A DNA stretch of 64,000 bases from Utricularia gibba (lineage: Eukaryota > Plantae > Magnoliophyta), in NCBI GenBank assembly GCA_002189035.1, contig NEEC01000010.1, positions 806,001-870,000 of the forward strand, given 5' to 3'. The notes beneath the pieces are model-generated. The model did no database searches, had not been told where the DNA came from, and saw only the letters and a program-made list of their open reading frames with translations. Position numbers and translations under genes: made by a program. Within the stretch, counting starts at the first letter, position 1. Each line of letters opens with the position of its first letter. Positions 1 to 64,000 of this stretch are shown here, piece after piece.

Positions 1-2799
1 ACTACACAAAAGTACGTGCCTAATTTTATGAAAAAAAATAATTATAAAATGAAATGCGTCGAAGACTATGTATTCCCCCAAAATCGATTTAGAAAGGTAT
101 TGACAATAATGTAGAAATGGAATTTCAAATTATACACATGACTAAGATGATTATTAACTTTAAAGAGCGCTCGGCTTGACAGACCACCGTTATTTATAAA
201 AAATAGACATAGTTTAATTTTTAATATTTTTTATAACTTATTTAAATATTTGCATATGTAGTGTAGTATTCAAAATCCTACAATTAATCTCTCTCCCATA
301 TCATTTTCCAATTTTCCGACCACCGCCTACTATCGCTGGCCACTTACTACCGGTGTTGCCAACCCCCAAAACGAAGCCGACGACTACAATTACCGTGTGC
401 CTCATTCGCAATGATGCTGCTCGTGCTTGCAATTGCTGCTCGCCATTTGTGTGACATCTGAAAAACAAGAATTTCGCATATTGTTGTAAAAATATTAATT
501 CTCGTCTTAAATAAATTTATAAACATATTTTTGAATAAAAAATCAATCAAATATGAATATATAATAAAATTAGAATTGAACACGAAAAATGAGATTCTTT
601 TTGTTTAGGTGCTAGTATATTCTATTTTGTCATGATTGAATATTAAGTTTAAATTATGATTAGCATAATTTAATGTAAATAAGCAAATCATATTACTATA
701 TGCAAATAGATATTATAACGTCTTGAGGCATTCAAGAGTTGTATGGCCATCACTATCATTATTTCACCCAAACAAAAAATTATTCATCAAACAAAACACG
801 AATTTAAGTCTATTTAAACTCTTTACTCGCCCAATTTTTAGTTTATCTCAAGTTAAATTTGTCTTATGATAAACATGTCACTATTTCCTCTTATTGTATC
901 TATCCTATTGTAATAAATAATTAGTATAATAATCTAATTAGTATGATCTAATAACCAATGATCATATATAACCATTTTGTCCCCAATGCACCACTTTATG
1001 CTTAGTTGGTCATATTAAGAAGAATTTAAATGATTTTACAAAACAACATCATCAACATGCCTAGAGTCTTAGTGTAAGAGAAAGAAAGCAAACAAAAACA
1101 ATATTAAAAAAAATTTCAACACGAAATATTAAAACGCTTGCTTGCGATTTAATGCTAGTTAGAAGTAATGTTGTTGATAATAAAACCTTCAGTTCAGTTC
1201 TTGACTTCATCTTCTTCTTGTTAGGTTACATATAATTGTATTGATATTGATACAACTTTCTAATTTAAAGAGATTAGTGATCTACGAACATGAGATAATT
1301 TTGATGTTTAGAAAGGAATTTATCTAAGTCTATCCTCAAAAAAATAAATCTCTTACAATTAGACTATGAAAAAAAGGGAAATTAGAAGTTATACTTCAGA
1401 AAAAGGAGGGATTAGAAGTAATAATCCGTAGATACCACAAACTCAAAAAGCTTGATAATCCAAGAGCGTTCAAGCACTCAAATAAAAGAAAATTCTTCAT
1501 AAAATTCATGAAAAATAAATTAAAGATACCTCAAAGAGTATATTTCTAGAATATTTATATTCTAAAATTGGGACCTAAAATTACAAAGCTCAAATTAAAT
1601 TAAAAAAGATTACCAAATCCAATAGCATACATTAATGATAATGATATGTTTTGGACTCTAAGATAGATATACTTTAATGTAGTTGAGTTTATTTGGTTGC
1701 AATATTTTTTTAACCCAATATGATTGACTAGATTTTTAAGTGTAGCTTCAATCTTTTTACTCTTAATCTTTGTGATTGGTTCAAATGAAATGATCTTGCT
1801 ATTCAAAATATCCACTTATGTCACATGCTCAATATCTTTCAAATGACTATCATCATCTTATTGGGACTCATAAGATATTAGGCTGCAATTTAAATTATAA
1901 ACCCAAGTGCAAGCTGAACTTGTAAAAAACCCATGAATGAATATGTGGAGTAGATTTGAAGATAAGGTAAGTTTCAATTATAAAACAATGTGTGGAGCTT
2001 ACATCTTGATAAGGATAAACATAATGGCTTTGAAGAGATGATAATCCGATGGTGAGTTTTGTTGATATTATGGTTAGATAATGAAGTAATTTATTTGACT
2101 TCTATTGATTGTTATCTCGAAAACTGTTAATGTATTATTAAATATTCATTTTGTTTATGAACATTGTGTTGATTTGTATTAATCAAGATCCACTAGTTTA
2201 TTGATAAATGATAGTGGATTTCATCTAAGTTGGAGAAGTATAGACATTTGTTTTGACCCGATCTGGATGTGTCCAAGTGAATACATTGTGCATTCCTTGT
2301 TTTTAAATTCGTTATCCTTACACATAGATAAATAAATAATTTAATCCAATAGATAAAGTTCAACACTTCCCCTAAGTTGTTCTTACGTTCTTTTTTTCTT
2401 TTCTACATCCTTTCTCTTATTATACTAAGTTATTTTAAAATATTTTTCTCTCTTTTCTTTTCTTTCAAAAATATTTTTGTCATCTCTTTGGAATTTGGTA
2501 TATCTTTTCATTCCTTTTGTCTCCATAATTATGTACCTGCACTATGCACTTTCGATTTCTTAGAATTTGAATTACTAAGAATATGGTGCATTACTCTAAT
2601 GAAGAAGATTAAATTAAAAGATTGAGGCTAAATAAAAAAATTAATCCCAATTTGGAATAAATCACTAAAACTATACTGCCACTTGTAAAAACATTTATAT
2701 ACTTAACAAATCCTAATTTCATAAAATAACAACATTCGTTTTGTAATTTAAAACTATTAAAAACTATGTGTCATCAACAAACATACACATGTTGCCTAT

Positions 2800-5263
2800 C
2801 AATTGAGTAACAAGCATATGAGGTGCGGCACGAGCATTTATAAACGCATTGTGATAAAGATTTTGAAAGAAATGAAAGATCTTAGATATTGCAGGAAGAT
2901 AAGTACTTGACGTCACATTTTAAGATTTGAGAATTGTCTCTATATGTTTTCATTGGAACTTAAAACACCTATTTATATACAAAGAATGTATATGTTATTT
3001 CTATAAAAATGAATTATTGTTGTGTTCATATATGTTTATTTTGTTCTGATGATTGGGCTTAGAGATTTGATGAGCCTGAGTATAGCTTTAATACTTTAGT
3101 AAATTTCATTTGACTTTGATATAGGATAATTAAATTTAAATAATTGCAAGGGTTAAAATTTTCCTTTTTCTTTTTATGAGAACTTTCTCTAGGATTTTCT
3201 TTACTCTCTAATAGTGTGTCAATGATTGCCTTGTCGTTTTTTTGATTAAGTCATCACTTTTCAACATTCCTCTTTGATGATTTAATTGAAACTCTTCTAT
3301 GATTTATTATGGGTTTCTTATTAACCTCAACAATTCTCACACCTTACAGAAATTGATTACAAAGAGGTATTTTTTAAGATTTTAGACACTTACTTCTCTT
3401 AGAGTATGAATTTTAATGTAGTATACCCTTTTTTCATGCACATTGTACTTAGTTTTTATGCATTTTATACATCCAAATATCATTGGATTTTGTGCTATAC
3501 TTATAGTGGATTTGTTGTTAATTTTGAGAATGATAGTTTTGTTGATCTTGAAACACATGTTTTTACATATTTTTATCAATCATTGAATGTGGTTTGCTGC
3601 TATGACATTAGTCATATATTCGACCGCTGTTGAAGACTGAGCAATAGTATTTTGCTTTTTGTTGTTCCAACCAAAAGTTGCAGATCCTAGATTAAACAAA
3701 TAACTAGTAATAGAGTTACAATCTTCTTAGTCACCTATAAAATCTGAGTCTATAAATCTTTCGATTTCTTTTTTAAAAGATACATATACGTATATTTAGT
3801 ATACTTATCAATAAATAATATAACATATATTTCCTCCATTTGTAACAATATTCATAGGCTCATGCACATCACTGATTATAACGTTCGATATACTTTGAGT
3901 TATGCTTCTTTTTTAGAATGGCAAATAATTGGTTGATGGCATTTCTCAACTGTACCATTACCATAATGTAGTTTTTTATGCCACAACTAAAGTTTCTCTA
4001 TAACAATATACAAACCTAAGGTTGAGAGGACTAATCTATAAGAAAAGTGAGAATATACGATCCATCATATGTAAGGTCAATATGATATTATTGTCTACAT
4101 CTCGTATAGTATATTGGTTGTCTTCTAGATTTATTCTGAATTATTTCTCAATGAGTTGACTAATTCTTAGCTAATAATGAGAATATTTAGAACATAATAC
4201 ACATATATAAGTTTTAGGAATTTTTATCCCATCCCTATATACATTAATCCTTGCTCTTTGATTGAAATACTGTTTCCATTAGTTATTTGAATGGATTTGG
4301 TCTATAGGAATGAGAATGTAAAAAATAGAATAAAATCATAAATTAAATGAAGACTACAATTACTATCCACCAACAAGACTCCATATTTTTTAAAGTAATT
4401 AGAAAAAACTAGAATACTTGGACTTGATAGCATTTTGATGTTCTCAAACATCAATTCATGATCTTTCCAGGACAAGAGTTTGGTGATTTTTTTATAAACT
4501 TTAAATAGTATTTTCTATGGTTCTATTAGTGAGGAACAGTTGATGATTAGATTATAAACATCCTCTACCATTGATTAGTAAAGTAGAGAGTGTACCTTAT
4601 TGAGCTTGTTGTTTCAAACATCTTTTTCTTCATTTATAGTAAAAGGTTCTTGTTGGGAAAGATTGAAGACATCCCAGAATTTGCACATATGAAAGTGGTT
4701 TGCATTTTATTTGAGTAGTTGGTATATTTCCCAGAACTTCCATCTAAGGGGATGATAATTGGGGGAATAAGTTTTCCATGTAGCTTTAGAAGGTAAAAGT
4801 TACCAAATGTTTTGTGTATAGATTGAGATTCACATTGGATTCAGCATAAAATACTTTGAAAGAAATGAAGGAGTTTGAATATTACAAGAAAATAAGAAAT
4901 TAATGTTAGATTTTTAAGGTTTGAGAGTTGCATCTATATGCTTGCATTGAAACTTATAAAAGTTATTTATAGACAAAGAATATATATGTTATTTATACAA
5001 AAGAATCTAAATATATAATTATCTTGTCATGGGGATTGGACTTAGAAACTTGATGGAATTGAGAATGGTTTTAATAATTGGATAACTTTAATTGAGTTGG
5101 GCTGAGGATAATAAAAAATCATTAGCAAGGTTAGAATTTTTCTCCTTATTCTTCTTCACTTGATTTGGACCTATTGAATTTTCTCCAGGATTTGCTTCCT
5201 TCTCTCACAGTGCATCAATCGTTGCCTTTGTCGTTCCTTCAATTAGATCATCACTTTTCAACA
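2800..5263 (-). mobile_element. Ancient, internally deleted Ty1/copia element: two diverged ~460-bp LTR-like repeats (~2800-3266, 4808-5263) around RT/RNase H remnants
   Basis: Both repeats share blocks such as tttgaaagaaatgaa, tatatgttattt and tcatcacttttcaaca. The minus strand has a PPT-like AAAGAGGAA directly before TGTTGA at 3266 and a PBS-like remnant (tacca-aa-tg) at 4801-4809. Minus 3380-3670 translates to copia RNase H-like QNTIAQSSTAVEY and INNKSTISIAQNP. No matching TSD found. Confidence 0.6.
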
Positions 5264-5759
5264 GTTTGCAAAGTTGTGGGCAATGATTGTCGACAGATAA
5301 TGTTGGATAACACATGGTTAGAAATAATAAAATCTAATTGGAAAAAATAGGATACTAAATTAAAATTAATTTGACCACTATGTAAATAAGATTACTTTTC
5401 TTCGATTTTAAACAGTGAAATAATTATGTATAACTTTAAAAGAATTGGAATATGGACAATATTTTTGGGTATCATTCATACCAGTTGGATAAACATTAGA
5501 AATTATTGGTATAAATTTTCCTAACTTTAAAAGTTAGAATTATAGTAGCAGAAACTCCTTTCTATTATTTTCCAGAGGACCGAAATGTCCACAAGCAAAC
5601 TTGAAAAATCGCCACACAACGTGAAGGCGATGGCATGACTTCATCAAGAGTTAGTTCAACAGACAAAGCTTGAAGAATCAAGAGCTCTTCTTCCTCCCCT
5701 ATGCAGATACTCACCACGAAATGCAGCATATCGAGTAGACCGTATTTCATCATTCAGTG

Positions 5760-6984
5760 CTAGAAGTAAGTTCCCTCCGGAGGCTGGACAAGCTTACGGT
5801 TGTAAGGAGCAGCCATTTCCATCTTCAGGCGCGTCAGTATGTCTTCCATCGTGAACTCGCGCTTCCAGCTCGATAGAAGTTCAAATTTCTTTGGCTCCAC
5901 CTGCAAAGGCACAAGCACTCATACTTCCTTTACTTGCTGGTGTCAAAGTCGTATGATTCAAAAAGAAAAGACTCGCTTTCCATACCACGCCAGTTTCATG
6001 GTTTACACAACTCATATTGATCCGGGAGTGGAAACACACGCTAGGAGGCTTCTCTGGATAATCCTTATCGCAGAAGAGCTTCAGCTGATAAATGCGTCCT
6101 TCGTGTACAGACTGAAAAGGGAAAAGTTTACTCTTTTTTTGCAAAAGAATGACTAACCACCATCAGGGTGAACACATGAAAATCAGGACTAATGTATGTA
6201 GAGTTTTGCAAAACAGTTCTTCTTGCACTTCCATATTTCTAATGCTACCCTATGAGCAATACGTATGAAGATCATCACTCATTCATATGGGACAATGCAG
6301 AATATGGGGTGAATACTCACATTGTGAGGACCTATGATGGTGCCTGTCCAAGACCGCATGTATATATCATCACCATCATCCATTCCGTAGCTCACAGTCC
6401 CATCCCCGATTCCCTTCTCTCCCCGTTCAAGTTCCTCCAGCAACCTGAAATTTCGTGGGACTGCAAAACAAAACAGAATGCATGAGATGGAGGGCGAAGG
6501 GGTTCATAGTAATCTCTTGCACTTCTTGATTTCTCAAATCCACCCAAGACCAATTTTCCCTAGTTGAACTTGAGGAAACTATGAAATAAAATTGACCAAA
6601 ATACGATAAGGAAGCCAGGTAGGGACAAATTATGCTTGTTAGCAACACACTTTCAATGAAATCATGTGGAGTTTAAGGCAGACACTGATGCGAATTTTTC
6701 AAGAAATGTCCCCTAAAGAGAAAATTCCCAATCAACAGCAGGGGTAAACAAACCGATTCATTTCTGCGGAACAAAACATCAAGATAACATGAATCCGGTA
6801 GATTCCTTGCTACAAATAAAAACCTAACACCTACACACACAAGAAAGAAAATAAGACAAATTCTTGCAGTTTGAGCACCATACAAAATAACCGAAAACGG
6901 GACATGAAAAGTGAAATCCAGGGGCAGGAGTCACAAAAAACCCATCATACCCACGACGCTGGATCCTGCTGAGCCGAGCGGCAT
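5760..6984 (-). CDS. UEV1: Ubiquitin-conjugating enzyme E2 variant (UEV1/MMS2), 146 aa, 4 exons
   Basis: Exons 6951-6984, 6321-6460, 5986-6111, 5760-5900, all GT-AG and phase-consistent. Translation [37 protein letters not shown]...[21 protein letters not shown]...[13 protein letters not shown]. Confidence 0.95.
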
Positions 6985-7235
6985 AGCGAGCTACGGTGGC
7001 GGAGAAGACAAGAGATCGGCTTGATGGAACAACGATGGGGAGATATTTGTGAAAAGGCGGGCGGAATAGAGGGAATCCCTGAAAAAGGAAACGCGAAGTT
7101 GAGAGGGAGGAGGTTTTTTAACAATTTTAAAAAATAAAAATTTTCCCCAATTTTTAAACATGAAAATAATCACCCAGAAAAAACACCATATTTTTATTAT
7201 TTTAAATTGGTGCGAAACTGACAGAGCTTGGATGT

Positions 7236-7255
7236 GGGGCGGGGCGGGGCGGGGC
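7236..7255 (+). repeat. (GGGGC)4 G-quadruplex-compatible motif upstream of UEV1
   Basis: ggggcggggcggggcggggc: four G4 tracts with single-C loops, ~250 bp upstream of the UEV1 ATG. Confidence 0.8.
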
Positions 7256-7375
7256 ATTCGAGGATTCGGATCCCTAGCCTTCTCTTGTCTTGAGCTTCAA
7301 ATGAATCGGTTCGGTTACCCGAAATCTGAACCCACTGGAACGCCTGTTTATACCCGGGCCTCGATACAAAATGTG

Positions 7376-7418
7376 TGGGCCAAGTTATAGGCCCATAAAT
7401 AAGCAACACTGCTGGGCC
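7376..7418. promoter_or_regulatory. Cluster of three site II (TGGGCY) motifs in the UEV1 promoter
   Basis: tgggcc 7376-7381, ggccca 7390-7395, tgggcc 7413-7418. Site II motifs are established TCP-binding elements. Confidence 0.5.
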
Positions 7419-8144
7419 AAGTTATCGTAACCCCTTTTAATTGGTTTTAAGGATTTTAATTTAAATGAACGCTGTTTGATAATCCTATTTATAGAAATTG
7501 AATTTAAAAAAAAATATAAATGAACTGATTTTTATTTAAAAAAGTGTAACTAAATTGTAATTCAATAATCCTACTTTTGTACATCTGGTCCCTTTTTTGA
7601 CAAGATTTGGTTGTAATAAATCTAATTTGGTAAAATTATGTATATAGAAATTGAATTTAAATAATAGTGAACACACCACAATCACAATCACAATCACAAT
7701 AATGGGGCAAATTGACTATGCCATGTGGGAAATTAGGGTAATTAATTTCTTAGAAGGTAGAAGGCATTATTGGGGGAAAGTGAAATGTGAATCAGGATTT
7801 ATTGCCATTCTCTCACATATGTCTAAGAAATCTGATCATTTTCAATGTTTTTTTTTTTTTTAACTCAATGTGTGTGAGGGCGTGAAATTGACCAGATTTC
7901 TAAATGGCCCCCCTCCCCTCCCCTTCACTACTTTTAAAAAGGCTCTTGGGAAACCAGGAGGTTGAATATTCATAATATTTTTGTTTTTAAACTCAATTAT
8001 AGTATTTGGCACAATTTCATTTTCATTTCGGAATTTTATTGTGTGGGAAAAGAAAAAGGAAATTAGTCGACCGAGTGGAAGTGTGGAACCCAATCAAACA
8101 AACAGAGAACCTTTGAGTGCTTGTACGAACTTTGAATTTTGTTT

Positions 8145-9317
<1,173 letters not shown>

Positions 9318-11199
9318 TTTGTGAGCTGGGGCGGTGAAATTTTTGAGCGAAATGGAAAAAGGTTGATGGGGTTGATCTGGTTAAAGAAAGGATGCATCTG
9401 AGGAAGCAACGTGGTGTAGTTAATGGGCGTGGCCCCTTCGCACCAATGGGAGTTTACGGAAATTTATTGAAGAGATGGAGAGGACGGTGACGGAGTGTCT
9501 ACTCTCTGCCAAAAATCGACGTAATATTTATTACGAATGGATATTTAATTATAATCATTATTGCCTTTTAGAACGAGACCAGATTCAGAAGTAGTAGGAT
9601 CGGAGTTCACCATGGGCGTCTCAACGGGTGATGCTGTTGGAGTGAGATTTCACCCCCCGGCCCCGGCGCCTCGCCGGAAAAACCGGAACGGGTCGCCGGC
9701 GAGCATGTGGGTTTCCCAGAGCCTGTCGAGATAGGCAGGAAGAGTGTTGGAATTGTCTTAGTCAACCGGGGCTTTTCTCTCTCCTCATCAAATTCATTAT
9801 TTATTTTCTACTTCAAAGTCATATAAGTTTTTTGTATGGATGCCCATCACGCATTTTCAAGTGTTTGCAAGTGATTATTTATGGGTTTTACAGCTAAATG
9901 ATGTTGTTACACCGCGGATGTCATGAAATTAATGGAGGCTCTCATCATAAGAGAAGTAAAGAATGCAATATAAATATACTATTTAACACACTTATCTATG
10001 TCATATTGTATATGAAAATCTATAGAAGAAAAAGTGATAAACAAAAATTTAGAACGTCCACCCGGAAATAAATTTCTTGCATAAAATAAATTCAAAAAAT
10101 TTAATACTCAAAAAATACAAATCAACACAAGATTTTTAGTGACATTATGGAGTAGAACATAAGTAGCTGATATTTTGTGGTGTGAAAACTTATGTATTAA
10201 GATTGCCACCATAAATTTTTAAGCCTTAATTAAACCTAACATGATGTAAACATCAAATAAAAAATTAAATCTAAGGTACACCAAACTAATCTAATTTACC
10301 ATACTAAAAATGTGATGCCTCGGGGATTTCAAGAGGTGTGTTGACTCAATTTTTGGTATCAAAACAATAATTTTTTTTTAATTTTAACAATTTAGGTCTA
10401 ACGGAATTAATCTCTTGGATTTTTAGATTCTAATTATCTAAAATTTTCTATACAACTTTGTATTTTCACCTACCATTTTATAAGAAAAATATGACTAGTA
10501 CTATAGGTTTCTATTAATCTCTACTTAAAAAATTATCTATAAAAATACATCTCACCTTTTTTTTATCTACTTTTAATATTGAGTTTTATATGGTGGTGTT
10601 TCATCTTTTTCCCCTCTTATCTATATTATTTTACTAATAAAAAAACATATAAACAATTTCAAGCTTTAGATCTTAAGTTAAATAAAACACATCCTTATTT
10701 TTTTTCAAAGGCATCACAACTAACTTTGTTATTTAATAAATGAAAAATCAGTGTCGTTGCAAATTAATAGAGTTTTCGAATAATATTCCTAGAAATGAGT
10801 CACTCAAATTAAAAATAAATCCACAAAATATCTACATACAGTCTACCAAAAAAGTAATAAATAATATTCCAAATAAAACGTCAGGTTATTTGTGTTTTTT
10901 TTCGTCGATTTACTCCCTAGTAGAGAATAATATTCCGAGAAATTAGTCACTCAATTGCTATGAAAACTCTGTCTTTGTCCCTTCGGTTTTTTTTTCTTCC
11001 TACCTCTTGGTTTTTCTTTCATTGTCTTCTCATTTTCTCTTCAAGAATTTCTCACTCTCCTCTTTCTAGAGATACGTGTATAACTTTCTTCCCTTTTTTC
11101 AAATATTTTTACTCTCCTCATTTATATGAGATCTTTTTCTAATTAAAATTTACTACAAAATCATGTGTTATCAATATTTGGGTCAAATCGTCAAGCCAC

Positions 11200-11690
11200 T
11201 ATAACCAATCATATTTATTTTCTGATAATTGTTGACGCTTTCATTTGAACTTTTGTTTTGAAGTTGAAGTGAGAGGCAAGTAGACGTACCGAACATTTTG
11301 TCGACTTGATGCAAAATCAGTTTTGCACTTCAATTAAAATAGTGAGGAGCGACAACTACCCTCAACTAAATGCAATTGAATTCTATGAAGAAAATGATAT
11401 TATAAAATATATTAAAATTAGAAAGAAAGCATCAACACATATTCAACATGGCAGGAGCATTTATATTTCATACTATTCATCTACTTAGCTTCTGGGGACA
11501 AGCAATTATTATAGCAACTTGAACACATTAGTTGTTTTTCAAAAAAATTACTTGATCACAAAACACCTTTTGAAAAACTTATGGGAATATCACCAAAACA
11601 CGATCATTTGAAGGTACTTTGATGCGTGTACTTTGTTAATAGTTAGAGTAAGGATCATAGGAGATTTGATTATCGCAACTATTTGTGTTG
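11200..11690 (+). mobile_element. Degraded Ty1/copia integrase remnant
   Basis: Fragments translate to YFLIIVDAF, QNQFCTSIKIVRSDN and KTPFEKL...HLKVL*C, with stops and frameshifts. Confidence 0.7.
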
Positions 11691-13880
11691 TAATGTGAAT
11701 TTTTATGTGCAAGTTTTTTTTTTTTATTTATCTATAGTTTCAAGACAAAACTAAGTGCACTTATATGTGATCCTCCTTTGTCTATCATCTTGTAGGATAA
11801 TTAAAATATGGTTATCTATAATCTCATCATTAAAAATGTTGCTGACTATAATTATTCTCTTCCTTCAAAATAAACTCTTTTCGAATTTTCGGTGTTGCTG
11901 TTTAAATATTGTAACTATTTCAGTAATACATTCTCCTTTACATCATGTTTTCATACATTACTGTGCGCATACATTCTCCGTTACATGATGTAACGTGTTT
12001 TACATCATGTTTTAGTTAATACTTTAATGCTAAAAAGCATACTAAAAAAACACACACCTTATTTCCTAATCCTTTGTTAAGTGTTGGAATATGTGTATAT
12101 AGGTAAATTTACTTGTGTTAAGATTAATAGGATCGGTTAGACCTAGTATTAATTATTCGATAAAATGGAAGATCAAAGTGTAAATAGTTTAGTTAACTTA
12201 AGAAAATTAAAATAAAAAAATATAGATATTAGTATGGATGTACCTGAATCGAGTCAACATACCTCCTGAAACCTTTGAGATATTCATGTTATTAATCCAT
12301 TAAATTATATTTAATAATTTGTTATATCATTACTTTAAATTTTGTATCTTGTTATTTACACCTTATTAACTATAACCAAGAATTAAAATCGATTGTGACA
12401 ATCATCATAAATAAACTTTCATATCACAAGTATCAATTCCTTGTGTTTGACATTAAAAACTACTATATATCGTGTGCTTAATTTATATTGCATGTGAATT
12501 AGAATTTTATAAATTTATTTGATACAAAAGTTTTCAATTTTTAAAATGATACACGAATTTTTGTTTATCACATCTAATTTTTTCTTATACAACCAAGCAA
12601 ATCAATACAAAAATCGTAATTTAGGCAAATCTTATTACACATCCAAATACATTCTTTAATATTTTTAGGGACAAAATCAAAATTTTTATTATTAAATTTT
12701 TATTTTTCAAATATTTGGATTGTATATGATACAATGCATTAGAAATCATAAAAAGTTGTATAGAAAATAATTATTAGGTATTAAAAAATTATTATTGCTT
12801 AAAAAATATCTATTTATAATATATTTTAAAACATCTAAGTAAGAAAATATTTTTTATACAGCATTTACGTTTTATGAAAATAAAAAAAATCTTATATAAC
12901 TTTTATGTTTTATGGGCCAATTCAATTGGGCCTCGCTCAATAACTTGTTGGCCGATTTTTAAATTATTTGTTTTATTTTTTCAATTTTTGGCATGATATT
13001 TATACTTTTCTCTTATCGTTATTTAAGTAATGCTATGAATTCAAAAACTGATGTTGTAGAATATATGATAGCCGATAGGATACATGAATTCGATTAAAAC
13101 TTATTCCTAACAATTATATTATTGCAGAAGATGGGCTAACTTTCTTCAAGCATAATGCATCCAATTGCTGACGTTTGAAAAACACGTGGTTTCATTAGTG
13201 TATTTTTCTAACTTCAAACGTAAAAATGGAGATGTGTTGTGTGTGAAAAAATAAATGAATTTAAATCATGAATTGAATATGTTTGGATATGTCCGACTTG
13301 GACAAAGTGGAGGTAAGACGTGAGAGGTCTTCAAGAGCCATCGGTAATAACATTAAAAGGAATTCCCCTTCTCTTAATTTGATTTTTGCTTTTTTTTAAT
13401 ACTTAAATGAGGACATATGAATGCCTTACAGGCCCATCGGTTCCGCGTGTCGCCGTGTCGATTCAGCGTAGGGAGGGGTTCATCCCATTCACCCATTCAA
13501 GACACTCCCTTCATCATTCACGTCTGGAACTTCCATTGCAATCCAGAAACCCGAAAAAATCCTTGAAATCGGAAGGGTTATACTTTCTGCTTCCTGAAGG
13601 TGGTTTGTTTTCTTGATTGGGTTCTCTTTTCCCTTCGCTTTGAATCTTCTACTTTGGCTGGAGCCCTAAATTGGTTGCTGCTCGCTGCAGTTGCTTCTTG
13701 ATTTGGGTGTTCCATCCCGCCCTTTTACACGCCTGTTTTCCCAATTCCTTCTGATACCCAGAAGTCGGTATCTCGTCGCGGTTGATTGGAAGCTGCGTTT
13801 TGTTGAGCTGAAATTGAACTGCTTTGATGTACTCATCTTCTTTTTGTTAGATATGATTGCTGCTTCGTTCGCATTTTGGA

Positions 13881-15008
13881 ATGTTGCCGTTTCGGAATCC
13901 AATTCCATCAGCAGACCATTCCTTCGTTTCCCTTGCTTCACAAGGTACCCACTTTGTTTATCTTCTTCACAAGTAATTATTTATGATAGTAATTCATACC
14001 TCAGGCTTTTCAGCAGGCAATGCGTCATCATCAAGTTCTCTGATCTCTCCTAGAATCAACCTTAGTGCAGAGTTCAGTCGTGCCCTCAATTCAAGGTCTT
14101 TTGGTGAGATTCGAAGAACATTCACTGAGAACTTTTCTTTTGGTGACTTAGAAGCTGGGCAGTTGGATGCCTTGGCCGAATCTCAGCTTCTGAAACCAAG
14201 CCCTGAGTATGTTCAGAAGGCTCTTTTGCTGATTAAGCGTGAATCTCTTGCTCATCTTGTTGCTGAGTTCTTCAATGAAAGCGAGAAGGCGCTACGGTTA
14301 TGTGTAGTTGTGTACGGGAGAGTTCAACAAGCTCGTCAAATTTATCAGCCCATACGTGATGCCCTTCATGACATTCCCCTGGAGTTCAATTGGGATTCTT
14401 GCTCCCTGGCCTCGCCCAAATGCAAGTTTGCGGTCGAATCTTTCCTCCAGTGGGATAAACTGGGGAACCCCTTTTCCTCCATCGATTCAAGTAGATTCGA
14501 TAGCATCTGTGGAAACCTAAAGCGGCTCGGACAGGACCTTGCCCATTCCAAAAGGTCCAAATCGAAGAATCTCTCCGGTGGCTTTCGCCAATGGTACAAT
14601 TGTGTAAGCTCCAGTGTTAACTGCACGTCCCCTATTCCTCTCCGAAGGCTTGCCCGGAGCCGCCCAGACCGGGAACAGGTTAGCCCATCTTGCTCACAGC
14701 TTGCAAAAGCTGCTTCAGAAGGTGCTCTGTTTGTTCATCATCTGAGCACCATTCGTCCCCTGGTATCCCGTCTTCATTCCACTGTCGAAAGCGACAAGGA
14801 TCTCATTCGATACCTTCGAGTCGGGCTGGGCGAGGACATGGACAGGTACGCCATCCACGAGGCACTGAAGCATCTCCAAACAAACCGGCCAGGTTTCGAT
14901 AACTATCTCTTGGAACTTGAGGATCACTTGATGTTGTGCTGTTCAGATGTCAAAAAGGCAAGAGTCCGCCTCTTCCAGGAGATCTGCGGACACTCCAACT
15001 CCATGTAA
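13881..15008 (+). CDS. UPF0496/DUF677-family protein (At3g19330-like), divergent, ~355 aa, 2 exons
   Basis: Exon 13881-13944, a 60-nt GT-AG intron containing a stop, then 14005-15008 in frame. Family-like blocks: PRINLSAEF, LQWDKLGNPF, STIRPLVSRLHSTVESDKDLI, LELEDHLMLCCSDVKKARVRLFQEI. Confidence 0.8.
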
Positions 15009-15609
15009 GCCACCACCATGACTCCGATCATCGTCGATTCTTTGAACGAGACTCGGACATCACGTATCGGACACGTTCGCCAGTTGGAAATCGCAACTGT
15101 CAGCCTTTTTTATTTTAGTTTGTAGTATAATTATTGATACTTAAATTGAGGTCACATGCTACGATTTTTGGTTGCATTATTGAACCGGAAGATTCCTTAT
15201 TTTTTGGTGCTACTTGTTCTATTGGGGAATATAAAAATGTTCTGAAATTATTTTCCAGTTTATAATTTTCTTATTCTCATTCTCAATTCTTATTTTAAAT
15301 AATTGCATTGCATAAAAATGACCATCCTGTTTACTCTTCATGCTAATCTCTTGACCAATGTTAGTTTTTTAGGATTTTTAATAGTATAATACAAAAGATT
15401 TATATTTAAATTTACACATATACCACTATTTGATTAATTAGTATATATATATTAGTTTTATATGTCTATATTAATCACATGATCATTTTTTGAATATGTG
15501 TATATTGCGTATCAATGAGATGAAGGGTTAATTATATATATTATTCAAATATTCAAATTATTATTCTAAAACATCAAATATTATATACAATTAAATATAT
15601 ATATACTTA

Positions 15610-16082
15610 TGTTAAGGGTGAAAATCGATATCCGAGATGGGACCAATTTTCTAGTTATAGGTGCAGCCGGAAATGTCGCACCTCGTTGTGTTTTTTTTTT
15701 ATTTGTTCGACTTGATCAACATAAATAAGGGTGAGTGGAGATTTTTACGTGGAAACCGTCGAAGGACGTAAAAACCACAGAGCTATCAAAGCTCGCCAAA
15801 GAAAATATTTACTAGATGGAGGAGGTGAAGAAAGGTACAGGTTGGGGGGAGGGGGGGAGCTTAGGGTCCATCATTTTTTCCGTTATGATTTCTTCTATTT
15901 ATAGAAGATGTCGACTTGACTGAGTCCTGAATTCTACATACGTCGGTTGCTTTCTGCGCTGGCTATGTGATCTCGCTTTTCAGATATCGGCCGCCTGCTC
16001 TGCCGTAATTTGGCTGCTTTTCAGATTGTGATATACGGGCACCGCTGTCAGATTTCTGACACATATCAGTCTGTCGACTAGC
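15610..16082. mobile_element. Possible solo LTR
   Basis: TG...CA bounded GC-richer block with the LTR-typical tttacgtggaaacc...aaaaaccac segment and tatttata. No matching TSD, so the boundaries are uncertain. Confidence 0.35.
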
Positions 16083-16482
16083 ATTATCACGTTAGAGGTC
16101 CTTTTGACAGATTTTTAGAATCCAATTATCCTCAGTTGATTTATACCCCATCAACTTAATTACATTATATTTAAATATATTAATATTATACTATAAAACT
16201 ACTATTTGGGTTATAAGATAATAATACAAATAATACGTTTAATAGAATAATTTAATTATTTGTATTTGAAAAAAAAAATTCTTGTGGGACTATAATTGAT
16301 AATGGATGCATTTTATAAATATGCTTTAAAATTCAGGAAAAATAATTATTAATCGCGGGAGATACAAAATGACGAAAAAGGAGTGGAATTTATCTGGGAA
16401 GGGAGTGGTCTACGTACTTGAAAATGGCTTCCCCGTAAACATGTCATGTTTGCACTTTCCTAATCATTTCCCATTGCAATCA

Positions 16483-19049
16483 ATGGCGGTTCTCTGCTGC
16501 GTACTTTTGGCTGTATTTTTCTCGTCAGTGGACGCTGCCGTGACCAGAGCTCCGCCAGCTTTTCCGTCGACGTACATCCAACCCGAGGAGGTTCAGATCG
16601 CCGTCGCGGCCAGCGCTTCTTCTCTTTACACGGAGAGGTTCTATGTTCAGATTCTCGACCACTTTGATTACGATCCGCAAAGTTATCAAACTTTCCAACA
16701 GAGATACTTGATCAATGATACCTATTGGGGCGGCGGCTCCACCAATTCGCCGATCTTCGTTTACACCGGAAACGAAGGAAATATCGAGTGGTTTGCACAG
16801 AACACTGGTTTCATGTTCGAAAACGCTCCCAAATTCAAAGCGCTACTCGTGTTCATCGAGGTTTTTATTGAAAAAACAAATCAACTTTTTGGATTCACGC
16901 CGACAGATGACTGATGATTTATGAAATTGCGACTTGCAGCATCGGTTCTACGGCAAATCGATCCCGTTTGGAGGAAACAAACAAGTGGCGTATTCGAATT
17001 CCTCGACGCTTGGGTATCTATCAGCGACGCAGGCATTAGCGGATTACGCGACTCTGATTCTCGATCTCAAGAAAAATCTCAGTGCCGCCGACTCTCCAGT
17101 CATCGTCATAGGTGGATCTTACGGCGGAAGTAAGTGTCTACACCGTCGTTTATACTTTTTCCCGGCGATCCTATTCGACTGGAACTTGGTAAACTAATAC
17201 GATTTTGCAATGGCATCCTTCAGTGCTGGCGACCTGGTTCAGATTGAAGTACCCTAACATCGCCACCGGCGCTTTGTCCTCGTCGGCGCCGATTTTGAAT
17301 TTTGACAACATCACTTCACCTTACAGCTTCCACGATATCGTCACACAAGACTTCCGGGTCAGCCCCTAACTTCAAGAGTAAATTAGTGAAGTAAAATTTG
17401 CAGATTCCATCATTCCTTTTTTTCTTTTTATTTTGTTTAGTTTGGGACTTGGGAGAGAGAACTTTTGTATTTTAAAGTAACACATGATTGTGGAGATCTT
17501 TTACTACCTGATCACCCAGTCTGCAAACCGATCGAAGTGCTTTATGGTTATTTATTTGGAATAAAAAAATAAAGATCTCCAAATCACGAGTGAATTGAAA
17601 ATAATTAACTATGATTCTTTTGGGATTGGGTCGAAATAGTCTTATCGTGTAGCTTTATTTGTGTTGTACTATTTGTTTGTCTTTCCTTTGCCCGCATAAA
17701 ACCATATGAAAGGTGTGTGTTTCGATACTTGTTGGGCAGAGTGAAAGCGAGAGTTGCTACGAAGGGATCAAGAAATCGTGGCAAGAAATTGATGACACAG
17801 CCTCAAAGCCTGGCGGCCTCGAGAATCTCAGAACTGCTTTCAGAGTGTGCAAGTAAGCAAGCCCCCATTTCAGAATGGTGTACGTTTTAAAGTACTCATC
17901 ACTGTAGCATCTCAATCCCGTAGTTTAGATTATTAGATAACGTCGATGTGAGAATGACTTGCATTATGAGCAGGAATTCGACTAGTGCAGCTCCTTGGGT
18001 GACCAATTGGCTCCAAAAGGCATTCATATACACAGCCATGACAGACTATCCAACGCCCTCCAATTTCATGGCCCTCCTCCCTGCATATCCAGTCAAACAG
18101 GTATGATCTTGTGCTTTCACGAACAATGCAGACGAACTTCGGAACGAAGAAAGATATGAGATCCGTCGGTTCCCGTTCAGATGTGCAAGGAAATAGATGA
18201 TCCGACTACAAGGGCCAACATCCTTGAGAAAGTGTACAGAGCAGCTAACATCTACTACAATTATTCAGGCAAGGCTAAGTGCTTCAGCATGGAGGATGAC
18301 TCTGACCCTCACGGGCTCAGCGGCTGGACCTGGCAGGCCTGCACTGAGATAGTTCTTCTTACAGGTTTTTCCTCATTTGAATTAAATTCATTCATCATTT
18401 CTCAAGTGCAAACTGAGACTATGCTGCTAACAGGCGGCAACACTGAGGAGAGCATTTTCCCAGCTTCCAACTATAGCTACAATGACTTAGCGGAGTACTG
18501 CGAGTACAAGTACAGTATCCAGCCCAGGCCTAGTTGGATTGCTACAGAGTTTGGGGGCCGTGTAAGTAAATAAATACTTAATTCGGCTCATACTCACCCC
18601 GCCGATGCTACTGAGTCAATTGAACTTTGGGGGTGCTGCAGAACATATATAGATATCTGAAGCACTTTGGGAGCAACATCATCTTCTTCAATGGGCTAAG
18701 GGACCCATGGAGTGGAGGAGGGTTTGTGTTTGTCTTTTTTTTTTTTTTTTCCTGTCTTCACCGCCCGCACACACACAAAACAGTATGTGCAGGTTTCGAT
18801 GGATTATCAAGGTTTGTCTGTGAGAATCACGGGTTCACTGTACGGTGTCTGTATAGGGTACTGAAGGATATCTCAAGGAGCTTGGTGGCCATAGTTGCTA
18901 AAGAAGGTGCCCACCACGTAGACCTGAGGTACTCTACCAGGGAAGACCCGGAATGGCTTCGCCGAGTGAGGGAACGAGAAGTCAGTACCATTTCAAGGTG
19001 GCTCGCTGAATACTATGCTACATTGCTGGATCCAGAATCCTCTATTTAG
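16483..19049 (+). CDS. Lysosomal Pro-X carboxypeptidase-like serine peptidase (family S28), 9 exons
   Basis: Exons 16483-16860, 16940-17129, 17224-17357, 17740-17852, 17974-18100, 18181-18364, 18434-18561, 18642-18721, 18857-19049. Signal-peptide-like N-terminus, IE-HRFYG, GGSYGG (Ser), DPWS (Asp), GAHHVD (His). Confidence 0.92.
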
Positions 19050-19192
19050 AAGCAGACACAGGAGGCCAAACCAAACAGGCATCAACTGAACTAACAACAC
19101 ACACTGCCATGTGAAGATTGAAGGGCAGATGATGAACATGGGCATTCATTCGGTCACCCTCCGATCCCAAACAGTAAGAGAGAAAGAAAGAC

Positions 19193-20000
19193 TCAGTTTT
19201 GTTGGGGTGGCTCGGGAGGGCCTCTTGCTATCGGCATGCTTTCGTATCTGGACGATGATCTTGGCCTCGCGTAATCCACGAAAACAACACGACCATTCAA
19301 TGGCTGCATGTGCACCACGGCATCTCACTTTAGGAGGAACAGAAAAACCATGTGAGAAAAGGCCAACGCACCTTCCCATTCATCCCAGTGATGGCCTTCT
19401 CCGCCTCTTCATCAGATGCGTATGTCACGAATCCGAAGCCCTTCGACCGGTCCGAGACACGGTCCATCACAATGGTAGCTGCCAAGACGAAGGGATTACT
19501 CCATCCAGATCGAGCGATTGGAGAAGGAAATGTGAATGCTGCAGATAGATCTATCATCACACACAAACCTTCAACAACTTGGCCGTACGGTGAAAACGCC
19601 TCAGACAAACCCTCCTCAGTAGTATAGAACGAAAGCCCTGCGGATGATTGGTGAGGATGCGAAGATGGTTTAACCCGAAGGTCTGAAACTACGACCACAG
19701 TAACCCTAGACAATGATCAAATAACTCCACAACAGCCTCAGGAGAGAAACAGAATCACGATTGAAAGGTATCATTCCAGCGTCAGAATACTCAGAAAAAG
19801 ATGAGAGCAGATTTCAACACGAACGCCAAGTTCTAGGGGTATGGTATTAAAACACCAAATTGCAAGCGAATTATTCGAGAGGCACCTCCGACGAAGATCT
19901 TCGAAGCGATTCCTCTGCATGGAATGAGAAATGATGCGATCAACCTCGTCGGTTTAGAGGTTCGAGAGCAGGAACCCGAGATCCTTCCAAGTGCCGACAT
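19193..20000 (-). CDS. Organelle-targeted single-RRM RNA-binding protein (ORRM2-like), 133 aa, 4 exons
   Basis: Exons 19886-20000, 19569-19637, 19372-19478, 19193-19303. Arg/Ser-rich presequence, RNP2 KIFVGGL, RNP1 KGFGFV, C-terminal MPIARGPPEP. Confidence 0.88.
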
Positions 20001-20057
20001 TGTATGTTCTCCACGAGAGAAGGGTGTGATAAACATGCCAGGCTTTTATCATGCCAT

Positions 20058-20119
20058 AGCCCATTGTTGGCCCGATCTGGAATCGTTAAAATGGGCTCAA
20101 ATATTATAACTCAAGCCCA
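20058..20119. promoter_or_regulatory. Site II motif cluster upstream of the organellar RRM gene
   Basis: agccca 20058, tgggct 20092, agccca 20114. Such clusters are typical of nuclear genes for mitochondrial proteins. Confidence 0.45.
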
Positions 20120-20728
20120 TGAGACGCCTGTTTCCTCATATGTCAAGATATTACACGTATTTGGGCTGAGGGGTATATACATACTGATGGACGATGGTGG
20201 ACGCCGGCCGACAAACCCCCTCAGAAAAGAACAGTCCATTTACAGTCCCTGCCGCCGAGAGTACCTATTAATAATTTAATTTTCAACTTTTTATGTTAAT
20301 TATATTTATATAGTCATATTTAAAATTAATATTTCAATTTCTTTTTATCATATGGGTCGTGTGGCTCATTATGTCGGCCCGATGTGAGTTTTGAACATGA
20401 GCCACAACACTGAATTCAGGCGAAGCCTATAAAATGCTCCTGGTTAACCGCAGGCTCAATATCAAAATAATACATCCCCACTTGAATATAACTACTCCCC
20501 GTATTCACCAAAGACTCTGACGACATTTAGGTACATGGTTCTGGGTCAGTTCCTACACAACACAATCCTATGAGTCTAAGCTAAGAATTTTCCCCTATGG
20601 AGGTTCCTTGAGTTAGTTGTCTCCTTGAGTGGCTGGAGCTTTCCTCCCGGGTACATGCGACAAACTTCTTCCGGCGCCTTGCATCTTCACCAACTGCATT
20701 TCGCACCAAGCAGCAGCATTTTGCTTCG

Positions 20729-23700
20729 TCATGTATTCCCAATCGTTCGGTTTTTGTACTTGATCTTGATCTTGAGGGATGAGCGAGCGGGGGGCGTGGG
20801 CGCTGCATCTTTGCTATCAGTTCGGTTCCCCAGTGGAGCAACGTTCACTTCAGGTTTTGAAGATGAACTAACACCACCACCACTGGAAGCCTCGGACTTC
20901 CGCTGTGTTTCCATGTTAACAACTCCTTGCCCGACTTCGGAATCCATCCTGGTTACACTAGGTGGAGGAGCAATTGGAGTTTTGGTCTCCAGGTTAACAG
21001 CCACTGGGGTTTTTTCTTGCGTTGCCAATTCAGGTTCAGTTTGCTTGTTCTCAGCCAGGAGTTTCGCCATTTCCTTCTCCAGCCGTTTCTTTTCCTTCTT
21101 TTGTCTCTTGCGTTCCTTTCTGTCAGGGTCATCATGATGACCACTTCTTTTGCTCTTGTGCTCTTTTTTCTTTTCCTTTTCTTTTACTGCTGGTTTTGCC
21201 ACATCATCTTGTGGCTCTGACTTGACTCTGGCACTAGCCTGTGGCTCTGCAGTGGCTTCACGCTCATTGTCGAATTTCATCGTACTGGTGGGTGGCAGGC
21301 CATCTTCAGATGTCATTGGCAAAGAGATTTTGCTGGAATCCGCAGTGCATTGTAGTTCCCTCACAAGCTGTTCATCACCGGAAATCGCAGGTCTAGCACT
21401 GCCAATGCTGGCTGTGACTCGGGAACCAACATCTTGGCAAGAACTGGCGTCTTCAATGTTCTGATTGCTGGTGCTTACAGTCTCGACCAAGTTTCTGTGA
21501 GGAGCATCAATGGAAACAAAACTGCAAGCCCCACGGTCACCATCAATCTGCTCATCTGGATTCAAGATTCTGTCATTTACTGGTCCCTCAGGCGGGATAT
21601 ATACACGAACCTGATTTTCAGCATGGCTGGATGCAACGTGTTGCTTGACTTTTATCCTTAACTTGGGCTTCTTAACTTCAACAACATTTGGAAGTGTCGT
21701 GGGTTCCCTCGGAACATCAGGAATGGTAATACCCAAATGCTCCAGTTCCGTGGCAGGCTCAATCTGTTGATGATCAGTATGAATCATGTCTCCTTTTCTG
21801 AACTCTGCATCAAGATCATTGCGGCCAGCAGAAACAGCGAGTTGGTTAATAGATTGCTGATCTTGGGCAGGCATCATGATCTCAGGCAGATGACTGGGAA
21901 GATGGGATTCTGGTTCAATCCATTCGGCACCAACCTCCATGGGAATATCTGCTATCTGTAGAGCAGATGAAAACATGGATGCATCAGGAGCATGACTTGG
22001 CTCGTCATGCATTTTGAGGGCATCAGTGAGTTCTACAGCCGGACTACTAGGAAGTTCGGTCTGCTCCGGTGTCTTAGATTGCTTGACCAAAGCGGCAAAA
22101 ATGTCTTTAAGCTGAGTGCTGGTTTTTATGTGTCCCATTCTTAACGTCTCATCTCTAGGAACCCTGTAAAGTGTTGGAACCCTGAATGTACCAAATATTA
22201 GTAACAGGCCTATAAAACTCCAAAGAAGTATTCCAGCCAAAAGTCATTGGAAGATGAGCAATAGCGCACCTCTTGGCAAGCACTTGCAAGATGCAGAACA
22301 CATAGTGACGAAGATAAATATTGTTAAACGACAATGGGCTCTCTAACAAGCGCAAGAGAGTAACAAGTGTGGTGCTCTTTATAGTGTTGTCACCATCTGA
22401 TTCATGAGCCATCTGGCATAGGCGAAAGGTGCAATGGCCTAATTTGGTTTGTCCTGTGGAAAAGACAGAGGAGTCAAGAGCGCAATGTAAACTCAGAACA
22501 AAACTACAAAAATCCCTCTGCGAAATATTAAACGAAATGGCTGGTGAGAGGTCTTGGCATGGGAGAAGAAAGGAACCTCGCAAAGAGGTTTCATCACCGA
22601 GGTATCTGAAGAACAATGTTAAAGCAGCATCAATTCCTTTAAAATGAAATTCAAGTTCAAGCAGAGATCTGCTTGCAGCAACTCGAATTTGCCATGTCTT
22701 TGATGCCCTATACGGATTAATCAACAGAAAAATGTTGTCCTGCATATCCCAACACCACATTAGAAATGCAAAACTGCACACTTAAAGAAGACAGGAGAAA
22801 CTTACAAGGGGCAAGAACTCCGAGAGTTTGATAGCTATCTGGGTTAACGATTGAATGCAGCTAACCGTTAGAATTCCATTGTGGCTTGGCATTAAGCTAG
22901 CATTTACAGTATCAGAAAAATGTTAGAAAACCAATTAATGATTCTCCTTACATAAAGTACACCCAACCTTTCAAATTGCAAAAGGCGATCCAGTCGCTTC
23001 AAAAGGGAGGTCAAGTACACGATGGTCTGCATCAAGATCGAGAAACAGTTAAGAGTACGATAGGAGACTGACATGCTAAAATCAGCTCTTGGAAATAAGC
23101 CACATAAAAAGCAGGTAAGAGATAATCGCAACTGCCTACATAAGAAGATGATAAAAGCATGACAGGTACAATAAACAAATCCTTTTCCGATGATCGAAGG
23201 GTAGGTAGTCAATGTAAACCACAAAAGATTATTCCAGGTGATAGACAATGGAGACCAACAGGGGCTTAACATTGATAACCACTTGAAGATTTCCCAAATG
23301 ATAAGCGGCACAACAAGGACAATAATATTTCTATGAAATTCAATCACTTCAGGTGCCTCCAATGCAAACCAGATAATATACCTGCTCTCCAAATTCAAGT
23401 TCACCAACAGACTGGACCAATGACGCAACCCAGAAAACGTCAGAATAAGGATTTCCACTGTTGTCATTGTACTGCAAGAACAGATCATACGAAATACTTC
23501 ACAACACCAAGCTAGCAATACTATTTGCATACATATCAAAGAACACCTTGCAAAGAAGACCAATGTCAGAACTCCATCACCAACTCAAAGGCCAGATTTA
23601 CCAGTAACCCAGTCATTAAGAACAATCAAACAGTAGGAAGAAGAAACTAAAGAAATATGTATACATGTGTACCTTGAGAAGCTGTAGAATAAATTCAACA

Positions 23701-26700
23701 GCTTCTCTGGGACTTCTCTTGTCTGAAGACCTAACCATGGCTATGGCATGTGGAATCGCCTGAAAATGAAAATAAGGAAATAGATCTGATGGAATTCTTT
23801 TAGCAAGGAAAGGGTTCAAGACATGGAGCAACAACGGCTATCATTCATAAACAAAACACGCCAGTACATAATGTGGAGAGAAATGGAACAAGAGCCGAGG
23901 GAAAGACTGAAAACAGAAAAAGAGTGTGCTGCAAAATAAAAAGAGACTAGAAATAGGGCAACTTCAAGTCTACAAGATGATATATCACTTCATACTGCAC
24001 ACCCAAGGTCAATACATTACCTGAAGTACAAAGTACTCCTGGAAATCACTGAATTCATTTGGCCTAATAACACAGAGTCTAAAAATCAATATCGTATATC
24101 CATTTCATGCACATCAGGAAACCAAGTTTTTTGACGCACCTTGGCAGCCCAATCTTTGGATCAAATCTCTTACTCTTATAGAAGTTGATCAGATGGAGTA
24201 GCCCAGACCAATCAGTCTCCTGATAGAGTTAAGAATGAAACAATTGACACACAAAGTCATCATCATTCCATTGCAATATACAGAAGTTTAATCATCCCAC
24301 AGAATTACTTTTGTTGATCTAACCAAAATAGTGTAATTAACATGAAATCACAACATGTCAAGCAAACTCACGCAATAAAGAGAGAACAACAGTTCAGATA
24401 CTTTAATGAAAAAAAATAATAAGAAAAATTCACAAGGAATACAGTGCAATCCTAGCCAACTGACACACAAACATGAATATAACTCATGAAAAAATGACCT
24501 TGGAATGGCAAATTTATATAAGGAAAAGAAAAAAAGATACCTCACAGGCGGTAGTAGCCAATGCATAAGCAGCCTGTATGCGGATCCTCCAAAAAGCCTG
24601 TTAGATTTGAACAGAAACAGTTACATAGAAATCAAAGGGGCCTACACGGGCCAATGCAACAGCAATATACGGTTTAAACTTGACCTTGGAATCATTGAGA
24701 AAATTGCTCAGAGCATTGACAACAGGAAATGAAAATTCAGGAAGTGATATTAAGACAGCTATAGCTTGCGCTTGAGCAACTACATCCTTATCCTTCTCAA
24801 GCTGATTAATCTACAAAAAAACAGCAGCTGTTTAATTAGAAAAAGATGTGAACACTAAAGATAAAAGATGGTATGAGTGCATAAATCCTCCTAGTAGAAT
24901 GAAAAACAAGGTGCCATCCAAAAATACAAATATTAGACTGCTTTCGTTGTCTTATAAGTTCAGATCATGCTGTAAAATGTTATACATGACATTATCTTTT
25001 TGTGAGCCCTCACTCACCCACATCTGCAAAGGTTGGTTTAATTGCACTTCAGCTAGATACTCCATTTCTGGATCTGCGCGGAGCCACAGTAGGGGGGAAT
25101 CAGAACTGCAATATCCAAGCATAAACTTTCTAAGAACTTTTGGACAGCATAAAAGAAAGAGAATGAAAATGACCGAGGAATAGAAGCATGCATACGTTGG
25201 CCGCACGTCTGTTGTCATAACATCAACATTATCATCAGAACCATCAGCCTTTGCTCCTTTTTTTGGTTTCTGCAAGCGCTTTGCTGCAAGTTTTGAATGG
25301 CACTGAATTTCCAGAAGTTGCCATGGTTCACCAGACATTAGCAAGATGGGATGATCATGCATGCCATCAATCTCATGAACACGTATGCTCATCATTCCAG
25401 GCCATCCCATGATACCATCGCGATTTTCAGAATCATGAGTTTTATTGCCAAAACCTGCCCATGATTCAGGTCTGGATGTACAGCCTCGAAGTACAGCAAG
25501 TTCTACCATATTTTTCCTCTTGTTGTAAGAGAATCCCATCCTTAGTAAGAAGATTAAGACGAAGAAAAAATGTCAGCGAAAAAAAAAGTTTATAGTGAGA
25601 CTCAAAGAACATATTCAGTCACAATCATACTTGACAAATGGACAACCACAGAATCCAATCCAGCGAGGGAAAAATTCTTTAAGGAATGGACGTTCAAGAT
25701 TTCCAATTTTATTTGCATAATGCCGAAACTGCATCCAAAATCAATAGAGGAATAAAAAACAAGATCAGTCAAGCTATTGCTTCAAAAGCTTGGGAAAAGA
25801 AAACAAGAATCTTATTGCTCACCTCTTTTGTGCTGAGAGATCTCAAAGAATGGTTGCTATCTCTAGCTCTCATGACAATATTTTGAAGAATCTGCAGAGG
25901 GTCAGCTATCAATAATCTCTAAATTGAGGTATACATCAAAAAGATGTTCTACAGCTGTAGGTAAATGAAAAATAAGCATATATCAAATATATTTTTCGAG
26001 CAAGGACAAAAACACAAGTGACCTGAGTCACAATAATTCAGATCCCTACACAATAAGCTTTCCATAAGATAATTTTCAATAGATGAAAATAAATCATGGG
26101 AGACAAAAAAAGGCATTATCAACTAAGCAGTTAGTGCCGATTTCAGGCAAGGATAACAGCATGCAGTAGAAAAGCACAGCTCTGTCTTGGTATTTTATAA
26201 ATGCATGGAAAACTTGAAGGCCTAGTCATTTTAATAGAGTACTGATATATTTGGTAAAAATAGACCTAAAAACTCAGCTGCTATTTTCTTACCTTACGAA
26301 AGGACTCAGGACCCATCTGTTTTTCAAGCATTTGAAGTACAGCGACCTACAAGCAATCCAAGTGGATAAGTAGTCAGAGGAAGACATCTATGATCTAGCT
26401 TCGTTTAGAAAAGAAAACAGACTCACAGATTTCCATGATCTTATTTTTCCATAAAAGCCAATTGACTGGGTCCCGTAAAGATCCTTGGAGGCATGCACAG
26501 AACTCAAGGCAGTTGCACCGCTGTCATCTACTTGGCAAACAGCACATTTGTACTGCGTGCAAGGCAAAAATATGAGAATAGGGAACAAATGATAACCTAT
26601 TGTAATAACTCTTAAACATAAAATTAAACCTTATATCGCCTGCTGCGTGCTTCATTGTTTCCCAGGAATTTCTTAATAAAGGTATCAGTCATAAACCCAG

Positions 26701-28865
26701 CAAGACCATCCATCAACCATTCTATGCGAAAATAGATTATCCATAATAGATATACATATATATACATATCTCAAATATAAAGATATAACTTGTAATGTAC
26801 CATCAGTTGGATCATCAGGAATGATATAGACTCCAAACCACTGTTTAGCCAGGGCATAAGCAAGTTTTATTCTTGTCTCAATAGTCTGTTTAATACAGCC
26901 TCGTGAGAAAGAGGATGGAGGAGTATGTATAGAAAGGGATCGTTACCAAACAGGTATTCCAAGTTGGGGTTATTCTCCTTCAAGTACAAAGCATTTCATT
27001 GGACTCTTTGAATAACAGAAAATACCTGATCAAGGAGCTTCTCATCGAACAGTAGATGAGAACTGAAGACACTTATGGAGGCTCCCAATACCCATGAAGA
27101 AGCTGTCATCTCTGGTGAGATGAACACTTGACTATATGTTCCAAATGGAAATGGTGCAGATAGGTAGTCCTCATAGTGGCTGTAGGAGGTGTAAAAATTA
27201 AAATGGAAATGGTGCGGAGATCACAAATGGATTTCATTAGGAGTGATCCATGGATGCAAATTGACATCACCTAAAAATTTACACACTCCAGACCTGAACG
27301 CATTGTGGAAAAATGCCACAGTGTTCCTCATCTTCGACAAGTTAGGCGGTAGACAAAAATGTCGGAGTATACCAACATGTGGATCAGCAAGAACTTCAAA
27401 TGGTGCAACTGTTAATGATATCAAGTGAGCAGGCACAGGAATGTCTAATTGGTAAATGTATGTCTTCCTAGGAGGATCATCATTGGTAGAAACCTATTAA
27501 AGAAACACGAGAGGAGGGAAAAGTCAGAATTTATAAGAATAAGATGACATATGCTCGTGAGATTTCCCAAATCATCCATCCTTGTATGACTTTTAAAGAC
27601 TAGATAGAACAAAAGTAGATATTTTCAATGCTTTTCAATTCAAAATCCAGTAGAAAACAGGGAGTCAGTACCAAGATAATAACAAAACCTGATGAAGTAG
27701 GGTTCCAGAGCTAACTGCAACAAGGTTACTGGCAACTGTAAATTCCAGGTTATAGCTGAACAGTAAAGCAAAGATGAGAATAACCATGAAGATTCAGAAT
27801 CTGAATGGTCACTGCCTTAACGTCACACATACCAGCAGCATTGCAAGTTGTCATCCATGCAGGGGAACCAGCAACGTGCACGCCTCAGTTGATTGTCTGT
27901 GTGAAGAACATTTTTATAAAAATGGATCCCTGTTTCTGCCTTCTCAACCCAATAGTCAATTCGTATGTTCTTGACATTCTTGGGGATCCTACAAAAAACA
28001 ACAATGTTGGAAAATCCCTATATGGCAACAATGAAACTAAAGCACGACTGGCCATTTGAATCAAGAAGCAGAACATGCAATTGAGACGTCATTAGTGAAA
28101 ACCCCATCTCTAGATATTTGCGCAAACAACAGATTCAAAGATACAGGCAACCAATCAACATCAGTAGAGAAAAAATCCCCCCACAGAACCAGCAATGGAA
28201 ACTCACACAAAACCAGACAGAGACCTGCAGGCATCCGATGCTGATGCATTCCCATTATCCATCTGAGCAGGATTTTCTTGTTCATTGTCCACGTTGTGAC
28301 TCTTACTGCACATTATCAGAAGATTTGGAAGCAATTCAACCTCAAGTGATGACAGATACACAGACCCAGAAGCATCGGCAGCTGAAGTAGTCGAAGAAAC
28401 ATCACACCATCTATCCTTGGTGTCAAGATGCTGATAATGAGGAAACACCTCAAATTCAGCGGGCTCCCCCTCAACAGTAACATTTTCAATCACTAAATTA
28501 TCCGCATGCAAGCCCACGATACCATTTTCAGGCACAACTATCTTCATTTCCATGTACCTGATAACGCAAATGGAAAAGCTCATATGACAAACAATCCGTT
28601 ATAGAACCCACCAAAATATACATTCAAATTTCTAAACACTTTTTTTTTGAAACCCAGAAGTTATAAGGTCTTATTTGCAATAGGTCGCAATTTTCTGAAT
28701 AGTATACAGAGAAGAGGCAGTGTAAGTTAAAGAAAATAACCCATAAAGGCGACGTTTCTCAACATCGATGGAGAGACAAAGCTTCTGATGCTTCACAACT
28801 GCCTCTGAACCACTGTTCTCCCCACCTTTCTGCTCCTCAATCTTTCCCTTCTTAGCTTTCGCCAT
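20729..28865 (-). CDS. TAF2: Transcription initiation factor TFIID subunit 2, multi-exon
   Basis: N-terminus [13 protein letters not shown]...HQKLCLSID, then [56 protein letters not shown], and a Lys-rich C-terminus ending [15 protein letters not shown]. Not every internal exon boundary was resolved. Confidence 0.93.
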
Positions 28866-29929
28866 CCCCAAATACCAAAGGCACACACGACACTCTCGCT
28901 ACACTTGACGTTGATTATAGTCACCAAATTAAACTAGCGAATCCCATCGTGAACTCCCGAGGGACTGCAATTGAGTCCGCGTCGGTATGAGAATAACAAT
29001 ACCGGAAATTATCAGATAAAATAAAAAATCGGCATCTGAATAGCGCTCAGTTACAGCTTCTTGAAATCCTCAATCGGTGTTTCCGTAGATTCAACGCCTG
29101 AAGAAGAGGTGTAATGCAAGACACGATAGGGGCTTTCCAGGTGTGCTCATCAGAGAGCAGTGAAGATCCGTGGCGTTTGCCAAATCCAAGCGTCTGCAAG
29201 GTAAATCTCGGGGGAATCAAAGAAGAAACGTGTGTTCTATTTGTAGGTTTCCTGATAGACGTTAGCAAATACATTCAAGTCCTTGAATTTCACCTTTTTT
29301 CATTACGCCAATTTAATTATTCATTTTGTATGCCTAGACGCAAAATGAGTAAAAAGTTAATTGTTTTTTTTAAAATACTCAAAGAACAAAATTTTATATA
29401 AATACATATTTTTAATATATTTTACTCCAAAAATACATAAATTTGTTTTAATTTCATTAAATATATCTATTCGTCATTTATTTTAACTATATTTAAATAA
29501 ATATTTTTATGAAACTAAATATAATTTTAATGATTTTTTAAAGTATTTAACATGGATGTTTGAAAAAACAGTTGGAGGATGTAATTTTATAAAGTCAAAT
29601 ATATCTAAGTATTTGAAATTTACTTTAAATATAATTAATATAGAATTTTAAATCAAAATCACATGAATGGAAGAAAAAGGAGACAAACAAAATACCAAAA
29701 ATTATTTAAAAACTTGAAAACTAACCCATTAAAAGATGAAATTCAATCAAAACTTGTGATCTCTTTATTTTCTAAAATCATTGTATCTTATTCCTATCTT
29801 ATCTGGATTTTCATTACTTTTTCTAACTATCATATCTTATTTAGATTTAATCTCACATATCTAAGATTTACCTATTAATCAAATCTGTCGTATCCTATGA
29901 ATCTCCTTGTGCATTTCATGAGCCTCTAC

Positions 29930-30660
29930 CTTGGCACACTAGGTGGGGATCTCAATTAAGGTTCTTACATCCTCCCTCCCTTGGGCGCTTCCTTCCAAAG
30001 CGTTCCCATCGAACAATTCCGGAAACTCCTTGTGCACTATTGCTTCTTGCTTCCATGTCACTTCGTTAGTACCCCCAGCTCACTTAGATTATCTTCACCC
30101 AAGGTCTCATCTTCTTGTTAGAGACTTATCACTCTTTGATCTATAATACGTCTGATTGTGATTGGCACACCAAGTTGTCTCGTAGCACAAACTCATCCGA
30201 TTGAATCAATGCCTCGAGTCCTAGCACAAATCATCTTAGATAGGACACATAGAAGATATCATGCATCCCCTTCATGGTCGTAGGCAACTTTAATTGGTAT
30301 GTCACCTCTTCAATCCATTTGAGCACCTCATATGGTCCACGTGGTACTAATTTGTCAAACCTCTTCCCTTGCATGATCCCCTTCCAGGCAAAGGACCTAG
30401 GTAGCCTATCATGTATTCTAATGGTCTTCTTCGTACATCTGCTCAACTCTTTTGTCTATTTTGTACCATTCTCAACATCTCTTTGATAATAGTTATTAAC
30501 TCATTGATTTACTTTGCATAAGTACCCAACATTTTACTCTCACCTACCTCATTCCAATGTAGAAGTATCCTATCACCTACCTCATTCCAATGTAGAGATA
30601 TGTGACATCTTCATCCATATAAGGCCTCGTAAGGTGCCATCTTGAACCACTTATAAGTTT
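29930..30660 (-). mobile_element. Degraded Ty3/gypsy chromovirus (Tekay/Del-like) integrase C-terminus and chromodomain remnant
   Basis: KMAPYEALYG, GPYEVLKWIEEVTYQLKLP...HDIFYVSYLR, and a chromodomain-like TWKQEAIVHKEFPELF. Confidence 0.75.
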
Positions 30661-32246
30661 GACCACTCTTTTTGTTTATTTCACATATTCAAGTAAAAAT
30701 TTTTCATTGAAAATAAACAATTTTATCACATATTTAATCAATAATGAATATTTGTATTATATATTCCAAAACTCAACAAATCAATATTTTTTAATTCTTA
30801 ATACTTTAGGTGTCGAGGTCCAAATTAACACTTTATAAATTTAGACCTTGATGTCATGTTCCCAAAAGTAACATAAGGTCTTATTATCATATCAACTTAA
30901 ACTGATAGAAAGATTGAATTAGTTTAGGTTACATCATATAGTAAGAGGTGAAGCAAAAAAAAGTAATTCATATACTCATTATACAACATGATGGACAACA
31001 TAATATTATAGCTGGCATGAATCCCTATACAGACTTAACAATTCAAGAATTCACAAGACAACCTAGAAACATAAGAACTAGTTTGGATGTGAGCTCTACT
31101 CTGAATGATCGAGTTAAGCCCACAACTAAGAGGCTCCAAAATGATTGACAATGAGATCCTTTTCCCTACAACCTGGAACACAGCATCTAGTCTTGTCTTT
31201 TCTGGTCATTTCCTAGAATAATTAGGGGTCAAGGCACTGAATGCAACCAATTGAAAAACCCTTTCTGGTAATTTGAGGGAAGCTCCAATAGAAAAATATT
31301 GGAAGGGAAAAATAGTTCGAAGATGGGCCCGTTCCCATGCAATAGTGAGGAGTAATAACATTTGATATATTATGAGTCCATTAACTATGTGACCATTTAC
31401 GTGCATGGTTGCACTCCCTTAGTCTAAGTAACTTTAGTCTGGCAACCTTAGAAGCTAAGATCAAGAAGTTCATTTTGGCTTTGACCTTATGAAATCAATA
31501 AAGGGGTGCCACCCCTTTTACCATCCATACAATTGCAGCCCCTTTGCTCTTTTTCCATTCTTCAACCTCATACCATTTGGTGGCTAAAACTACATAAGGA
31601 GTTGCCTCAAGCATGCTTGATATATAAGAGTGTGCATCAACGGCTCCTCATAAATTTTCTACTTCAAAATATTGCATCTTGATCTCATAACACATCACAA
31701 TACACATGAAAACCATGTCATATTTCCTGAATCTTTTCTTAAAATTACTAAATAAAAATCATTTGAAAGCTAGGGAGTAGAGCTTTATTCAATAATAGAA
31801 ATAACAGAAATTCAAGCACCCGGTAGAAAGTTATGAAATTAAGAGTTTGGACTCAAAAATCAGTTTCTGGGGCTCGACAGATTTTAAAAGTTTTAATAGA
31901 TAAATCTATAAATCCATAACATCCTACTTCCATCTCCAAACCAATAAATTCTTCTTGAAACATAGACAAAGGATAAGGAAATGTCATATTAATCATACTC
32001 CATGAAACATAACAAATCAACACATAAAAGTGATGAAACACATAGAAGCATAGATTTACACGTAGATCACAACACATAAATTCAGAACCCATAATCCTGC
32101 TTACCTTTGTACAAATCGGCCTCTTCCAAACTCAAACTCTTCGTAAACGTCTATCTCTAAACTTGAGGAATCTCATGACTTTGAAACCACTACACAGCTC
32201 TTAGCAAACCAAACTTCACAACAGTTCAAACTGTTTTTATAATATC

Positions 32247-34036
32247 TGATAAACGAAAAATATTGCAATGTCGTTAATTTATAAATTTTTCTATCAAATA
32301 AAATTTATAAACCTAATTCACATCAAATCATATGAAAAATATGAGCATAGAGGATTAGGGCTGAACACAAGAAGTTAGATGCTTGCTATATGAAAGTCAA
32401 TATATATAATCAGTGTCACGTTAATAGATTTGATTTTAACAAGGTAAAGTTGCGATAAAATACAGTAAAGAAAAGTGACATACTTGTGAACTCGATTGTA
32501 CCTAAATGAGATGGGTGTGCCTTGGGACTCCTAAGGCTCGCATGCTTATCATTAAAATAACATCACATATACCACAAATCATATATCTAACAAGCAAAAG
32601 TCTAGGTGATGAGCCCCATGAAGATAATGAAGTGTATTTGAAGAATGATGAGGAGTTTGTCCAAGTGAACACATTAGAAACAAAGATGATTCCACCAGGA
32701 CCAATGACTAGGAGCAAGACAAAGATGGTTGAAGATACACTTAAGGCTCTACTTAATACCATTGGAATCAAACATGGGCTTGAAGACATCCCATCAAAAG
32801 AGCTCAACTACTTGAAGGTGGATTTACCTTAAAGCATTGGGCTTGCTAGACTTTTCTATTTCATTTAGTTTGGGCTATATAATGTTAGAGCCCAATTCTA
32901 GAGTATAAATACTCTAGAGATGTTCTATTTCAGGACTTTTAGTCATTTTTCATGTATGTGGTGAGGATTCTCCTCCTCTTTGAGTGCTTGTATACTCTTA
33001 ACTTATCAAGCTTTGAACTTGTGGCGTTCTAGGATTATCACTTCCAATCACTTCTCTTTTCTGAAGTGTGGCTGCTAATTTTCTTTGTTTCGAAGTTTGG
33101 TTGCATGAGATTCATTCTCTTGAGGGTAGACTTGAGTAGGTTACTTTCTAAGCTTCAGAATCATCTCTTGTTCGTGGGTTGCTAATCTCAATAGATTAGA
33201 GGGTCACATCACTAGATCTACCAAAACTATTGTTTTCCCCCTAATCTTTGGTCTACATCTAATTAGAGTTGTTAAAATGAGTGTCACTACTTCCACCTCC
33301 TGAACCTATCCTGGTTTGTTAAGAAAGTGGTGTGATCTATTGTTAGCAAGGTCAAATGATTGACTAGCACATTACACCCTTTTTCCCCAAGTTACCCTTC
33401 TAAGTGCTTAGCCACTCATAGCAAGGAAAAGTAAAACATTTTTATAACACATTCTAAACAACATTCTAGTCTCAAAGTTAAACAACAACAAAAGATGTAT
33501 AACAGAGCATAAACAGTAAAATGTTCACTTAGGGAAAACTAAAACTAAAACTAGTCTCAGCTAGAAATAGTGTTCGTCAAGAATGAAAGAAAATCTTCAA
33601 AAGGGAAACTTGTTCTTCTGGATCATCATCCCCTCTCTTCTTGAAGTTCTTGTGGTCGGGGGATCTTTTTCCAGAAGTCCCTATTCTCGTTCAAAAATGG
33701 TCTTCTCCTTCTTCTCTCTCTCTCATCATTTCCAAAAATCTCCTTTTCCTCTTCCTTAGGATTTGTTTATACTTCATCCAGCTTTTTGCCCATATTTTCT
33801 ATGATTGCACTGTTCTTTTCTGGCTTCTCGGGATTTGGGGTGGCTTTCAATCGCTGCATTGCTCAAAGTAACTATTAGAAACAAGGTTGAGACTAAATCT
33901 ATGTTTGTACTTCATCCAGCTACATACGACTGCCGAGTTAGTTATAAAAACATAGGAATTCATGCTAGAACTCGAGTTTTGTGGCAAAATATTAGAAATT
34001 TTCCTACTCTTAAATATTCAAAAATATGTGTTATTA
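32247..34036. mobile_element. Athila-like solo LTR (copy A, ~1.18 kb net of the nested insert) with perfect 5-bp TSD ATATC
   Basis: atatc|TGATAAACG...GTGTTATTA|atatc. Homologous along its length to 55385-56559. The family call rests on resemblance of termini and size only. Confidence 0.8.
32607..33211 (+). mobile_element. CRM-type (centromeric retrotransposon clade) solo LTR nested in copy A
   Basis: TGATG...CATCA termini and TSD ctagg/ctaga. The uninterrupted site in copy B reads agtctaggtctacc. It encodes the CR-motif-like peptide GPMTRSKTK...LKALL. Confidence 0.8.
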
Positions 34037-34539
34037 ATATCCCTATAATCAGATCCCCCACATTTTTCTCCTTTTCAAAAATGCTTTTCCTTTCATCTAT
34101 ACTCCTTTTATAATGTTAGTCATGCTTATATGTTATTCCTCTAATCGAGACACATGTCACCACAATCAAAACACATGGCATTTTCTTAATCTGCATGAAA
34201 CACACGCCAACACCATATTAAAACACATGGCGCTCTCTAATTGGCCAAGCTGCATGTTTTATCTATGTTGTCGTGAGCTAATTAAAACCCATGGTGTTTT
34301 CTGATTAGTCATGGTTGCATGTATAATCTTTCTCTATTCTATCTTTTCTTTTCCTCATATTCTAATTCTAATTTGAAATATCACATTCTTTTGTAGGGAG
34401 TCATGCTAGCTAAACTATTATATTGTCCACCATGTTGTATAATAACTATGTGAATTACTTTTTTTTTGCTTCACCTCTTACTATGTGATGTAACCTAAAC
34501 TAATCCAGTCTTTCTATCAGTTTAAGTTGATAGGATAAT

Positions 34540-34905
34540 ATGACCTTATGTTCCTTTTGGGAATATGGCATTAATGTCTAACTTTATAAGGTGTGGATTT
34601 GAGTATTGACATTTTGATATCAACGCCAAACCTGGGCTCATGCCAATGGTGGGATGAGGTGGCACTTAGCAAGGACATTGAGTGTCTAAGAGAGGGTTAA
34701 TGTAAGGTCAAGGGCCTAATGATGGTTATGATATCCCACATTGGTTACGGATGGGGATGGAGACATGTTTAAATTGAGAGACTCTATTAATTTTGCATGA
34801 GGTATTTTTCTTAGAAGGGGAGAACATAAAATCGTGAGAGTTGAATGCCCGAAATGGATAATATCGTACAAAGTGAGGGTGGATTGTGATATTAGGGTTT
34901 GGAAA
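34540..34905 (+). mobile_element. Degenerate TRIM-like element
   Basis: PBS-like tgatatcaacgcca, internal agcaaggacattgag...aagagagggttaa (PPT-like), and LTR-like atatcccacattgg...ggataatatc. These resemble eudicot TRIM consensus features from memory. Confidence 0.45.
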
Positions 34906-36023
34906 ATATTCCTATATCAAATTTTTTATTTAGAAAATACGTGTACATATGTGCCCCTAAATCATATTTAATAAAAATATATTAGATATTTAAATATATT
35001 AAAAGTAAACATATATGCACATATTCGGAACATAATACATTTCTTTCTTTTTACAATTTGATTCATGTCAAAATGGTTAGATTTTTATATGTACCAAGGC
35101 ATCCCAAACCTAAAGCAAAAGGTAGGGCACAAAGAATACTTGAAGGTTTAAAGCCGAGAACCCTATCTTATACTTGGAAGGAATATACAAGATTTTGGTA
35201 GCTTTAGTTGAAGTTGAAAAAATTACGCCAATAGAATGTTGTGTTTGATGGGCCATAATCGAAAAAAGAACATTTTTTATTTGAAATTTAGGTTTAATTC
35301 AATTTATGAAACAGATTGTATATAAAATGAGTTTATTAATTTTTTTTATAATTTTTAATACATTTGATATTTTGAAATAATTATTTTATATAAAATTTCG
35401 AAATCCAAAATTTCTCTGAGTTTAAAACTTTGGTATATATTAATACATTCCATTTCATTTTCAGCCAGCACAAAGTCATATCCACACAATGCCTTGAGGG
35501 ACTCCACATAATCAATCTTTGCCACGAAGAAGACGAAGAGCCTCGCGGAGTCGACATTACATGAGACAATGGTCTGCAAGCCGCTTCAGGAATTGGGTTC
35601 CCGTGACTGTGCAGCAGATGAAGTGAAAAGAACGGTGGCATGAGAATCCATTCTAAAGCACAGCCTGCTGCTTTAGGCGCAGCGAAGTTGTCTGAAAACG
35701 GAAATGGAATATGAGAAAAAAGAAGGGCCTGCAACTGAAGTAAACAAACGGACACGATTCTCTTGTCATGTCATCATTCATCCCTTGGATTGGATTGGAT
35801 GCTCTGTTTCAGTGCCTTTCTTCAAGATTCTATTCCTTCTTCTGTAACTCTCAGCCCTTCCTTCCATATAACGCATCCAGGAGCGCAAGAAGAGCTCTGG
35901 AGGGAAGAAGACAGGATCAGTAGGAGCCATTCATTCACCTCTCTCTATCTGAAGGAAGGTACAAGCTATGTGACTAGGATGAGGAGACTGACGCGGTGTA
36001 AGTCTTATGGAAGTGACTGAAGC

Positions 36024-37399
36024 ATGTACCATCAGCGCCAGCCGGGCCAGAGGATGACTCCTGAGAGGCAGTTGTTTCCTCGAGGCATGAGCGAGGTATC
36101 TGGGGATGCAGAGCTTGTTCTCTCGACTGATGCGAAGCCGAGGTTAAAATGGACACCGGACCTACACCAGCACTTTGTAGAAGCAGTTAATCATCTGGGA
36201 GGAGCAGAGAGTAAGCATAGAGAAAATGATTATTTCTACTGCACTCAGTTGCTTTACATTGTTCATAACTTACAGAGGCAACACCGAAGTCAGTGTTGAA
36301 ACTGATGGGAATAAAGGGATTGACCTTATATCACTTGAAGAGCCACCTTCAGAAGTATAGGATGACTAAAAGCCTCCACAGGCAAGCAAATGTTACAAAC
36401 AGCAAAGCAGGTAATGGATCCTGCATCCTCTGGAGTTTAGCTTTGATGATTGCTGATTAATCATGTTTAAGGAAATGATGACAGCCATTGGGACAAATGC
36501 TACCAGCATGAGCAACCAAAGCACCGCAGCTCAAACAAATAAGTTAGTGTTAAAAAAGTTCCACACATTTCCCTTGTCATTTATCAGCTGAGATATGACT
36601 GAGAGTTACGCATGTCAGAAATCTTCACCTAGGTGATGCGATACAGATGCAAGAAGGAGCACAAAGAAGGTTGCATGAACAGCTAGAAGTAAGAACAAGC
36701 TCTCTACCTTCACCAAAAACCGCATTTCTACAGTTGGCTTACAGCCATCATCAGGTACAACGACACTTGCAGCTGAGGATGGAGGCCCAAACTAAGTATT
36801 TGAAGTCCGTACTTGAAAAAGCAGAGAGAACCCTCGCTGGGCAGGACCCTAAAATTAAAACTCTGGGACAGAAGGTTAAGTTTGATCTGCTGCCGCATGT
36901 TTCCACACAATTCCACAACTCTGAACTTCCAAGGTTTAAAGAGCATAAGGAGTATTTCCTGCAGAAACATGTAATACCTCATGTACCTGCACATCCAATC
37001 GATAAAGAATCATCCAGCGGTCCGATGGATGTTAAGGCGATCAATAGTGATGCCCCTGCAGATAGTGACAACGAAAACTTCATGCAGAAAAGACACAGTG
37101 TTTGGACTGAAGATCAGAAAGATCGTCGAATTTTTTTTTCACCCGCAAACCACAATGCTGAAAAAGGATCTGCAACAGATGTGAATTCCACCAAATTGTC
37201 AATGAGCATTGGCATTCGGGAGAGCTCATGGAAAAGTAACATCACCTACTCAGAAGAACGAACTGACGCAATCAATAAAAATGCATCAGGTCCACAGAAG
37301 CAGTCGTGTTCCTCAATGCCAGACTTCTACATGTACAAGGAAAACAACAATACATCAAGTCACATGAATTTCGATATAAATGGCTTCCTCTGGAACTGA
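36024..37399 (+). CDS. MYB-CC (PHR1-like/GARP) transcription factor, MYR1/MYR2-like, 5 exons
   Basis: Exons 36024-36210, 36276-36410, 36485-36542, 36619-36688, 36755-37399, all phase-consistent. Motifs LVLSTDAKPRLKWTPDLH, LTLYHLKSHLQKYR, LHEQLE-VQRHLQLRMEAQ. Confidence 0.9.
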
Positions 37400-37934
37400 G
37401 GAAAAGTTCTATAAATCCATCTCCCAATATTTTCTTCAGTCCAAAAAAACAAGAGAGCTTCGTGTTTTTATCCACTACACAAAATATATATACACGTATT
37501 GATTCAAACACAGAAGTCGCAAACCCGTGGAGATACTCTAGAGAGAAAGCCACAGCATTATCTTGCGAGTCGAAACAGAAGATGTAATTAATAAACAGGT
37601 GGCTCAACTCTTGCGGCAGCAGCAGGGACAGAGGTGGGGCGGCAGTGGACAATTCAGCATCCGCCATGTCTTTGTTTAAGGGCCAGAAGAACCAGGTCTC
37701 TCTGTTCGCACGTAATGAAGAACCCATGCTGGTTTTGTATGAGCACAACAGTTTTTGGAATAAAAATAACACAAAACATCAGCTTGTTTGCTCAAGCAAG
37801 AAAATAACACACGCTTGTTTGTGTCACAAAGTTACTTGCAAGTTTTCCCTTGTTCTGATTCAATTAACAAGTTTGGTTGAGGAAGCTCGTTGGCGGGCAT
37901 GCATATGTAAAGAAAAAAAGTAAATATAAGTGAT

Positions 37935-40900
37935 TCATGGATCATGTACATGAGCGTCGGGAGAGAGTGTGAGGATAACTGTAGAGTAGCTAAGCATGGG
38001 GTACATGTTGTTATCAAGAAAATGAGCGTACTGTCTCAGAGCAATCTCCCGTTGAGGAAGCTCATCGGCAAGGAAATCGAATGGTGCCGGTTTTGCAGTG
38101 TCGACCAGTGGCTCCCACCGGTAGCCTGGTCGCTCAGGCAATGCAACTGTTACACAAACATGGCTGGCATTGAAAGCGATGTATAATTCTCCCTTCGCTG
38201 CATCCACCTGTTTTATCGATCACTCACAAGGATGTCACACGGAAGTAACTAAAAATTAAGTCTCTTGTTCTGAATGGATGATTGTTTGTGTACCAGTGTG
38301 AACGCAACAAATCGGCTTGCATCAGACCAATCAGGAGTCCCTGGTGAATGACCATGCCACTGAACCCGCTCTGCCGTTGGGAAGTCGTTCAAGCCAAGAG
38401 ATTCGCATTCACTGAAATGAAACATGAAGCTCAGTCCACTTTATTGCAGCCATAACTCGATAGAGAGGAGGTGATGTGTTCTTACTGGCGAAACTTAATC
38501 ATGAGGCGGCAGAACCTCAAGAAGTCTGATGAGGCTTCCTCCATCTTATCCCAGCGAAAGTAGTTTATCTGCAAATGAAGAATAGGTTTTAAATACATGG
38601 AAAGCGAGAAAAGTCCGAGCTTCAAGCTCAATATGCTTACAAAATTATCATGGCAATATGTATTGTTGTTTCCGCCTTTTGTATGGCCATATTCATCCCC
38701 CATGTGTATCATAGGAACACCCTGATCGTCCAAACCATGCAATCAGAATCTGAGGTATACGTTATGCTTCCAATAAAGTGAACGATGCGAGCTTTCTTAC
38801 TTGAGAAACCATGAGGCAAGTGAAAAAATTCTTCATTTGGCGTCTTCTCAGTTTCTTCACTTGTGTACCAGCAAATTCTCCTTCCTAAGAAAAACAGGGA
38901 GCATAATCCCATCAAGAACACAACTTTTCAACTAAACATAGCGAGCCTACAATAATTACTGAAAAAATAGCGGATGGAAATAGTTGAAGGAATTTCTGAG
39001 TACCTCACCACAATTCCAGCTGTTGTTATGATTCTCACCATCTCGATTGTCTTCTCCATTAGCCAGATTGTGTTTGTTATTGTATGTGACCAAATCAGCT
39101 AAAGTAAAACCATCATGGGCACAGATAAAATTGATACTGTGCCAAGGTTTCCTTCCTCCTTCCTGGTGTAGATCAGTTAGGATAATCAATAAACAGTTTC
39201 AAATTTAAGGCCCTCTGCTGTGTAAAGAATAAAGAATGAGATCATATGGGTTGTCAATTGGACGTAATGAACTCTAGGAAAAAAGTTGGTAAAAATTGAA
39301 GCAGACTACAAAAGAACCAGAAAATCAGCACACAAGTATACTTGGAATTCAAATACTGCCTGGAAAAGGTACCTGGTATAAATTAGGGCTGCCACAGAGA
39401 CATTGAGCGAATGCTCCAGAAAAACCATCTGTCCCCTTGATGAATTGCCTCACAGTATCACGGTACTGAAAAAAAAAAATGACTTTGCTATTGAAGCAGA
39501 CAATCTCTATTCTCTGTTTAATGTGTACACAAGGAACAGCTGTAGACAATGGGAAAGGATTCTATGTAACTTGCAATAAGAAGATCCTCGAGACGTTAGA
39601 TGACTTACCTTGCCATTCCATTCTGACCAAACACCCCGGTGAGGAAACATGCCAACTTGATAGAGACCTCCACAGTCCCAAGCCTCAGCTATGAGCTGGA
39701 ACAAAGAAAAACTCTTTTCTCTGTCGGACTGATAGTAATTAATCTCTTTTTAACAACTATATTGCTGGCATTCGGTCCATATCATTGACAGCAAACCAAG
39801 CATCAGGCTACCAAATAATCACAGACCTTTACTCCACGAAGAATGGGGTCACAGCTGATCATGTCGATTAATGGGGGAGCACTGAGAGGAGATCCTGTAC
39901 TGAGCTTCTCATCATCAATTGGAGCTCCATATACGTTAACTGCATCCCACAAACTGAAACACACCAAACCAAGAGGCAGTAAAAAATCAGCATTAATGAG
40001 AGTTGAGGGACTGCTCAGAGTAGTCAACCTGCTGCTCCTTGTCAGAATAGATGCAAGATCAAATCGAAATCCATCAACATGCATTTCCACAACCCAATAT
40101 CTGTTGATAATCATGACTAAGATAAATAAATATATCTGAGAAACATCATTATTAGGAGAATCAAATGTCAACAGTGAAAAGATACTTCGAAAAAAAAATG
40201 ATTAAAATTGCAAAATATTGATAAATCTTACAAATTTGAAAAACTTGAACCTTTTATAATTTCCATACAACAGAAAAAAGGGTTTATGGAAAAAGAATCT
40301 GAAAGGAATAACCTCAAGCAGTCCAGGATAAATTGCCGTACAACAGGGTGATTGCAGTTGAGAGTGTTCCCACAACCTGAATAATTGTAGTATTCACCCT
40401 TGGAAAAAAACTAAGTTATTCAGAAAGCACATTCTTTCAAATGATATTTTGAGGAAAAGGAACTTTCGAACCCAGTATGTGTTTTCCTGGAAAAGCAAGA
40501 AGAGAGCCCAAACAAACTGAAGGCAACAAACCTTGGGAGCAAGCATATAAAAGACACTATTGTCAAGACCTCTGAAGGATAATGTAGGCCCATTCTCGTT
40601 TCCTTCAGCAGTGTGATTGAAGACAACATCCATAATCACCTACAGTACCAATCACAAATGAAAACTTAGTCAATAAAATTCATGCAATAGAAAATTTTAC
40701 CTCGATTCCTCGCTTGTGTGCTTCTCGAACAAGATACTTAAATTCATTCACTGCACCAATTCCATAATTACCAGCACCAGCATAAGAGTATCTCGCCATT
40801 GGTGAAAAGAAATTGATTGTTGAATATCCCCAATAGTTCATTCTGCACGAACAAGAACTGTATTAAAACTAAAGAATTAAATAATATGGAGCAGGAAAAA

Positions 40901-42555
40901 TTATCAGTTTTCAAGTGCAAAGGGAAACTATGAAGTCACAATTTCACATCTCGTTCACAAAATAAATTCCAGGAAAAAGAAGGGGGGAAAATGCCGGGTG
41001 TGGCAAGAAAAAATGAAACTGGCCAAACATGTACTCAGATAGATAAAACATGTTAAACTATCATCCTTATTCTCAAACTGAAATAAACACTTTTCACTTT
41101 CTTTACAAGAAAAAAAGGGAGAGAAGCAATGATGCCGATGTTACTTGTAGTCACCCAATACTGAGTTATAGCTATAGTACTCCAATTCATTGAACTCATG
41201 GCAGGGCATTAGTTCAATGCAGTTGACGCCAAGTTTCTGCAGGCAAACAAAGCAAAATCAGAATAATGAATTAACTTTATGGGATGAAAAGTTGCAGTCT
41301 GAGCATATTTTTGTCAACAATGGTAATCGTGTTTCAGAATAGGTGATATAAAACACCAAGAAAGAGCAACGTAAAAAAAGATCAATTTCCACCTTCAAGT
41401 ATTCAAGTTTCTTCACCACCCCAGGGTATGTACCCGGAAATTCAGACATGCTCGATTCATGCATTGTGAATCCACGGACATGCATTTCATACACAATCAG
41501 CTTTGCCTGTGGGAGCTTAAGAGGCAAATCTCCTTCCCAGTCAAACTGAAAAATCAGAGAGTAGGTGTATGGTGAGGTAATTACATCATAAGAACTACAC
41601 TCCATGATTCAAACATATATCATTCACGGAAGGCATTCAACAATGAGATTATATTAATCCAAGTTTAGTACCTCGTCGCTAGTGGAAGGCACCACTGCAG
41701 CCATCTGAGGCCAACAATTCCCATCAGGTCCTAAAGTACCGTATTTCCCTCTGCTTACAACGGCCTAATTTGAATACCAGAGTCAGATAGAGACAAAACC
41801 AGTCGATGGTGTTTGCTTCATCTCCAGAGATATGATAAGTAGAAAAAAAGGCATTATCTTTATGTAAGACGACAGATGATAGAGACCTTTGCATATGGAT
41901 CAATTAGAATTTTTGAAGAATCAAAGTAGAGACCATCTTCCGGTGAGAAACTCCCATCAAATTTGTAGCCATAAGTCATATCTTCAATATCACCTTTCAC
42001 GAAAACATGCCACACATCACCTGTTCTATTGATCAGGGGATCAAGATTGATTTGCTCACTCACCCTTCCCTGCATTAAGATTTCCAAATTCGAAAGGCGT
42101 CACACAAAGGAGTTTTTTCCCGCAAAAAGAAGTAGGCGCTATTTTTTCTTTCCACTTGGCTAGTTCACAGAAAGACATTACCTTGGCCAAGTCAGTAAGA
42201 GTGATCAAACAGAGTGTGGCTGATGAAGCATTACTCGAAAAAACGGAGAAATTGACTCCCCATCTCTGGGAGTCGCACCAAACGGCGTCGGGTAACCAGA
42301 ATAAACCTCTAAGCGACGCTCCTTGACTTTAGGTTTCCCCACCAACGTGGCTATCTCCGCATCACCTCTTTCACTCACATTACTCACGATCACAGAATGT
42401 TTTGCGACTCGTTCGCTCATCACCCCATACTTATACGGAACACCGACGTTAAACTTGTTCCCCCGGCAAGGAAAACGGCTCCGCAAAACCAATTCAGGCC
42501 GGTAAGAACTCGACACCAATGAAGCCTGAATCAGCGTCGCTTCCATTTCAACCAT
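37935..42555 (-). CDS. ISA1: Isoamylase 1, chloroplastic (GH13 starch debranching enzyme), multi-exon
   Basis: Transit-peptide-like N-terminus, [36 protein letters not shown], and catalytic [10 protein letters not shown] / IAEAWD / [11 protein letters not shown]-terminal LYIAFNASH...[11 protein letters not shown]. Confidence 0.95.
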
Positions 42556-44122
42556 GCATCACGGAGCAGAGCAATTGTTTGCAGGAAGATTCCGACTCCC
42601 CGAGCTTAACGTGGAGGAACGCAATCTCGATATTTGAGCTCCATTAACGGACAAATTTTTTCCTCGAATACATCTACAAGTTTCAAGATTTTTTTCACTG
42701 AATTTTCGAGCTTACCGTTCTGCACGTGGGACCTTCATTTAAATGGGCCCATCAACATAAATTGTTTTTGGGCTTGCATTCTCTTCGGCCCAATATTTAC
42801 GGAATCTTTCCACCGATTCTGATTTATTTATTTTTCGCTTCGCATGAGTAACGCCCAAACCGAAATTTAAGTATATGTGACTAAAAGTAATTAAATCGAA
42901 TCTAACTCACATTTAATTTGTATTGTACTAGTGCATTCGAACAAAAAAAAGTTCATTTTTTTCGATCAAGTTAAATTTTCCATTGAAATTTGAGAATTTT
43001 TAATTTATGGTAATTTTTCACTTTTAACATATTTTTATATTTTCAAAACTTCTTGGAAATACTTATTATCTTCTTAAAGTTTTATATTAGTTACCTAAAT
43101 TGAAATGTTCTTAAATATTGAATATTATTTAATGTAGATGTATGGGTTGCATTAGTGTAATAAATTGCACAAAAAAATCATTTTCAAAGGTTAAGTTCTT
43201 ACAGCAATATCTAACTTGTATGCTTGAGAAGTGGAATTAAGATAATAAAAAATAACTCGTTTTAATTTAAATAATTGGATCCAATAAAAAAAATAAGGGG
43301 CTAATATAGTTTCTCTGTTCATTATAAATCAAGAAATATTGTTTTAAAATTATGAATTCAATTTAAAGCAATGTTTTAGAATATTTTTGAAAGTTATTTT
43401 TATTTTTTAAAAATTATTATTTTTAACTTACTCCTTACTTTTTCAAATTTTTGTAGTATAACTTGAGAAATAATTTTGATAAAATTACTTTTATAATTCA
43501 TATTATTTTAAAATAAAATTATTTTTATTTTTGAAAAAATAGAAATAAATTCAAAAAATTTTCCATAACAGTATTTAAATCAAAATCGAATCCAATACAC
43601 GCTTTTGATTTATTGAATTAGCTCCAATGAATTTTATGCAAAACATCTTTATTAATATTTTATGATAAATAAAATGGATTAAAAAATAAATTGAATATGA
43701 CCCAAAATTCTGAAAATTTTACCAAAATAGTTTATAAAATGATTACCAAAAATGGCATTCCTAGAAGTTCCTAAAAGTGGAAAACTTGGAACGCTATCTC
43801 TTCCACACGGGAAAGGGAAAGGGAAAAGGAAGAGGATGCGAACATATCACAAAACAGCTTAGAGCTTGTTCTTTGCACGCAGGAGTGAAATCTACGTGCA
43901 AAGAGAAAGCTCTACACGAAATCGGAGAGTCAAGTGTGTGATGCCTGGATCATCTCCACTGCTGGCTGCAAGGCAGTCAACTCATTCCCGGGGACCAAAA
44001 GAAAACCGCTACAGTCTACCATGCAGCTAGGCTTCATGATAGCTAGTAAAACAGCAAAAAGAGATGGGCTCTCGGAATGTGAAACCTTCAACCTTATTCA
44101 TGATTGATGATGGATTAGATGC

Positions 44123-44146
44123 TTGCAGCAGCAGCAGCAGCAGCAG
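44123..44146 (+). repeat. (CAG)n microsatellite in the FLZ 3' UTR region
   Basis: tgcagcagcagcagcagcagcag immediately downstream of the FLZ stop codon. Confidence 0.8.
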
Positions 44147-44150
44147 GTAG

Positions 44151-45291
44151 CTAAGCTGCTACAACTTTGGCAGAGAAGCTCTTTGGATCTGAGCATGGGG
44201 ACACGGAGTACTCCATCTGCTGCTTCTTCAACCTTGACTGGCACTTGGCTTCCTTTTTCTCGATGGAGATTTGCTCATCCCGGCACTCTGAGCTGCAGAA
44301 TGCCATGTCTCCTCTGCACAGAACTAGATTTCGATTATACACAGACGCGGCAATGGCCTTCCATTGATGCGAGAGCAATTCACATTCCATTCATTACTTA
44401 CTCAGGTTCTAAACCTTGTTATACTCGGACAAGAAATGCACAGATGAAAAATGGGACAGAATGAACGATCTTCTTCTACAGAAAAGAACACCAAAAGGGG
44501 TTCAAGCCCAACTTCTAAGAATTCTTGCAATCGAATGCATGGAAAGTCAGTTGCTTAACCCAACTCTACTTGCTTAAAATGACAGCATGCTAGGATTCGC
44601 TACTGCTACAAATGAACAGAACATGAACTCAAGATGCGGATACGACATCATCGCCAAATGAAGGCAATGAGTGATCTATTTTCCTCATAAATTACACCCA
44701 TATTCCTACAAAGTGAGAAACTTGTGCCACGGAAGAATCAGTGAGAAGAGACTGTGTATACCTGTACATAAAAATATCCAACCCTTGAAGCATCTTCTTG
44801 CAGAGAGAGCAGTAATTCAGAAAATCAGAAGCCATGAGCTCACCAAACGAAGAGCTGGGCACAGCCTTCGTGCCGCGACTCCCACTAAAAGAAACATGGG
44901 TTGACCCAATAACGCTTTCAGCGGACACAGATCCGAAGTATTCTCTTTTCTCGATCACATTCTCCCCAACATGAGAAATCACGCATGTGTACTCATCCGT
45001 TTTTTCCCATCCAACATTCCCCCCTCTATTCTCCTTAAAAAAGCCGTTTTTACCCAGAATCGGAATCGCGTTCGATGCGGATTTCGGAGATATCGCAACG
45101 ACCGCTTTCCTGTTCAGATCCGGATCTCCACCGCAACGGTGATCGTTCACGGCGGCGAGAATCCCAAGCCCCACAGCCCCATCTGGCTGCTCGAAATTCC
45201 TAGGAGATTTTCGGGCACTGCTCTGTCTCTTGAAATCGGTTAGGTTTAGGAAGGAAAGGTTCAAAGAGAGTTTTCTCTTTGTTCCTTCCAT
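44151..45291 (-). CDS. FCS-like zinc finger (FLZ/DUF581) protein, ~230 aa, 2 exons
   Basis: Exons 44762-45291 and 44151-44313. The zinc finger [27 protein letters not shown] is split by the typical intron. Upstream GLGILAAV and EYTCVISH motifs. Confidence 0.92.
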
Positions 45292-45956
45292 AACAGAAAA
45301 CACGATCTACTTCACTCACCCAGAATCCAAGGTACCACCTTTCAAGCCCAGGGAATCAAAAAACCGAAGCTTGAGCAGATCTTGGGGGAGAGAGAGAAAT
45401 TGGTAGATCAGCCATTCCTCCGCTGCTGCTCTTCTCTCTCCCCAAAAAATTATCGGGGTGCTTCCAGAGCCGAAGGAACCCTTTTTACTGTTTTTCTTTT
45501 ACTCTTTTTTCTATAGGATGGATGAGAAATGACAAAAAATATAAGAATAACAGCGAACGTTATTGGTAAAGTAAACGACGGAGAAGGCAATAGATATCGA
45601 ATTTGTTATATAAGTGGAGCTAAGGTGGGACAAAATCTCCAATGGAAGTATCAGAACTGAGGCTACATCTTAGGATTTATGTCAAAAATGATGGAAGATT
45701 GTAAGAAAAACAAGGATGTACAAAATTGTTGTAGGAGAGGCCGTTTCAGTAAGAGCAATGAACTACGATAGGATACTTTCTTTACTTCTGTTCCAGGCAT
45801 TCTTGGCCATGAAGCTCTGACGACGACACTAGAAATTTGGAGAAGAGTTCACCTGCGAAGAGTTATCATCAATCTCAAGAACTGATCTTTCTCTATTTGC
45901 GGTGAATCAAGTTGACATGTACTCACGTATGAATGGCAAGATTGCTGAATTCCTCC

Positions 45957-48584
45957 TCATGGAATTGTGCTTGCTGAAAACATGTTCATCGACTGTTCCC
46001 CTAAGGTTCGCAATCTGTTGAGCTCCGGTAACACGACGGTCCCGAGATCCGGCCTATCTTTTTTCCTCAACTCGGTGCACTTAAGAGCCATCTTTGCAAA
46101 ACTCAATGCCTCTTCTACTGGCCAATCATGAACTGCAGGGTCGAGCATTTCAGAGAAAGTTCCACGGTCAATAGCTCTTTCCACATAATGAGTTAAACCC
46201 ATTGGAGGTTTGGCTGTTATGATTTGTAGTAGCATTACTCCCAAGGAGTATACATCGGATTTGATTCCCAACATGCCAGTTTGCTGGTATTCGGGGTCTA
46301 TGTAGCAGAAGGTTCCGGCTGCTGCGGTCATGTGATATTGTGTCACACTGTCAGCTACGGAAGGAGGTACAAGCCTAGACAACCCCACATCACTGATCTT
46401 GCTCACAAAGTTACTATCAAGTAGAATGTTTCCTGGTTTTAGATCTCGGTGGACTAAGGGCTCTGGTTTTGTTTGGTGAAGGAAAAGAAGGCCAGCGGCT
46501 ATCTCTGCTGCTATTTTGAACCGGATCTGCCAAGAGAGGACCGGAGTGTTTCCTCGTCGGAACAACCGATCGTCCAAACTGCCGTTAGCCATATGTTCAT
46601 ATACAAGGCAACCATACTCCGGGCAAGCTCCAAGAAGGAGAACCATGTTGGGATGCCTAATGCAACTCAAAACTTCAACCTGCATCAAAGTATAGAAAGT
46701 TTGAGGCTGTGTTTCTTATTTTATCTGGTTTTTTTGGTTTGTATTCACCTCTTGCTGAAACTGTGATCTTCCTTGAGCGGCATCAGGACGAAGAACCTTT
46801 ACTGCTACCGGTGTGTGATCAAGGTGGCACTTAAAAACTGGACCATATCCGCCTTCTCCAATTTTAAGTGATGCAGAGAAGTTCTGCGTTGCGGCTTCGA
46901 TTTCCTCTATTGTGTATTTCCGATAACGAACGCCTACATCCGAGAACTTCTCCATCATCATCTTCCTCTCCTCCACTTCCTTCAGTGCTTTTCTCTCAGC
47001 ATCTATTCTTTTTTGAGCTTCAAGTTCAGCTATTCTCTGAGCCGCTTCAGCTTTTTCAAGAGCAGCCCTGCATTTAGCCTTTTCCTTCTCCGCGATCGCT
47101 AACGCTGCTTCTTCAGCTAGCCTTGCCTCCTCGAATCGTTGCTCTTCTTCAATTTTCCATCGGTGAAGTTCTAGGGCCTGTGTAAATGCAAATTTCAACA
47201 TTTTCTTCTCCTGAATACATGTATTCTGGCTACACAAATTTTACTTTTTGTTTTGCCGAGAGTGCTTCCTTGCAAGCTGAACTGTACATGTCCATTGTTT
47301 GCTTGAGTTCCTGCTTGAGCCTTCTCATCTCAGCTTCTACTTCTTCCTGCATTTACACTTCAAAATCATAAAACAGAAATCACTCAAAGTTCCCTATGGA
47401 TGTTCATTTGCTCACCATGCTTTGGGAGCCTGACAATGAAAAAGCTTCTCCTTCATAGGAGTTAGTTGAGAAGACACCAAAGTTGTCCTTTGATTCCAAC
47501 ATATTTTGATTGACGTATGAAGATCCAAACCCATATCGATTCTCCATTTCGAAGTTACTTAACGTACGAGGCAGCATCATCATCATTCCCTGATCTTGTG
47601 CTCTAGAAGTACGATCACTGCATGGTCTGCTGGAGCTCACAAAAGACAGGTCACTCTCAGGCATCGGAAGTTCTCCAAGCGCACGAATAGAGCTCCTGCC
47701 TCTTGTAAAAGGTGATCTACAACAAATGCAACATTCCGTTCTACTCTCACTTGGTCTGATCAAAATTTGTATGGGTAGCTGATGCTTAACCTTATTGTAT
47801 CAGTGTCCTCGGTGATGCTTCTAGCCCCATATGGCGACAGATGTGCTCCCCGCAAGGAGCCATCGCTTGGTGGTTCGGCGGTTGCTTCACGAGCTCCGTC
47901 TTTGGCAAACGGTGATGTAGCCGGCCTAGTAGAGGCCATCTTCCCCTTGGCAACGACAAACACCGTGCAAAAATCTGGTGCAATCTTAGTAATTGTCCCT
48001 GATACATCAGCACTCTTGATCCCCCTGTCAGGATAGATACTTGTAAGTACTGCGCCTAAGCTAAGCAAAGCGAGCATGGCTTCTCTTCTACAGTACCTAA
48101 CGAATCCAGTCTTAGCAGAGGATCCCACCACCAACGTCTCGATCATGTTGCTCTTCACATACTCAGAGATGGCCCTAGCCACGTCTGAATCCTCGAGCGC
48201 AACGTCAGTGACTTGTATCTATTGAACAATCATGTTACATTCCAGCAGAGATGGCCACATGAGCTGTTTAAGTTTCTTACATCCTTGCGAGTGCAGAAGC
48301 ATCGGAAGGGAAGGAAGATTTCTTTGGCGTGGTTGTCAACTGCTGCCTTTCCTGAGAGTTGGAAGATTTCTTTGGCATGGTTGGAGTTTATATGGAATGC
48401 AGGAGTGGGTGATACTGATCTGGATGTGAAACTCACCTGGGTTGGGAGCTGGGGAGGCCCTCTGTCTGACATGAATCAGGGTGGCGCATTTGCCTTTGGT
48501 GAGGAGATTGTCGACGGCCCACTTCAGCGCCGCTTGGCTTCCTTTGTCTTTGTCCACGGCTACTGCAACTGTCTCCGGCTTCAT
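45957..48584 (-). CDS. Receptor-like cytoplasmic Ser/Thr kinase with N-terminal USP-like domain and coiled coil (RLCK-IXb/PUB35-like, no U-box seen)
   Basis: VAVAVDKDKGSQAALKWA, FLPFRCFCTRKD, RYRKYTIEEIE, IGEGGYGPV, VAVK, HRDLKPGN, ISDVGL, GTFCYIDPEY. The ORF stops shortly after the kinase domain. Confidence 0.9.
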
Positions 48585-51302
48585 TTTCGTTTTCGTCCGA
48601 CGCTGGGCTGGACACAACAGCTGTTTGTGTGTTCAGCGTGATGAAGAGGCCCGAGGTTCCTCTTCTTCTCTTGGGAGAAGAAGAAGCTTTCCTCCTGGGC
48701 AAGCTCCTCGGCACCATGCTTCCAATCCAATCCAAACATTTTATTACATCCTTGTTGAGGTCTCCTACAAAAAAGGACAACCTTCCCTTTCTTACTTTCT
48801 TTGCCAAAGGCTAGGCTCCGCTAGCTTTGACGGAAGAATTTTATTTAAACAATACCGTGCTTGTGGCAATTAAAAAATTACAAAATAAATCCCACTTGCA
48901 TTGCCTGAAATATATTAACTATTTTAAAAAAATAAAGTTGAATCTTGCCATTTACACGATCCAACCTTTTTAAATTCTTAAATATGTTATGGAACCATAA
49001 TGGATTGAGTGTGCGTCAATTAAAAATAATGAAAAATCACATTGTGTTAAATTGTATAATAATATCTTATTAAAATAAAATGTTATTATACTGTGACACG
49101 GATTTTTTTAATTATCACAAAAAGATGTAGCAAAAGGGTTTTGTTGAATTCAAAATCCACTAAGAAATCATGATTAAATAGATACTTTGTGGTGGTTAGC
49201 AATCCACTTATTCATCATTGATTGATGGATATCTTTTGGCTTTATCTCTTAAATTATGTGAGTCGCGAGGATACTTGGCTATTTTTCACCTCACCACATT
49301 CAATTAAAGAGATTGTATCCTTCCTTATCACTTTATGCATGGCTATCACTCCTATCTACATCCTCATAACTCATTTTACTCTTCTCTCTCAACAGCAAGT
49401 ACCTCAATGTGTTTGCCTTTGGCAGTGATTAAATAAATGCATTTATCCACATATTTAAGCGGTTTAAATAAATCGAATGAATAAAGTTAATTCAAATACA
49501 ACTTACGCATTAAATATGGATATATTACTAACGTAGGAGCATTTTCCAACAAAGGATATTACCAAATAATATAAATTCTTGTTGAGAAAATTGCAAGAAT
49601 AGAACCTCAAATTTAAGTCAATATAAAGAATTTAATCTTCAGGTTTTAAATTGTAAAAGAGACATCATAAGTTGTCAAAACTGTGCAACCAAAGCTCAGA
49701 TTTTCAAAATTTTTAAAAAGTAAGCATGTTTACAACACTGCGAATCGACCATGGTTTCAAATTCAACAAAATTTCATGTTAGTACTTTTCACATTTGCGT
49801 TTGAAATTCTACGAATCAAATGATACTCTATTAGGATTATATTGTGTTTTTATTGATGGTGATTCTGCAAGTGAATAGAAACTATTGAAATAATAAAATA
49901 AGTTCGTATCTATAGAGAATTGTTATTGGAATTTTCTTTTCAAAACAAATATTTAAAAGATTGAAAACTAAAGAAAGATTGAGTTTTAAAAACAATAAGA
50001 AAAATAGCCTTGGATATAAGATCCACCTTACTTGAAATTTGTCCTTGCGTGTGTGCAAACCTTGAGAATTAACCTGCTTGCGCAAGCTTTGGGGGTGTTA
50101 CGTTAAAATAGTGCTACTCGATGACCGTTATAGCACCGTTTCTTGTTTTGTGGGATTATGGAATCAACTACGCTACCAGAGACATTTCACCTTTTGTGAT
50201 AATTCATATTTTCCCCACATCCAAATCTAACCCCTACACTTCTCACCTCGCAGACAGATTAGACAGAATGTGTCTTACTAATGATATACGATTGAGCCCT
50301 TCTCCTTAGGTGTTTGAGGCCAATCTTTGATTCTCCCACACTCCCTTAGGGTTATATGGTATTAAAGATCACGTTGGTAAAGAAAACGTTGTGAAAAACA
50401 GAGTCAAACCTCAAATTAAATGTTGAAAAACATAGTAAAACAGTCACACGCACAAGACATGCACAAGCAAGGCTTCACAACAGATCCTCAGCCGCAAGCG
50501 CTGACACACGCATGTTTAACTCTAAACAACAAAAGTTGATAAAAAATGAAAGAAAAGTAATTCAAAACATGCTACACTCGTCTCTAAACCCTAAACTGAC
50601 TCTCTGATTGTCCACTCCTAACTAACTCCTTTGATCTTCGCATTTGGATCTTTATATAATGGTAGGGACTTGTTGAGCTTTCTTGATGGACTCACATCAA
50701 ATTTTCTATCCGGATCTTCTAAGATTTGATACATATCTTCTAGGTTAAGATCCAAGTTTTCTAAGATAAGATGCGAATCTTATCTTATCTAAGAATCTTT
50801 GACTGAGTCTTCATTTAGATAAACCAAATCTTTGACTCAATCAAAATCAACTCGTAAATCTTCCAAATTATGCCAAAATTTTCCTGAAAAATTATAAAAC
50901 ATATTTTCCCTCCAAAAAAATCAAAGTAGTATAAAATATATAAAATTCTTTTAAAAACATAAGAAAAATGGGATAAAAAGAATGCGAAACTCATCCAATT
51001 GAGTCTCAAAAAGCATAAATATAAGTGACAAAAAATTAATTATCATTTATCTCGTATGATTTGAAGTGATGATGATCATATCCCATTCACTTCTTATATG
51101 ATTCAAAGTGATAATGATTATATCACATGTCGTATGATGAAGTATTATATAATCGGTCAGTTTTGGTAATATAGGGGAGATAGAAGGGTTAAATATGCAA
51201 TTTTATAAGTTGAGAATAAAATATTTACAAAAAAAGCAAGTTGGTGAGTCTATGGCATAATTTTGAAATTTAAAAATCAAATTCTTTATATTGACTATAA
51301 GT

Positions 51303-51494
51303 TGTGATGCCACCGCAAACTCCACCCAAATTTTTTTACCACTTTTTTGACTAAGAAAAATAAATTTGTATTATTAAGTCAACCAGAGTACATAACATAT
51401 AGGAGGGAGGATAAGAGTATCTTCATAATGTACTGTAATACAATAAAATGAGTTGGCCATAATTGGACGCCGTGATAACTTAGGGCGTGTGACA
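51303..51494. mobile_element. Possible short, deleted solo LTR
   Basis: TGTGATGCC...GGGCGTGTGACA with flanks taagt/taaga (4/5 match). Confidence 0.3.
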
Positions 51495-52771
51495 TAAGAT
51501 GATCAGAAGGGATGATTCTCTATACAAGAAAAGTGAACATTGTGTTATTTTTGTTATAAAACTGATCATCTCTATTTTTTTTTCAAAAACAAATGTATAA
51601 CTATAAATCATAAATGTATAGTTATATTAACATTTTTTTAAAAAATATGTGATTCTTTTATTTTTTTAAATAATATATAATTTATATTAAAATAAATTTA
51701 CAGTAATCAGCATGTTTCAAATTTTATTCCAAACCTGAAACATAATCAATTTATAAAAAATAACATGATATTTTCATTTAATTTTTTTATTTTTCATTCT
51801 ACATCTTTAAGAATTCTTTTTAAATTTTTTTTCTTTTTCTTCAATAATTTTTTCTTTATTTTTATATTCTTTTTCTATTCATATATCGTTTTATTTTCAA
51901 GTATTCTTTTTATTATTTATACATATATTTTTAGTTTCAATCATACTTTTTTCATTTATTTAAATAAAATCATAATCCCTATTTTGGAAATACAACTCAT
52001 TACACATATAGTCTTCATTTGGAGAAAATTGGTGATGTACTTACTGTTTTCACAAAAAATTAGTTTATGAAATATCTTACTTTTGATATGGTTTGTGAGA
52101 TACCCCATCCCATTTTGTCAAAATTTTGACATTCGCTCCTTAACCTTTATCTGGATTGTGCGTTTTTTTTTTATTTTAAGCTCATATTACCCATCATTCA
52201 ATTGTTTAAAATATTTTAGATCAAGTATGTTCTATTTTTCACTGATTATGTTGTACATCATTTGATAGTTTGGATTATTTGAATCAATTGTTTGTTTGTT
52301 CTTTATTTAAACTCATGTTACGAGTCATTTTATTATTTATAATTATTTGAATTGACTGCTTATTTATTTTTCATTGCAAACTTATATTACACGTTGTCAT
52401 TCAGTCGTTAATCATCAATATGATTGAATGTATATTTACTATTTATTTTGAACATGTAATACTAGGCATTCGATGCTAATTATCGTAAGTAAGGCTAATG
52501 ATGGATCAAAATATTTAATATGTATCATGTACTTGCCACCATTCAATTTTTTTCCAATGAATTTGATTTTTGTTTTGTGTCTGTTTGATTCCAACTCTGA
52601 TGAGGATGAGAGAAAAGATGATGGTGTATGTGATATCAAATTTGTAGCAGCTGTAGTGGAAGGGTGTGTCGTATGATTCCAATGTTCATCATTATATGAT
52701 GAATGCCAGCATAAGTAGATAGAGGGTGAAAAGAAATCTGAATATAGTAAATAGTCTATAATCTCATCTTA

Positions 52772-53830
52772 GGCCTCGTTGGCGGAATGCCCCTGTGTAA
52801 AAAACAGGTTTGCTGAATACCCCGAGTTCTAAAAGTATTGTCCAAATACGCTTGTTTTGAATTTTTTATTATTTTTATATAAATATATTAAAAATATACA
52901 GTTTGTAATGTATAAATGATATTTATTCAATATTTATATGTATATAATATCAAAAAATTAAAAAACAATAATTATTATAAAAACATAAACATAGAAACAA
53001 CAAATAATTCAATAAAAGTCATTTGACATAATGTTTTTAAAAATGTAATTAAAGATATATATATATATATTTTTTTTATTTATTTGTATCTAAATATTTT
53101 CTTATTCAAAATTTTAATTTTGAATACAATTTTGATTTCAAATTAATTCCATACTTTAAAAATTATAAAATCAAAATTAAAATTTTTATTGCAAAAATAT
53201 TTTTACAAAAACATGTCTTTAATATAATCATAACTTACATCTATAACAAATACAATATTAATCATATACTATTTTAACTATGGATTACATGAATATGAAT
53301 CAAATAATAAATATTTATCATTTAATTTATTACATGTGATTTATGTACATATAAATGTAAGATATGCTTTAGTTTATTTATTTAATTTGTATTTTATTAA
53401 TATCTGATTTATAATGGAATTTATGTAATCGATTTATTCATAAAATTTTTAAATATTATACTTAATGTAAAAAAATTGTATGTAACATAATTTAAAAAGT
53501 TTATTGAAAATATAATAATAAGAGAGAATTATTTATCGTATTATTATTTAAAAATACTTTTATAAATGTATTAATAAATTCAATTGAAAATATAAAAAAG
53601 TAAATTAAAATTTATTTGAAAAAATATGTGTATAAATATATTTTTTTACAAATACATGTATTTTTTTTCCCATATATTATTCATATCTATTTGTTTTATT
53701 ATTTTTTCATACAAAAATTAGGGGTATTCAACAAATAGAACAAAAAGATAGGGTATTCTACAAAGGAACTGAAAAGGTAAGGTATTCAGCAAAGGAGATT
53801 TTTACAGTGGGGTATTATGCTAAATTAACA
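52772..53830. mobile_element. Non-autonomous Mutator-like element with degenerate TIRs and AT-rich interior
   Basis: tttgctgaatacc (52809-52821) is the exact reverse complement of ggtattcagcaaa (53781-53793). The TIRs carry ~29-bp-spaced GGTATTC subrepeats. TSD not identified. Confidence 0.65.
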
Positions 53831-54576
53831 TTCGAATAGACATTAGGAATAATGAGAGGACCATAAGGTGTAGCATGGTTTATAGAACCTTGGTGAGTGA
53901 TGGAGTGGTAACTATAATCACCTATAAAAATCATACTATTTCCACAATTATCAGCATCAGATGCCACATGGGCAGCACCTCCATCATCAGAAGCCCCAAT
54001 ACTAGATTGTTGCATCATGTTTGAGGCTTGGTTCTTCATTATTAGGCATGTGGCCTTGATCAAGAGTTGACCCTGGTATCTAAGGAGTGAACTTAAAAGT
54101 CTAATGAGCAAAATTAGCAAGTATTGGCATAACATCACTGCAACGATCATAATAATGTGCAGCCGTGTGATCAATTCGACTACGAATTTGGTAAGTAGGA
54201 AGTGAGAAGTGACCACCATCTCGTTCTGCACGGCCAAAATTTCAACCACCCCCAAGATTCCAAAAATTACCAAAATTATTAGTTCCCTGAAATCGGGAAT
54301 TTCCACCACTGCCAGAGAAGGCACCTTGCAGATAACCACTAGTTGCATCAGAATATTGATTTGAATAACTGTAATTTTGATATGCAGAATTACGACCACA
54401 ACCACGACGACCATGACCCTAAAATTAGGCATTGGCACCACCATCACTACAACATTTTCAAGTAAATTTAGTGTGTAAAAACATGTTTTGGGCCTATTTT
54501 GCATCAGTCTGCTTGTTGGAGTGAACTTACTATTCATCCAGGTCGAGGAATGGTCATCCCATTTGGGCTGAGCCAC
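53830..54576 (-). mobile_element. Degraded Ty1/copia gag zinc-knuckle and protease remnant
   Basis: Degenerate knuckle PTYQIRSRIDHTAAHYYDR, and protease-like DDGGAAHVASD...IFIGD...ITHQGS...LIIPNVY in a different frame. Confidence 0.65.
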
Positions 54577-55384
54577 ATATTTTGACCATTCTACGCAGTA
54601 TTTATTAGTCTAGTGGTAAAATGAGAATTATGCATCTATATAGGCGAGGAGATAAGAAAACCAACGGAAACAAGGAACGAGGAGAGCGAAGCCTCCCCAA
54701 GGCATGGAATAGGGGCAGGTGATCGAGTAGAGAGAGAGAATGAAGATTTCAAACGTAGGGAGAGATTTTTCGGTGAGTTTGAACTAGTTTCAGGGATGAA
54801 GGAGGAACAGTTCCAGTGTGACAGTGGAACTTACCTCCAACGCCTAGAGCTCGTGGAATAGAAATCTGTCTGTGTGAAGAAGACGACAGAAGCAGTTCTT
54901 GAGTGACACTGGAGCTACATCCATCGTCCAAAACGACAGCATAACACTTGAAACCTTCCTAGCTAGCTTTAGAACCAATCTACACGAGAAGAAGAAGATG
55001 AACGATACACTAAACTAACTTAGAGACTTGAACAAACACTTTACTCTCTGTATTTTATATCCGTGCTTACTTTCATGAACATTCTCGTATTTTACATTTC
55101 CAACTTGAACGTTTACCTTGTTTGAATGCCTTCAACTTAGCATGCTTTAGGTTATTTCTTCAACTTAGCCTGCTTTAGGTTGTATTGTTTTCACATGTAA
55201 ATCAAAACATTGACTAAAGCATGCTTAGATTATTTCTTAAACATGGTTAATTTTTGTATTAAAGTGTAATATTTATTTTTTAACTTTGAGAAATGCTGTT
55301 TTACGTATTCTATTGCTTGTCTTTAGTGTAGAAACCCTTTCCAGAATTTTATTAATTTCTTTAAAGTAGAAAGCCATTACCCGA

Positions 55385-56559
55385 TGATAAATGAAAAATA
55401 TGAACGTCGTTAAAATGCAAATTTTTATATCGAATAAAATTTATAACCTAATACATATTGAAGCAAAATACAATTATGAGCATAATGATTAGGGTCGAAC
55501 ACGAAGAATAGGTGATTATCATGTTATTATCAATGTATGTAATCAATGTCATACTGACAGATTTGATCTTAACTAGGACTAAGGCAGAATTACGATGGAA
55601 TACAGTAAATAAAAGTAACAAACTTTTGAACTCGGTTGCTTCTAAAATGAAATAGGTGGTGCCTTGGGACTCCTAGGGGATGTATACTTATCACTAAACA
55701 TATTCATACAAACCATAAATCAAACATCTAACAAGCAAAGTCTAGGTCTACCCGAACTCTTGTTTTCTCCTAATTTTTGGTCTACTTTTAATTAGGATTG
55801 TCAAAATGAATGTCACTTCTTCTCCCTCCTGGATCTATCATGATTTGATAAAGAAGTAGTGTAATCTATGGTTTACAAGATCAAATGATTGATTAGTACA
55901 TTACACCCCTTTGACCCCAAGTCACCCCTCTAAGTGATTAGTCACTCATAATAAAGGAAAAGAAAGCATTTATAACATATTCTAAGCAACGTTTGGATTT
56001 GAAAACTAAACGACAACATAAGATGCATAACAGAACCTAAACAGCAAATTGTTCACATAAGAAAACTAGAACTAATCTCAGCTAGAAACAGTGTTCTTTA
56101 AGAGTAGAAGAAATCTTCAAAGGAGAGCTTGCATAATGGTTTTATCTTCTTTGTATTCCATGGTTATGCTACTCTCTCCTACTAGATCTCCCTTCAAGAA
56201 TTGTTTTTCGTGTTCTTCAATAGAGAGATATTTTCTCTTTCATCATTATTTTCAAAATCTTTTTCTTCTCTTCCTTGGAATTTAATTATACTTCTTTCAG
56301 CTTTTTTTCCATATCCTCTACCATTTCAATGTGCTCTTTTTGACTCCTAGGGAATTGAGTTGATCGACAATTGTTGCATTGCTTCAGGAAACAATTAAAA
56401 TTGATGTTGGGACTAAATTAGATTTAGTCCCAACTAGGAATAAAGCACATGACTGCAGTACTAGTCGCAAAAGCATAGAAATTCATGCTAGAACTTGGGT
56501 TTTGTGGCAAAATATTAGACTTTTTTCTACTCCAAAACACTCAAAAATATGTGTTATTA
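55385..56559. mobile_element. Athila-like solo LTR (copy B), nested in an older LTR-like repeat (~54600-56740)
   Basis: cccga|TGATAAATG...GTGTTATTA|cttga. The duplicated right end at 58344 is followed by an exact cccga. Confidence 0.8.
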
Positions 56560-57199
56560 CTTGACAAAACCCTTTGTTTAATCCGGCTTGCGGCATATGA
56601 CTTGCAATTCAAAATCATTTGCTCCTTGTGGATCGATGTGGACTTGACACTATTGCATTATTTTCTTCATGAATATTATGTAGAATACTTGTTGAGTTTT
56701 ATAAATTTTATTTGATGGAAAAAACTTTTAGAAATGTAACACCTTTAGAATTTTACGTCCATCACAGGGGATCTTGCTCTGCATTAACACATCCAATCAG
56801 CTATGAAAATGCCAATTCTAGAAACACCTTGTTTTGAATTCGCAACACCATCTTGGTAAAAATCGCCAAGTGATTCAGGTGCACCTTACATTTTTATTCC
56901 TTTAAAAAAACAACTTAGTTTTATTATTAAATACGAGTAATGTTATTAAAAAATAAAAATGTAGAAACACGAATTCCTTTAAAAAAACAATTTACATTTT
57001 TTTTATTTTTGTCCTCAATTTTTATAATTGATATTCTGTAAATAAATAGAATATTTTATAAAGTATATTTATTGGACAAAAACATAGCAAAATTGGCAGT
57101 ATTTGCAATCAGACTTAAATCCTGACATAAAATTTTATTTGACATGACATGAATGTTTTTTTAATGTTAAATCACATATTCATTATATATTAATGACAG

Positions 57200-57680
57200 T
57201 GGTAGTATTGTGAGGTCATTGACCAGTTTCCTGGGTTCGCTTGCATGATATTGGCAAGCTTTTCACTTATTCATCAAGTCCATAATATCATGCTTCATGG
57301 TTGGCCACTAATATCCACTTCTCAATGTCTTTTTGCATAGGGATCATATGCCGATATGGCTACCGTACTCCCCTTCATGCCAATCGGCAATAGGCTCCTG
57401 AGACTGCTCTCTTCCAATACATCTTAGCAAGGGCCCACAAAAAGCTTTTTATAGAGAGCTCCCTCGAGCATCAAATATCTTCATGCTCTAATTCCCATTT
57501 TTCGAGGCTTTAGCCTATCGGTTGGCTTTTCCCCCATTTGTAGGAACTGAATATATAGTTCCATCCAATCCTCATGAGGGCTCAGCTGAGGAGAGATATC
57601 ATTCACGGGTTGATGACAGATGTGATTTACCGCTTGTAGAGTTACTGAAGGTTGGTCTTGTAACCGAATTACCACACTTC
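57200..57680 (-). mobile_element. Degraded Tat/Ogre-type gypsy pol fragment (integrase zinc-binding region)
   Basis: DWMELYIQFLQMG...RA*RYLMLEGALYKK...GY*WPTMKHD...ACQYH. Confidence 0.75.
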
Positions 57681-57699
57681 CTTCTCTCAGATCATGAAA

Positions 57700-57720
57700 C
57701 CCCCCCCCCCCCCCCCCCCC
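57700..57720 (+). repeat. Poly-C tract (21 nt)
   Basis: Direct reading of the sequence. Confidence 0.85.
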
Positions 57721-60341
57721 GCAAACCGAGCCAGGCTATCTACCGATATGTTCCTTTCGTGAGCTATGTGTGATAACGTGAACTCTCTGCCGATATGTTC
57801 CTTTCATGGCATAACAGAACATAAGCAGTAAATTGTTCACGTAAGAAAACTAGAACTAGTCTCAGCTAGAAACAATGTTCTTCAAGAGTAGAAGAAATCT
57901 TCAACGGAGAGCTTGCATCATGGTTTCATCTTCTTTGTCCTTCATGGTTCTGCTACTCCCTTCTACCAGATCTCCCTCCCAGAATTGTTTTTCATGTTCT
58001 TCAATGAAGAGATATTTTTTCTTTCCTTATTATTTTCAAAATCCTTTTCTTCTCTTCCTTAGAATTTGATTGTACTTCCTTCAGTTTTTTGTTCATATCC
58101 TCTGCAATTTCACTGTGCTCTTTTCGACTCCTAGGGAACTAAGTTGGCCGACAATTGCTGCATTGCTCTGGAAACAATTAAAAATGGTGTTGAGACTAAA
58201 TCATAGATTTAGTCCCAACTAGAAATAAAACATGCAACATTCAGTACTAGTCGCAAAAGCATAGAAATTCATGCTAGAACTTGGGTTTTGTGTCAAAATA
58301 TTAGACATTTTACTACTCCTAAACACTCAAAAATATGGTTATTACCCGAAAAAACCTTCTGTTTAATCCTGCTTACGGCATATGACTTGTAATTAAAAAT
58401 CGTTTGCTCCTTGTGGATCAATGTAGACTTGCCACTATTGCATTATTTTCTTCATGAATGTTATGCAGAATGCTTGTTGAGTTTTATAAATTTTATTTGA
58501 TGGAAAAAACTTTTAGGAATGCAACACCTTTAGAATTTTACGTCCATCACAGGGGATCTTGCTCTGCATTAACACACCCAATCAGCTATGAAAATGCCAA
58601 TTCTAGAAACACCTTGTTTTGAATTCGCTACACCATCTTGGTAAAAATCGCCAAGTGATTCAGGTGCACCTTATATTTTTATTCCTTTAAAAAAACAACT
58701 TACATTTTTTTTTCATTTTTGTCCTCAATTTTTATAATTGATATTCTGTAAATAAATAGAATATTTTATAAAGCATATTTATTGGACAAAAACATAGCAA
58801 AGTTGGTAGTATTTGCAATCAGACTTAAATCCTGACATAAAATTTTATTTGACATGACATGAATGTTTTTTTAATGTTAAATCACATATTAATGAAACAT
58901 GTTGATATTTAATGTTGTGCATTATATATTCAATTTAATATAGTAAATGATATAAATACAATATTATGCTTTTTATTCCAAAAAAGATTTTAATATAAAT
59001 ATCTATTATGTATATTATATTAATATTGTGAAGTATACTATTACTAATTTTTTAAAATAATAATCATGTGCAAGCGGAATGGAACCAAATCAATGAATGC
59101 CTGGTTGGCTGCTTCTTGTCTTCCATAAATAAACACTTATGAGGGTTTCGGTGGTGATGCGGGAGGGATGGGTGCTCTCAGTCTCCATTCATACCCATCA
59201 TAATTCAATTGCACTGCTTTCCCTGCCCACCCCCAATTTTATATTTGGTTCCTAATCTTTTAAAAAAAATCGCGAACAAAATTAATATGAGATATGAATA
59301 TGATAAAAAAAACCTATACAATTCATTTCATATGTCACACTTCCATCTATTTGAAAAACGAGTAAATGGAAAAAACAGATATCTAATAAATATAAAACAT
59401 AATAACAAATTAAGAAAAATAAGAAAAGGTAAACACTTTACACTCTGATGGGCGTGGGTTACCGTGGGTAATTAAAATAAACCACGGGTAATGTGTTATT
59501 TAAATAAATAAATTTATTTTATTTGATGTATTTTAATGGTAATTAAAATAGTTATGGGTATTAGAAATGAAGTAAATTAATTTGTAAAACAATTAAAATA
59601 AATTAAAGTAAACCCTACAATCCACCCACCAAATAATCCATGCCCTTATTCCTTCCGCCGCACCACCACCACCTCCTCCTCCTCCTCACACCGCCGTTTG
59701 GCGGGAAGTCCCAGACCGGCGTGGGCCTGTCGCCGTCGCCACCACAGCAGCCTCCATCGACTCAAGTTCCGCCCAATTCTTTTGCAACCAAGGTATGGGT
59801 TTGTGCGAAAATTGTTTATGTCTTTAATTTAGGTTTTTTGGATTGTTTTTTATTCTGATATTGGTGGGAATTTAATTTTAGGGTTTGGAATGATTTAAAG
59901 TTTAAAGGTTCATGTAAGATTTTATTTTTTATAGTCAATTGAAGAAATGATTTCTTTATTATTTGTCTAAAAAGCGTTTTTTAATCCAATGATAATGATT
60001 CGTCTTTATAAAAATGATTTTTACGTAAATAAATAACTTTTTATTTTATTAAATGATGCATTATGTAAAGAAATGATTTACTTTTCATTTAAACAAGTAT
60101 TTGCTATGTAAATAACTTTTATTGTTACAAAAAATGTTTTTTTATTTTTCTTTTTTTTTTAAGAATGATTTATTATTGGAATAAATGATACTTTTCTTTT
60201 CTAAAATATTCATTCAATAAGAAATAATTTTTTTAATTTAATAAAGAAATTTTTGGTGTAACAAAAGATGAATTTTTATTTGCTTGTTTTTAAACATTAT
60301 TTGTAATTAAATAACTAGTTTTCATTTATATTTGCTTGTAG

Positions 60342-61748
60342 TGCGATAGAAGTAGTCGATAATGTGAGGGTAAGGTATTATGTTCCTGAAGATTATACGT
60401 TATTCATGCCGGAGGAATGGGAGACAATTGACGATGAGCCACCTAGCAGAGTAGGTGCCACTGGGTTCTCAGTTGCCTTGAGCCATATGGAATGTGGTCT
60501 TCGACTCCCGCTTCACTCGTTCAACGAGATAGTGCTGCGAGCTATGGGAGTGCCTCTCGCCCGTATCACTCCTCAGTCGGTAGGGACGATTAGAGCATTT
60601 ATCATGATGTGTGAGGAAGAGGATGCGCCATGTGATTTGCGTGCCTTCCGTTCAATTGTAGAGGTCATTGCTCTACGCGATGGCCGCTTCTCGATACGAC
60701 CGCTCCGGGGGTCGGGTATCCACTTCGGGTTCCCACAGTCATTCGGCTCATGGTGGCGCACTTTTCTGTGGATACGTCCACCTTTGGAAGACGTGTATCG
60801 CATCCCTCGAGTTTTGGAGCCGGGTGTCACAGGCAAGATAAAAGGTAATATTTTTTGTTTACTTGTTCATCTATTTCAATTTTAATGTGGCTTCATTTCA
60901 TCTCTTTGTCTCCTAGGCGTGAGGGCATATGATAAGGAGACCCGTGATTTACTATTGTCAGCTTGGGTGGCCAAGGGTTATACGATGCCCATGATTGTAA
61001 GAAGTCTGTAGCTCACTAACTGGGAGCCTTAGTGCTCGAGAGATTAGGCAAGAATTCTGGAAGAAAACTGTATAAAAAAATATATTTGGTTACATATACG
61101 ATGCCCATCATGATCACTGATGAGGAGGGTATGTAATTTTACGTGTTATTCAAATTTGAGTATTGCTTTTGAATGATATGTTCTAGGTTCCCAGCGGCTT
61201 ACAAGGGGTGCGCCTGCATCGTATAGTCGTGATCCTCGACGTTATCGTCAGGTTACTCCCGACGATGACATCGATCTGGGCGATGGGGAGCCATCCCATG
61301 ATATGCCACCTCAGATTCATCCTATGGAAGCTGAAATCCAGCGATTGCAACGGGAGTTGGAGGCACGGGATCAAGAGGTGGATGAGTGGAGGAGAAAGTA
61401 CATGGAACGCGATGAAGCGCTCCTTCAAACACAGACCAAGACCAGAGAGGAGTCTGCAGAGCGCTCCTCAACTCATGTACCACGAACCGTGCGACGGGTG
61501 ATGAAGTTGCTCATTCTAGACGTGAATGGCTTGCTTGCTCATGTCATTCATGGGCAAGTCAACAGGTCTCCAAATAGACGGATGGGAAACGGGACAGCCT
61601 GTAAGTTATTTAATTTCCATTGTGACTTTTATAATGCTTTCTAATCCCTCCCGTCTTTGGATGCAGTGTTTATTAGGCCGCATGTTTCGAGGTTCCTGCA
61701 ATTATGCTTCGCCTATTTCGACGTCGCTGTATGGTCGTCAAGGTTATG
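60342..61748 (+). pseudogene. Spliced chimeric ORF: Transposase_28 (TRP28)-like domain + coiled coil + N-terminal part of an FCP1/NIF-type HAD phosphatase domain; disrupted and 3'-truncated
   Basis: Exons 60342-60844, 60917-61128, 61187-61600, 61667-61748 with GT-AG introns. Motifs MECGLRLPLHSF...RITPQS...WWRTFLWI, EAEIQRLQRELEARDQEVDEWRRKY, KLLILDVNGLLA, FIRPHVSRFLQLCFAYFDVAVWSSR. Confidence 0.75.
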
Positions 61749-61779
61749 GTACCTATTACCCTCTGTTTCATTATTTCTG

Positions 61780-64000
61780 TCAATAGATAAATTCCTCTCA
61801 TCAGGTTCCGTGTAATGAGTAGAAGTCAATATCTGTTGGTCTGATACCATATTTTCACTATCTGTTGGTTCCCAATTGCCTTCAACATTTGGCTGAAGTT
61901 CACGATTTGTATTCTGATGAGAGTCTGATTCTGCTTCATGTGTATCGATTGTCTCTTGGCTTGGGTGTTTTCTTTCAAATGTATTTTCATCAATTTCCTT
62001 GAGCTCGAGGAATAGGCCCAGTGTATCTTTTCCTTGATTCTGTACTGGTTCAATGTAACCTGAACTCCAATCCCAGGCTCTCAATTCATCAAAGACCACG
62101 TCTCTGCTAATTCTTATTTTCATGCTCGACAAGTCCAATACCCTGTATCCCTTGGTTATATCACTGCATCCTAGATGGACACCTACTAGTGCTTTCCTGT
62201 CTAATTTCCTTCTTCTTTGTTTTGGGATGTGAGTATAGCATACACAACCGAAGATGCGGATGTGATCAACCCGTGGAATTCTCCCATGCCACATCTCAAA
62301 TGGGGTTTTCTTTTCGATCAGTGCCTTGGTGGGCAGTCGATTCAGGAGGTACACGGCGGTGTTGACTGCTTCACCCCAATAGGTCATTGGTACGGTTTTC
62401 TCATACATCAGACATCTGGCCATTTCAATTATAGTTCTGTTTCTTCTTTCACTTACGCCATTCTGCTCGTAGGGTGCAGTAAACTGGTGAATAATCCCTT
62501 CTCGTTCACACATTTCAGTGAACTCATACGGTATGTATTCACCACCGTTATCAGATCTAATGTACTTAATTCTTTGCCTGCTTTGGTTCTCAACTTGAGC
62601 CTTGAAGGCTTTGAAACAGTTCACCACTTCTGATCTGCTAGGGATGATAAATATCCAGCAGTATCTAGTGTAATCATCTACGAAAATTAAGAAATACCTA
62701 TTTCTTGTAGATGTTGAGATGTTTATGGGTCCATATACGTCACTGTGGATTAGCTCTAGCTTCTGGGTGGTGATCCAGGTGCGTTTTCCGAACGGTCGTC
62801 TAGAGAGTTTACCGATTTGGTAGATTTCGCATATCCTATGGTCTTGTTCCAGTTTTGGTATTCCCTCCATCAGGTTGGATTTTGACGCATGAGCCAGTGA
62901 GGAGTAGTTCACATGGCCAAACCTTTTGTACCAGAGTGAGGCATCATCTTTAGCTGCAAAACAGGTGTCAGTTAGGTTTTTATCAGTTTGAAATCTTATA
63001 GGAAAAATTCTGCTTTCCATCTTGACTTCAAGAAGAAGTCTTCCAGATGATGAATATATGCTACAAAGAGCTCCATTGAAGGTGACGTTCAGCCCTTTAG
63101 AGGTAAGCTGTCCTACACTCAGAAGGTTGTGGGAGGCTTTGGGTACGTAGTATACATCTTGTATCTTTAGTATGTGCTCGCAAGTTTCAAGTTGTACAGT
63201 CCCTATCCCATGTGCTCTTATTAGTCGTCCATCAGTGACTTCTATTGATTTCCCATTCAGTGGCTTGTAGCTTGTGAATGCGCTGAATTTGTGAGTTAAG
63301 TGGTTGCTGCATCCACTGTCTATAAGCCACGTTCCTTTGTTTGTGATGTCGTTAGTGATTGAGAGTATGTGTCTTTGTGCAGCTTGTAGATATCAATGAC
63401 TTCCTTGGCATCAGAAAAATAGCATACAGAGTTCAATGCAGTAGAGTTTGATTCTTTCTTGTCATCATTTTTCTGTGCGAATTTTTCTTCAAATCTCTTC
63501 TTGCATACCCTTTCGATGTGGCCCTTCTCCTTGCAGAAGTTGCAGATCTTATCTGGGTTATAGAAACAACTCGAAACTGGATGGTTCCTCTGCTTGCAGT
63601 GTGGGCATTCAGGGTATGCTCCTCGTTTTTCAACTCTTTTTTGAGACTTTGCCTGGAAAGCTTGCTCAGTTTCGTCATGCCTTTCATATGTCTTCTAAAC
63701 TTGCTCAAAGTTGTAGAGTGTGTCCAGCAATTTTTCGTAGTTGTATGTGGTTAGAAGACCAGTTGTGGATAGCATCCCAATGCATGCTCTGAAGTCCTTT
63801 CCCACACACTTAAGGATTTTGTCTTTAACTCTACCATCGTCAACAGGTTGTCCCAGTTTTTTTAGCCGCTTTGCCACTGCACTCATAGAGAGCGTTAAAT
63901 CACTGATGGACTGACCTGGTTTCAGGCTGAGGTTGTTGAGAATATGCCACTGCTTTGCTATTTCCTTTTGTCGCCTTTCTGTTGTCATGGCATAATTTTT
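61780..64000 (-). mobile_element. Ty1/copia gag-protease-integrase, lacking RT/RNase H/3' LTR, continuing beyond the window edge
   Basis: Two zinc knuckles (CPHCKQRNH...C, CNFCKEKGH...C), WLIDSGCSNH, LWYKRFGH, LIHSDVYGP, IRSDNGGEY, QNGVSERRNRT. One in-frame TAG in gag and one frameshift before the protease. Confidence 0.92.

What the first reader, a model, noticed from the sequence alone, without database searches (positions are those of the whole stretch)
60342..61748. Spliced fusion of a retrotransposon accessory domain (TRP28) with a captured FCP1-type HAD phosphatase domain
Seen: four exons whose splice phases are consistent once one 116-bp insert is removed (~365 codons). They encode a Transposase_28-like domain, an acidic linker, a coiled coil and, in the same exon with no break, KLLILDVNGLLA followed by FIRPHV.RFL..CF..FDVAVWSSR. 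Established: TRP28 plus coiled coil is the architecture of accessory ORFs of Tat/Retand gypsy elements, and the DxNGLL motif marks the plant At2g36540-like FCP1/NIF family. From memory, the two introns in the HAD part sit where that host family has them, implying DNA-level capture. Inference: a transposon family may have recruited a CTD-phosphatase-like domain into its accessory protein, possibly acting on host transcription or silencing. I do not know this architecture as described.
Basis: partly seen in the sequence, partly recalled or inferred. Interest (0 to 1): 0.85.

Follow-up and report, generated by a model that had tools for sequence, protein, structure and literature searches.

The report
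Dead truncated TRP28–phosphatase-like fusion gene copy
This is a broken, cut-off copy of a real spliced plant gene that joins a transposon-type domain of unknown function (TRP28) to the start of a phosphatase-like domain. The architecture is unusual and I found no published description of it, but this copy cannot work and adds little beyond confirming the gene structure.

Summary
Four GT-AG exons on the + strand (60342-60844; 60917-61128 with a 116-bp insert; 61187-61600; 61667-61742) read as 364 codons without a stop once the insert is removed (chance about 2e-8). The insert is flanked by a perfect 14-bp direct repeat.

- **TRP28:** exon 1 passes Pfam PF04195 (38.1 bits, cut-off 26.2). It folds confidently (pLDDT 90) into the TRP28 shape, which has no solved relative.
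- **NIF:** the end of exon 3 joined to exon 4 passes PF03031 NIF (27.8 bits, cut-off 21.8), but covers only profile positions 1-61 of 160.
- **Truncation:** at about 61750 the gene abuts a truncated Ty1/copia on the opposite strand.
- **Catalytic motif:** it reads DVNGL, not DxDxT. "Phosphatase" is therefore not shown.

I found no transposase, Myb gene, gypsy element or terminal repeats next to this copy. I also found no public protein, metagenome contig or paper with both domains.

The scan found this gene before on other DNA of the same genome. Several follow-ups call it the five-exon third gene of a PIF/Harbinger family; I could not test that here. My verdict is a dead, 3'-truncated copy of a real but undescribed fusion gene. 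The locus is ordinary and the family is moderately interesting.

The parts
59640..59792 (+). Possible non-coding leader exon. It is G+C 0.63 and CT-rich, and is followed by a GTATGG donor and a 549-bp intron of G+C 0.19 that ends at the AG before 60342.
   Evidence: The phase of ATG 59640 does not fit exon 1, so if the exon is real it is 5'UTR. This is a weak inference.
60342..60844 (+). Exon 1: extended TRP28 (Transposase_28) domain, 167 codons.
   Evidence: PF04195 scores 38.1 bits against a cut-off of 26.2. The family-invariant G, R and P of 'GLRLPL' and the later conserved P are kept. The AlphaFold2 model has pLDDT 90. TM-score to Streptophyta TRP28 clusters is 0.84.
60917..61128 (+). Exon 2 (60917-60992 plus 61109-61128), broken by a 116-bp insertion.
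   Evidence: The frame is restored only when 116 bp are removed.
60993..61108 (+). 116-bp disabling insert: 102 new bases plus a second copy of the 14-bp TATACGATGCCCAT. It brings an in-frame stop.
   Evidence: There is no other copy in the window, no tRNA and no Rfam match.
61187..61600 (+). Exon 3: disordered acidic/proline linker, a roughly 49-residue helix (coiled-coil type) and the start of the NIF domain with motif I read as DVNGL.
   Evidence: Translation. Helix at residues 45-93. Only weak generic coiled-coil Pfam hits. NIF profile positions 1-61 when joined to exon 4.
61667..61742 (+). Exon 4: NIF domain up to motif II (VAVWSS), with donor AG|GT at 61743.
   Evidence: PF03031 profile positions 39-61 of 160. 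The joined piece scores 27.8 bits.
61743..61800 (.). Breakpoint zone. The NIF gene stops here, in intron 4, and the copia integrase-RT linker begins on the other strand.
   Evidence: No further NIF-like reading in any + frame downstream. The copia ORF runs up to here on the - strand.
61750..64000 (-). Truncated Ty1/copia running off the window: gag, Pol_BBD, GAG-pre-integrase, integrase core and SH3-like domain. It has no RT or RNase H.
   Evidence: There is no YVDD-type RT motif anywhere in the window.

Best explanation
The stretch is a dead, 3'-truncated copy of a real multi-exon gene. That gene encodes, in order, an extended TRP28 domain, an acidic disordered linker, a long coiled-coil-type helix and an FCP1/NIF-type HAD domain whose motif I reads DxNGL instead of DxDxT.

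This copy keeps exons 1-4. It is cut inside or just after exon 4 by a rearrangement that joined it to the integrase-RT linker of a copia element lying head-on. It also carries a 116-bp insertion with a 14-bp target-like duplication in exon 2.

Because 1092 coding bases still hold no stop or frameshift apart from that insertion, the copy died recently or was copied recently from a working gene (inference).

At family level (inferred, not shown here), the gene is an accessory or cargo gene of transposons. Other notes of this scan place it as the third, five-exon gene of a PIF/Harbinger family.

Its product most likely works as an oligomeric (coiled-coil) adaptor. The TRP28 part would bind nucleic acid or chromatin. 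The NIF-like part, lacking the general acid/base Asp, would bind phospho-Ser/Thr targets such as polymerase CTD repeats, or turn them over only slowly.

This locus itself can make no such protein.
For: Shown:
- Gene structure, splice phases and the 364-codon open frame.
- Exon/intron G+C contrast.
- PF04195 above threshold, family-invariant residues kept and the TRP28 fold.
- PF03031 above threshold for the spliced piece, profile positions 1-61 of 160.
- Long helix in exon 3.
- Exact 14-bp repeat around the insert.
- Copia domains on the opposite strand up to the breakpoint, with no RT in the window.
- The locus is present in 14 sequencing runs from 6 studies of one organism.

From the literature: TRP28 is so far known only from transposable elements, as an antisense ORF of Retand gypsy elements, with predicted DNA binding (PMC11963269).

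Leads only: scan notes s1-197775, s1-186724, s1-212863, s1-202795, s1-219315 and s1-210026 describe the same five-exon fusion gene, many-copy, inside PIF/Harbinger and other DNA transposons of this genome. Four exons followed by a cut fits a five-exon gene.
Against: - No transposase, Myb/SANT gene or other Pfam family is detectable in stop-free segments of 50 or more residues across 47.3-60.1 kb upstream.
- No inverted or direct repeats bracket the gene.
- There is no second copy in the window.
- No protein with both domains turned up in the 1.84-billion representative library, two further protein searches, two Atlas searches or two metagenome scans.
- The loci of three of the closest public TRP28 proteins hold no NIF.
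- The TE-cargo part therefore rests on unchecked notes plus TRP28's known distribution.
- The binding-not-catalysis idea rests on general HAD enzymology recalled from memory, not on a test.
Confidence: 0.7

Rival explanations
1. It is an antisense accessory gene of an LTR retrotransposon. Like TRP28 ORFs in Retand elements, the gene would lie downstream of pol, antisense to gag-pol. One internal deletion would then have removed RT, RNase H and the NIF 3' end together.
For: - The gene is antisense to, and directly abuts, gag-protease-integrase of an LTR retrotransposon.
- An antisense gene would keep its introns through retrotransposition.
Against: - The element is Ty1/copia by domain set and order (Retrotran_gag_2, Pol_BBD, gag_pre-integrs, rve and SH3 all before any RT), not Retand/gypsy.
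- Both partners are truncated at the joint, as after an illegitimate recombination.
- No LTR is recognisable left of the gene. The 5' LTR lies outside the window, so no comparison was possible.
- Scan notes place other copies in DNA transposons.
Confidence: 0.08
2. It is a pseudogene of a host (domesticated) TRP28-NIF gene with its own promoter and leader intron, not carried by any transposon.
For: - A G+C-rich leader-like exon with a donor, and a long AT-rich intron, lie upstream.
- There are no transposon genes or ends within 13 kb upstream.
Against: - TRP28 has not been found outside TEs.
- The fragment lies among nested retroelements and is truncated.
- No annotated plant protein resembles it at more than about 37% identity over a long stretch. 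That would be odd for a conserved host gene.
- Scan notes report many copies.
Confidence: 0.12
3. It is a one-off juxtaposition of TRP28 debris and a fragment of a host NIF gene, never a functional unit.
Against: - The coiled coil and NIF motif I share one exon with no break.
- All three introns are GT-AG with matching phases.
- There are 364 open codons (chance about 2e-8), against 14-22 stops in the other frames.
- TRP28 family-invariant residues are intact.
Confidence: 0.05

Closest known systems
TRP28 (Pfam PF04195, Transposase_28) antisense ORFs of Retand Ty3/gypsy retrotransposons (PMC11963269)
   Same: - The same domain, above Pfam threshold.
- The same invariant GLR.PL core.
- The same predicted fold.
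- A helical or coiled region follows the domain.
- Function unknown.
   Different: - Here TRP28 is in a multi-exon gene and is fused to a NIF/HAD domain.
- No Retand or gypsy element is present.
- The best public TRP28 relatives are only about 25-37% identical, and none carries NIF.
FCP1/SCP1-type CTD phosphatases and other NIF-domain (PF03031) proteins
   Same: The N-terminal third of the NIF domain matches: the beta-strand with the nucleophile Asp (LILD) and motif II (VWSS), at profile positions 1-61.
   Different: - Motif I is DVNGL instead of DxDxT, so the Asp+2 general acid/base and the Thr are replaced.
- The rest of the domain (motifs III and IV) is missing in this copy.
- phmmer finds no solved structure for the 61-residue piece.
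- From memory, Tim50 is a precedent for a non-catalytic NIF domain.
Transposons that carry host-derived or extra genes (Pack-MULEs; ULP1-protease genes of MULE/CACTA elements; two-gene PIF/Harbinger with a Myb/SANT partner)
   Same: It is an intron-containing, host-like domain inside a gene linked to mobile elements. According to scan notes it sits between the two usual Harbinger genes.
   Different: - The TRP28 + NIF architecture was in none of the papers found.
- In this window no transposase, Myb gene or TIR accompanies the gene.

Membership tests
Pfam PF04195 Transposase_28 (TRP28) | Profile match above the gathering score | tested here: met
   38.1 bits against a cut-off of 26.2, residues 45-104 of exon 1.
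Pfam PF04195 Transposase_28 (TRP28) | Conserved G-x-R-x-P core, later conserved P, and the shared fold | tested here: met
   G52, R54, P56 and P77 are kept in a 49-sequence alignment. The model has pLDDT 90. TM-score to TRP28 clusters is 0.76-0.85.
Pfam PF03031 NIF / FCP1-like HAD phosphatases | Profile match above the gathering score | tested here: met
   The spliced 61-residue piece scores 27.8 bits against a cut-off of 21.8, but covers only profile positions 1-61 of 160. Exon 4 alone scores 17.7 bits.
Pfam PF03031 NIF / FCP1-like HAD phosphatases | Catalytic motif I DxDxT (nucleophile Asp and Asp+2 acid/base) | tested here: not met
   The sequence reads LILDVNGLL. The first Asp is kept, Asp+2 is Asn and Thr is Leu.
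Pfam PF03031 NIF / FCP1-like HAD phosphatases | Motifs III (Lys) and IV (acidic pair), a complete domain | tested here: not met
   The domain ends after motif II at 61742. No continuation appears in any + frame before or within the copia.
Accessory ORF of Tat/Retand Ty3/gypsy elements | Location between pol and the 3' LTR of a gypsy element, antisense, as a continuous ORF | tested here: not met
   The neighbour is Ty1/copia. There is no gypsy pol or LTR around the gene. The gene has three introns.
Third gene of a PIF/Harbinger transposon (as in scan notes) | DDE transposase and Myb/SANT genes on either side, plus TIRs and a 3-bp target duplication | tested here: inconclusive
   No Pfam family appears in 71 stop-free segments spanning 47.3-60.1 kb and 63.0-64.0 kb, apart from copia parts and one Usp match. 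The downstream side is replaced by copia and runs off the window.
   No host NIF protein or gene could be fetched. The length window of the protein search excluded them. The three papers that name At2g36540 do not appear to concern the motif; I saw titles and abstract openings only.

The most novel reading that the evidence does not exclude
TRP28-coiled-coil-NIF would be a working transposon-encoded adaptor in this plant lineage, passed between or shared by several DNA-transposon superfamilies. Its catalytically altered CTD-phosphatase-like domain would dock on phosphorylated polymerase (Pol II, IV or V) or elongation-factor repeats. Its TRP28 part would hold the element's own DNA or RNA. The result would bias transcription or silencing in the element's favour.
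Probability: 0.15. Interest if true: 0.75.

Novelty: new variant of a known kind. Interest (0 to 1): 0.38.

Why it matters
TRP28 is one of the commonest plant transposon domains, and its function is unknown.

A gene that welds TRP28 to a CTD-phosphatase-like module would give a concrete, testable hint: TRP28 proteins may act at the transcription machinery. It would also add a new kind of accessory gene to plant DNA transposons.

This locus contributes one thing only. It is an independent copy showing the same exon structure and in-frame junction, so it argues that the fusion is a real gene. It is dead, it tells nothing about activity, and the scan already holds better-preserved copies.

Tried and rejected
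**Public relatives with both domains: all blank**
- Exon 1 against 1.84 billion representatives gave 46 weak hits. Of these, 45 carry PF04195 and none carries NIF.
- Exon 3 in the word-indexed protein search gave nothing.
- A TRP28 profile with a 485-residue first row gave 5 hits (Castilleja, Phtheirospermum, Cuscuta), all PF04195 only.
- The 61-residue NIF piece gave no candidate.
- Metagenome scans with exon 1 and with exon 3 found nothing.
- Atlas search by features, and by fold for exon 1, gave TRP28 clusters only; exon 3 by features gave no credible match.
- Genomic loci of P0001, P0002 and P0005 hold no NIF nearby. P0024 is not on record.
The full spliced protein has no reference and I did not type it, so full-length fusions may simply have been out of reach.

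**Extending beyond the window**
- The copia integrase ORF is not on record.
- Two window ORFs are not in the collection.

**Reads**
- (findings by place) widened my range 60342-61748 by itself to 58842-63248, which spans them. I note this openly.

**Other negative results**
- An alternative donor at 60998/60999 for exon 2 was rejected. It gives the wrong phase and a stop 13 codons into exon 3.
- ATG 59640 as the start codon was rejected on phase.
- The 116-bp insert as a tRNA-derived SINE: no tRNA or Rfam match and no other copy. Undecided.
- TRP28 fold against the PDB: Foldseek E-values above 1, and a best VIA Z of 3.8. No assignment.
- Findings search by sequence and by relatives was blank, which means nothing according to the operators.

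Full report
**What is in the sequence**

On the + strand, four G+C-rich blocks (0.46-0.53) are separated by short AT-rich stretches (0.26-0.35). Each stretch starts with GT and ends with AG.
- Exon 1 is 60342-60844.
- Exon 2 is 60917-61128.
- Exon 3 is 61187-61600.
- Exon 4 is 61667-61742.

Exon 2 is interrupted by 116 bp (60993-61108). The last 14 bases of that insert repeat exactly the 14 bases just before it. Removing these 116 bp is the only reading that keeps the splice phases consistent. It gives 364 codons without a stop.

None of 20000 shuffles of the same bases gave an open frame. The analytic chance is 2.4e-8, and the other frames carry 14-22 stops. The donor after exon 4 is AG|GT at 61742/61743.

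**Domain identities**

Exon 1 matches Pfam PF04195 (Transposase_28, TRP28) at 38.1 bits against a cut-off of 26.2.
- In an alignment with 48 public TRP28 proteins it keeps the invariant G, R and P of the GLR.PL core and the later conserved P.
- With that alignment, AlphaFold2 gives a confident model (pLDDT 90, pTM 0.83).
- The model superposes on Streptophyta TRP28 clusters of the Atlas at TM 0.76-0.85.
- It matches nothing in the PDB. Foldseek E-values are above 1, and the best VIA-align Z is 3.8.

Exon 3 encodes three parts:
- a disordered acidic, proline-rich stretch;
- one long helix at residues 45-93 (pLDDT 95-98 in blocks 50-80), of the kind that forms coiled coils;
- without any break, KLLILDVNGLLA.

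Exon 4 alone scores 17.7 bits on PF03031 (NIF), below the cut-off. The end of exon 3 spliced to exon 4 (61 residues) scores 27.8 bits against 21.8 and covers profile positions 1-61 of 160. The rise in score on splicing is itself support for intron 3.

**What the NIF part is not**

Motif I reads D-V-N-G-L where FCP1/SCP enzymes have DxDxT. The nucleophile Asp is kept. The Asp two residues on, which is the general acid/base in HAD phosphotransferases (established enzymology, recalled from memory), is Asn. The Thr is Leu.

Motif II (VWSS) is present. Motifs III and IV are not in this copy at all. Calling the domain a phosphatase is therefore unsupported. At family level a binding or very slow-turnover role is the more likely reading (inference).

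**How the copy ends**

Beyond 61743 no + frame continues the NIF domain. A Ty1/copia polyprotein reads up to about 61750 on the - strand. Its parts are gag (Retrotran_gag_2), Pol_BBD, GAG-pre-integrase, integrase core and the SH3-like domain.

Its RT and RNase H should lie to the left, exactly where the TRP28-NIF gene sits, and they are nowhere in the window. Both partners are thus truncated at one joint. This is the signature of a deletion or illegitimate recombination, not of a clean insertion.

The gene is dead three times over:
- it has no exon 5;
- it has a 116-bp insertion with an in-frame stop;
- it has no in-frame ATG before 60406.

A G+C-rich block at 59640-59792, with a good donor and a 549-bp AT-rich intron, may be a non-coding leader exon. 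This is weak.

Since the 1092 coding bases show no other lesion, the copy is young or was copied recently from a working gene (inference).

**Context**

- Stop-free segments of 50 or more residues on both strands between 47.3 and 60.1 kb give no DDE transposase, no Myb/SANT, no gypsy pol and no other TE-related Pfam family.
- A self-comparison of the window shows no repeats bracketing the gene.
- There is no second copy in the window.
- To the left lie a pair of 1.1-kb direct repeats (56025-57180 and 57809-58890), probably LTRs of a small element.

TRP28 ORFs of Retand elements are continuous, antisense and sit between a gypsy pol and its 3' LTR (PMC11963269). The antisense position next to a copia here is noted as a low-probability rival.

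**Other copies**

Every public search I could run was blank for a TRP28+NIF protein.
- The exhaustive representative search with exon 1 gave 46 hits at 22-42% identity, leaving aside one 20-residue repeat match. Of these, 45 carry PF04195 and none carries NIF.
- Three word-indexed protein searches found none.
- Two metagenome scans found none.
- Two Atlas feature searches and one Atlas fold search found none.
- The genomic surroundings of three public TRP28 genes hold no NIF.
- No paper holds PF04195 together with PF03031, or Harbinger together with NIF.

These blanks are weak evidence. The protein tools see only 0.55-1.75 times the query length. The full spliced protein has no reference and I did not type it. 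TE genes are also usually masked before annotation.

The scan has found this gene before on other DNA of the same genome. Several follow-ups describe a five-exon TRP28-NIF gene between the transposase and Myb genes of an abundant PIF/Harbinger family. Further copies are said to sit in hAT and MULE elements. Two such notes lie 1.7 kb and 12.5 kb beyond this window's end.

Four exons and then a cut fit a five-exon gene. I could not read that DNA, so I treat these notes as leads. They changed my reading from 'retrotransposon accessory gene' to 'DNA-transposon cargo, orphaned fragment here'.

**Expression**

Fourteen runs from six studies of one coded organism hold the stretch. None is on record as RNA. 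Four runs only guessed to be RNA hold 0.56-0.73 of the sampled words. Words lying wholly inside the exons make up 0.74 of the stretch, but two DNA runs give 0.75-0.76, so this decides nothing.

I kept those letters out of later searches. The exception is, where the findings tool itself widened my range across them.

**Verdict**

- The fusion is a real spliced gene architecture. I found no published description of it, and its TRP28 fold has no solved relative.
- This locus is a truncated, insertion-broken fragment without its transposon.
- It lacks the catalytic motif expected of a phosphatase.
- The same family has already been reported from better copies in this scan.

I rate the family-level idea moderately interesting and this instance low to moderate.

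Noticed in passing
window 56025-57180 and 57809-58890: Two direct repeats of about 1.1 kb, 91-97% identical. They start TGCAT and end ATTCA/ATTAA, with 628 bp between them. The spacer holds a scrap on the - strand (57484-57735) that by eye resembles gypsy pol; this was not tested. Related repeats at 75-80% identity lie at 32247-34036 and 55385-56121. This looks like the LTR pair of a small non-autonomous LTR element.
   Followed up: partly
window 61750-64000 (- strand): A Ty1/copia with gag, Pol_BBD, GAG-pre-integrase, integrase and SH3-like domain, but no RT or RNase H. It is cut in the integrase-RT linker exactly where it meets the TRP28-NIF fragment. Its 5' LTR lies beyond the window.
   Followed up: partly
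window 60993-61108: A 102-bp insert plus an exact 14-bp duplication of the target, with an A-rich 3' part. The long duplication would suit a retroposed fragment or filler DNA from break repair. There is no tRNA or Rfam match, and no other copy in the window.
   Followed up: partly
window 60343-60843 (protein model mbbe3c200720c): The extended TRP28 domain (about 155 residues) folds with pLDDT 90. It has no convincing match among solved structures (best Z 3.8). The fold of this very common plant TE domain seems structurally uncharacterised.
   Followed up: yes
window 53818-54609 (- strand): A 253-residue ORF that by eye resembles a decayed copia protease/pre-integrase region. It has no Pfam hit and is probably another old copia remnant.
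   Followed up: no
window 13983-15008, 36647-37399, 44692-45303, 45957-47237: Apparent host genes in the same window: a DUF677 protein, a MYB-CC (LHEQLE) factor exon, an FCS-like zinc-finger protein and a protein kinase. The TE-rich block begins near 49 kb.
   Followed up: no
runs X4, X5, X8, X9: Four small runs of one 2020 study, guessed to be RNA, hold 56-73% of the sampled words of 60300-61800. That is close to the 74% expected of a fully spliced transcript, but also close to the shares of partial-coverage DNA runs.
   Followed up: no
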